A stretch of 64,000 nucleotides of DNA from Octopus bimaculoides. Taxonomy: Eukaryota. Shown here piece after piece: positions 1-64,000 of this stretch (its first letter is position 1; the number at the start of each line of letters is the position of its first letter). Location of the stretch: positions 3,739,502-3,803,501 of the forward strand of contig NC_069005.1 in assembly GCF_001194135.2 (NCBI RefSeq), given 5' to 3'. The notes under the pieces were generated by a model. That model saw only the letters and a list, made by a program, of their open reading frames with translations. It was not told the DNA's origin and did not search any database. The translations under genes were made by a program, and so were the position numbers.

Positions 1-237
1 CCTGTAAGTGCATCTTTTAGGCAGAAAATGTGAGGACCCGGTGTGTGTGTGGGTGGGTCTAAGAGAATGAGTGAGAGACAGCGAAAAGAAGGAATGTTGC
101 CTATAAGTAGCCGTTTTTAATGAAATTTATTTTCTTCCAATTCTAAGTGTTTCTCACAGACTTAAAACATAGAAGCAGATCTCGAAATTTTAATCCCCGT
201 CATGAATCTAATCGTAAATAGTCGTGCCCGGAAAATT

Positions 238-499
238 AGCCATAAGAAATTTCACCTAATAGGACATTTTGCCGTAAGACAACTTTCCAGTATGGACGAT
301 TGTAAAGCATATTATCACCATTCTTTTTTTTTTTTTAAATAAAGAAAAAGAATGATAAAAGACTTTATCATAGTATTAAATAAGTAAATCGTTATTCAAC
401 GTCAAACATTAGACAAAAATGATGAGGTCATTTAAAAGGAAATCTCCGACGGGGACTTTTCCTACGGCAAAAGTATTTACAGTGAAATTTACGATGGCT
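238..499. repeat. Degenerate inverted repeat (fold-back/MITE relic), arms ~238-278 and ~462-499
   Basis: Left arm agccat-aag-aaatttcac-...-ttttgccgta matches the reverse complement of the right arm in three blocks, with a ~180 bp spacer. No TSD seen. Confidence 0.45.
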
Positions 500-693
500 G
501 TAAATAATGTCATGGTTTCTACAAACAATAATTTGGCGAAGTTTTATGTTGGGTATTAAGTTTGATGAGAGAAGTTGCTCACGTTTCGTGATTTCGGAAC
601 GTAACGCATGTGTATTGAGAGCTGACAGTTATTCTTACCAGTGAATGTGTAGTTTCAGAAGAGAGGAAGTATGCGGAGCAGTTAAGATCGGTC

Positions 694-712
694 ACCAATT
701 AACACAATTATT

Positions 713-777
<65 letters not shown>

Positions 778-808
778 TTCCCTTTCTCTCTCGCTCTCTC
801 TCTCTCTC
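694..808. repeat. (TC)n microsatellite
   Basis: Direct reading. Confidence 0.95.
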
Positions 809-1439
809 ACAGATAGCCACAAACACACATATGTGGTAGATATATAACTAAGGCAAGCTTAATTAGTTCCCCACAGATTGGAAAAATGGCTAGCAAACTC
901 AATCGACTTCCAATACTTAATGCGTTCTCATCAGTGGCATCTATACAAAACTGTCGGCCGGACTAACGTTAAATTAAGAACACCGCCGATCTGGGAGTAG
1001 AAACCATGATCTTCTGCGATAGTAAATGCAACACCCTAGCTACAATGCCATGTTCTTTTGTCACGCACACACGTACATACACACACACAACGACACACAC
1101 ATATGTAGAGTGAGACAGCTATATTTAATATTATCTGGACAAAAACCTCATAGCGTGCTTTCCAAAGCCCCTGTATGGGCTACCAAATGCTATCGTATAG
1201 GGAAACCTGTTTTCCTCGATATGTATGTGTAAATACGTGAATGTCTGTTGAGTATATACAAAAGAATTTTAATATCAGAAATTGTAATGCGGCGACTTTC
1301 TTACAATTGTTTCGGCGTTTTAGCATTAGCTCGTTATGGCTAAATTTTACAAGTATTATACATATTATTGCATCAATATGATTCTGTGTAAGCTGGCCAT
1401 CTTCACGCGAGTAGGGTCAAGACCACCACTGCCAGAGTA

Positions 1440-1600
1440 ATTCAAATGAACTAACAGTGACCTCACCTGAGGACGTACAGGTGTTGGATCATATCAATGC
1501 AATAATATCGTAAAGCTTAGGACATAACCAGCTGATACTGATATGCCGAAACAATTGTAGACATCTGGAATAAAACCTGCTCATTCAACCATCTCGTACA
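1440..1600 (+). mobile_element. Possible Penelope-like terminal-repeat relic
   Basis: gccGAAACAATTGTAgacatctggAATAAA: a GAAAC-palindrome-GTA motif followed by a polyA signal, as in Penelope-like tails. The upstream CTGANGA is not correctly paired. Confidence 0.3.
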
Positions 1601-1974
1601 CTCCGCACGCACGCACGCACGCAAATAGTGAGGGATTATTGATCTGAACAAAATATTTCATGATCTCTCTGCTGGCTCACCAGGCTAACCATATTGCATA
1701 CATAGTTGAAAAACTCCAAGTATTATTATTTTGCTAAGGATTTGATTTATATTGTTCATCACATTTCTGTATAGTAAATTCGTGGATGGGTTTCAGATAA
1801 TCTCTTTTTTACCGAAATATATATATTTATATATTGCTAATCCCTGTATATTTATGATAAATGGTTTTACCGATAAAGGTTTTTTCATACTGAACTACTT
1901 GGCAAAATTGTTAATTGTTAATTCTATTATTAATTGACGATTCCCTGCCCTTATTCTTGTATATTTTATATATG

Positions 1975-2011
<37 letters not shown>

Positions 2012-3021
2012 GCATGAATATAAATCGAACTACCGGAAATAATGGCCAAATGTGGCCAAAATCATTCTCAACCTTCTTAAAATGCCAAGTGACACAGAGG
2101 ATAACGTATACCAGAAGGCATTCATTGACAGTAAGAAAAAAAGATAAAGAAAGAAATTGTGAATCGCAGCATGCAAACCTTTCGATCACAATTCGATTCA
2201 ATTAGTGATTACTTGGGGGACAACCATCTACATCGAATCTATTTATCTTTCATAAGGATCAATAAAATATGTATCGATCAATGACATAAATTGTATTCAC
2301 CACATGCATCTCCCTCTCCATGTCTGGTCGAGAACCATTGTTACTGTTGCTTTTATCGTGAAAAGACTTGAATAATTGCTGCATATAATTTTAAGCACTC
2401 TAACGTCAGATTTTACAATTCAGCTATACAGTGTCAATTAATTAGAAACACATAATTATGTAAATTTTCGAATAGAAGTTTAATTGCTTCTTTATTTTCG
2501 ATAGTTATATGTTTGTGTCCTGTATATAGAGAGCCCGTGAGAATATAATAACGATATTAATTCTGTTGAATGCCTTCGTCAATGGGTGCTCTACTTGTTA
2601 CACTGTAAAGTTTACTTCTATTCTAACATCAAAGAAGTGTTATACCGTTTTCAGACCAAATTTAACAATGACAAAAAAAAAAAAAAAATAGTGGACTTAT
2701 ATGCCAAGATGACATACGTGAACCGAAGTTACATGCAGCAGGATTTTGGAGCCACATGAGGCAAAACGAGTCCGGAAACAGCCGAAGTCGAGCTGTCTTA
2801 ATTGATGAGGCGAAGGAAAATGCCGAAACTACGCACCAATATCAAGAATTCTCGATCGGCACTTTTCGGACGATTATGGTCCCTAGTAGTGCACATGAAT
2901 AAAAGCATATATACTAACTAAAGCATAAGAGCGGTTTAGCTCTTATTTCTAGCAATGTAGGTGTTAGTCGAAGGATTAATGTATAGGATTAAATTGAGCC
3001 AAATGCGATTCCACTTCATGC

Positions 3022-3283
3022 AGGGTTTTATCCGGTCAAAGGAAAAGCTTGTTCGACAAATTAAGGACTAAGCACTCCACAGATACAAGTACGATTGATT
3101 AAGTTCTCAAGGAGATTCAGTGTGACACAAAATGTGACAGAGCTGCCTCTTTGAAATACAGGCGCAACTCATGTTGTACCAGCTGCATGGATTTGAGAAC
3201 GTGAAATAAAATGTCTTGCCCAAAGACACAACGCGCCGCCGAGAATCTAACTCTTGGATCGTTAGTCGAATGCCAGAGCCACA
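3022..3283 (-). mobile_element. tRNA-headed SINE, family E (degenerate)
   Basis: Reverse complement aligns with 45057-45335 (gcgttgtgt-cttgg-caagaca-tt-atttc, gtcaca-t-tgtgtcac, tctgtggagtgct). Confidence 0.7.
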
Positions 3284-3657
3284 AAGGACACCGACATGGA
3301 TTTAGAAATATAAATTAATTATAATTACGTCACAAAAGTATGGCGATACAAATACAATTGTAGCACACAGTTTGCAAATAGGTACCAGAATAAAAAATAT
3401 TCTGCTTCGAAATATTTGATAAAACGTAAAATGTTTGCGAAATTGCTATAGAATAAGCCGTGGGCATAAATGTCAACATGGCAACATTTACAGCAGAGAA
3501 GAACTGAAGCAAAACATACCTCCGAGAAAAATATCAAATGTTAATGTATTAATTTTTGGGGAAAATGATTTTTATTTAAATATTAAAAAGGAATATATAT
3601 ATAGATATATATATATATATATATANNNNNNNNNNNNNNNNNNNNNNNNNNNNNNNN

Positions 3658-3743
<86 letters not shown>

Positions 3744-4239
3744 ACAAGAAAAGACCGCCGTAGAGGATTTTTTCTTTATAAATTTTCTCAAATGGGTCGA
3801 GATAGAGAGGTTTGGGAATAGCTAACGTACGAATATATCTATATATCTAAAGATCTGTCCTCTGGCAAATCTCCCGATTCTACTAGCCAAAATAATGAAT
3901 TTTAACTTTGCAACAAACACTTTGACAATTTTCGCAGGCGAATTTGTGATTGCGGATACTTGATAGCGCCATAAGTGTTTCATTCCCGGAAAGAGGAACG
4001 GTGACGTTTGACCTAACCCTCTAGGATTTAAATATCAGAACATTAAAGTAACAATGAAACAGAGCCAGTAGCAATTTAGAGAGAGTGCCGAACAAGGTTT
4101 CCGTAATATTACGCACAACATTATCAATCAAGACAACCGGCATAACACTTGCCACATCAAATGTTCTGTTACTAAATGATATCAACACAGCGGCCCCAAA
4201 AATGATCAAACAAGGCTAGAACCGATCCAGTGTTCAATG

Positions 4240-4560
4240 TTGTCATGACCGCCTTCATCGTCGTCCTTATCGTCAGCGCCGGTGCCGCCACCGACTCCAC
4301 TGTATCACGGTTGTAGTCGCCACCACCTTCACTGTAGCACCGTCGTCACCACCATATCGTCGTAGTCGCCAACTTTGGCTCCATTGTCGCACTCTATAGT
4401 CGTCGCTAACTTTGGCTCCATTGTCGCACTATAGTCGTCGCTATCATGAATTTAGTGATCGTCGTCTCTGCCGTTGTCACCGCCACCGCCAGTGTCACCA
4501 CCACCATCGTCAATACCATCGCCACCTACACACACACAACTGAAACAACCACCGCCTCCG
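4240..4560. repeat. Cryptic (GTC/ACC)n low-complexity tract with a ~36-bp tandem duplication at ~4371-4442
   Basis: aactttggctccattgtcgcact(ct)atagtcgtcgct occurs twice in tandem. Confidence 0.8.
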
Positions 4561-4829
4561 CAAACAACTCTTATCCGACATAACTTAATGGGTCAGCTAG
4601 ACATAACAGTCAAATGCTTCTTCTATTACATCATACTGACTTAAAAAATGAAGGAGACGTTGAGATAATGCTATAGTTCTCTATACATTAAGGACTAGCC
4701 AGAATTAAAAAAAAAAGACGTGATGGTTACGAGTGGAACGTCGTAGATCTTTGTTCGTTTCGATCTGGACTGTACTGGAAACTAACCTTCAACAGTCAAC
4801 GCCGACAAAAAATAAAAAATCACAACCTC

Positions 4830-5470
4830 CACCACAACCACCACTACTACTACTACTACACCACGACCAACACGTGGACGACTACCACCTACTACTACTA
4901 CTACTACTACACCACGACCAACACGACGACCACCACCTACTACTACTACTACCACTAGTATGAATTCTACCACCGCAACTACTACCACTACTACCGGCAC
5001 CAGCAGCACCACCACCAACACCATCACTACTAATACTACTACCACCACCACTACTACTACCGCAACTACTACAACTTCTAATACCGGTACCACCACCACC
5101 ACCACCACTGCTACTACTACTACGACCGCAACTACTACCACCACCAGCACCACAATGACGACGACAGCAAACCACCACGGTAGATGTGGATAATAATACT
5201 ACAAATACCGAAGTTACAGCTGGCATCCGTCACTGGGGGTGTTGACTCTACCATCGCTTCAAAAATAATTAACGCCACCGACACAAAAGCTTGCGGTGCT
5301 GCGGATGGCAGTTGCAGTGTCAGCAGCAGAAGCAGCAGCGGTAGTAGCAGTAGTAGTAGTTCGACTTCCACCTGAAAATCAGCATCCCACGTTCGTTCTC
5401 GCCGCACACCTAGTACGTTGCATTGCAATACATTTCTCCCACAGACGGTAGTTACGCTACCACCACCACC

Positions 5471-5503
<33 letters not shown>

Positions 5504-5790
5504 GCTGCNNNNNNNNNNACCTAGTACGTTGCATTGCAATACATTTCTACCACAGACGGTAGTTACGCTACCACCACCACCACCACCACCACTACTACTA
5601 CTACTACTACTGCTGCTGCTGCTGACGCTGTTACGTTAGATTGTACTATTTCTACTACAACCAAGAACAACTGCAGCAATAACAGTATTATTTAGTAGTA
5701 GTGCTAGCATCATCTCATCGTCACCATCATCATCACCATCATCATCATCATCAGTAGTAGATAGTTGTAGTAATTGTAGTAGTAGTAGTA
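4830..5790. repeat. Compound (CTA/CCA/CAG/CAT/TAG)n trinucleotide low-complexity region
   Basis: Direct reading. Explains the poly-T, poly-V, poly-L and G/S ORFs. Confidence 0.9.
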
Positions 5791-5928
5791 GTTGGTGCTG
5801 TGTCGCTCACAACAAGCGTATTGTTACCATTATCGAAAAGTCAATGATTTTATCACCGAAAGTAGTAGCAGACTTTACCACGTTCTTTCCTACGTTTTAC
5901 AACTTCGCTCATACTCTCCCAACCACAC

Positions 5929-5970
<42 letters not shown>

Positions 5971-6214
5971 AATATGTATTACTATATCCCCTTTTTTTTT
6001 ATCTCTTTTCGCCTCCATGTATTTCCTTTACAATACTCGTGTGTATTTTCTTTACATGTTATAGTCGCTCCCTTCGTTTCTCACGCGATAATACAGGCCC
6101 ATATTCACACACACACACATACTCACACAGACAAACACGCATTTTCACAAGCATATATAAGAATTATTATATAAGTTGACCAATAACTACGTGTAAGTAT
6201 ATATATATATATAT

Positions 6215-6253
<39 letters not shown>

Positions 6254-6315
6254 CATACATACACGCACACACATACTCATATGCACGCACGCGTATAAGT
6301 GTCTGTACGGGTGCC

Positions 6316-6353
<38 letters not shown>

Positions 6354-6354
6354 T

Positions 6355-6530
6355 GTGTAGGCGAGTTGTCGGAGTAGATACAAAGTCGGATAAATTACTG
6401 GGCGATAGCTATCCCGATATCATAGTTCTGAGTTCAAATCACACGGAAGTCAACTTTGCCGTTTGTTATTTTGGATTTATTCCATAAATAAATACCAGTG
6501 TAGTACATGGGTCGGTACTTCTCCTTCTCA
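6355..6530 (+). mobile_element. SINE family A, highly degenerate
   Basis: Retains ttctgagttcaaat...gtcaactttgcc...taaataccag...gggtcg. Confidence 0.5.
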
Positions 6531-6584
6531 CATCCCTTCACTCACCCTGTCTCTGTTCCCGTTTGTGTGTGTGTGTGTAAGAGT

Positions 6585-6896
6585 GTTACCATGTGGTGGA
6601 AACGTTTGCTTCCCAACCGTGTGGTCTTTGATTCAGTCCCACTGCCGCGACCTTCAGCGAGTGTTTCTACTCTAGCCCGGGCCGATCAAAACACTGTCAT
6701 TGTATATAGATGTCGGAAGCTGAAAGGAAACCTTTCGTTCATATGCATGTATCTATAGGGAGAGAGAAATAGACAGACAGACAGACATACACGTACACGG
6801 CAGTGTCTTTCTTTTGTGTTTATCCCCTATCAATAGTTCCCAGTCCCCATAACCTAGCGCTTCGGCAATAGGATTTGATAGAATATGTACCTAACT
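6585..6896 (+). mobile_element. SINE family B, fragmented copy running into a gap
   Basis: tgcttcccaacc...ttcagtcccactgc head, and ccccataacctagcgcttcggcaa...gatagaat body. Confidence 0.6.
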
Positions 6897-7894
6897 NNNN
6901 NNNNNNNNNNNNNNNNNNNNNNNNNNNNNNNNNNNNNNNNNNNNNNNNNNNNNNNNNNNNNNNNNNNNNNNNNNNNNNNNNNNNNNNNNNNNNNNNNNNN
7001 NNNNNNNNNNNNNNNNNNNNNNNNNNNNNNNNNNNNNNNNNNNNNNNNNNNNNNNNNNNNNNNNNNNNNNNNNNNNNNNNNNNNNNNNNNNNNNNNNNNN
7101 NNNNNNNNNNNNNNNNNNNNNNNNNNNNNNNNNNNNNNNNNNNNNNNNNNNNNNNNNNNNNNNNNNNNNNNNNNNNNNNNNNNNNNNNNNNNNNNNNNNN
7201 NNNNNNNNNNNNNNNNNNNNNNNNNNNNNNNNNNNNNNNNNNNNNNNNNNNNNNNNNNNNNNNNNNNNNNNNNNNNNNNNNNNNNNNNNNNNNNNNNNNN
7301 NNNNNNNNNNNNNNNNNNNNNNNNNNNNNNNNNNNNNNNNNNNNNNNNNNNNNNNNNNNNNNNNNNNNNNNNNNNNNNNNNNNNNNNNNNNNNNNNNNNN
7401 NNNNNNNNNNNNNNNNNNNNNNNNNNNNNNNNNNNNNNNNNNNNNNNNNNNNNNNNNNNNNNNNNNNNNNNNNNNNNNNNNNNNNNNNNNNNNNNNNNNN
7501 NNNNNNNNNNNNNNNNNNNNNNNNNNNNNNNNNNNNNNNNNNNNNNNNNNNNNNNNNNNNNNNNNNNNNNNNNNNNNNNNNNNNNNNNNNNNNNNNNNNN
7601 NNNNNNNNNNNNNNNNNNNNNNNNNNNNNNNNNNNNNNNNNNNNNNNNNNNNNNNNNNNNNNNNNNNNNNNNNNNNNNNNNNNNNNNNNNNNNNNNNNNN
7701 NNNNNNNNNNNNNNNNNNNNNNNNNNNNNNNNNNNNNNNNNNNNNNNNNNNNNNNNNNNNNNNNNNNNNNNNNNNNNNNNNNNNNNNNNNNNNNNNNNNN
7801 NNNNNNNNNNNNNNNNNNNNNNNNNNNNNNNNNNNNNNNNNNNNNNNNNNNNNNNNNNNNNNNNNNNNNNNNNNNNNNNNNNNNNNNNNNNNNN
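6897..7894. other. Assembly gap, the largest of 12. Others: 3626-3657, 5509-5518, 14061-14208, 15311-15750, 32026-32207, 37670-38061, 46381-46460, 50234-50276, 52748-53284, 55449-56248, 60397-60834
   Basis: Runs of N. Most abut (TA)n, (CA)n or (GA)n tracts. Confidence 1.
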
Positions 7895-7926
<32 letters not shown>

Positions 7927-7931
<5 letters not shown>

Positions 7932-8075
7932 ACTTTCAGTTTCCGTCTGCCAAATCCACTCACAAATCTACGGTCGACCTGAGGCTACAGCAGAAGACGC
8001 TTGACCACAACGCCGCGCAATGGGACTCAACCCAGAATCATGTGGTTGGGAAGCGCATTGTCACGCCTGCGCCGT
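7927..8075 (-). mobile_element. SINE family B, 5' part
   Basis: Reverse complement gives gcttcccaaccacatgattctgggttgagtcccattgcg...gtgagtggatttggcagacggaaactgaaag. Confidence 0.8.
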
Positions 8076-8094
8076 AGTTATTAAAATGTATCAT

Positions 8095-8195
8095 ACGATA
8101 AGGCATAAATGACATCGGCGGAAGTTGAACTCTGAACCTAAGGAGTCGAAACAAATATCGCGAAGCATTCTGCCAGCATGTTAACGATTATGTTG
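8095..8195 (-). mobile_element. SINE family A fragment (head)
   Basis: Reverse complement gives aatcgttaacatgctggcagaatgctt...ttcagagttcaacttccgccgatgtc. Confidence 0.6.
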
Positions 8196-8212
8196 CTTCA
8201 ATGCCTCTACAG

Positions 8213-8425
8213 AAGGCGGCGAGCTAGCAGAATCGTTAGCACGCCGGGCGAAATGCTTACTGATATTTCGTTTGTCTTCATGTTCTGAGTTCAAATTCTG
8301 CCGAGGTCGACTTTGCCTTTTATCCTTTCGGGGGTCGAAACAATTAAGTACCAGTTACGTACTGGAATCGATCTAATCGACCGGTTTCCCTCTCTTAAAA
8401 TTTCGGGCATTGTGCGTTAGAAGAA
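8213..8425 (+). mobile_element. SINE family A, near full-length
   Basis: ggcggcgagctagcagaatcgttagcacgccgggcgaaatgctt (A-box region), ttctgagttcaaattc (B-box), gtcgactttgcctttt...taagtaccagt. Confidence 0.9.
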
Positions 8426-8469
8426 AAATAAATACTCAATGCCACAACACATAAGAAAATAAGTCTTCC

Positions 8470-8685
8470 TACAATAGAAAAAAGACCTGAAAATTTGTGG
8501 GACAGTGATAGTTTATTATATCGCCACCAGAGCTGTTATGGTACTCACTTTATAGACCCGCGAAAGAGTAAATGACAGTCAACCTTGGCGAGATTCGAAC
8601 TCATCCTAAATTGTCGGGGGAAAAAAGAAATCCGCGAAGCCTTTTTCCTACTTGCTAATGACTCTGAGAGCCGACTGCCTTCGCC
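8470..8685 (-). mobile_element. SINE family A
   Basis: Reverse complement homologous to 8213-8425. Confidence 0.7.
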
Positions 8686-8714
8686 ATATACGAAAATATC
8701 GGTTGCAAATATTG

Positions 8715-8915
8715 ATACTAAGTCAGAAATTTGTGAGGAGGACGTAAATGAATTACATCGACCTCAGTGCTCAACTGGGGAATATTTTCACGACCCCGAA
8801 AGGGAAGAAAGGCGAAGTCAACCTCGGCGGAATTTGAACTCAGGAAGTAAAGGCGGACGGAAGACCGCAACGCATTTTGCCTTGCGTGTTACTGATTTTG
8901 CCAAGCTCACTACCT
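8715..8915 (-). mobile_element. SINE family A
   Basis: cgaccccgaaaggga-gaaaggcgaagtcaacctcggcggaatttgaactcag is the reverse complement of the family A core. Confidence 0.8.
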
Positions 8916-9770
8916 TATGTAAGAAAATATTGATAATAAATCATTGCACCACATTTTCTACAGTCTACTTAAAATAATGCTTTTTTTTTTTTTTCCAAAA
9001 GATGCTGAAACGGGTCTTATAAAACATCATTTCGGTGAAAGGAATCGGGTAGTTACATGCATTGGAACACCGCTATTTTTGATAATGTTATTTATTGTTT
9101 TTCCTACTATAGATCCTAAGAAGAAAAAAAAAACATTTTGGTAAGAGGCGTAAAGCGGATTCTTATTTCTTGCTGCAACCGCTTCGTTTATGCAGCACCT
9201 TTACGTTTTGCGTTCAAAATCTACTGCAGCTAATTTATACACTTGCTTCGGGAATTGATAAAATAAAATATCACTGCGGCTGGTGTCATCAGCTACTTTC
9301 TCTTTGAACAATTTTGGCTTGAATACACTAAAATGTCATAAACGTTAGTCCGTCAGACTAAAAGACAGGAGGTTCAGCCATTTGCTGTGGGTGGGCTTCC
9401 AAAAGCTGACAAATTAAAGACCCATCTAACTACTGCATTTAATATTCTCGACTCTCACTCAACCCCAAAATCTTATGGCCTGATGTTTGCTAGCAACAAA
9501 TATAATCACGATTAACAGAAGCAACCGACTGACACAATCATTAGAGCGCTGGATGACTATACTTGATAAATTTGTTCTGCTGTATATATATATACATTTA
9601 TTTGCATTCTATGTTCAAATCTCTTCGAGGTCTGTGTGCTTTTTTTAAAGCATTTCCATATCGATAGAATAATGTACAAGTCAACTATTAGGGCTTATTT
9701 AATTGACTGTCATTCCAGCACGAAATTTCAAGTTTTAACCTAAAATTGAAACACAAATTAATATAATGTA

Positions 9771-10100
9771 GCTGCAGGAGTGGTTTTATGGTGAAAAGTT
9801 TTCTTCCTAACCAAATGGTTCCGAGTTCAGTCCCGCTGCGAGACATGCTGATCTATAACCTCTAGTTGACCAGGTCCTTGCATGTGGTTTTAGTAAGCGG
9901 ATTTAGAAAGAAACTCGTCGTAAATATACACGTTGTGTGTGTGTGTGTGTGTGTGTGTTTGAGTGTCTGTTTGTCTCCCACCACTGCTTGTTAACCGGTG
10001 TTGATGTATTTATGCCCCCGTAACCCAGCAGTTCGGCAAAAGGGTTAATAGATTAACTACCAGGTTAAGAAAAAATAGGAAGCACTGGAGTCGATAAGTG
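9771..10100 (+). mobile_element. SINE family B, degenerate full-length, with internal (TG)n
   Basis: Head cttcctaaccaaatggttccgagttcagtccc, body ccccgtaacccagcagttcggcaaaag. Confidence 0.75.
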
Positions 10101-10489
10101 AAATTAGGAAAAGATGAAATCATAATTGATAAGGCTGAATATTGAACGTTTTTACACTGAGTACGTTGCATATTTCGGTCTCCCTCATACAAAAAATGGG
10201 ACGCGTATTTGTGTGATCCTATATATAACCGTTTACCTTTCAAACGCAAAATTTATGCTTCTCACAGTTCATTTCACTTTTCTTCCCCTCTCTAACTATT
10301 TCACTTCTTTCATTGTTATTAATCTCTCATCTTTCTCCAACATGCACACACGCAAAGATACACCCACATATCTTATATATACACACACACAATCACACAC
10401 ACAGACACACATATATACACCAATATATATTGTTGGTTTTAGAAGTTTAGGTATAGTCTGTGATGTATCTTGGGATGTATAATAGGTTT

Positions 10490-11100
10490 CCTACCTTTCA
10501 CAAATAACATAGCTCTTGCCGATACCCTCACCAGGCTTTATTATATCAAGCCTATCTTGTAACTTGTCCTAATACAAAGAAACATCGAAGCAATCTGCAC
10601 CATCTCCATACCCATCTAACTCGGAATTCCATCGCTAGCCTCAGAAGTTTGAGAGGTTTCGATTATTCCAGACAAACTTGCTCCACCACTTCAACTGGAT
10701 CACACCTTGACAAACAACTGCGCAGCTAGATTCACCATTTCTGTATAATCCAATGTCATTTCATTTACTTCAGTGCAGTACTCCCTAGGAATGGACTGCT
10801 AGATTGTATCGCAGATGAGCATCATATCTCACCAAAACTGAGTTAATGTGAATACTCCATGGAACATCAGTTGGTTTCGACACTTTTTAGAAACAATAGC
10901 AGACATGGAGTCAGGATTTTGCAGATGCTGACACGTATGGCATTGTGGATCTCCTCATGACGTCAGTGGAAAAGCCCTTCCTGCAGATTATTTGCACAGG
11001 TCATGAGGCTATGTTCTATTGATCTTCGCATCAGGCACAGAAGTGGGACAAATGAATGCTGTACATAAGGGAGATATTACATTTGCGTAACAGAATGCAA
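10490..11100 (-). mobile_element. Probable highly decayed RTE-type LINE reverse-transcriptase fragment
   Basis: Non-microsatellite, GC-elevated block with stops in all frames. Minus-strand VVEQVCLE*SKPLKL recalls the post-YADD segment of RTE RTs. From memory, not searched. Confidence 0.3.
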
Positions 11101-11532
11101 TAACGTGTGACCTCTAGGATGCATTGCGGTGAGGTATCCAAATGCACTCGAGAAAACCGACTCTGAGTTCGAAATACCTTCAATAAGGAAACGAACAAAC
11201 GTTATAACTATTTAAATTGGAGGTTATCTTCATTTTACACTGTGTCTGCTTGTATGTGTGTGTGTGTGTGGTTGAGAGAGAGTATACGTGCATAGTATGT
11301 ATAGAAATATAGATATATATATCCGAACACTAACACACACAGACACAAATACATCTGTGTATGTGAAAAAGCAAAGGTCTTTTAGAGATGTTTATTAACT
11401 TGACCAGTTTCACTTCTTTTAGAAACAGATCATCAAAAGTAGAATGTAAAGCTTTACATTTTACCTTTAATCATTTTCAAACCTTCTTTGATCTATATTT
11501 TCACACGTGCAGTACCTTACAACTTTACTTTG

Positions 11533-11657
<125 letters not shown>

Positions 11658-12497
11658 TATACATGCACATATGTATGCATATATATACCAGTATATACAT
11701 CTGTATATATATATATATAATGTGCTTAGAATACTAGTACTTTCGTCGAAGCTCATGTCGTTTAAATAACACTTGTAACTTAACTGCTAATAAATGCTAC
11801 ATCCACACATATCTATACGTGCGAACGTATGTATGTAAATGTTTTACTATATAAGTATGTATATACATTTCTTCTTTTTTGCCTCAGTCAATCGATTTAT
11901 TCAATAATCTCACCTGGTTGATGCTTTATATTCCGGCTACTTTTCGTTTGTTGCCTTCGCTCCTTTTTTCCAATTTATTCACTAAAACTTTCCTCTGTTA
12001 CGTTCCCTTCATTTTATATATTGCCTCTTAATATTTCGCTCATTCATTCATCACTTATACACATGCACACACATATATGCATACATATATTGCAAATTAT
12101 ATATATATTTATATATATATATATACATAAACATGTAATAAAATACAGTTGTGTGAATATATACACACATATATACATACATACATACATACCATGATAT
12201 GCAAATGTACATCATTCTTTCTAAATATATCTCTTCTTATGTGTTCTTGTATGTCTTGATATATGCATAAATACATGCAAATACATAAAGCGACATATAC
12301 AATCTACGTCCTAAATACATGCACACTTTTATATAAAAGTTGTACTACATGCATACAGACGCGCAAACACATGCAACACACATATACACACACATTTATG
12401 TACATGTTTCCCGTGTGTTATTCCTTAGGTCCCACAATATAATCTATCCACATATATGCACACCCATATATATATGTATGTATATGAACATACATGC

Positions 12498-12558
<61 letters not shown>

Positions 12559-13560
12559 TACGCGTATATAAGTATATATGAGTGTATATTTATATATATG
12601 TATATACGCCCCTTCTTCTATGGCTATAATAGTACTTTGTTCCAATCAACCCCTTCTTCCCCACCCCCGATCCATTCATCTTTTCAATGGGTGCTTCCCT
12701 TCTCGCCTACAACTACATCAACTCTTCTTTGCTATGCAGTTCCTTCGCATTACCAGCAGAAAGTAAAGAGGAGATATAGAAAGAGTAAGAGAGTAAGAGA
12801 GAAAGAGAGGGGAAAAGAGAAAGAGTGCGCGCATGTGTGTGCGTATATATGTGTGTGTGTGTGAGAGAGAGAGATACACTGCGAGGAGGAGCGAAAGTCA
12901 AACAACAAAATAAAGAGATAGAGAGTGGTAGAGATATAACGAGACCGACTGAGACGGAAAAAGAGGAAGAGAGGAGAGAAGGAGAATAAGAAAGAACTAG
13001 AGAAATATAGAAGAGACAAAGAGAGAGAGAGGAAGAACGTGTGAGAAGAAGGTTGAAAGCTGCAATCACTCTACGTCTTTGAGGAATCAGAGTGTTCATT
13101 TGAAGCTGATCAGACAAACACACACAAAAAAACATTCACATTTTCTCATATACACAAACACAAATATACATGCTTATACAGATGTATGCATATATAATTA
13201 ATTTACTTAAGATATAGAATATAATTGTATGTGTAAAAGAAAAGCAAAAAAGAACACACAAACACGTATACATACACATATATATATATATATATCGATA
13301 TAATATCACAAAGACATACATGCGCAGCTTCACTGAGAAGTTTACAAATTATTAACAAATCTCCTTTCTCTATATCGTCATAAAGCGACGTTTCTATGTA
13401 TGTATGTACGCATGTATATATGTTCATACAATTGTGTATATGCGCCTATATATGCTTACGTTAAATGATAGTGTCAGTAATTCAGCGAAGAATTTTGGTC
13501 ACTTCTAAACATTCTGACACGCTTTATAGGTTATACCAATTCTACTTTGGACTTTAGGAA

Positions 13561-13633
13561 ATGATTTCGTTGCTTGGAAACAACATCGGATTCTTATGCA
13601 CGGCAGTGTTTGGATTATTAACGACCATTCACG
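13561..13633 (+). CDS. Candidate first coding exon encoding a signal-peptide-like segment MISLLGNNIGFLCTAVFGLLTTIH(G); partial
   Basis: Acceptor candidates ctttatag|13530 and actttag|13558; ATG at 13561; donor cacg|GTAAGG at 13634 (phase 1). No downstream exon firmly identified. Confidence 0.35.
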
Positions 13634-13989
13634 GTAAGGAACTTGCTCAAGCGCCCTATTCCTAATTCTGCATGTAAATATATGACAATTCACAGCGCAG
13701 CCATACACCCGCGCACACACATACACACACAAACGTACAAACACACACAAATGTAATTTTAATTGTGTACATAAATATCTGTGTGTACGCGTTTGTTTGC
13801 GTTCGTGTGTCAGTGTTTGTGTGTATAAGGCTTGTTCATTCACTACCCTTATCTGTTTTATTTTCATTACGCTGATATAGTGAGAAACTTTCAGAACTAA
13901 CATTCTACACCGTCTATTTTGCAACAACGCCCATATATCTATATGTATTTTACTGATGCGCGCGCGCGCACATACACACAACATTTTAT

Positions 13990-14060
<71 letters not shown>

Positions 14061-14427
14061 NNNNNNNNNNNNNNNNNNNNNNNNNNNNNNNNNNNNNNNN
14101 NNNNNNNNNNNNNNNNNNNNNNNNNNNNNNNNNNNNNNNNNNNNNNNNNNNNNNNNNNNNNNNNNNNNNNNNNNNNNNNNNNNNNNNNNNNNNNNNNNNN
14201 NNNNNNNNATATATAAAATTATATATATATATATATATATACATACACACATATGTGTGTGTATACATATGTGTTTGTGTGTGTGTATAAATGTGTATAT
14301 ATATATATGTGTGTGTGTAAATGTGTATATATATTATGTATGTATGTGTGCTCGTACGTGCGCAAATATATGGATTTCCGTCGTTTACTATGATGAATAT
14401 TCTAGTTATTCAATGAAAAGAACCTAC

Positions 14428-14694
14428 CAGCTTATCAAATTGCCGTGAAAATTGCTGTCTGCTCCAAAGACACACTCAATGTATCCGTGAAATAATTCCT
14501 TATCCACTTCGCATAGAGTACATCGCATTTGGGCCTTTGTATCTCAGGTACAACCGAATCGTCGGTGCTTCACGCTTTACGTCTCATCAGCTTCAATCAC
14601 AAGTCATCCAGTCGAGCGGATGCACAGGGATCCAACTCGTTCCCTCGATATTCGAAAGCAGATCCTTCACCAGATCACTTCATTTGTGGTCTCA
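14428..14694 (-). other. Candidate exon (UTR or non-coding, or start of MRCTLCEVDKELFHGYIECVFGADSNFHGNLIS from ATG 14528)
   Basis: Minus-strand acceptor gtgtttgtatcAG at 14695-14696 and donor ctg|GTAGGT at 14427. Unique GC-elevated island between microsatellites. Confidence 0.25.
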
Positions 14695-15278
14695 CTGATA
14701 CAAACACATACATGCACACACAAGCTCATGCACACTTGCATATCATAGGAACGCATACTTAAGTATATTTATGACGGACACACACGCACATACAGGGAGA
14801 GAGAGAAGGAAATACAGACAGATGGATAGGTATTATACAAATACAGGAGCACACATACACACATGCATACTGAACTAGATTTATGCATTATACGCATATG
14901 CTCAATTATGCATGCATACTATTGTAAAGACTACAATACGTACATACATATAAACGTATAAACATATCTCTACTGACAGATAGAAAAAGACATAGACGAA
15001 TATATAATTTCATTTATATATATATATATATATATATATAAATGCATAAATATTTAGGTAGAAATATTAAAATTCATATATTCAATTATATTTAGAAATA
15101 TGCACACATCAGTTAATACGTACATGTAAATGTATGCGGGCACGTATAAACGTACGTATATTTCTACATGCACATACATAAACAAGCGCATAGGTATCTA
15201 CCAACATACAACCGTACATACAGCCAGACGTATACACGCATAACTTCAATCTATCCACGTAAATACAAATATGCACAC

Positions 15279-15310
<32 letters not shown>

Positions 15311-15751
15311 NNNNNNNNNNNNNNNNNNNNNNNNNNNNNNNNNNNNNNNNNNNNNNNNNNNNNNNNNNNNNNNNNNNNNNNNNNNNNNNNNNNNNNNNNN
15401 NNNNNNNNNNNNNNNNNNNNNNNNNNNNNNNNNNNNNNNNNNNNNNNNNNNNNNNNNNNNNNNNNNNNNNNNNNNNNNNNNNNNNNNNNNNNNNNNNNNN
15501 NNNNNNNNNNNNNNNNNNNNNNNNNNNNNNNNNNNNNNNNNNNNNNNNNNNNNNNNNNNNNNNNNNNNNNNNNNNNNNNNNNNNNNNNNNNNNNNNNNNN
15601 NNNNNNNNNNNNNNNNNNNNNNNNNNNNNNNNNNNNNNNNNNNNNNNNNNNNNNNNNNNNNNNNNNNNNNNNNNNNNNNNNNNNNNNNNNNNNNNNNNNN
15701 NNNNNNNNNNNNNNNNNNNNNNNNNNNNNNNNNNNNNNNNNNNNNNNNNNN

Positions 15752-15797
<46 letters not shown>

Positions 15798-16440
15798 GCA
15801 TATATATATATATATACACAAATGTGTACACATATATACATGCGCACGCGCCCGAGCACAAACTCACAAACACACACATATATTTATATATATATATAAT
15901 CATAATACTTATATATACATAAACAGAATTACACATACATAACAACAAGCATACCTGTCCACTTACAAGCATACATACATACGTACACGCTAATAATTAA
16001 AGAATTTGAACGATACACTCCACTTATAAATAGTGAAAATATTTACGTCCCTAAGTTTAAATTGTTTTCTATTTTCATTTTTATGAGAGTGGACAAACAA
16101 TGAAATTTACTATCAAATTTACTTTAGATCGTTATCAAGCGATGAAGTGGAGACGAATGCGTTATTTCGTTGACATCGGTCGTATTTTATTTTTTTATTC
16201 TTTATTTTCTTCTAGTTTTCTCCTTAAAGTAGCGTCTAATGAAATAGTAGAACCTGTCAAACACAGACACACAGTCATACACACACAGAGGGGCAGATAC
16301 ATTTGTAATATTATAGTGTGTGTGTGTGTGTGCGCGTGTGTGTGTTCGTGTATGTATGTGTCTGTCCAAGTGTTTATATATACGTATAACTATGTATGAA
16401 TGTTTGTGTATATATATCTATTTTTTTCTTCTCTCTCTAG

Positions 16441-16471
<31 letters not shown>

Positions 16472-17169
16472 GCGTATGTATATATATGTGTATGTATATG
16501 TGTGTGCTTGTCTGTATGTATGTGTGTGTGATTGTATGTGCGTGAATACACACGTGTATACGTACGTTTGTACGTATTCGTGTACGTATTCGTGTACGCA
16601 TTATTGTATATGTGGATATGTGTGTGTGTGTATGTCAGTATGTATTCATGTATGTATGCATATGCGCGATGTTCGTGGTGTGGACTTGTTTATCTATGTC
16701 GTTTCGGCTATTGACTGTGTGATTGCATTTACAAAAGTAACTGACCCTGTCATTAGAGTCAGGAACCGAGTTCAGAAATTATTTACATGCGTATTCACGC
16801 GGCACACTCGTACACGTTTACAGGTGTCAGTGGAGTATATATTATATAATACGTATATATTTCTATATCGATACAGATGTGTAAAACATGTATAACATGT
16901 ACGTATTTATATAAATCCGAGTTTGTATAAAATTACATAAACGCATGTTCATAAATGTACACGTGCCCCCAAATTTAATTCTATCATTTTCAAGCCGCAT
17001 TCTTTATTCATTACTTTAAATTTCACGCGGGAGAAGTAATCCGCAGAAGACCGATCAAGCAAAAGGTTGTTAACGTACTCTCACATAACCTACACATGAG
17101 AGTGTGTGTTTATACGCGTGCGTGTATAGACACACACACACACACACACACACACACCAATATATATAT

Positions 17170-17427
17170 ATAGATAGATAATTAAGAAGAAATAGATAGA
17201 TAGGAAGTGATAGATAGCTCGATATATAGATATATAGACAGGTAGGTAGTTAAATAGACTGATAGACAGGTAGGTATATAGATAGACTAATAAATAGACT
17301 GATAGAGTGATATAGATAGATAGGAAGAGATAGATATATCGATAGATATATAAACACGTATGTATATAGATAGACTGATAAACAAGTAGGTAGATAGATT
17401 AGATAGACAGGTAGACAGACAGCTAGG

Positions 17428-17462
<35 letters not shown>

Positions 17463-17545
17463 GAAAGTATAGATACATTGATAGATAGATGTATAGACAG
17501 GTAAGTAGACAGCTAGGTGGTTAGATAGATAGAAGATAGATACGT
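17170..17545. repeat. Compound (GATA/GACA/GGTA)n tetranucleotide repeat
   Basis: Direct reading. Confidence 0.9.
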
Positions 17546-17972
17546 GTGCATAAATGCATAGGGTGCTCTAAAACAATGTGTGTGTGAGTGAATGTTTGAA
17601 TGGATTACAATGTGTTTAATGTTACACATTATCGTTATTTTGTGTTGCTCATATATTTTTAATTAAATCTGTTGTTTTATAATTTAATTACCAACGGAAT
17701 AGCATTATTCGACGAATCCATTTACATGTATTAAATACAGTTTTGTAATTAAATAAAAAGCATTTACGTACGTGTAAATTTAGTTTCTATTTTTTATCCC
17801 GCGTATGATTACGTTAGCAATTTTATTTCACAAATTGTGTGGCGATATATAGATTTAACTGATATGTATGTCCCTGTATTTCAGGGTACGTATGAACAAA
17901 TTCATTATAAGTTGTTCTCTATAATAAATATATACACAACACACACATACGCTCACACACACACACACACAC

Positions 17973-18040
<68 letters not shown>

Positions 18041-18194
18041 ATGTCTGTGTATGTATATGCATGTATGATTTATTATATATACTGCAGATGTAGTCGTGAT
18101 ATCTTTGTGCACGTATGCAAAGTATGTTTACGCGCGCGCACACGCTCGCACACACACACACATATTCACACACATACACATCTCTTGTTTAAGC

Positions 18195-18590
18195 CATTAG
18201 GCTGAGGCCATGCTGGGGCACCGCCTTGAAAGATTTAGTCGAACAAATTCACCCCGGGTAGCGTTGTTTTTGGTTTGTTCTTGGTTTGGCACTATTTTAC
18301 CGGTTTTCCTGTGCCGTACCGCCACGTTACGTGGACGAAGACGGAAGAAATCTGGATGGAAAGTGGAATGTGTGTGTGGAGAGGGGAGCGAAGCACTACA
18401 ATCAGAAAAACACCCAAACACATACACATATACAGTTGCACACACATACACGGCAGGTTTCTTCCAGCTTCCGTCCGCCACTCCCACTCACGAGACTTGG
18501 GTCGCCCCGCCGCTATAGTACAATTCACTTGAGCAAAATGCTGTGCCGTAAGACTGAATCCAAGCTACTTACCACATAGCCAAGCCTGTG
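18195..18590 (-). mobile_element. SINE family B, degenerate
   Basis: Reverse complement gives caggcttggctatgtggtaagtagctt...ctatagc...gtgagtgggagtggcggacggaagctggaagaa...ggcggtgccccagcatggcc. Confidence 0.7.
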
Positions 18591-18846
18591 TCGATACAGA
18601 TATACAGAGAGAGAGAGAGATTTATGTGTACGAACTTATTCAAATAATTATGTTTTCATGTCCCTATGCATTTATGATCTTTTGAGTGCCTTTAGTGTGG
18701 TTCCCTCCCTTGCAAATACTCTGACAGGATCTTGTGTTCTAATTGTCTTTTTCTCACTTCTATCAACCCATCATGGTGCCCCTTGTCAGACCTCAAGTAT
18801 ACGGCCTGCCCTCCAGACTAAGAATTTAAAATAATAATAATAATAA

Positions 18847-19061
18847 TCCTTTCTAGTAAAGGCACAATGGCAGCAATTTTGGGTGATATGGGCCATTCGA
18901 TTACGTCGACCCTAGTAGTCAAATGGTTCTTAATTTATCGACCCGAAAGGATAAGAGGCAAATTCGATCTCAGCGTAATTTGAACTCAGAACGTAGCGAC
19001 GGGCGAAATATCGCTACGTATTTCATCCAGCGTAGTAACGGTTGAGCTATCTCTCCGCCTT
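18847..19061 (-). mobile_element. SINE family A flanked by (TAA)n on both sides
   Basis: Reverse complement of the family A consensus as seen at 8213. Confidence 0.85.
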
Positions 19062-19079
19062 AATAATAATAGTAATAAT

Positions 19080-19293
19080 ACTTTCTATTATAGGCACAAG
19101 GTCTGAAATTTGGGTGGGGGGATAATTCGTTAACATCGACCCAAGTACTCAACTGGTACTTATTTCATCGACTGTTAAAAGGATGAAAGGCAAACTCGAC
19201 CTCAGCGGAATTTGAACTCGGAACATAGCGACGGGCGAAATAGCACTATGCATTTCGTCCAACGTGCAAACGATTTTGCCAGCACGCCACCTT
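19080..19293 (-). mobile_element. SINE family A, tandem neighbour of 18847-19061, also (TAA)n-flanked
   Basis: ggatgaaaggcaaactcgacctcagcggaatttgaactcgg core. Confidence 0.85.
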
Positions 19294-20075
19294 AAATAAT
19301 AATAATAATATGTAAAAGATCTTAAGAGAGAACATGCAAATTTTCTTCACTATGTAGACGACTGTTACTGTAGCGCGAAGCTTCAGGCTTATTACAGTGA
19401 TTATTTAGACTATATGTGAACAAGATTATGCCTTATTAAGTCCTGGGCTCGGTGATTGAATTTCATGGTCTTCCTCGTAAAAATGTTAATGATGTACCAA
19501 CAATTAGAATGGACATCTCCTACAATAAGGTTTCAGTGTAACCTGTAGGTAGGATCCTCATATCAGCGACTAGAAATATTTGATCCTTGCTCTGTAATAT
19601 GATATTTGGTGAAAATATGTCAAAAATATCAAGATTTGATAGAAATTTAAAGCGTCTCCGCTTCTGGTAGCCTCAGGAGGGGTTTCCACAGTTAACAATA
19701 ATGTAATTTTAAGCGAATATACCTGCTTCTCACCCTCCAAGGGTTAACAGAGTTACGCTGTCAAAAATTATGTAATTGATCACTGCTCACATCAAGCAAC
19801 AGAGAAACAATTGTTCGTCATAATAGGCAAGAGAATCCATCACTTGTGGAGGAATATCTTTCTGGTTCTCGTTGACTTTTGGCAGTTGATCTCAGAGAAA
19901 AAGTTCTAAACTATAGATTAAAGACTATGGGAATGAGAAATTACAAATTTCCGAATCTAGTCATAGAGAAATGTATCCCTAGTAGCAAGACACAGACTAG
20001 GTCGATTCAATTACCTATAGATGATTTTTTTAGCGCATTAAAAATGACAGTTCTTGTCTACCTACCTACCTACAC

Positions 20076-20137
<62 letters not shown>

Positions 20138-21965
20138 GGTGAGAGAGACAGGAGTGAAAGAAAGAACACGTTGATATATGTGCAAACGGGACAAATGGCA
20201 TTGAGTTCATGTAGATATCATGTAGATATCATGTATTACACTGATGCATGTGATTCTGGGCGTTGCTATTAACGAGATTCTTGTGTATATAGAGTATTAT
20301 ATGTGTATATATATTTATTTGCGCGCGCTTGTTTGTGTATGCGCGCGCGCAACATAGTGCACATATCGTGTGCACATACACAGAGACCCGTACATTCATG
20401 CAAGCATCGAGACACCAGTTATCAGAGTCGGTACAGCATCAGTAATAATTCGCTGAAACATTTGTTTTGAAACTCGGTGGTTTTATTTTAAATCATGTCG
20501 AGCGTACTTTATTTTTCATCCTTTAGTGCTTAGAAATCAAACAATACAGTTGTGATGCATCGTTCTTTTATATTTGTTAGTTTGTCTAACGTACCGACTG
20601 CATTGGGTCCCCAGCTACCAAAAGCGTCAACATGTAATATGTTCATACTAAACTATCCTCGATTGTGCGCGAAAGCTGTATGTCAGGCAATGGTAGGTGA
20701 ATGATGTAATAATACGTCGATGAAAAACTGTTGAAGGAATGCTTTATCTTGAATTTATTCGAGTAAAAAGATACCCTGTAGCAACTTTTAACCTTCCGTC
20801 ACCACTTCTACTGAATCTGTTTTGAACCCATCACTGCCAGAAGATTATAAAACTGTTAGAAATTTTTACAATGTTGTCATTGTAGTTTACATTGCTGTCA
20901 AACATAACTCTGGTTCAGAGTTGTATTAAGTGTTGCTATTGAAGTTATATTTTATGTTTAATCCCAAGAGTGCTCCTGTAATGATGCACGATGATAAAAA
21001 ATTGACCAGCCTTGTCTATGCTGTCTTTACTTCAGATATAATTTATTCAGGATATAGACTAATGCGTCTTTCTATTCCTATGTGTGTAACTTATGATTGA
21101 AGACGATTTTAACACTGAATATTAGCAGGATGCGAGGACGCGCATGGTTGGTTCTGATGCTGTTGCAATTTTAGCATTCGTGTATTTGGATGATCATTGT
21201 CTGGTTGCTATTTTTTGACCTCAGGTCAAATCTAATGAAACGAATTTCGTTTCACTGCTGACCATCCAGTCATTTTACCGTAGCATTTAGGAGGAAATTA
21301 TGTAACGCTACGTAAGTTTAAATAATGTTATATAATTATATGTGTTATATAACATTCTTGTTTTAAGAATCTGCGATGTGATGACAGGAAACTCGAATGA
21401 ATGATCACCCTGGGACACTCTTTGACTGGTTGATTTTGTTTCGGTGTCGGGGGAACTTTTTACTGCCGAGCTTAGTTCTGTTGTAGTCGATTTGCACTAA
21501 CTCATTCTCTTTTCAGCTGGGCAACTAATGTCAAGTTGTGGTTATTTTCAATCATATTACATCTACCATTAATTAATTAATCCATTCATTCATTCAATGT
21601 TATCTTTTTGTTTTTAGGGTCGTGCTTATTATTTGAGAGATTAATCGAATATCTGGTGGTAGTCCGACAGACTCATGTTGTTTCATTCACTTCTATATAC
21701 TTTCAGACTTTGATTCAAGATTAAATTTACTGCATACGGTTAAACAATTTCTGGCAGAATGACATGCGGGAGTGAAAAAGTCATGTCTCGATAGTAACCA
21801 CACACAAAATGAGTTCATCCTATTACCATTTCATTCAGATATTATGGTATTTTCATGTCACAGTTTGTCTCCCAAGATTATATTCTGGTCTTGTTGGATA
21901 AGTGACACAAACATTCCAGATGCGATGAATATTTTACAACAATTATCTTCTTTCAGTATGAAGTA

Positions 21966-22330
21966 TAGGCGTAGCTCTGCGGTAAGAGGCTTGCTTCCCA
22001 ACCATATGGTTCCTCGTTCAGTCCCATTGCGTGGCACCTTGGGCAAGTGTCATCTTCTGCTAAAGCCACGTTCCGACCAAAGCCTTGTGAGTGGATTTGA
22101 TAGAGAGAAACTGAAAGAATCCCGTAATATATATATTTGTGTGTCTGTGTTTCCCCTCCCCATCGTTTGACAACCGATGTCGGTGTGTTCCGCGTAAATT
22201 AGCGTTTCGGCAAAATTTACCAGTAGAATAAGTACTAGGCTTACAAAGAATAAGTCCTGCGGTCGATTTCTTCGACTAAAGCCGGTGCTCCAGCATGACC
22301 GCAGTCTAATGACTGAAACAAATAAAAGTA
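21966..22330 (+). mobile_element. SINE family B, full-length
   Basis: tRNA-like head (gcttcccaaccatatggttcctcgttcagtcccattgcgtggcaccttgggcaagtgtc), internal TA/TG tract, tail gcggtgctccagcatgaccgcagtc...aataaaa. Confidence 0.9.
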
Positions 22331-22634
22331 TAAAAATTTGCAAAAATATTCACGGATTGTTGGAAAGACAATTGAAAAAAAAAATGTTCTAAGAACTTGT
22401 TCAAACGGTCTTCCGGAACATTCCTGCAAAGTGGAAGAAATTTGACTAAACACGTGTTTTCCTTCCTCTTTATGGCTCGCTATCGTATTCAGATTTACAC
22501 CATTAGTAATGGTGGCCTCGAGGCAAGTCATTAGATGTTTCTTTCATTTATTTCTTATGTTCTTTACATTCAGGTTATACCAGAGAAAGCAGATCTATGA
22601 GCAAACATAGTTCAAGCGTAAGCTCCTCGAACGT

Positions 22635-22822
22635 TTACCACGTACAATTTTTTACATTTGACGGATATTTGTCCTCATCTTGTTTGTTGTTAACACAACG
22701 TTTCGGCTGATATACCCTCAAGCCTTCATCAGGTGTCTTGGGGAAATTTCGAACCTGGCCTCTCATTCCTAAGGTATTTTTCGATGTTATTACCATTATT
22801 CAGGTCGCTCGGAATCTTGGAG
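22635..22822 (-). mobile_element. SINE family C (head partly deleted) with hammerhead-containing tail
   Basis: Reverse complement nearly identical to 42600-42760. Confidence 0.85.
22692..22737 (-). ncRNA. Minimal type I hammerhead-ribozyme motif
   Basis: Minus strand reads GACAC-CUGAUGA-A-GGCU-(ugagggtatatc)-AGCC-GAA-AC-GU-U-GUGUU. Stems I and II pair, the core is intact, and stem III is the palindrome ACGU. Confidence 0.65.
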
Positions 22823-23423
22823 TGTTTTTTTTATGGCTTATAAATCGAATATTTTCCTATCCTTTCTTAATACCGGTTCCCATATGCTATTCGTATCTGC
22901 ACTCAGTCTGCTTAGGAGGTTGTTGTGTCCTAGCATACGTGCTGCTTCTTTTAGTTTTCGTATTTTCCAGTGGTGTTCTATGTCTATTATTTTAATTCAA
23001 CCCACAGGGGGGAGGTCTAAATAATGTAAATACAGCTCTCTCTTTTGAATCGACAGATAGTGTTTTGCGTCTGCGTTAGCTGTTCTTTCTTCATGGCAGC
23101 TAAGTCCTTTGAATAAATCTCTTTCATCGGTTCTTTTACAAAGGTTTCCAGAATATTCGTAGTATTAAAATGAAATAGTAGCAAACGAAAAGCGTGTTTT
23201 CATTATTCTTTTTAAAATAAAGTATTAATGGCTAACAGGAAATTTAGATCATATAAAAACAATAGTCTAATTGGTAATGACCTCAGTTCCGAAATTATTA
23301 ACAACTTCATTATGCTATCTTCTGTTCTAATTTGCCATTCATATTGTTGACGTCGAAGAAAAGTATACAATGATCGATAAGGCTACATACTCAATGTATA
23401 TCATCATCATTATTACTACTACT

Positions 23424-23950
23424 GAATGACAGAGCAGTGCGTGCCATCGAAGTGACACTTGTGTATAAAATATACGAACCTCAGTATATCCATCATGATT
23501 ACCCGTCTGATAAAGGTACACCGGGCATAAGCTTCACAACAATATGTGCGTGACAGGGTGATCGCACATCAAGATAAACAGCGCAGGACCTTGAAGATGG
23601 AGTCCAGTTAGATTTTTCTTGAGGTCGAGTAACCCATTCTTCCCAAACGGTCCTTGAATAAGGGTTGTTTAAGGATGTTGAACGAATCAGCCATGTTTCC
23701 AGAGGAGAATTATTCAAACATTAAAGTATTTCTCTCAACACATGGATATGATGCTCAGCGAAAAGTTATGCTCGACATGCTTAACTGGTTAAGGTAAAAA
23801 AAAAAAAATGACAAGCAAATCTGTGGTATTGAGCAGAATATTTGCTGTAGACCATCTATTATACCAAGACAAAACAATGTACATGATAACACTTCTAATC
23901 ACTTAAGATCAGAAGCCATGGGAGAGACTGCCTCGTGCTGCATCAGGGAA
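23424..23950. mobile_element. Interspersed repeat family D, copy 1 (class unassigned)
   Basis: Colinear homology with 23970-24417; microsatellite on both sides. Confidence 0.75.
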
Positions 23951-23969
23951 TTTTATTATTATTATTATT

Positions 23970-24417
23970 GAGTGACACTGGGGTAGAATTATACGAATCC
24001 CAATATACCCATTATGACTGCCCGTCTTACAAGGTTACACTAAGCGCATTCATCACGACCATATGTGCACGACATGGTGATCTCATATCAAGATATACAG
24101 TGCAGAACGTTCTGGTGGGGCCCAGTTAGAATTTTGATTAGCCCGATCCGCTCAAAAGGTCCCTGAATAAGGTTTGTTTAAGGATGATGAACAAAACACT
24201 CATGTTTCCACAGGTGAGTGATTCAATCCTCCCCAAATTCCTTTCAACACGATTCTGATGCTCCCCCACGACTTCCGTTCGTGATCAGGGATACACATAT
24301 CGTCAGGAACATGCTCAACTGGTTAATGTCAAGCAACTGAGAAGCAAATCTGTGGTATTGGGTCGAATATTTGCTGTAGACCATCCTTTATACCAAGACA
24401 AAACAATGTACATGATA
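23970..24417. mobile_element. Interspersed repeat family D, copy 2 (lacks ~70 bp at the right end)
   Basis: Shares blocks with copy 1, e.g. agcaaatctgtggtattg...gaatatttgctgtagaccatc...ataccaagacaaaacaatgtacatgata. Confidence 0.75.
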
Positions 24418-24440
24418 TTATTATTATTATTATTATTAAA

Positions 24441-24653
24441 AAGGCAGCGAGCTTGCAGAATCGTTATCAGACCAGGAAAAATGCTTCGCGATATTTTGTA
24501 CGTCCATAAGTTATGAGTTCAAATGTCACCAAGGTCAATTTGCCTTTCATCCTTTCGGGATCGATAAAGTAAGTACCAGTAAAACACTAGGGTCGATAGA
24601 ATCGACTAGTTCCCTCCCCAAAAATTTCAGGCCTTAAGCCTATAATAGAAAGA
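24441..24653 (+). mobile_element. SINE family A embedded in (ATT)n
   Basis: aaggcagcgagcttgcagaatcgtt...gagttcaaat...ttgcctttcatcctttcggga-tcgataa. Confidence 0.9.
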
Positions 24654-24701
<48 letters not shown>

Positions 24702-25210
24702 CAAAAATATTGTTGATTATGACTTCGAGGTTTCGGCAAGCTAAGCCGGTATAGGTTTAGTGGCAGTCAGTTATTCAAAATTAAATAAAATGTTCATATC
24801 AGTGTTTATTCAAACGACCTGTCTTCAAGCCATTGCTACAGAATGGCCATAAAATAAACTGGAAAAATCTGTGAAATCGTAATAGTATAAACATATGTTC
24901 GATCGAATTGTTCTCGAACATTTATATTCCTAAAATTGTTTACCATTCCTGTAGAGTGCTGCCCTCGGGTGTTCATTATTAATTTTTGACATTGGAACAG
25001 GACCAAAAGTTTTTAATATATAAAAGTGGGGTATTTCGTTTTGCAACGTAAAACTGTACACTCAACGACATAAGCTCTACGTTTTCTATTCAACTTCTTA
25101 CCATATTAGGCAATATTTGAGATAGCTATATTGTGTATGCTAACACATCCGTCTGCAATAATACAGGTCGACTTACCCGAATTTTAATTGCTGTACAAAC
25201 AAGACAGTTA

Positions 25211-25426
25211 ATCCTCTCTAATCTAGGTACAACGCCCGAAATTTTGGGGGAGGGGGCCAGTCGATTAGATCCACCCAGTAAGCCACTGGTACTTAATTCA
25301 TCGACCCCGAAAGGTTGAAAGGCAAAGTCGACCGCGGCAGAATTTGAACTCAGAACATAAAGACATACGTAATACTGCAAAGCATTGCGCCCGGCATGCT
25401 AACGCTTCTGCCAGCTCGACGCCTTA
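25211..25426 (-). mobile_element. SINE family A, well preserved
   Basis: Reverse complement of family A over its whole length. Confidence 0.9.
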
Positions 25427-26259
25427 AAGCAACACAGTAATTGCAGCCGTCAACATCATAGGCAGTAATGTCTAATTCGTAATATCAAACATCATATGAA
25501 TGGTATATTACCCCAGCCACCCCGCCATGAGAACTTGTAAGGAAATATGGTATACGAACCAGCCTTTTATCAAATATATCCTTGTTTATAGGAAATGACG
25601 AAATGTATAGGCATTTTCCGATCAGAAACCAAAAAAAAAATAAGTTAAACAAAAAAACTCCAAATAAAACTGAGCAAAAACATTGTGTCTTTTTTTTTCT
25701 TTCATTTCTATAACTCCTCCCATACTCTTGAGTCTCTGTTATTGGTCAACTGAGGTAGGATATTGTGGCCATCTCTGTCGCGCTAAATAAGAGATTATAA
25801 CGGATGATATATTTTGGCGACTTCCGCAGTCTAATCTTTATCAAAACAACTATTGCATAATTTGAGGTAGAAATTACGAATATAGCTGAATGTATTAAAT
25901 ATTGAACATTACTTCTACGTAGTGCTGCAGCTCGTAACTCCCCCTCCCTGTCCCTCTCCCTTCTCCTCCTCAGTTTCTATGATTCTTTCTCTCTCCACAA
26001 TGTTTACATACAGCATCCCTTTACTCATTGTCTGGTAACGTACTAGTTCTCTCACACTGCATCTGTCAGGGTTAACTCTCTTTGCACTTCTATTTGCTTC
26101 TCTCTCCTCTCTCTATACGATGGAAGACTTGTAGGGAGAAAGTAACCAAACAACATGTATATCAGCTAATCGTTGTAATGAGATGTATGTATAATAGACA
26201 CACAAACACTGTCATATGTGTTATGTATACCACGCGCATGTATACATACAAACAATCTT

Positions 26260-26344
<85 letters not shown>

Positions 26345-26345
26345 G

Positions 26346-26493
26346 GGTGCAGGAGTGAGTGTGTGGTAAAAAATTTGCTTCCCAACCACATGATTCCAAG
26401 TGGCAACTTAGGCAAGAGTCTTCTAATGTTGCCTCGGGTCGACCACACCCTCTTGAGTGGATTTGGTAGACGGAAACTGAAAGAATCCCATCG

Positions 26494-26529
<36 letters not shown>

Positions 26530-26705
26530 CTTGACTTTGTATCTGTTTTGTCACCACACCATCGCTACACAACTGACTTTATTTGTGTACTCTCCCATAA
26601 TTTAGCTGTTTCAACAGTAAAAGTACCAGGCTTAACAAAAACCGAAAATCAAAATTACTAGGGTTGATTTGTTCTTCAAGGTGGTACCCCAGCATTATCA
26701 CTGTT
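26346..26705 (+). mobile_element. SINE family B
   Basis: tgtgtggtaaaaaatttgcttcccaaccacatg...gagtggatttggtagacggaaactgaaagaa. Confidence 0.8.
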
Positions 26706-28499
26706 TAGTGACTAAAACAAGACAGATAAGAGGCGTGTGTGTGTTTGTGTGTGTAAAAGTTCAGTCTATTCTCCCGTTGCCTAGTCTTGCAGCTATAAAA
26801 CCGAACACGTCACAATATTCTTCTGTTCAGAGTAAAATAACGTTATTCATTTTATATCCGGGAATGACTCATTTTCTTCAACAATACTCTTGGGAAATAT
26901 TTGCGAACGTTTTTGCTGCTATCATTGTTTCGGCAGCTGCTGTATGTGTTATGTATGCTCGTGGTGACCCTGATTGACGAAAGCCTTTAATCTGAGGGCA
27001 TGCTGGTAGTCGACTAAACGTTTTAAGAAGCATCCGCAAGTACACAATTTTTCCGATGTGAAGCCTTTTAGAATCTGGTACTGGAGAACTAAGTAATGCA
27101 GACACGGCCTTGGTGATGGTGGCTGCGATCACCAAAAGTAGGGGCCTCGATGCACAGCCAATTTTCCCAGGGTCCGCTCTCATGATTCGTGCTTCGCTTG
27201 AGTGTGGTTTGCCTCGAAAGCGATATAGAAAAATATAGATAGATAGTTTTATATATTTATATATATATATATATATATATATACATCGATATGTTGTACT
27301 TATTTCCTTGACGCTAGAACGGAGTCGAGCCGAGCAGATTTGAAAATCTGATGTCGGTTGCCACAAACACAATGAAAGAAGAAACACTAATTTTCTTTTA
27401 CATTGTACGAAAATTTTCTACTAACACACAGCCCTTATGAGGAGCGACATATATAGCGTATAACATTGATTTTAATTCTAGCTTGTGGTATCATATATAA
27501 GCTTATCACATTCGAATCTTGAATCCGATAATGATAATGTGCTATTTGATAAAAGTAATAGAGTAATATAGTTAAAATGGATTGACAAATATCTGATAAA
27601 AAAGTTAGATTGGATAAAATCTGATGAAAATAATCGTAAAATCGTAGAAAAATAATATGTGACGAAATGATTAAAAAATATCTGATTTGAATAAAAAAAA
27701 ATGATTGTGTATTATGTATGAAAAAAAAAATATTCAGAAATATGCAGTAAATGTTGTTGAGTAATGTGACACAAAAAGAAAAATGATCGGCAAAAACATG
27801 TCACAAAAAGGATATTGTAATAGATGCTAAAATGGAATAGATGTATACGTGTTCAAAAGGATTCCTACATATGTGTTTAATATGATTGCGTGTTGACATG
27901 AATAGAATATATGATGAGTAAGATGCATCTCCACTGTACGTATTATGGAATGCCAATAATACACACACATGTGTGTGTGTATATATATATATATATATAA
28001 ATAATGTGCGTGTGTGTGTTTTGCTGGTCATACGTGTGCGTTTAATTTACATTATGTTTGCGGGTAATGTATATTTCCATTTAAAAATTATGCAACTCTT
28101 TTTCAGCTCCCATTGCTGGAAAAAAATACTTAGCAATTTTTAGACTGTAAAGGAAAGCACTCTGCTGGAAACACTGGCATGCGCATACAAATCTCATAGG
28201 TGAATTAAAACTCAGAGTTACTCATATGCAGAATTAGGAGGAACTACTGAAGCTCTTGTAAATCCATTAGAATACGTCCCACTTGCCGTCTCTTATCAAC
28301 CATAGACATCTTGAACTGGTCTTAACTGCCGTGCCTACTTTCAGTTGTCTTGGTTCCACTAACTATTTTTTGCGGTGTAGCCCGAAGACTTTCCTTGATA
28401 AGAGAGTCCGCGACTAAATTCTGATCTTTGGTTTTTTGTTTTTTGTTTTTTTTTTACCGGGTAGGAAATATTGAATAAACGAACGTTGGTTTAAGGGGT

Positions 28500-30000
28500 G
28501 AATAACTTATCGAATGTCCTTTCTTGTTTATGAAGCCTCGTGTCTTTGTGCTCCTATTATGATCTTCCTTTGTGATGTTTGGTTTACGTTCACGATTAAG
28601 ATAATTACCAGCGAAAAGCTGCAGACTTTCCTTTAGCAATAATTCTTTTCAGTTTAAGAGGTGACGGTCGAACTTAGGTTGTCTCATCAGAATTATTCGT
28701 TTGTTGTTTCTCTAACAGCATAGTCACTTCGTTAGACAAACTTTCTCTCTGGGACACTAGCAACTCATTCACGTCAACCTCCATGACTTTTTCAAATCCT
28801 ACATCCTGTTCAAGTGTTACAATATCTATCCGACTTTATGTAGACCTTCTGCTTGAGAAAAACTCGTAATATCTCGAACAGGATCTGGTCATATACTTTT
28901 CGAAGCATTATTCAATGTTGACTATTCATGACTCATCTATATTACGCCCAGCATCCGTTATGTTGACTTTATCCCAGTCGTCTCTGACTGTAAGTCTATC
29001 CTCCCTATCAATTGCTTTCATGGGTTGTTTTGAATGTTCTCATATGATATGCCTTCAAAGTAGCTATCTCACCTTAATCCATTGGCTGGAGAAAAGAAGT
29101 TGTATTCGTTAAGTTATATTCTACTCTCCCTTATTAGAAAGGTCGATGGGTTGCTCGGTGCATTGTCTAAAAGTAACTCTGCTTCTTTGGCAATATTATA
29201 TCTGGTATTGTACAACAGAGCAAAAAATGTTTTTAAATCACTTTTTTAATATGTTCTTAGTCATTCAGGACTTCTTATTTAAATGCGTGATCACTAAACT
29301 TTCTTTAACTATTGTAAGCTCGTTCATTTTCGTACTGGTACATGCTTGAACTTCATATCATCAGCGCCATTTCCTCCAAAATGAAGAGTCAGACGATTTT
29401 GAAATTCTTTATTCCCTGGTGTTCCTTTTACCGCTGTAGAAAGAAAAGTTCTAGCCGATACGCACATCCAGGAAATGCATTCTCATCAACATTGTATACT
29501 TGATCTGGTTCGTAACCCCCTTCAGCAATCATTTTCCTCAACTGCTCCGGATAATTAGTGACCGCCCCTGAATCAGTGCTAGCAGTTTCTGTATTCGTTT
29601 CTATGTGGTGAAATTTTTCAAACTAGCCGTTACTAGCTAAAAGAATATATATTTTTAAAAAAATTAGTAGTCTTACCTTCCTATTTTCTGTCTTGTTTGA
29701 ATTACGGTAGCGTTTATCGGCACATTACGCCAGTTCTGTTCCTCGACCCATACACTCAAAAGTCATTCTAGTTTAAGAATTACATTTAGAACAATCAAGA
29801 CAAAAGGTCCGTACAGTTAACGGAGGAGTTTCGTGAGTACTTGGCATAATTTCCTCTTTCTTGTCACGTATTTGTCCCACTGTAAACGTTGCAAGATTTA
29901 AAGCTTTGTCTATCTTAGTTTTACTTCCGCATCATGTATTTTTATAACGTCAAGTATCCAGTGCAACTTCTTTACGGTCTCTTTACGCACTACTGCCTCT
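28500..30000 (-). pseudogene. Fossil Tigger/pogo-family (TIGD1/CENP-B-like, DDE_1) transposase, near full-length, with stops and frameshifts
   Basis: Colinear minus-strand motifs: LDVIKIHDAE (HTH), NLATFTVGQIRDKKEEI, LLSVWVEEQNWRNVPI (CENP-B-type HTH), FLASNG*FEKF, ASTDSGAVTNYPEQLRKMIAEGGYEPDQVYNVDE, LLLDNAPSNP, NTTSFLQPMD*GEIATLKAYHMRTF, VRDDWDKVNITDA, DVNELLVSQRESLSNE. TIRs not found. Confidence 0.85.
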
Positions 30001-30974
30001 AGTTTTGCTTGATAGCTTCTTTTCAGGCATCTTAAATTGAAGGCAAATCCATCAGCACCAGGGATTAATAATCTACAACAAATATGTAGTAAAAAAATAA
30101 TTGGCCCAGTAAAGATTTGATTTGTGAGAGCAGAGAATTGTCTGATACTCATGGATGCAATAATGAAAATCAGATGAAAAAGTGATTGAGGAAGAGAAAA
30201 TACTACGCTATTACAGTTAACTGAACGATCACTACATTTTATTAGCAATTCACCCTTTGTTTTTCTGACCAAATACACTTCCTCACACACACTTTCATAC
30301 ACATAGACAGATATACTAATCCACACTCGTGTTGGCGTACTTGCTTATACCACTTGCAGTCAGATGGATTCTAAATTTGGTGGGACAGTTGTGTCGATTA
30401 CGTGGATTGGTTTAGATATTAGCAATGGTGGGCGTGTATTGTTGGTGGAATGGTAGTCATACTGTTCATCTTTCTAATTGTATTGTTGTGGGTGTTTGGT
30501 CTAAAATCAATCCTCGTAGACCTATGATCAAAGAAATTTCATTCAGCATTTAAAATACAGAGGATACCACAGTTTATATTTTCATTTGAAATGGATTTGC
30601 TTATCTACTTCATACTACATAATTCTGTTTTCTCTTCTCGGTTTTGTTGGTGTTGTTGATAGAAAGACAAAAGCAAACATGTCTGCACGCATAAACACTC
30701 ACACACACACACAAACACACAAACGCAGCGTCAGTAAATCATAAATTTGAAAGTGAAATACACTCTAAATATTCAAGTGTTGGATACGTTCCTAGAAGTA
30801 CTCCAATATATCACATTCGCTGCTTATGGTTACCTGCCGCAATACGAGATTCCGTAAGAGCGAAATTATGAATTGTGGCCTGAAATTAACGGTCATTCAT
30901 TAATATCCATAGGCGCGAAAACCCGTAACCTAACGGATAATCGTAATACAAGGGATACATGTGTATGTCTGTAT

Positions 30975-31005
<31 letters not shown>

Positions 31006-31016
31006 GAGTTGGGTAT

Positions 31017-31076
<60 letters not shown>

Positions 31077-31679
31077 GAATTTGTTCTCTACTTCATAAGT
31101 CTTTTAGTTAGATTTCGCTCGGGGAACTTCTGGAACTTGATATTGTAATTACTAGCATGTTCTTTGACATGTCATATGTAATTGGATAATATTGTTGTAT
31201 TCCTCATTTCTATATGACTAAGAGAAAAGAGACAGTAATTGAATTTACGTTCAGTAAAGTCACCTTTCATCATCTTTGCATACTGCTGTTACTCTAATTT
31301 AAGCTTCGACATGATGGAGTTGATACTGCTTCAAATATATTCACTTGAGTATTACATAAATGAATTCAGCGGTATGCAATTATACTTCTGATGGATATGG
31401 GGTAAGTCTCTGTTAAGATTGTTCGCGTGTATTTGAGAAGATATATCATATGAAGAATTTACATGTAACACAATAAAGACTGGTTTCGGTTAGATAATTT
31501 TTAGGAATGGTGTATGTTTCGTAAAAGCTTGTGTATGAAAAGAAAAATGACGATTTAGCGATATGCAAGTATAAGACGTAAAGTTGCAGTAGGTGTTAAT
31601 CAGGTAACGTTGTTTCAAACTCTACTGAGCATTTGAGAGGGAAATGCGAAGGACATAAGTTTAGGTGTCATTTAGGAAA

Positions 31680-31830
31680 TAGGCACAGCCTTCGCTGTGT
31701 CGTTAGGAAGTTCCCTTCTAAGTCAGAGGGTTCTGTGTTTAGTCTCACTGCGTGTCAAGTTGGGTAAGTATCTTCTACTATAGCACCACCTGTCCGACCA
31801 AAAGCTTGAAAGTGTGGTAGTAGATACGTA
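31680..31830 (+). mobile_element. SINE family B head, degenerate
   Basis: aggcacagccttcgctgtgtcgttaggaagttcccttct...tcttctactatagc...ccgaccaaaagctt. Confidence 0.55.
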
Positions 31831-32323
31831 AAAACAAGAGACAAATTTACTTCATTTGTAGAACGTGTATAATAGAATTATATACACATAAAAAGAATGA
31901 AAGCGGATCTAAGGTTCCAGATTATACTCTTTCTCAAAGATTAGGAAATTAAATAAAAGAAGAGAAAATGATTTACATAGGGTAGCAAAAAAAAACAAAG
32001 TGTATTCGTATGTATGTATCTCTCTNNNNNNNNNNNNNNNNNNNNNNNNNNNNNNNNNNNNNNNNNNNNNNNNNNNNNNNNNNNNNNNNNNNNNNNNNNN
32101 NNNNNNNNNNNNNNNNNNNNNNNNNNNNNNNNNNNNNNNNNNNNNNNNNNNNNNNNNNNNNNNNNNNNNNNNNNNNNNNNNNNNNNNNNNNNNNNNNNNN
32201 NNNNNNNATTCTTTATTCAGGACAACGAGCGTTTCAACCCATTCTGCATGTGTTCCTTATGGGAGGGATATAGTGCTTCTAGTTGTGTTATATACACACA
32301 TGCGTATACACATACTACAACAG

Positions 32324-32379
<56 letters not shown>

Positions 32380-35300
32380 GTGTACGTATATGTGTGTTTG
32401 TGTATATACATGCGTTTGTTTTTGCTTCAAGATATATAGCAAGACAGTTTAATATTAGAATAAGGGAATGCTCAATACGTTGTTGCAGAAAACACATTCA
32501 TGAAATTTCTCAAGTAAAACTTCTCAATGACTTCCCAGTTTCACCTTCCTAATCGTCATCACAGCCTGGTTTACTTTCGTTTTGCTGGCTCTAAGCATAG
32601 GCTGTAACAAGTTGCCCCTTTTGTTGATAGCGTAACATTAATATAAATTCGGTATATATTATTCAGGCAATAAAATTGATTGAATAGCAAATGATGATAG
32701 AGAAGGACAGAAGGAAATATATTTCACATTGTTTTGGTGGAAAGAATGCGATAGTACAAATAATTTTTTTCTAGTTTATAAATGAGCTTATTGCTTGGGT
32801 TCGTCCATGCATGTATATAATGAGGAGCGTATTTTTAAGAGTTCATGTAGCAGATGTTTCAGCTCTCAGTTTGTATTATATGGAAACATTGTTTTGACAA
32901 ATCAAGATTATTTGTACTCAGGACGGTTTCCGTATATGAATGTATAATAGGACAAATAAATATGAAAGTATGATAAAAACTAACACAGAATGAAAACGGG
33001 AGATGTATTTTTTAAAAAAAGAATTCTGAATGTTACCGCTAATATATTAATAATAGCATCATTACTAATCTCTAATGTTGTTATTCTATGTATTGTGTAC
33101 ATGATGCTTAACTGTGGGAACCCAAATATATAATCCGTTGCGTACAGAACATTTCTATAATGTAAATTCTACGTCCAACATGAATGTTACTATGAATGTT
33201 GTTATTCAGTTCAGTTTTTGGTCTCTTGAACTCCACAGCAAGAAAATCATTTAAGTAACGTTAAAATCCGCATACCGGCTACGAAAAATTGTGTGGCATT
33301 TATGGATATTTGACAATCTTTACAAGTTGTACGCGTACTACACGCGCAGGTATATAATTAACTAATTCAGCGCAACACTTTGCAAATGGCCCAAATTTAG
33401 AATATGTGCAAATAATTGTGAATTAACCCGACTATTTTTTTTTCTGATTTTACTTAACCATTATTATATCCTGCTTAGCATTTTATGTTCATATACGGCT
33501 TCTTTCCATTTCTTATATGTTCATGCTTTTGCTGTATGTCTGAAGAAAACATAATTGTTAACAAACACTCGTAAAGGTCAGGGAAGGTTTTTCAGTTAGG
33601 TTTTGCTAACGTTAAAATATTTAAATGTGTTTCCGTTTGGCGAAGCTTGTGAACTTGCATTTTCCTATTTAATTTTTGTTACGAATGCTGAAGTCAGCAT
33701 TACTATTGCTATCTATCATAAAGTCCTTGTTTCTCTGCGTGATTTATCGGTGGAAGTACATTTGTTATCTTTTTTTTTTCTAAAATACTTCCTAATATAT
33801 TTTGTGTGTCTTTTTTGCTTTTCATCAAAACTTGACGGGCGGTAGAGTTATAAAATCTGGTACTAAACTCACTATAGCAGACATCTGTTTCTGTTATACG
33901 ATTACGAGAAACTGCATTAAGATAGAAAAAAGCGTAATGCATATAAATATATAAATGGAGAAGAACGTAACATTTGTTCGTATAAGATATGCGGGAAAAT
34001 GGGGTGGGAACTAAAAATGTTCCAAACGATATTAATAATAAAAGCAACAGCAAAACTTTATGCCACTAAATCCAAATATGTCAAATAGAATTCTCCTACA
34101 GAGCTAGTTCAAATATTCTATTCAAGTAAAAAGCAATAAATTTAATAATAATAATAATAAGTAAATATAAAGAAAATATAGATTTCCTACGAAGAAGTGA
34201 AATTCAAGAATGAATATAATAAAAAATATATATATGTATAAGAAAACTAAATGAAATCAAAGCTGCTTGTCGTTTACAATGACAGCCATGTCATTCCGCG
34301 TATGTAGAATTTTAAAAACAAAATGTAATGCAGGCATGTGTCAGAGTAGTAAAAAAAAATATAACAGTCGGCTTCCTTAACATTTTCTTTTATGTTATCA
34401 AAATTATTCTTTGAAATATTGTAAAAGATGTTGATATTAGTAACGGAAAGTACATTTATAGTGCAACCTTCCATTTATCATATTTACAATACTGCTTTTA
34501 AGTCAGAATTTTTATCGTACTGTCTTCGTCGATATATGAATGACTAAAAAGCGAACTGTCTGCTTGAAAAAATTTCGAAAATTTTCTAGGACAATTGAAT
34601 TTACAATGATAATAACTAAATTAAATCGAGTATATTTCAGCTTCTGTATAGACAGTTGATCTGCAAGAAATCACACGCTAGCATCTATAAAATGAGACAC
34701 TAGTCTAAATTGGATTCTGCATTATATAGATATATGGTGTTAAAAAACAATAGACAGCACGGTTATAGCTGGAAGTGTTTTGACAAGGTTTTTTCTTAAT
34801 CAGTGTTGAACTGGGACTGAACAGCAATAAAAATAACAATATAAATATTGTTTATCGTTTTCTAGTGTGAAGGCAGGTCGATTGTAAATAAATACCGTGT
34901 CGTTTCTATCGTTCATTATCTCGAAATCAGTTTTTCTGAAGAAGCACATCAAAGAAATTACAGCCATGAATCTGCCGCTTCCCCCCCCCCCACAAGAAAA
35001 TCTATTTTAAACGCCATAAAAATAAAATTATCCTTCTGTTTCTTAAGTCTATATAATATATCGCATTGGCTTTGCGACATTTATTCTCGTTGTTACTGTA
35101 TACAGGTCATATCACACGAAGGGCAAATTTAAGGATAGAGAAAAACAAACAAACAAACAAATAAGCCATAGTTTCATAGTGATATTGGCGTTTTGAGCTC
35201 AATTTCCGTCGGTTTCATTTGTGGCAGACTTAATTTCATCTCTCAGTTACTCGCCCCCATTTCCTACACACACAGACACACACAGACACATACACAAGTG

Positions 35301-36399
35301 GCATTTTGCGTGCCTTCAGTGAAGTCCAGACTGTTGTAAATTTGGACGAGTTGTCTCGTGTGGAGATTACCTCCTTTTGCCTCCACCATTCTTTCAGGAG
35401 ACTCTGTGAATGATTACGTGTTCAAGATTTCTTCCTGGCAAAATATTTGAATATGTCAATTTGAAAATTAATACAGTATCTGTCGTGGTTTTCATGTTTA
35501 AACTATGGTCAATACTGATGAAGCAGGCCCACTTTTATGATCACTCTCGGAATATGTATACTTGGATAAGATGCAAATTTACTCATGGTGTGGTTGCATT
35601 TTAAGTGGCTAGAGAGTTAAAAGTTATTATTTGGCTGCTGTTTCTATATATTAGGTAAAACCCCATTCAGTGTTTTAATCACAATCGTGTTGTTTGCTAT
35701 TGCTAAGTTCCAGATCAGAACTAGAAATAAGAGAACTAAATTTTCAATATTCGAAGGAAATTGTCTATTGTAGGTTTGAATTTGAGCGACCACGTTGCGG
35801 GTCCGTACTGTGTCAAATGCGATGAAATAAAACCTGAATGTTTCCCCATAGAACATTAAAATAATAGCTGCAGAATTAAGAGAAAGAAATAGAATACGCT
35901 CGGCATATGAATTCTATGAAGAATAAAAAATGGTTTTTTTCTATGATACACAACCACTAAATCATGTTAATAAATTTCACTACAAACATTGAAACATAAC
36001 GCTAGAGAAACTGTAAACCAGCTATTCGAGAATCGCACACCATACAACAAGAACAAATCTATGAGGGTCTCCAGCTGCTATAAATTGCTAATGTACTAAA
36101 TCAACCCGAAATGGCAGCTTGCCGCCTGCCAAATGATACGCTGTAATTATTGTAACTGTTTTTGAACACTAATATTGATCTCGTCTTGACATCGTTTGAT
36201 CTTCGTTATGTTCCTTGTGGGTGGACTTGGGATTAAACAACATTAAAATCAAAGAAATATACCGAACAAACTCTTCAATATTCGTCTATATCTCGCTGAA
36301 TATTATCGAACATAATGATAGCTATTTATATATATTAAAGTAACGACATAAACGTGAAGAATCAGAAAGTTATAGGAAGAGAAGGAATAAATGAATGAG

Positions 36400-37140
36400 G
36401 CAAATGCAACATGAAACAGCAAAAGAATTGAATGTGAGACAATGTTTCTAAGAAAAGAATAACGTTCAATTGCTGTAAACAACACACATATTCATGATAA
36501 CATGAATTGAGACAATGAATAAGGTAAAATTAAATACAATTTGCCTCGACAAAACACAGGAAGTGATAACAGGAACCTCTTTCATTGTAGATTTGCTCGA
36601 TCAGGCATGGGACTAAATAATTTCGACAACTGCAACAACTTAAATGCTAATATAACTTCAATAGCCGAAAAAAAAAAGGAACAACTAACATCAAATCGAG
36701 ATCTTCTCAATAAGAATACAGAAAGAACTGCAATGAATTTCTTTAGACTAAACGCAGTCATCCAGAAAGCATGATAGAGGAAATTGCAGAAACACTCGAA
36801 GCAAAAACATTAATAAAATTTGACATATATCACAAACTAGCAATAGGTTATATAACATAAGAAAATAGTCTTTTAATGGGAAAGATAATCGTGCATTGGA
36901 AATAATTATACGAGAAATATATGATATAGATGCAATTGGTATGAAATTAAAAATAAAATGTACGCCACAACTAAAAGCAGTAACTCAGTAACTATTTGTA
37001 GTGACGTCGAAAAATAGAAATACACAACAAAACCTAGTCTGGAATCAAAATCTTTAGCAGGAAATTAACCGAAAAAGAAACGTTATAGAAATCTATGTGA
37101 AATCGAAAGCAAGAACAGAGAAATATCAGCCACTCCTCTG
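36400..37140 (+). mobile_element. Decayed C-terminal region of an RLE-type non-LTR retrotransposon ORF (R4/Dong-like)
   Basis: Ordered remnants LDKTQEVIT, GMGLNNFDNC, HKLA..GKIIVHWK (36879-36902), DVENRNTQQNLVWNQ, TEKYQPL (37115-37135). Strongly A-rich sense strand. Matches recalled, not searched. Confidence 0.45.
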
Positions 37141-37229
37141 AACATATAATAATAACAATGATAATATATGTATGAAAGAATGTTAACTGAAAAGAACGTA
37201 CGGAATAAAAGATAAAATCTACAGACAGT

Positions 37230-37540
37230 AGTCAAATGATGAGGAAAAAATTGGTATTGGATAATATATATAAGAAAGAAAGCCAAATAAAATGCTTCAA
37301 GATGATAAACAAAGAGTTTACAAGGATTAAAGCCACATAACCATAAAAGTACAGAATCTCTCAGACGAGTAGAAAGAAACGTTTGGAGATAAATACGTGA
37401 AGTAGAAATATCCCATAAAAACAAAGCAAACACTCTACATAACAAAGGATAAAAATTAACCACGGAATCGTACAAACACAATGGAAGCTATAACCTAAAC
37501 TGGCAACTGAAAGTTATTGGTATATGCAAAGTTCAAAATG
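37230..37540 (+). mobile_element. Decayed pre-RT region of the same type of non-LTR ORF
   Basis: PNKMLQDDKQRVYKD (37283-37327), VWR*IREVEISHKNKA, WKL*PKLATESYW, recalling the QNRLF..DQKRFY / FW..IW...VEHN / WKAPG.D...GYW pattern. Confidence 0.4.
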
Positions 37541-38074
37541 TCAGGAGAAAATGTCTACTATTCTTACACATAAGCATCGCGTAATGCTCTAATTTTATAA
37601 CTCGTGCACAACAGAGAACAGACAATAAAGCGTATGTCAATATATATGTGTGTGTGTGTGTGTATATATNNNNNNNNNNNNNNNNNNNNNNNNNNNNNNN
37701 NNNNNNNNNNNNNNNNNNNNNNNNNNNNNNNNNNNNNNNNNNNNNNNNNNNNNNNNNNNNNNNNNNNNNNNNNNNNNNNNNNNNNNNNNNNNNNNNNNNN
37801 NNNNNNNNNNNNNNNNNNNNNNNNNNNNNNNNNNNNNNNNNNNNNNNNNNNNNNNNNNNNNNNNNNNNNNNNNNNNNNNNNNNNNNNNNNNNNNNNNNNN
37901 NNNNNNNNNNNNNNNNNNNNNNNNNNNNNNNNNNNNNNNNNNNNNNNNNNNNNNNNNNNNNNNNNNNNNNNNNNNNNNNNNNNNNNNNNNNNNNNNNNNN
38001 NNNNNNNNNNNNNNNNNNNNNNNNNNNNNNNNNNNNNNNNNNNNNNNNNNNNNNNNNNNNNTGTATTTATATAT

Positions 38075-38117
<43 letters not shown>

Positions 38118-38838
38118 CGTGAGTGCATGTGTGATATTATAACACACACAAACAGGTTGTATTGTTTCGAGAAGCTAGTACAATGCAAGAAATAATAGCA
38201 GTCGATATTGTATTTCAATATCTCACAGCAAGGATCCCTTCTCAGTTATCTTGAAAGTAATGCGGTGGTGAGCTGACTCCTTTGTTCTAACTCGTTCTCT
38301 CCGAAACAAGTAACAATATTTATTTTTATCTGACGCTATAAGAGAAATTTTACATTAAAATCAAGTATTACTCAGTTATATTTGTAGAGTAGATTTATGA
38401 TTCTATAACAGGAACAACGTTGACAGTGATCTCGAAGTTTCTGCTTCCCAAGAAGTTATCGAGTAGTCTGACAAAGACTGTGCAGGCTGAAACATTTAAG
38501 TCTATGTCAATACTTTTTGCCTTCATTATACATGTGTGTGTGCGTGTTTGTTTGTGTGTGTATATGTGTATAAAATAAAATTTCCTGAAGAACGTGGGTA
38601 CAAACTTTTAACCCCTAATTTTTCCTCTCTTTGACTTCCATGATTATTATTCTTAATATTTGATAATATGTAAATATCGAAACCTCTTATAGTCTAAAAC
38701 ACTCTCTGCAACAAATATATGAAACAATCTCTAAAATAAAAGGCAAGGATAAGCAGAACAAATTTAAATTAGGCATGAGGAGAGAGAGAGAGGGAGAGAT
38801 GCATACACGCGCGCACACGCACACACACAGTCTTTCTC

Positions 38839-38845
<7 letters not shown>

Positions 38846-38904
<59 letters not shown>
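38846..38904. repeat. (CA)n microsatellite
   Basis: Direct reading. Confidence 0.95.
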
Positions 38905-38907
<3 letters not shown>

Positions 38908-39062
38908 GATTGTTTTATTGTGTTTTACAGTGTCATGTCATTCTATACCTATAATATGGAGTGTACTCTCTCAAAGAACGTACACGTTTATGAAGGAGCT
39001 GTTTAATTATATCGAATGATCTACAATATTTCCATAACTGTGGTTGAAACGCAATCAATTTA

Positions 39063-39295
39063 TTGGGCTGGTGCATAATTTTTGCGGCTCATTTAAACAA
39101 ATTTTATTCAACAAAAACAATAACAATATTTAACAAAAATGTCTTTAAATGACCGTCTGCCAAGCAAACGGGAAGCAGTAATTGGTGAATATGCTCCAGA
39201 ATAATCATGTAAAGATGTTTTTGCTACGTGTTGTTATTGCTTTTGTTGAGTAGAATTTATTGAAAAAAAGCCGCAATAATTATGCACCAACCCAA
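39063..39295 (+). mobile_element. Mariner-derived MITE (233 bp) with TA target-site duplication
   Basis: TA|ttgggctggtgcataatttttgcggct ... agccgcaataattatgcaccaacccaa|TA. Imperfect inverted repeat extends ~65 bp. Terminus resembles Hsmar1-type TIRs. Internal DRLPSKREAVIGEYAPE* resembles a mariner transposase C-terminus. Confidence 0.9.
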
Positions 39296-40274
39296 TAGTT
39301 TGAAGTCCTGTTGCATAGGTTGTGATCATTTACATATTTAAGAATTGTTGTCTATATACGTATTAGATTTAATATATAAATTTTAGTATATGTTTCTTTT
39401 ATATAAAGAGTGGAATATAACGTGAATAAATATCACTTTGTGCTGTAAATCCTACTATTATTCAACAGTTAAAGAGAAACGCCTTCTGCTTGAAGCTTTT
39501 AAATTACTTTTAAGATGAAATCAAATCAGCTTCGAAACTTACATGGTGGGCTTTTAAATTTATTTTTAACATGAGAAATTACTAACATCAAAGATAATAT
39601 TCAACATCTCCATCATTCCTGTACGCGAGTGAGAAAATTAGCACTCGTACTTAAATATACACTTAACTTATTTGTTATCATTTGTCTGTCGAAATATATT
39701 GCATATCTTTCAAATAATTGCTAAAGTAATGAGAAATACAGTAAAATACTTGTGTTGTTATTAGACTTAGCTTCGGAGCATAAATTAGCAAATAATCTTC
39801 AGGGGAAATTTAAGACACTTATCTCATTTCATAATATTTCATCATAAAACAGAGCTTGTGTTCAAGCGTAAATATATATATATATAGAGAGAGAGAGGGA
39901 GAGGGAGAGAGAAAGAGAGAGATGGGGAGGGAGAGAGAGAGAGAGAGAGGACGGACGGAGGGGCAAATACATAGACAGACTGACATAGATAGATGAAATA
40001 CATTTTATAAGATTGGTTATGAGAGACAAAAGCAGTAGTACTTCAAATAGCGATGTATCTTGCATATTTAAAACAGATATATAGTTGAGAGTTGGTATTA
40101 GAAATATAATATTAAAAGGTAGATATCTGAAATTGTGCAGCAGCGTTGGTGGTATTTCTAAATACGTATCTATTCCTTCTTGAATCTCGTTAGTAGCGTG
40201 TATCTACGAAAATGCTTGCTGGATGAAGTTCCGCACCAACTGATATATATATATATATATATTGGTATATACGT

Positions 40275-40420
40275 GAAGATGCGTGGGTTCGAAAACCAGC
40301 GGTGTCTTTTGTCCTTAAAGAAGACGCTATATCACATTTCTCCAACCCATCTAAACCTTGATTGTAAGCTTGTGAGTTCGATAACCAGCGGCGTGTTGTA
40401 TCCTTGAGCAGGATACCATT
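40275..40420 (+). mobile_element. Two tandem degenerate SINE heads (family E-like)
   Basis: gggttcgaaaaccagcggtgtc-tttgtccttaa and gagttcgataaccagcggcgtgttgtatccttgagc. Confidence 0.45.
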
Positions 40421-42064
40421 TGGCGGTTTTCTAGATCATTCACTTGAAAAAAAATAATAGGGAAAGTATTTGAAATGGCCAGCCTCGTCACATTTTGTGT
40501 CAGGCTGAACTCTTTGAAATAATATCAGGTTGCGTATCTTTTTGGATAACTTCAGTAGTAAGTCAACGTCATAACCGACGGTGTACCAGATATATATCAT
40601 TATTGATACCAAGCGCGAACGACGTTTCAAATAGTGCTGAAATGATATTTTGAAATAGTAAATCAATGTTTAGGTTTCGGTGCTTTTTTTATTACCCCCA
40701 GCCAATTACCACCAGTCAAATAAATAAATAAATGAGACAATATTACCTTTCCCTTTAAAATGGCTAGATCTTTATTAGCGTCATTTTTATTGAAGTAAAC
40801 GAATTCTATATTTTCTGCTGAATACTTCATCTTAATGTGTCTCGCGGAGAGGATACGAAAATCATTGCCACGTAAAACAGCGAACGATATGAAATTCTCT
40901 ATCAGATGCTATTGTCACATCTGTAATATTGTATGCTTATTTCTGAAAATTTTGCATGAAAGATCAAGGCGTCTTTTGCAGCACGCTTCCTTCCTTTAGG
41001 ATATGTTGTTGTTCTATTCACATCTATCATCATACATTTTTCTGGCACTAGCTCAATACGGACTGCATCAAAATTACTGCCAGTTAAAATACACCGTTTT
41101 AAAATAATTCCACAAGTGTAAACAAAAAACAATAACAATATGAAAATGGTGTAAAATTTCTTACTGCCAAATATGCCAAGGTCACCTTCAATCAAATCAG
41201 TTTTACTCTATCAAAACACAGACTGTAAAAGACAATACATTCTATAATGAAATGCTGGGAATATAAGAAATGCGTTCATGTATATATGTATATTAGAATA
41301 GAAACACCCACATCAATAAATGGTTCATTTTTATTCTTAAATTTTCTTTACAATAACAAACGTAATTCAAAGGTTATGAACTCACACACACGCTCATATA
41401 TCCATATATACAAGCATATATGTACATATAATCTGTCTGCCTGTGTGTGTACGCATTCACACAAAGAAATATATGCATGAGAACTTATATGAATATACAG
41501 GCATACTCTTCTTTCCATGTCTAAAAAGAAAACTCATTACAAATTCCTGCACTGAAAATCACCAGCTTCTTATATTGATCATTATCGAGTCGTCTTATCT
41601 TCCCCTGATCTTCAAACATTTTATTCTTCACCTGCATACTTGGTGATTGCATTTGCTCTTCGAATACGTTCCAGCCTATGCGAATTTAGACCCACCCCCT
41701 TGTTATTCTATAAGGTTTAATTTTATTTTTCTTCTCCTCCATTTCCTTTCTCTCTGTATCACTTTTTCCATACAAAAGACAACAATAATCTGTTATAAGG
41801 GCCTATTAAAAACGTTAAATTTTGACATTTATTCACACGGTCTATACTACGCATGTGCTGTACTCGTTCTTATCCTTAATAACGTAGATGACCTATCGTA
41901 CCCTATTGCTCCAAAAGTCTCGTTATTTAAACTAAACCCATTATGGTGGGACACCGTCAAGAGAAAGCAGAAATATTGAAATATCCGAACTAATATCTGA
42001 GATGTGTCGTGTATCATTGCTCCATATTGTTGCGGCGGTGAAGTAGTGGAATCATCACGCACTG

Positions 42065-42215
42065 GGTAACAAGCTTAAGGATATTTTTTCAGGCGTTACG
42101 TTCTGTGTTCAAGTTCTGCGAACACCAACTTTGCATTTCGTCCTTTTGGGGGCGATAAAATAAGTAATACTTCGACTATTACCCTTCCACAAAATTTTAG
42201 GCCTTATGACTATAA
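42065..42215 (+). mobile_element. SINE family A, degenerate
   Basis: acgttctgtgttcaagttctgcg...aactttgcatttcgtccttttgggggcgataaaataagta. Confidence 0.6.
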
Positions 42216-42494
42216 AAAAAAAACATCATTCGATTTTCTTCCTTATAAAAACTATTGCAGTTTTTGAAATTTATTGTCCGTTCCACCATATAATTGTTTT
42301 GTGTTGTTGTTTTTTTTTTGTATTTCATTTGGTATAACGGAAAATTATTCAGTGAACGGAAATGTTGCTTTTATGAGTAAATCTAGTATTAAATTGACTG
42401 TAATTACTTCAGAAACTACAATATTATCCATTATATGACTAGTAACATTAAGAGTATAGGTATGTCAGCAAGTGTAAGGTCAGGAAATATGGCA

Positions 42495-42564
42495 TGCATA
42501 TGGGGTAATTGTTAAGCGCGCGGGCTACTAACCTCATGTTTCCGAGTTCGATTCCAGGCAATGA

Positions 42565-42605
<41 letters not shown>

Positions 42606-42775
42606 TCGAAAAATACTTTAGGAATGAAAACCCAGGTTCGAAATTTCCCCAAGACACCTGATGAAGGCTGGAGGGTATATCAACCGAAAGGTTGTGTTAA
42701 CAACAAACAAGATGAATGCAAATATCCGTCAAATGTAAATAATGTACATAACACCTCATCTCTTAGAGAACTGAA
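42495..42775 (+). mobile_element. SINE family C, full-length: tRNA-like head, internal (AAT)n, hammerhead-like tail
   Basis: A-box-like tggggtaattg, anticodon-arm-like gggctactaacc, B-box gagttcgattcc (42544-42555), tail homologous to 22635-22800. Confidence 0.85.
42653..42698 (+). ncRNA. Hammerhead motif, mutated copy (probably inactive)
   Basis: GACAC-CUGAUGA-A-GGCUG..CAACC-GAAAG-GUU-GUGUU. Stem II has a mismatch and a C15.2>G change breaks the ACGU palindrome. Confidence 0.5.
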
Positions 42776-44518
42776 TAATAATTTACCTGTGAATTTCTTG
42801 ATTCTCATACAAAATAATGAAATGAACGCTAATTTTAAAAAGAAAATATTTATAACCTTAATATTATAGAAAGCAGAACCTGCATATTCTACTTATATAC
42901 ACATAACTTTTCTTTTCTCTAAGTACCCCCTCCATCTAAAGCTCATCACTACACAAGTCTTTTAAATGTATGCATTTATTCAGGAGATTATCATTGCTTG
43001 TCACCGAACATCTTATCTGTACTAATCCTGTCCCACATATGATAATCTCTCTATCTACTTTTGTCGTTCTCTTCTCTAAAAACCAACTAAAGCGTGATTT
43101 CAAACTTCAATCGCCTAACGTTTTTAGCAGTTTCTATAATACCTATTATGTACATATTGTTATTGAGGAAAATCTAGGTGATATTCGAACCTGGGTCGAC
43201 GAACGATGATTGAAACTATTCTATTTTGTCCGCTGATAGATCAATGAAAGAACAACAATCCAAACTAGACAGAAAATATATAGGATACAAATGAATAATC
43301 TTAGTACAGAGATTTAATACAATAAATCTGTACATCGCGCACCGGTTTGGGGATATTCTCATATTTATTAAAGAACCCTACATAGACCCTGATTGCGTCT
43401 CAATAAAACAGCCTCTAGTGCCTTGTCTCAGCCGTCCATCTACAAGCAAATACAATACAAAAAGCAATAATAATAGTAATGTTAATGTCTCTACGACTGA
43501 CTTTTTGAAAGACAGAAGCAATTTGTAGGATAATGCCGGAGCCAAATTGCTAATTCACAAGCGACATATAGATTAGTTCTTTTTCTTGAGTTCGCTTGTA
43601 TTTCGTTTGTTCAGTTTATTTTTAAATCAGTCTGACAAACTTTTAAATGGAATGGGGAAACTTCAAGTGTTTTAAGTCTTTTTTTCACTCTGTGTCTAGA
43701 CGGACAATCATTACAGTAAGTGGATGCTAAAACACTATGTATGTAAAACGACATAAATATTATCATCATCGTTGTTATTTTTCTTATTGTAGTCATTATC
43801 GTTGCTTATTCCGTGGTTAATGGCAGTATATTTAGAGTGGTTTGGCAAAATACGTATATAGCTTGCGTTAATTAGTTGCCTCAATTACAACTTAAGGTCA
43901 AGCAGTCAATTCAAATCGTAAGCCAATTTCCATTTTTCTTATATCTTGTGCTTTCGTGGTCGATAACATAAAGAACCGATAAAGTACATGTGTAATATTA
44001 TACAACAATAGCCGTCCAAAAATACTGACTACTTCTGCCTATTTCAGATATGTCATAACTTGCTGTTTAGTGGACAAGACAGTATATTAGGAGCCTCGAA
44101 AAAATGATTGTCATATACCAATGGCTCTATGTTTCAAGATCAAATTTCATTAGGGTCGTTATTTCATTTCACCTTTCTGGATCGAAGCTATATATTATCC
44201 GTCAATACCAGGTCATATAATCGAGAGTTCCATGTAAAATGTTTAATTGTGAACAATGTAAGGATGACCATGATGGTGTATGTATGTATGTGCGGCAGAA
44301 ATCTCTGCATACATTTATGTTTACATGAATGTGTACATATAGTATATACGAAATAATGCAAATAACAAATTCATTCCATTAAGCAAAATGAGATTGTTGG
44401 GTTGTTGAAGGAAAACGTGGAATATAATTTTAAGATTTTTATGGTTCACACTATCTGTAAAAACTGAAGGGAAAATATGTAGATACCTTAAATATAAACG
44501 GTAAAACGTGAAAACTGT

Positions 44519-44551
<33 letters not shown>

Positions 44552-45056
44552 TGTTTTTATATAACACAGGAAATTGGAAACTGTTTTGGTATTATTTATT
44601 CATCATTACATGTTTCATATGCGTAGAGAAATAACAACGTTTCATATGTTAGATAAGCATGTAAGAGATATCCTATTAGAAATTCTTCGGACACAGAATA
44701 ATATAATATTATACTATGCTATGTCTGAAGAATTTCTATTAGGAAACCACTTAGATGTTAGATAAACATATACAGTTTGAAATACATTTTAGCAAGTGAA
44801 ACGTATGATATATTGAATAAATAATACTTATTTTTTTTCAATTTCCTGTTTTGTTATACAATAAAGTTCCAAATAATGTTTCTAGAATTTTCAATTTTAA
44901 TATGGACTTTACATCAATTCACCAACGACAGCAAATACATACTGGTCTGTAATAACAGCATGAGCAGATGTGCCTCAAGACGAGACAGCAGGGAATTACC
45001 CTACTTACCTACATTATAAAAAATACATTTGATACCTGTGTGTATGTGTGTGTGTG

Positions 45057-45335
45057 AAGGCGTGTGGCTTAGTTCTTAGGATAAGGTCGTAATTTCTGTG
45101 CCCGCTAGCGCGTTGTGTACTTGGTAAAGACACTTCATTTCGGGTTGCTTAGGTTTGCAAAAATGATTTCTAACTCTCATTTACCAGACGTGCCTTGTCA
45201 CATTCTGTGTCACTCTGGTTCTCCTAAAGAACAACGTTAAGGATGCCCGTGTCTGTGGAGTGCTCATCCATTTGCACATTAACGTCTCGAGCAGGCTTTT
45301 CGTCGATCGGACCAATTGGAACTCACGTCGTCGTA
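45057..45335 (+). mobile_element. SINE family E
   Basis: ggcgtgtggcttagt head, gcgcgttgtgtacttggtaaagacactt central block; homologous to 3022-3283. Confidence 0.75.
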
Positions 45336-45394
45336 TATATATGTGTGTGTGTGTGTTTCTGTGTTTGTGTAAATATGTTTGTGTAAATATGTTC

Positions 45395-45600
45395 GTATGT
45401 CTCGGTTTGTCCCCCTACTTTCGCTTGACAACTGATGTTGGTGTGTTTACGTCCCCATTACTTAACAGTTCGGCAGAATTGTCGATAGTATAAGTACAAG
45501 ACTTACAAAGAATAAGTCCTGGGGTCGATTTGTTCAACCAAAAGGTAGTGCTCCAGCACAGCCGCGCTCAAATGACTGATGAAAATGAAAGAGCAAAAGA
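45395..45600 (+). mobile_element. SINE family B, 3' half
   Basis: cgcttgacaactgatgttggtgtgtttacgtcccc...ataagtac...aataagtcctggggtcgattt...gtgctccagca. Confidence 0.85.
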
Positions 45601-45645
45601 ATATGTACACACAACCACACACACATACATACATAAATATCAAAT

Positions 45646-45694
<49 letters not shown>

Positions 45695-46233
45695 CGTGCG
45701 TGTGCATATACTTCTTACGCATTAACTTTCGTAGAACTAACAACGTAGCGAGCACATTAATCACTCGGCGTATATCCATAACCACATTCAAACACATACA
45801 AATGCATCTACCGATTTTATATACGAAAGTTCACATTCGCTGTTGACACTGAAAATTCTAGTAACCTCTTTGAAGTGGCCCGATTCTCTTTCATGTATTT
45901 ATTTTTCTAGAAAGTAATTTCAATTTCTTTCGTAAATAAGTTCCGTTAGTGTAAAAGCTGTGATCACAAATCGTCTGAACAGAAAGCTGTATACTTGTTG
46001 TAAGTGTAAACTTTGATTATCAATTGTTGCCATTCTTAAAATCCTGAACAAAAGGGTAGTAATAGTATCAGAAAAAATTACTTTTTTTGATTTTAGTGTT
46101 GGCATTTTATGGTCCTTGTCACGCAAAAGCGGCGGTCCGCAATTGCATCATGTTACAGACATATCTGTAACGAACCACTTTGCTGTCATTCGGCTAAATA
46201 TGCACCGCCTCTCAAATATATTTTTCTACAAAT

Positions 46234-46560
46234 AGGCGCAGGAGTAGCTTGCTTTGCAACCACATGGTTCTGGGTTCAGTCCCACTGCGTGGCACCCTGG
46301 GCAAGCGTCTTCTTCTATAGTTCGGGCCGACCAAAGCCTGAGTGGATTTGATAGACAGAAACTGAAAGAATATATATATANNNNNNNNNNNNNNNNNNNN
46401 NNNNNNNNNNNNNNNNNNNNNNNNNNNNNNNNNNNNNNNNNNNNNNNNNNNNNNNNNNNNCCCCCCCCCCTCAATACTTGACAACCGATGTTGTATTTAC
46501 GTCTCCGTTAGCTAGTGGTTCGGCAAAAGGAAGCGATAGAATAAGTACTGGGGACATATT
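46234..46560 (+). mobile_element. SINE family B spanning the gap at 46381-46460
   Basis: caaccacatggttctgggttcagtcccactgcgtggcaccctgggcaag head; ttgacaaccgatgttg tail. Confidence 0.85.
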
Positions 46561-48924
46561 CGATAAGGTAAGCATAAAAAACCATGGCAGTAAACACAAA
46601 TGAGTTGGTATACCAGCTTACCAAAATCGTTTGCAAGATTTTAGCCGACCAGACTCTCTTGTTAGAGAAACTGTCGCGGTGTGTACAACTGTGATATCGA
46701 ATCCGATAAAATGTGTTAAAGGAAGCATTTTTTTTTTTATCGTAGAGTAAATTCTTCATATATAGAATATCAAGAATAACTGTACATCTGAAATTTTCCA
46801 CTCTTTCACACCATGATATTAAGATCAAATCATTTTCAAAAGAATATACTACTAATTATTTTTTTTCTATTTTGCAATTAAATAAAAAATTTCTTAAATA
46901 CGAAAAAAAAAAATTAAATGAAAATTAAAAGTATGTCGTAAATGAGCTTATTGAAATCGTTTCAAATAGAAGGCCAATTAACAAGAAACATGTGATTTCT
47001 ATCGTGTCTAATCCTTTATGAGAAAGTGTCAAAAGCAATATGACATTAACTTGCTAGATCACAAGTATTATCACCATCAAAATAGTACTAGATGGAGTTC
47101 AGTTGCGTGCAGTGGGAATGTACTGTGACATAATAATTGATTTCTCAATCCTCACTGGATAGTAATAGCTATAAATGAAGATAAACGTGTTGTCCAATCA
47201 AATCTGATTATTGTTATATTTAATTTCAGCGATTCTCTGTGGAATTCTTTCGCAGAGAACGAACGGTGTCCACGCCGATAGGTTAATGAGTAAATAGCTG
47301 AGAGTTTGGGCTACTTTAGAGTTTAGTATCTGTATCCCCCGCCTTTTTAATGTTAAGCTTCAGTTCAAGCGTGAAGCGGAGGCCTAATTTTAGAAGTATT
47401 TCAGGAAGGGTATTAACCTCTTCTTAGTTGTTTAGCTGTATAGAGAAATAAATTAGCAAATGAGTTAACTCTCCTTTCCTTTTGAAGAATTTCGGGGCTC
47501 TTTCGTGATATCATGTGGCAGCAATTCATACAGAATTTATATATGTAATAATGCATCTTTATTTTTTTTTTATCTTTCATTCTTTTCAGCCAGGTGTTGC
47601 GCCCATGCAAGAACAAGATGTGTCTGTGTGTGATTGGAGTGTATGTGTATATTATAAACAAATTGTTTGATATATTTATTTGAAAAAAATTCTTATATAC
47701 ATATATACGTATATAGAAAGATACATATATATACACACGCACACATATATAAATACACACACACACACCGTCCAGGTGGGGAATATAAACACCATGTCAA
47801 CCAGCCCCGAAAGTATGTATGATTCTTGAAGGAGGTTTATTTAACTACTACATACGTGTGCGCGTGTGTTTGTATTTATCGAGGTGTGCAGATTTCTTTT
47901 GGCAGTGAATATCCTCAAGTGACGTAACATTATAAAGAAGTAATTCTCCCCCTTTGTGTCTCATTGGCTTTGTCTCGCTCGCTTGCTCAGTTTCAGTATT
48001 TATGTATCTACATATCTTCATGCTTTCATATTGGCTCAGCTCGAAAAGAAATACTAGGTGTTGTTGATTGTTGTGACAATTGTTGTTTTATCACCGACGA
48101 AGAGCGATTCAGCAGAATTATCACCACTGTACTTATAAATGTTAGCGATCGATATTGGTTTTCGAATATATCAATCTTCAGTATCTACTTCCTATATTTT
48201 AAATTAAGATAGATGCTATTTGATGGTAGTTCGGCGAGGTTCGATTGCTATTTCTAGCAAACCTAAAGATTGCAAAGATGTCCGGGCATGTCTCGTCGGT
48301 GTTAATCAGATGTGAAATTCACACCACATCTTTTGCTTGCTGTCAATTTAACACCTGATTAGTTGGCCTTCTCTACAAAAGTTCAATCCTTTTGGCTGGA
48401 AATGGTTGATAGCTAGTTGAAGGTGATCACTTATCAGCTCGTAAACCATATTCGTTCAAGTAACTATCCTGTCGAATCAATAATAATTAGCACAGCCTCA
48501 CTTAGTTATCTACTTGCTGCAATGATTCAACCAGTTATTGTTTCATATGTATGGACATGTGAATGATTGTGTGGTTGAAATGCTCGATTCCCAAGTATAT
48601 AATTCAACGTTTACACCTATTTCATGGTTTGCAGAGTACGTGTTTTTCCTTGTGTGTTTAACAATGCTCTGTGATAGAATTCAGGAGCCAGAAATCAGTC
48701 GTTTACTTACGTGCGCATATGATAATAACTATCTCTGCAACTACGTATCCCCATGCGCATTCCTACTGCCTGAAACGTTTTGCGAAAGCCGTCTACAAAT
48801 GCCTTGGGCTGTCCAAATCCTCGTGAGTGGATTGGTGAAAGGAGACTAAAAGAAGCCTGTCGTATGGACTGCTGAAATCTACAAGCTTTTTTTGCTCAAT
48901 CTCGCTCTCTCTCTTTGTATGTTC

Positions 48925-49055
48925 TTATTCCTTTCTGCTCAAGAGTGTAGGCTCGAAACGTAAAATACTTTTTCATTTTCCCGAGCGTCAAACTAATACA
49001 CTTGCTTGTTCATACACCTCTCTTCGTCTTTTGTTTTTCTATAAATTTTAACTAT
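48925..49055 (+). mobile_element. Short Penelope-tail-like repeat with decayed hammerhead architecture
   Basis: UUU-CUGCUCA-A-GAGU-guag-GCUC-GAA-ACGU-A-AAA at 48932-48965. Confidence 0.45.
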
Positions 49056-49067
49056 CTATCTATCTAT

Positions 49068-49121
<54 letters not shown>

Positions 49122-50276
49122 AGAGAGAGATAGAATATTGTATAACTCTGCATACTTCCGCGTGTGTTTGTGTGTGTTTGTGCTCTATTTGTCAGCGTAT
49201 AACAGTCAGAGATATAAATAGAAGACGTGAACCACAAACCAAAGTTTTATAAACTCGCCAGTTTGTTTAGCTCTGCACCGAGTTTCTATTAACCTCTCGT
49301 ATTCTCAATGTCCTAGAAAGTGCAATAAACCAGTGATTGACCAGATGGAAACTCGGAAACTATAATGCCAATGTTGACCAATTACTTATATAAAATAAAT
49401 GAATAAAGATATTTGATTAAACATTCATGGCCATCTTCATTGTATCTCTGCACCAAGAACTTATATTTCTATTGAAGGAAATAAAATATATTTTGACAGT
49501 GATGTATTAGTTGCTAACCCCTTGATCTACGACACACGCCAATGTATATAAACACTTACACTTTTAGACAAATATAAACACGAATACTTACAGATATTCA
49601 TGAAAGTGATTGTGTGCGGGTGTACATATATAAGTATTGATACGTGTGTGTGTGTGTGTCTGTGTGTGTGTATGTGAGCAAATATACGTGTGCTTGTGTG
49701 GAATCATAAACACGGCATATACGATTCAATGCATATAGCAAATTTGACATAATTAAAATAGAGCTATATATAAATGACTCGGCGTTCTGGTGTTTCGTGC
49801 CAGTATTGTTGTTTGCCAAGTATTTTCATGTGTAATTCGAGATATTTGAGTCATATATGTAAGTAGAATATCAACGAATAAATTACCACCAAACACATAC
49901 TCAGACATTTCAACATGCAATGACGGCCTGTAACACCAGATGCCGTTGTTCTTCAATGAGTCAACAGATCCAACATTGAAATGCAAATTCATACGCAATC
50001 AGACATGTTTGCTTTGGCACTTTACAAGGGATGCGAGTGAACAGTTTTCATAAGCAGTTGTTTTACATGTAGTTTCAAGGGAGTAAACATTCTAGACATA
50101 CACCTAGGAAACATATAAGGGATGCTGTTAAGAACAAGCTTAAGTGTCTTAGCGATATTTTGAAGGATGCGGGCGGGATGGAACATCGATTGGTTTATTT
50201 ACTCTTAATTACGTGGCAGACATATGCAATTTANNNNNNNNNNNNNNNNNNNNNNNNNNNNNNNNNNNNNNNNNNN

Positions 50277-50316
<40 letters not shown>

Positions 50317-51153
50317 CTAATGTAAAAATGAGAGTGAATATTTATTTTATGAGTGCTGTGTATTAAGGCTATAAAAGTGTATATATATATATAAAGTGCC
50401 TTAAGTAACGATCGTATTACTTTCCCTAAAGACACAACAGACGCTAAGTTTTCAGGTTTTGGGGATAAAATTTTCAGAAATAACCCAACAGTTCTACACT
50501 TATGTCAGTGAAAATAGTAACAGATTATAATATACACTAAACGTTACTGCAGCCTAATATGTTTCGTCAATGTCTCAACGGATCACACTTATGCTGAGCC
50601 ACTCAACATTTGTTTCTGTCCTATAACCTTCTTCTCAGAATCCGAGCTCCTCTTTAGATATTTTACTTTTTAGTTATCCTCTCAGACAGGTATGACTTCA
50701 AAATTTCCATGGTCAACAGTCACTTAATTTTTATTCGTTTTCACGATTCGTTGTCTCAGTTATTTCTGCTATTGCCTTGTTACTATCACTTTTCCTCTTC
50801 GTTTTATGCTACATCCAATATTACGTCAGTGCTATTGTCTCCCATTCTCAACGTCATAATCTCCATTATTCACAGTTTCTTTTTTCATAATCTCCTCCGG
50901 CTATAGATTTTACAATGCTTCAGTATCATTTTCTCCTTCAGATGCTTATCTTAATCACGATGCTCTTTCTTTGAGAACGTTTTAATTCCAGTGGCGACAA
51001 TCCCTCACACTATTATCTCGACCAATGACCCTCAAAGGTATATACATCAAAGTAGAATATGATGTGGGTGGAAAAAACGACGACAGCTTGATTATGTATT
51101 TAACACCAAAATAGCTCTCTCATATCTTTTTACGGGGCAAACTGATTATTATT

Positions 51154-51983
51154 AAGGAGGTGAGCTAGCAGAAACATTAGTGCGTCCAACAAAATGCTTA
51201 GTCGCATATTTTGCTACATTACGTACTGAGATTAAACGCCACCAAGTTCATTATTTTTTATTTTCATCAATTGGGGATAGACGAAAGAAGTACCTGTTGA
51301 TAACAAAGATTGTTGTAGTTTAGTACCGACTATCAAACCAGTTCAGGTCTTGTGTCTATACCATAAAAAGGATTATTGTTATTAAGGTGCCGTGTCGGTA
51401 GAATAAATAGCAAAACGGACAAAATGCTTATCAATGTCAATGAAATAAGAACGCGTTGAGACTAGAGTCGATGCAATCGACTTAGCCAGCAAATTCGAGA
51501 AAGTGGGATTGTGCTAAGATTTGAAACCGTTATCAATGTAATTACATGGCGGCGAGCTGGTAGAATCGTTAGCATGGTGGGCAAAGCGCTTAGCAGTATT
51601 TCGTCCATTTTTAAGTTCTGAGTTCAAATAACGCGGAGTTCGATCTTGCCTTTCATCCTCTCTGGATCGATGATATAAACACCAGTTGTGGTCAATGTAA
51701 CCGACTGGGCCCCTCCCGCCAAATTTCTGGCCTTGTTCTTATTGTAGATCGGACTAATAATGCAGGTGTTAAGGCGGCGAGCTAGCAGAATCCTTAAAAT
51801 GCCAGAAAATATGCTTAACGATATTTACTTCAACTTTACTCTCCGAGCTCAGTTTGCGCCACGGTCGGCTGTGTCTTTTCACCCCTTTCGCGGTCGATGA
51901 AATAAGCACCACTTAAGCACCGGAGTCAATGTTATCGACGAGCACATCCCGATATTTCAAACCTCGTTCCTATTTTAGAAATG
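51154..51983 (+). mobile_element. Four head-to-tail SINE family A copies (~51154-51371, 51384-51530, 51548-51750, 51771-51983)
   Basis: Each starts (a)agg(c/t)gg(c/t)gagct(a/g)g(c/t)agaa-like; copy 2 is internally deleted. Confidence 0.8.
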
Positions 51984-52004
51984 ATTATTACTCTAGTCAT
52001 TGTT

Positions 52005-52095
52005 ACTACTACTACGACGACCACCACAACTCCGATGACGACTACTGCTACTACTACCACTACCACCAGCACAGTTACGCCCACCATTACTACTG
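52005..52095. repeat. (ACT/ACC/ACG)n low-complexity tract
   Basis: Direct reading. Confidence 0.85.
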
Positions 52096-52694
52096 ACGCA
52101 TTATTTTGTAAGAAACTAAGGAACATTGACATAACAAAACATGTCCCTTCATCCTGTAACGTCGTTAGTAAAGATTTATTTATAAATATCGGTAATTAAT
52201 TCCACTAGAATACCTCACCGTGTTGATTACTGTGCGACATAATGAAAATGTGTAAAAATATTCGCAATATGTAATAATTTCGTAAAAAACAGCTTCTCGA
52301 TAAGATTCTGATTTGAAGCTAAAACATTTTTATTATTATTCCTACGCTGTTTTATCACCTGCTTCATCTCATTGGTTCGCCTCAGGTGAAAATAATATGT
52401 AGAATTGTCAGAAGCGTCTATAGGTAAATATATTGTATATGCACGCGTATAGGTATAGACACCTGCACAAATATTCACCCGCACTCGCACATACGACAAT
52501 ACAAATGCATATATTACCTGACATGTACAAGCATATAGCTATAGTCACTTATGAATCAATATTTACACCTACACATACAATATACACACATGCATACACT
52601 CACACGCACACACACACATACTTATATACATATATACATATATACTCATATATATACACGCACGCACAAATTTGTATATACACACGTCCATTTA

Positions 52695-52747
<53 letters not shown>

Positions 52748-53284
52748 NNNNNNNNNNNNNNNNNNNNNNNNNNNNNNNNNNNNNNNNNNNNNNNNNNNNN
52801 NNNNNNNNNNNNNNNNNNNNNNNNNNNNNNNNNNNNNNNNNNNNNNNNNNNNNNNNNNNNNNNNNNNNNNNNNNNNNNNNNNNNNNNNNNNNNNNNNNNN
52901 NNNNNNNNNNNNNNNNNNNNNNNNNNNNNNNNNNNNNNNNNNNNNNNNNNNNNNNNNNNNNNNNNNNNNNNNNNNNNNNNNNNNNNNNNNNNNNNNNNNN
53001 NNNNNNNNNNNNNNNNNNNNNNNNNNNNNNNNNNNNNNNNNNNNNNNNNNNNNNNNNNNNNNNNNNNNNNNNNNNNNNNNNNNNNNNNNNNNNNNNNNNN
53101 NNNNNNNNNNNNNNNNNNNNNNNNNNNNNNNNNNNNNNNNNNNNNNNNNNNNNNNNNNNNNNNNNNNNNNNNNNNNNNNNNNNNNNNNNNNNNNNNNNNN
53201 NNNNNNNNNNNNNNNNNNNNNNNNNNNNNNNNNNNNNNNNNNNNNNNNNNNNNNNNNNNNNNNNNNNNNNNNNNNNNNNNNNNN

Positions 53285-53320
<36 letters not shown>

Positions 53321-53321
53321 C

Positions 53322-53650
53322 AGCAGGCGTGACCCTGTGGTGAGAAGCTTACTTCCCAACCACATGGTTCCAGGTTCAATCCCACTGCATGGCACCTTGG
53401 GCAAGTGCCGTCTACCATAACCTTTGATCATGTATATATTTATGTGTGTCTCATTGTGTCTGTGTTTTCCCTTCTCCCACATCGTTTGAGAACCGATGTC
53501 GGTGTGTTTATGTGCCCATAGTGGTTCGGCAGTAAAGGCTGATAGAATAAGAACCAGGCTTAGAAAGTATAAGTCCAAAGATCGGTATCTTCGACTAAAA
53601 AGCGGTGCTATATCATGGGCCCTAGGCAAATGATTCAATCAAGTAAAAGA
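53322..53650 (+). mobile_element. SINE family B, full-length
   Basis: gcaggcgtgaccctgtggtgagaagcttacttcccaaccacatggttccaggttcaatcccactgcatggcaccttgggcaagtg...cgactaaaaagcggtgct. Confidence 0.9.
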
Positions 53651-53944
53651 TTTGAATTAAAAGAGTCTGAATGATTTGGAGGTTGGCGATAATTAGGTTA
53701 TCTTCCTACGTCATGAAAGCAGCTTCGAAGTTTTGCAACATGTCGTGCGTCTGCAGTTTCGCTGGAGCATAAGATAAATACCTTGCGATATCCACTTACT
53801 ATTCATTACGTTCTGTGATCAAATTCTGGCAAGTGCTGTCTCGGCCTTTAATGTTTCTGCATTCAATAACCTAACAGTGAAGTATCCAATGAATACGATT
53901 AATCGCTTTCACTAAATTTCCTCTCATATTGATTATTATTTAGA

Positions 53945-54140
53945 TGGAAGCTGGCCTGATCGTTAGAGCGTCCGAAAAAACTACTTTGCGCTATTTCACT
54001 TGAAAACATTAACTTTGAGTTCACGCCCTGATATTGTTTGCTTTTCCTATTATACCCACAAGGTCAATCAAATACATTGGTCGATGGAATCGTATAACTC
54101 CTAACCTCAAGATTCCTGGCGTTATATCTATTATTAGAAA
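53945..54140 (+). mobile_element. SINE family A, highly degenerate
   Basis: gagctggc-like start, tcgttagagcg, tttgagttca, ctcaagattcctggc...ttagaaacgatt end. Confidence 0.5.
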
Positions 54141-55047
54141 CGATTATTTTTGTTGCCGATTAATTTTACTGTTTTTCATGCTGTTGTAGATTAACATTAG
54201 ATATCTGTTAATCCAACGTCATATGATAACCACTCCAAATTTGGTACGAGGCAAGGGTTATGTAATCCTATCTTTCATTCCCTTATTTCAGAAGTAGGGC
54301 TTATTTTTTAGGAACAAGTAGCTACTATGTTTAAGATGCCGTCCAACCACATAGAAGCGCCCTGGGTGGCTTATTATTGGTACATTAAGGAGTGGGGGAC
54401 GGAATAATGGGAAAGAAAGAGAGGCAGAGTAATTCCACCGTATAAGAGAAATGAAAAATTCTCCGTAACGCATTTAGTTACAGACCAGTTTAATATCCGA
54501 GATCAAATCGTTGTTGGGGGGGGGGGTCAAGATTTTATAAAATCCCTTGGGATTTACTAAAGAATTCCAGTCATGTATTGAATATCGATTAAATTGACTA
54601 CGAACACCCATTCAGCTAAACACTTGTATTTTTTGGCTCTGTTCCAATCTAAATGAATTATTGTTATTATTATTATTGGTGTTGTTTTCTTGGTTTTTGT
54701 TATTGCTGCTCTAAGCTATTAAATAACACCGAATATCGTTTCTGCAAATCGAATTTTCATTAATGAAATAACTGAGGCCGTTCTCTTATTTATTCAGATC
54801 TAACATCCATTAGCGTTGCCTTCATTGGCTGCATGAGATATCACAGAACGCAGACACGCAAACATGCATACATACATACACGCACATCATATATACTTAT
54901 ACGCACAAATATAAAGTAGATAGATAGATAGATAGATAGATAAACTTATGCATTAGCGAATAGAGTAAGGTGTGCATAGTTGAATCACTGTTTATGACTC
55001 CCAAGCTTCGCCACCGTATTTCGACCAGGCTCTGTTTCAGGACTTAC

Positions 55048-55065
55048 CTGACAAATAGTTCATTC
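55048..55065 (-). other. Candidate 18-nt microexon (alternative longer form 55048-55135)
   Basis: actgTGCttgtatgttttAG|gaatgaactatttgtcag|GTAAGT. Confidence 0.3.
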
Positions 55066-55410
55066 CTAAAACATACAAGCACAGTATTTCGCATATGAAG
55101 TATATTTTGGGTTGGATGAGAACAAGAACTCCAACCTGTAGAATTGTTACAAATTTTATATTAAACATGAGTTTGTCTTAGAAAGAGTACATTAATAAAG
55201 ATTATTACAACGCCGAGACTACAGAATCGTTTCAGTATCGAAATGTATTTATTGTAGAATTTGTTCTGAAGTTCAATAGGCGTCCAATTCTTCCGTAATT
55301 CTTGAAATATTGAGGCATTCAAGTACTGGTCCATCTGTAATGGTTAAACGCAAAATTGTTAGAAGATAGTAGTAATATATATCATTACAATAATTCATAT
55401 AGTAAAGTAG

Positions 55411-55448
<38 letters not shown>

Positions 55449-58122
55449 NNNNNNNNNNNNNNNNNNNNNNNNNNNNNNNNNNNNNNNNNNNNNNNNNNNN
55501 NNNNNNNNNNNNNNNNNNNNNNNNNNNNNNNNNNNNNNNNNNNNNNNNNNNNNNNNNNNNNNNNNNNNNNNNNNNNNNNNNNNNNNNNNNNNNNNNNNNN
55601 NNNNNNNNNNNNNNNNNNNNNNNNNNNNNNNNNNNNNNNNNNNNNNNNNNNNNNNNNNNNNNNNNNNNNNNNNNNNNNNNNNNNNNNNNNNNNNNNNNNN
55701 NNNNNNNNNNNNNNNNNNNNNNNNNNNNNNNNNNNNNNNNNNNNNNNNNNNNNNNNNNNNNNNNNNNNNNNNNNNNNNNNNNNNNNNNNNNNNNNNNNNN
55801 NNNNNNNNNNNNNNNNNNNNNNNNNNNNNNNNNNNNNNNNNNNNNNNNNNNNNNNNNNNNNNNNNNNNNNNNNNNNNNNNNNNNNNNNNNNNNNNNNNNN
55901 NNNNNNNNNNNNNNNNNNNNNNNNNNNNNNNNNNNNNNNNNNNNNNNNNNNNNNNNNNNNNNNNNNNNNNNNNNNNNNNNNNNNNNNNNNNNNNNNNNNN
56001 NNNNNNNNNNNNNNNNNNNNNNNNNNNNNNNNNNNNNNNNNNNNNNNNNNNNNNNNNNNNNNNNNNNNNNNNNNNNNNNNNNNNNNNNNNNNNNNNNNNN
56101 NNNNNNNNNNNNNNNNNNNNNNNNNNNNNNNNNNNNNNNNNNNNNNNNNNNNNNNNNNNNNNNNNNNNNNNNNNNNNNNNNNNNNNNNNNNNNNNNNNNN
56201 NNNNNNNNNNNNNNNNNNNNNNNNNNNNNNNNNNNNNNNNNNNNNNNNTATATATGTGTGTGTGTGTCTTAGAGTTGAATATATTTTTTATTTAAACATA
56301 ATTTTCATCGGATTACGGCCGTTTCTCAACCTATGGCAACTTCTATCTGTTTTGGTTTCCCGAGTCGTTCTTTTATCCAGGATACGTAGCTACGTTTAAC
56401 TAAATTTAAGCTTTTGTACAAGTGTCAATCACTGGCTGGAATCAAACTGTGACCTTTCTTTATACATAAGCAGGTTGTTATTATATTCACTCTGTTTAGT
56501 CATGAGCAGGTTTAAATAAATCTTACTGAGGGAACGAACAGCGAATCTGAGACACGAAATGTGAGCTGGCATACACCAAGTAATTGGGGATTTCTTTAGA
56601 AATCTCCTGGTGGTTGGAGCAGCAAAAACCTTCACAGGACAATATCCAGGGCGCTGCTCCAGAATGGCCGCATACACATGGCTTTTTATATGTGTGCGCG
56701 CGTGTGTGCGAATGTATGTGTGCTTTTGTAGTGTCATATGTTATGTACAATACACATAAAGGTTTATTTCAAATTCTATATGTGGACATAAATGTAAAAA
56801 AAAGTACTTATGTATACACATTATAATATACATACAAGCACGGCTGTATGTTTCGCATGTATACACACTAATACACGCACACGCATATCAATGTATGTAT
56901 GTATACATCTTCACGTTTATCAATATTCATCTGGAGATAGAATACCATCAAGAATCGTGTCTTCATTGATTAGTATTCAAGAAATTTTATTAGACAAGAC
57001 GCTCAGATCGCTCACAATTGATTCAAACCATTGCGTGGTTACATCCATACAAACGCACTAATCTGCTTAACACTTGGATTTTTATAGCCGAATTTGATAG
57101 CCCAATATTTTGTTTTGCTCTATCTCAATTAGCTTCAATGAAATACTAAAATACCATTAATGTATATGTGCATAAAAAAAAATAGATACGTGTATTACTT
57201 ATATAAAACATACTTTAGATATATATATATACACATATCGTGTGTGTATGTGCGCACGCGTTCATATGTACTTCTCATATGTAATATATTGAGAGAATAT
57301 GTAATGAAAGTCTATTCAGGTATATATATATATATATATATATACACGCATCTGAATATTTATATATGTACATCTATCTATCTGACTATCTCTCTGTCTG
57401 TCTCTCTCTCTATATATATATAAATTTATTCACATATATATGAATATATGTGTGTGTTCGTGTATAGGCATAAGCGTATGAATATAATTCGCATCGCTTT
57501 CTTCTGTTTCTTTAACGGCTACTTGTCTGTTGGTTTAATTTTTATAACAGAGTTGTTTGGATTTTTCGTGCGATGGCGACTTTCAACTTGATGTATGAAA
57601 AATGTTTAGTTTTCATTTTTTTAATATTCTTATTTTAAATACATATATTTTGTATGTGTGTTTCAGCTTTGAAGTTTTATATATATATATATGTCTGTGT
57701 GTGTATCTATCTTTCTAGCTATGTGTGTATTCTTATTCCACTATGTGTATGTTACATGATGGATGTTGTTTTCGTGCTCTTTGTACGTTATTATAGCTGA
57801 CTTCGGAAAAAATAATTCCTGAAGAGTGAAGTCAATCATATGCAAAGTAGTTAAATATCTGGCTCCAGATGTCTGTTAAGTTAAATAACTCAGCTTATCA
57901 CGCATGGGTTATGTCTAGCCAATACTTTATTCATTACTTTAAACCATATTGCATAGTGCATATCATATTTTCTCTCCCATCTCTTTATCATTCTTTCTTT
58001 TTGTATGTGTGCATGCCTTTTTCGATGTCTTTATATTATTCGAACCCTCCCTTGTTCTCCCTCAAATATTTTGTGGCTGCATATATTCACTACGAAAATA
58101 AATGCTCACACACATTTGCCTT

Positions 58123-58192
<70 letters not shown>

Positions 58193-58984
58193 CATTAAAC
58201 ATACACACTCACACATATTGTGTGAATGATGTACGTGTGTGCATTTGTGAATTTGTATGAAGAAAAAGGTAAGATTTCAAGAGAAATAGAATCTTGTTTA
58301 AGAGGCGATAGAATTTTTCTTCTTGCATTATATCAAATTGCACTTGAATTTAATTTGACATTGTATTCATGCGTGTAATTAAGTATTTACACTGCATGAT
58401 GATACAATATGTAGGCGAAGTGACGCCGGACCCGCAAAAAAAGAAAGAAAAAGAGGAAATCATCTTATGATGTAGGTAGCCTCGTATAGTTGAACACAAT
58501 GTCTTGTAGAAGCAGAGAGAAACGAAACAAGCTACATCGGAATATATATTTATAAACGAACTAGTGCATGAGAATGCAGTGAATGAATGAACACGCATTA
58601 ATTGGTTGAGCCAGGTGAAAAAAAGCCCATTGCTTCTATTTTATCTGTATATTTATTTACACATTATATGCTCATATATTCTCACAAAATGTAAGACTTA
58701 AAATAGCAATATTGAAAATAACAATCCGTATTAAAAACTATAATTCTTCTTTAAACAGGGCAAAGTGGTTTATCAGTGCTTGACAGATGTTATTTGTTTT
58801 CTAAACTGCATATTTATATCCTTGACAAATATCACAGACACGCACACACACATTCAAACACGCATGCGTGCGAGCACACCCACACCCACATGTGCGCCCA
58901 ATTACTAACATAAATAGGGATAATCACCTCAGAGTGTTTGATAATATTGCTCGATTTTGCGAGTTGTGTCATGCGTACAATTAC

Positions 58985-59055
58985 GTAGTCTCTGGAGTTC
59001 TATCTGGAGTGACGGTGCCTCATGGTCGGCCATATCCAACATAGTGACTGGGACT
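58985..59055 (-). CDS. Candidate coding exon (V P V T) M L D M A D H E A P S L Q I E L Q R L; partial, product unknown
   Basis: Strong acceptor gtgctctctttttcAG (59056-59057), donor ac|GTAATT (58984), one open frame, GC-elevated, two ATGs with a purine at -3. Confidence 0.4.
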
Positions 59056-59566
59056 CTGAAAAAGAGAGCACGAAGTGTTACTTTATCGCAGAATACCCTG
59101 ATATCGTATGCTATAGAATCGATATTACCGTACTTATTAATTGGAACACAGTACTGGAAAACTAAAGAAAACCATATTGGTGCATTTCAGACAATTTTGT
59201 GAATATCTTTTTATCAGTGGGTTGGAGCATAATTAAGAAATTGGTTCAGCTTCCTCAATCCGCATGAAAGAATACTGAAGATTCGTGAAATAGGTAATTC
59301 ATGTTGCAAAGCATTCGTATAGAACCCTCTCTGGGAAAATGTCGATAATTCGCTGAGGAAGATTAATGATGGGAAAATACGTTACGAGGTCTCTTCTTCC
59401 TTAACGTAAATCAAGACTTTAGGGTTTACTTCCCTGTTTTTGCTGATAGATTTAATTGTAATTGAATAATACTTCTTGGCTCACTCTATTAATTCCAAAG
59501 GGTTTTGGTTTTGTACGAGAAGTAAAATATTTGTCAGTCTTGGATTTATTTGTGAACTCCACTCAC

Positions 59567-59767
59567 CTTCGGCTTATAAAGTGTTTTCTCTTGGGTATTG
59601 GTCACGTTATAAAATAAACTATTGATTTAATCGTTTGGCATAAATTCATTTATCCTTAGTAATCGTTCATAGTCATTCACAGAGAACCCAGTATTAGCAG
59701 TGGTGCTGCAACAGCCATGTGTGAACACAAGAGATTTAGTTGAGCATTTCGACCCCGAATAGTTTGC
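59567..59767 (-). other. Candidate non-coding (5' UTR) exon upstream of 58985-59055
   Basis: Donor gaag|GTGAGT at 59566; branch-point-like gctaac plus taacAG at 59768-59769; stops in all frames. Confidence 0.3.
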
Positions 59768-60348
59768 CTGTTATTAAGGTTAGCGTGGGCAAAATTATAA
59801 TCATAGAAAATAAAAATTTGCGTTATTGAACTAAAGAAAAATGAGATACAGCCTTTAGTCTATTACACAACGTTTTATTTATGCTTTGGAAATACCAAAA
59901 ACATTCGTGACAAAAAAGAAATATTAAAATAGTTATATTAGAAAATTTCAAGAGAATTTAATAAGAAGCATCTATAAGGAGAAAAATATCAAAACATTAA
60001 CAGTAGAGTACTAAAAATAAAATATTCATAGGGAAAAAATACAGGAGGAAAAATAAGAAAAATCTGATTATTAATTCTAAGTTCAAATTGTATAAGTTGG
60101 TATAGAAATGGAAATCCGGAGGGATTTCTTTTATGAAATATTATTGATCTCCTATCAGCGGAAGGATTGAGGCGATGACAATAGAATATTATCCGCAGGG
60201 AAATTGGTCAATTCAGTTCTTTTTTTCGGGATGCTGCGAATGTCAATCGTAAGCTTATACACACTCATTTTCTCAAACCCACATACACGCATTATTTCAC
60301 ATATATATATATATGCGTGTGTGTATATATATATATATATATGTGTGC

Positions 60349-60396
<48 letters not shown>

Positions 60397-60969
60397 NNNN
60401 NNNNNNNNNNNNNNNNNNNNNNNNNNNNNNNNNNNNNNNNNNNNNNNNNNNNNNNNNNNNNNNNNNNNNNNNNNNNNNNNNNNNNNNNNNNNNNNNNNNN
60501 NNNNNNNNNNNNNNNNNNNNNNNNNNNNNNNNNNNNNNNNNNNNNNNNNNNNNNNNNNNNNNNNNNNNNNNNNNNNNNNNNNNNNNNNNNNNNNNNNNNN
60601 NNNNNNNNNNNNNNNNNNNNNNNNNNNNNNNNNNNNNNNNNNNNNNNNNNNNNNNNNNNNNNNNNNNNNNNNNNNNNNNNNNNNNNNNNNNNNNNNNNNN
60701 NNNNNNNNNNNNNNNNNNNNNNNNNNNNNNNNNNNNNNNNNNNNNNNNNNNNNNNNNNNNNNNNNNNNNNNNNNNNNNNNNNNNNNNNNNNNNNNNNNNN
60801 NNNNNNNNNNNNNNNNNNNNNNNNNNNNNNNNNNGTGTATACAACTATATATTCATTTTGACAAAGGGTATATTCACAAATATATACGCTGACATATATG
60901 TGCACATAACTATAAAAGTATATATATAGATAGACACGTGAAAGCACAATCACATGTACACATTCGCAT

Positions 60970-61008
<39 letters not shown>

Positions 61009-62199
61009 TCATTTATACACAAGTATATGTATACAAGTCAGTGTGTGTAGAAATGTATATTACATACCCATGTAAATAGACAAAAATATGTATGTATATT
61101 TATCTGTCTGCTTCTGTACATGAATATACACACGTTTGTGTGTGAGTGTGTAAGCTTTCTGTACACATTTATGTCTCTAAGAGTGTGTCAATCATAGCTG
61201 TAAGGAAGCTGTAGTCAAATTTCAGAAATCTCTCCCGCCATTACTCACGTTTTCCTACAATCTTTTTCTTTCTCTCTCTCTCCCTGTTTCTTACTATATC
61301 TCTCTTTTCCTGTCCCTCTGTTCACTCGATGTACTGCTAGTCTTCTTATTGGTTCAAGAAAGCAGTTGAAGTATTGTAGAAACTGAATACTATCTTAATT
61401 CGAACCGACAGAGTGACATAGTGTTAACATTCAACTGACCATCAAGTAATTGATAATGCTTGCGACCTTCCAATAACCTTTACTACAGTGACCTTAAAGT
61501 ATTTGGGAGATAATAATAAAAAAAAAGAAGCAAAAACTAGCTACAACTTGCCCATTCGATTATCTAGATATATGGAAGGGGGTGAGAGAGAGAGATGACG
61601 TGAATGAGATAGGAGAGTGAACGATAATTAGAAAGAGAGAAATGATAAATATTTCTGAATGAGATATGATATTTCTTGCTGAGATTATCAATGCAAAACC
61701 AGTGAATGGTGCAATGAAAGATCAGACATAAATCCGGTGACTGAATTTAAAAATGAAGCCAAATCTATTTCAAACGTTTTGTAGTTGTCTGAGAATGGCT
61801 TCTCTAAATAATAAGAAAAAGAGGAGAAACTATTCCATTTTAAAACTAAGAATTTACTGTTAAAAAATGTATGATGCTTGGCTATATCAGGTATGTGGAC
61901 ATCTTAGAATGTGCAGCCAATTCTAATTCACATCACATTCTTCCGAAGATGTCAAACAATGAAGGACTTGGTTGTAAATGTATGTAGATGGAGATATCAT
62001 GTGATCAACCAGACAATCAGACGTTATACATCGCTGGTCACAATGCACTTTGCATAGTTTTAACTGGTGAGTGATGCCACCCCGTTGGATAGTCGAGCAA
62101 ATAGTCTCATGTAAATAAGATCGAACGAGGAATAAGATCGAACCTAAGCCAAACCAAAATAATAATAATAATGATGATGTTGATGAGGACGACGATGAC

Positions 62200-62365
62200 G
62201 ATTTCAAATTTCGGCTGGGTTTTGGATAGTTCGATCACATCGATTCCAGTTTCCAACAATTACTTATTTTATTGACCTCGAACGGATGAAAGCTGCAGTC
62301 GACTTCGGCAACATTCTAATTCAGATATTAATGGCGGACGAAATGCCGTTAAGTATATTTTATGT
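62200..62365 (-). mobile_element. SINE family A, degenerate
   Basis: gacctcgaacggatgaaagctgcagtcgacttcggc...gacgaaatgccgttaag is the reverse complement of the family A core. Confidence 0.65.
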
Positions 62366-62953
62366 AACCCCAACTGGTACACACTCTTATGACGTACAAG
62401 TCATTAACAAACACATTAGTCGTTCAAATGCATTCACTTTCGTTAAATTCGAATATATTTCTGGAAATTATTCGATTACTATAGAAGAAATCAATCAAGG
62501 TTTACCAGATTCTGAAATGGTTGACAAAATTACAGTAGTAATTGAGATAAAAATATTTTTCTCGAAAACGCTTCGTGAAAAAAGTATATCAATGAAGGAA
62601 AGATAAAAATAACTTACAAACTGAAGTAACAGACAGAAAAAGTTAATCTGATGCAAACTAGGGAAAAATTAAGAAAGAAAAGACCAATATGACGTACAAT
62701 AGAAAAATACCAATCTCAGTATCAAGTAATTAAACGACTACTTTTAAATAAAACATGCAATAGGAAATTTAAGTCAAGCCTTTGAACCTACATGCCACGA
62801 GAAACCAATAAAAGATCGTTACATATATAATCAATATTCTTCCTAACAACGCCATGACAACCTCAAACATCAATAAAATAAATACAAACAATAGTCTTAC
62901 ATACTCTCAGCAAGACAGCAAGAATTTCCAAATTACATTGTACAAACCGTACC

Positions 62954-64000
62954 TATGGCTTGGAATAAATATTTGCGGCTTTGGGCACGTTTTTGCGGCG
63001 CTAGGCATGCTCGCCGGGTACAGATATACGTTGGAGCTTATTTTTGTCGCCATTGTTTCGTACTTACGTGTTCAGGTTTGTTGTTTCAGCCCCAAGTACG
63101 TTCTTATGGCAACAGTAACGCACATACTGCCTCCGTTTCGTATAAACGGGCAACGGTTAGTATTTACGGTTTGGAATAAGTAGTCGCGGCTTCGGGCACG
63201 TTTTTGCGCCGCCAGGCACGCTGTTGCGTCGGCGGCTACAGATTTACGTTGTGAAATTTAATTTTGTTGCCATTGTTTCGTACTTACGTGTTCAGGTCTG
63301 TTGTTACAGCCGCAAGTAGGTACTTAAAGCAGCAGCGACTTACATAATGCCGCAGTTCCGTATAAACGGGCATCGGCTGGTATTTATGGCTTGGAATAAA
63401 TATTTGCGGCTCTGGGCACGTTTTTCCGCCACTAGGCACACTGTTACGTCGGCGGCTACAGATTTACGTTGTGGAGCTTAATTTTTGTCGCCATTGTTTC
63501 GTACTTACGTGTTCAGGTTTGTTGTTTCAGCCCCAAGTACGTTCTTATGGCAACAGCAACGCACATACTACCTCAGTTTCGTATAAACGGGCAACGGTTA
63601 GTATTTACGGCTTGGAATACGTAGTCGCGACTTCGGGCACGTTTTTGCGCCGCCAGGCACGCTGTTGCGTCGGCGGGTACAGATATACGTTGTGAAGTTT
63701 AATTTTGTTGCCATTGTTTCGTACTTACGTGTTCAGGTTTGTTGTTACATCCGCAAGTACGTACTTATAGCAGCAGCGACTTACATAATGACGCAGTTCC
63801 GTATAAACGGGCATCGGCTAGTATTTATGGCTTGGAATAAATATTTGCGGCTTTGGGCACGTTTTTCCGCCACTATGCACGCTGTTGCGTCGGCGGCTAC
63901 AGATTTACGTTGTGGAGCTTAATTTTTGTCGCCATTGTTTCGTACTTACGTGTTCAGATTTGTTGTTACATCCGCAAGTACGTACTTATAGCAGCAGCGA
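62954..64000. repeat. Tandem satellite, 220/221-bp monomers forming a 441-bp A/B dimer; continues past the window end
   Basis: Anchor cattgtttcgtacttacgtgttcag starts at 63051, 63271, 63492, 63712 and 63933 (spacings 220, 221, 220, 221). Confidence 0.97.

What the first reader, a model, noticed from the sequence alone, without database searches (positions are those of the whole stretch)
62954..64000. CpG-rich satellite with dimeric higher-order structure
Monomers alternate between type A (ttgtttcagccccaagtacgttcttatggcaacag...) and type B (ttgttaca(g/t)ccgcaagta(c/g)gtactta(t/a)agcagcagcg...). Copies 441 bp apart are far more alike than adjacent monomers. The edge monomer is decayed (deletion near 63010), as expected at an array boundary. 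Higher-order repeats of roughly nucleosome-scale monomers typify centromeric and pericentromeric DNA (established). Cephalopod centromere sequences are, to my knowledge, poorly characterised, so this is a candidate (inference).
Basis: partly seen in the sequence, partly recalled or inferred. Interest (0 to 1): 0.7.

Follow-up and report, generated by a model that had tools for sequence, protein, structure and literature searches.

The report
Tandem 220-bp repeat with dimer period
The last kilobase of the window is a real, non-coding tandem repeat of 220-bp units arranged as 441-bp pairs, an ordinary kind of satellite DNA, and nothing available here shows whether it lies at a centromere.

Summary
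From 62949/62954 to the window end there are 4.8 head-to-tail copies of a 220/221-bp unit. Units 441 bp apart are 89-95% identical, against 80-84% for neighbours. 22 alignment columns show a strict A-B-A-B pattern, 0 show AABB and 2 show ABBA. The edge unit carries 7-bp and 2-bp deletions. GC is 47% against 35.5% outside, and CpG density is 2.8 times higher.

There are three corrections:
- The fifth unit is a chimera. Its 5' part is type A and its last 42 bp are identical to the preceding type-B unit. The switch lies inside the 27-bp block that is invariant in all units, so the order of 3' blocks is A,B,A,B,B.
- GpC is enriched exactly as much as CpG (both 1.53), and the flanks show no CpG depletion (0.94). 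"CpG-rich" therefore describes base clustering, not CpG protection.
- The left boundary is sharp. No decayed units lie upstream, and no other copy lies in the other 63 kb.

The array is not coding, not an RNA gene array, has no internal sub-repeats and no dyad symmetry. Its CENP-B-box-like match is at chance level. Every external search returned nothing, but the collections hold essentially no animal genomes. Copy number, chromosomal position and the cephalopod origin are therefore untested. The centromere idea is neither supported nor refuted, and its prior is low.

The parts
62949..63159 (+). Unit m0, the edge unit. Type A, 211 bp, with a 7-bp deletion at about 63011 and a 2-bp deletion. It is 89-90% identical to m2.
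63160..63379 (+). Unit m1. Type B, 220 bp, 20 CpG. It is 94.5% identical to m3 and 84% to its neighbours.
63380..63600 (+). Unit m2. Type A, 221 bp, 15 CpG. Together with m1 it forms one 441-bp dimer.
63601..63820 (+). Unit m3. Type B, 220 bp, 22 CpG.
63821..64000 (+). Unit m4, cut by the window end (180 bp). It is a chimera. It is type A up to 63930 (96.4% identical to m2) and type B from 63968 (42 of 42 identical to m3). The switch falls inside the invariant block.
63269..63295 (+). One copy of the 27-bp block GCCATTGTTTCGTACTTACGTGTTCAG. It is invariant in all five units and is the likely crossover or mis-threading point.
62400..62948 (.). Left flank. It is AT-rich unique sequence with no homology to the unit, so the boundary is sharp. 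A weak fragment of a dispersed repeat lies at 62224-62325.

Best explanation
This is the left edge of a non-coding satellite-type tandem array, and I think it continues past the window end.

Shown:
- A unit of about 220 bp is present in two diverged forms, A and B, that differ at about 16-20% of positions.
- The A+B pair of 441 bp is the unit that was amplified most recently.
- Homogeneity rises from the edge inwards: 89%, then 94.5%, then 96.4% between successive same-type units.
- The last visible unit is an A/B recombinant whose breakpoint lies in the longest block shared by all units.

Inferred:
- The array grew and is kept partly uniform by unequal crossing-over and gene conversion between out-of-register units. 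This is concerted evolution, weakest at the array edge.
- The array has no sequence-specific function. At most it acts as repetitive DNA that can seed compact chromatin.

Its chromosomal position (centromeric, pericentromeric, subtelomeric or interstitial) and its copy number are unknown.
For: - Tandem structure and both periods are clear.
- The column pattern is 22 ABAB, 0 AABB and 2 ABBA.
- Same-type identity rises inwards: 0.887, 0.945, 0.964.
- The recombinant unit switches inside the 27-bp invariant block, and its 3' part is 42 of 42 identical to the neighbouring unit.
- No reading frame stays open through one 441-bp dimer in any of six frames. The longest stop-free stretch in the array is 109 codons.
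- There is no Rfam family or tRNA.
- There is no protein relative for two translated phases.
- The composition step at the boundary is abrupt, from GC 0.31 to 0.49.
Against: - Only 4.8 units are visible, and the identity gradient rests on three comparisons.
- The source is a gap-ridden short-read scaffold with 12 N runs. The chimeric unit could be an assembler mis-thread through the 27-bp shared block rather than a biological crossover.
- Long homogeneous arrays usually do not assemble from short reads. A cleanly assembled kilobase may therefore mean a short, old, low-copy array.
- There is no second copy in 63 kb.
- No copy-number information of any kind is available.
Confidence: 0.5

Rival explanations
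1. It is a short tandem array carried inside, or generated by, a dispersed mobile element. In oysters, satellite-like repeats are carried by Helentron or MITE-type elements (this comparison is from my own knowledge). Alternatively it is an isolated local tandem duplication of low copy number. In this reading it has no chromosomal role.
For: - The left boundary is sharp and no decayed units lie upstream.
- Same-type copies are 4-11% diverged, which is old for an actively homogenised satellite.
- The array assembled cleanly in a short-read scaffold.
- The surroundings are ordinary SINE-, transposon- and microsatellite-rich DNA.
Against: - No transposon protein domain or terminal structure was recognised in the 4 kb to the left.
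- No second copy lies in the window, although other dispersed families occur 6-8 times in it.
- Homogeneity increases inwards.
Confidence: 0.3
2. It is the first reader's candidate: the centromeric or pericentromeric satellite of this genome. In this reading it is packaged in CENP-A or flanking heterochromatin, and the dimeric higher-order repeat is a product of centromere-style homogenisation.
For: - The unit is roughly nucleosome-scale, the array has a higher-order period, and the edge is more decayed.
- No competing centromere sequence for cephalopods was found in the held literature.
Against: - Higher-order periods and decayed edges occur in non-centromeric satellites as well (established knowledge). 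Animal genomes hold tens to hundreds of satellite families, of which few are centromeric, so the prior is low.
- The dimers are only 89-96% alike.
- The adjoining 63 kb shows no other satellite or pericentromere-like repeat build-up.
- The CENP-B-box-like motif has one mismatch, occurs in type B only, and the window-wide count of 4 compares with 3.3 expected.
- There is no dyad-symmetry excess, with z between -0.75 and +0.76.
Confidence: 0.08
3. It is a sub-repeat block of another specialised region whose core lies beyond the window end. Candidates are ribosomal DNA intergenic-spacer sub-repeats and a subtelomeric repeat.
For: The repeat is richer in G+C and CpG than its surroundings and has a period of about 220 bp, as many spacer and subtelomeric repeats do (established knowledge). 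The right flank is unseen.
Against: - There is no rRNA or other RNA family anywhere in the window.
- There is no telomeric TTAGGG run.
- The left flank is ordinary dispersed-repeat DNA.
Confidence: 0.05
4. It is partly an assembly artefact. In this reading a single A+B pair, or a collapsed larger array, was mis-threaded by a short-read assembler. The number and order of units, including the chimera, would then not be real.
For: - There are 12 N gaps in 64 kb, most next to repeats.
- The chimera's breakpoint coincides with the longest exact shared block, and its 3' part is 100% identical to the neighbouring unit.
Against: - Same-type units differ at 4-11% of positions with private variants. They are therefore distinct sequences, not one unit printed repeatedly.
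- There are no Ns inside the array.
Confidence: 0.05
5. It is a tandem array of protein-coding repeats (441 bp = 147 codons) or of small RNA genes.
For: The dimer length is divisible by three.
Against: - Stops occur in all six frames within every dimer.
- The edge-unit indels are 7 bp and 2 bp.
- There were no protein relatives in 5.8 billion and 1.84 billion sequence libraries.
- There is no Pfam hit nearby.
- There is no Rfam or tRNA hit.
Confidence: 0.01

Closest known systems
Satellite DNA with dimeric higher-order repeats, for example dimeric alpha-satellite arrays of primates and dimeric satellites in many animals and plants
   Same: It shares the head-to-tail units of roughly nucleosomal length. 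Two diverged unit types alternate, and the pair is the homogenised unit. Edge units are more diverged, and there is a recombinant unit with its breakpoint in a conserved block.
   Different: - Only 2.4 dimers are seen.
- Dimers are 89-96% alike rather than over 95-98%.
- There is no sequence similarity to any described family that I could search.
- No evidence exists on array size, copy number or centromere association.
Scattered short satellite-like arrays of bivalve molluscs, many carried by Helentron or MITE-type elements (from my own knowledge of the oyster literature, not re-read here)
   Same: It sits in what may be a mollusc-type genome. The array is short as assembled and is embedded in transposon-rich euchromatin-like DNA with a sharp boundary.
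   Different: No transposon end or protein was recognised at the left flank. No further copies lie in 63 kb. The right flank is unseen.
CENP-B-box-bearing centromeric satellites
   Same: Type-B units contain TTCCGTATAAACGGG, which is one mismatch from the core TTCG-N4-A-N2-CGGG.
   Different: The match is imperfect and absent from type-A units. The window-wide count is what shuffles give: 4 observed against 3.3 expected, and 43 of 100 shuffles reach 4. CENP-B itself is a mammalian protein.

Membership tests
Satellite DNA (tandem repeat family) | Head-to-tail tandem copies of one unit, far beyond chance | tested here: met
   TRF scores are 1495 (period 220) and 1792 (period 441). There are five units in register.
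Satellite DNA (tandem repeat family) | Non-coding unit that is not a gene array | tested here: met
   Stops occur in all frames. There are no protein relatives and no Rfam or tRNA hit.
Satellite DNA (tandem repeat family) | Long arrays and high genomic copy number | not testable with these tools
   The array runs off the window end. No reads and no assembly of the source are available. DNA and protein look-ups were empty in collections that lack animal genomes.
Higher-order repeat organisation | Units one higher-order period apart are much more alike than adjacent units | tested here: met
   Identity is 0.89-0.945 (0.964 for the non-chimeric part) against 0.80-0.84. There are 22 ABAB columns against 0 AABB and 2 ABBA.
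Higher-order repeat organisation | Regular repetition of the same unit order over many periods, with near-identical higher-order copies | tested here: inconclusive
   Only 2.4 periods are visible. The fifth unit breaks the order as an A/B chimera, and copies are 89-96% alike.
Centromeric satellite | Association with CENP-A chromatin or the primary constriction | not testable with these tools
   This needs FISH, or CENP-A ChIP or CUT&RUN.
Centromeric satellite | One major array per chromosome at a consistent position | not testable with these tools
   No chromosome-scale assembly of the source is available here.
Centromeric satellite | Auxiliary sequence marks seen in some centromeres: a CENP-B box or dyad symmetry. 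These are not defining outside certain clades. | tested here: not met
   The CENP-B-like match has one mismatch and is at chance frequency. DNA folding z-scores are -0.75, +0.76 and -0.27.
Transposon-borne tandem array | Array flanked by transposon ends or genes, with many dispersed short copies | tested here: inconclusive
   The left flank has no Pfam domain, no inverted repeat and no other copy in 63 kb. The right flank and the rest of the genome are unseen.
Small-RNA gene array or rDNA spacer | Unit contains, or adjoins, an rRNA, tRNA or snRNA gene | tested here: not met
   Rfam in E-value mode over 61.5-64 kb gave only chance-level hits (E of 1 or more). Gathering mode over the whole window gave none, and ARAGORN gave none. 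Downstream sequence is unseen.
CpG island | G+C of at least 50% and CpG o/e above 0.6 over more than 200 bp, standing out from a CpG-depleted background | tested here: not met
   GC is 0.467. The background is not CpG-depleted (o/e 0.94). GpC is enriched as much as CpG, at 1.53 each.

The most novel reading that the evidence does not exclude
The 220/441-bp repeat is the major centromeric or pericentromeric satellite of a cephalopod. It would be the first sequence-level description of a centromere repeat in that group, and it would give a probe for karyotyping and for locating centromeres in chromosome-scale assemblies.
Probability: 0.07. Interest if true: 0.6.

Novelty: new member of a known kind. 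Interest (0 to 1): 0.22.

Why it matters
As it stands this is an ordinary piece of repetitive DNA. It matters mostly for assembly and repeat annotation, because the array is probably under-represented or mis-ordered in a short-read scaffold.

It would matter more if copy-number and cytological data showed that it is a major satellite. The literature I could search describes no centromere or satellite sequence for cephalopods, whose karyotypes and chromosome numbers are still debated. The Sepia genome paper, PMC13218726, itself calls for labelled centromeric or telomeric probes. A validated chromosome-landmark repeat would then be a useful tool. The evidence in hand does not justify that expectation.

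Tried and rejected
- **Protein route to other arrays.** I translated satellite ORFs to pull related arrays out of public assemblies. The 85-aa phase had no word-sharing candidate. The 109-aa phase gave 0 hits against 1.84 billion representatives. The junction ORF is not on record.
- **DNA patterns.** Exact and degenerate patterns from two conserved blocks gave 0 matches in metagenome, prokaryote-genome and viral contigs. These collections are essentially uninformative for an animal repeat.
- **Organism identification.**
  - A stitched pogo/Tigger pseudo-protein gave only one distant hit, from an ENA metagenome.
  - A SINE-derived peptide gave nothing.
  - Full-text searches with satellite and SINE k-mers gave only chance primer matches or nothing.
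- **RNA gene array.** This is rejected.
- **Coding repeat.** This is rejected.
- **Structure within the unit.** There are no sub-repeats within the unit and no decayed units upstream.
- **Dyad symmetry or non-B DNA.** There is no excess over shuffles.
- **CENP-B box.** The match is at chance level.
- **Telomeric repeats.** None were found.
- **CpG-decay signature.** It is weak. 16 of 50 variable columns fall in the 50 CpG columns, against 34 in the other 171.

Full report
**What is there**

The sequence from about 62949 to the window end is a tandem array.
- Tandem Repeats Finder reports 62954-63998 with period 220 (4.8 copies, 84% matches, score 1495) and period 441 (2.4 copies, 92% matches, score 1792).
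- An independent repeat finder places unit starts at 62949, 63160, 63380, 63601 and 63821.
- I call these units m0 to m4. m0 is 211 bp, m1 to m3 are 220, 221 and 220 bp, and m4 is cut by the window end at 180 bp.

**The dimeric structure is real**

- Units 441 bp apart are 0.89-0.90 (m0-m2), 0.945 (m1-m3) and 0.93 (m2-m4) identical. Neighbours are 0.80, 0.84 and 0.84 identical.
- Among the four complete units, 22 alignment columns have the strict pattern m0=m2≠m1=m3. None has m0=m1≠m2=m3, and two have m0=m3≠m1=m2.
- The edge unit has a 7-bp deletion at 63011 and a 2-bp deletion, and it is the most diverged same-type copy.

**Three corrections**

1. The alternation does not hold to the end.
   - m4 follows type A at all nine diagnostic columns up to 63930 and type B at all six from 63968.
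   - Its last 42 bp are identical to m3, against 83% to m2.
   - The switch lies within GCCATTGTTTCGTACTTACGTGTTCAG, the 27-bp block that is invariant in all five units.
   - This is what an unequal crossover or gene conversion between out-of-register units would leave.
   - It is also what a short-read assembler would produce by threading through the longest shared block. The window has 12 runs of N, so I cannot decide between the two.
2. "CpG-rich" is true as a density: 87 CpG in 1052 bp against 1742 in 58,847 bp, with o/e 1.53 against 0.94.
   - However, GpC is enriched to exactly the same degree (1.53), and the flanks are not CpG-depleted.
   - The figure therefore reflects G+C clustering within one unit copied five times, not protection of CpG.
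   - Variable columns are only mildly concentrated at CpG positions: 16 of 50 CpG columns vary, against 34 of 171 others.
3. The left boundary is sharp. The 550 bp upstream align to the repeat no better than shuffles do, with a score of 21 against a shuffle mean of 19 and maximum of 31. GC steps from 0.31 to 0.49.

**What it is not**

- **Not coding.** No frame is open through a 441-bp dimer. The longest stop-free stretch inside the array is 109 codons. Two translated phases have no relative in libraries of 5.8 billion and 1.84 billion proteins.
- **Not an RNA gene array.** Rfam gives nothing at gathering thresholds over the whole window and only chance-level matches (E of 1 or more) in the array. 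ARAGORN finds no tRNA.
- **No internal sub-repeats**.
- **No dyad symmetry.** Folding energy does not exceed that of dinucleotide shuffles, with z of -0.75, +0.76 and -0.27.
- **No meaningful CENP-B box.** Type-B units contain TTCCGTATAAACGGG, one mismatch from the CENP-B box core. The window holds 4 such near-matches against 3.3 expected, and 43 of 100 shuffles reach 4.
- **No telomeric repeats**.

**Context**

- The repeat has no other copy in the remaining 63 kb.
- That DNA is AT-rich (GC 0.355), full of microsatellites and assembly gaps, and carries dispersed elements:
  - A tRNA-type SINE-like family has six copies.
  - A second family of about 230 bp often occurs in pairs.
  - A dead pogo/Tigger-type transposon lies at about 28.4-30.3 kb on the minus strand. 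Its stitched translation matches a protein with the DDE_1 and HTH_Tnp_Tc5 domains at E = 1.6e-16.
- ORFs next to the array have no Pfam domain.
- Nothing here looks like a pericentromeric build-up of satellites, but 63 kb on one side is a small sample.

**Outside evidence**

- Every attempt to find the repeat elsewhere was empty: protein-level look-ups and DNA patterns in metagenome, prokaryote-genome and viral contigs.
- These collections contain essentially no animal genomes. The silence therefore says nothing about copy number.
- I could not confirm the organism. From memory, the SINE resembles the abundant octopus SINE. That is a lead, not a result.
- The held literature has no description of a cephalopod satellite or centromere sequence.
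- The 2026 Sepia genome paper only points to FISH with centromeric or telomeric probes as something that could help (PMC13218726).

**Most likely explanation**

- The shown facts are the two unit types, the amplified pair, the inward rise of same-type identity (0.887, 0.945, 0.964) and the recombinant unit.
- From these I infer the standard life history of a satellite array. A unit duplicated and the two copies diverged. The pair was then amplified and is partly homogenised by unequal exchange and conversion, least efficiently at the edge.
- I think it somewhat more likely than not that the array continues beyond the window (confidence about 0.5).
- The main rival is a short array, either carried by a transposon or purely local (about 0.3).
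- A centromeric or pericentromeric role has a low prior and no specific support (about 0.08).
- A spacer or subtelomeric block (about 0.05) and a partly artefactual assembly (about 0.05) remain possible.
- A coding or RNA-gene array is effectively excluded.

**Verdict**

This is a real but ordinary feature: a new member of a well-known kind. It would become interesting only if read depth, a long-read assembly, FISH or CENP-A profiling showed that it is a major chromosomal landmark.

Noticed in passing
window 28400-30350, minus strand: A dead pogo/Tigger-type DNA transposon with many stops and frameshifts. Its stitched translation matches a 338-aa protein carrying the DDE_1 (PF03184) and HTH_Tnp_Tc5 (PF03221) domains at E = 1.6e-16, 30% identity and 75% coverage. 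Pfam on single fragments did not reach threshold.
   Followed up: partly
window 7933-8054(-), 21967-22328, 26400-26522, 45384-45591, 46247-46380, 53325-53649: A tRNA-type SINE-like family with a B-box-like GGTTCAGTCCC. Copies are 74-83% alike, and several end in (TA)n next to assembly gaps. From memory it resembles the abundant octopus SINE. This was not verified.
   Followed up: partly
window 8213-8413, 8722-8929, 18830-19310, 24422-24672, 25209-25428, 51548-51990; weak fragment 62224-62325: A second dispersed family of about 220-250 bp that begins with (AAT)n. It often occurs as adjacent pairs; TRF period 232, 2.1 copies and 77% matches at 18830-19310. It is unrelated to the satellite unit.
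   Followed up: partly
window 22642-22800 and 42590-42747: A 159-bp inverted pair at 90.6% identity, 20 kb apart. It was not classified.
   Followed up: no
window 23451-23888 and 23971-24417: A direct repeat of about 440 bp at 71% identity, nearly adjacent. It may be another old tandem duplication.
   Followed up: no
window 4821-5800: A block rich in (ACC)n and (ACT)n trinucleotide runs. It includes a 111-bp unit present twice at 98% identity (5408-5619), interrupted by a 10-N gap.
   Followed up: no
whole window: There are 12 runs of N (10-998 bp), most of them next to (TA)n or (CA)n microsatellites. This marks a short-read scaffold in which repeats are probably collapsed.
   Followed up: yes
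whole window outside the array: There is no CpG depletion, with CpG o/e 0.94 and GpC o/e 1.06 at GC 0.355. This stretch is therefore not under strong germline methylation decay.
   Followed up: partly
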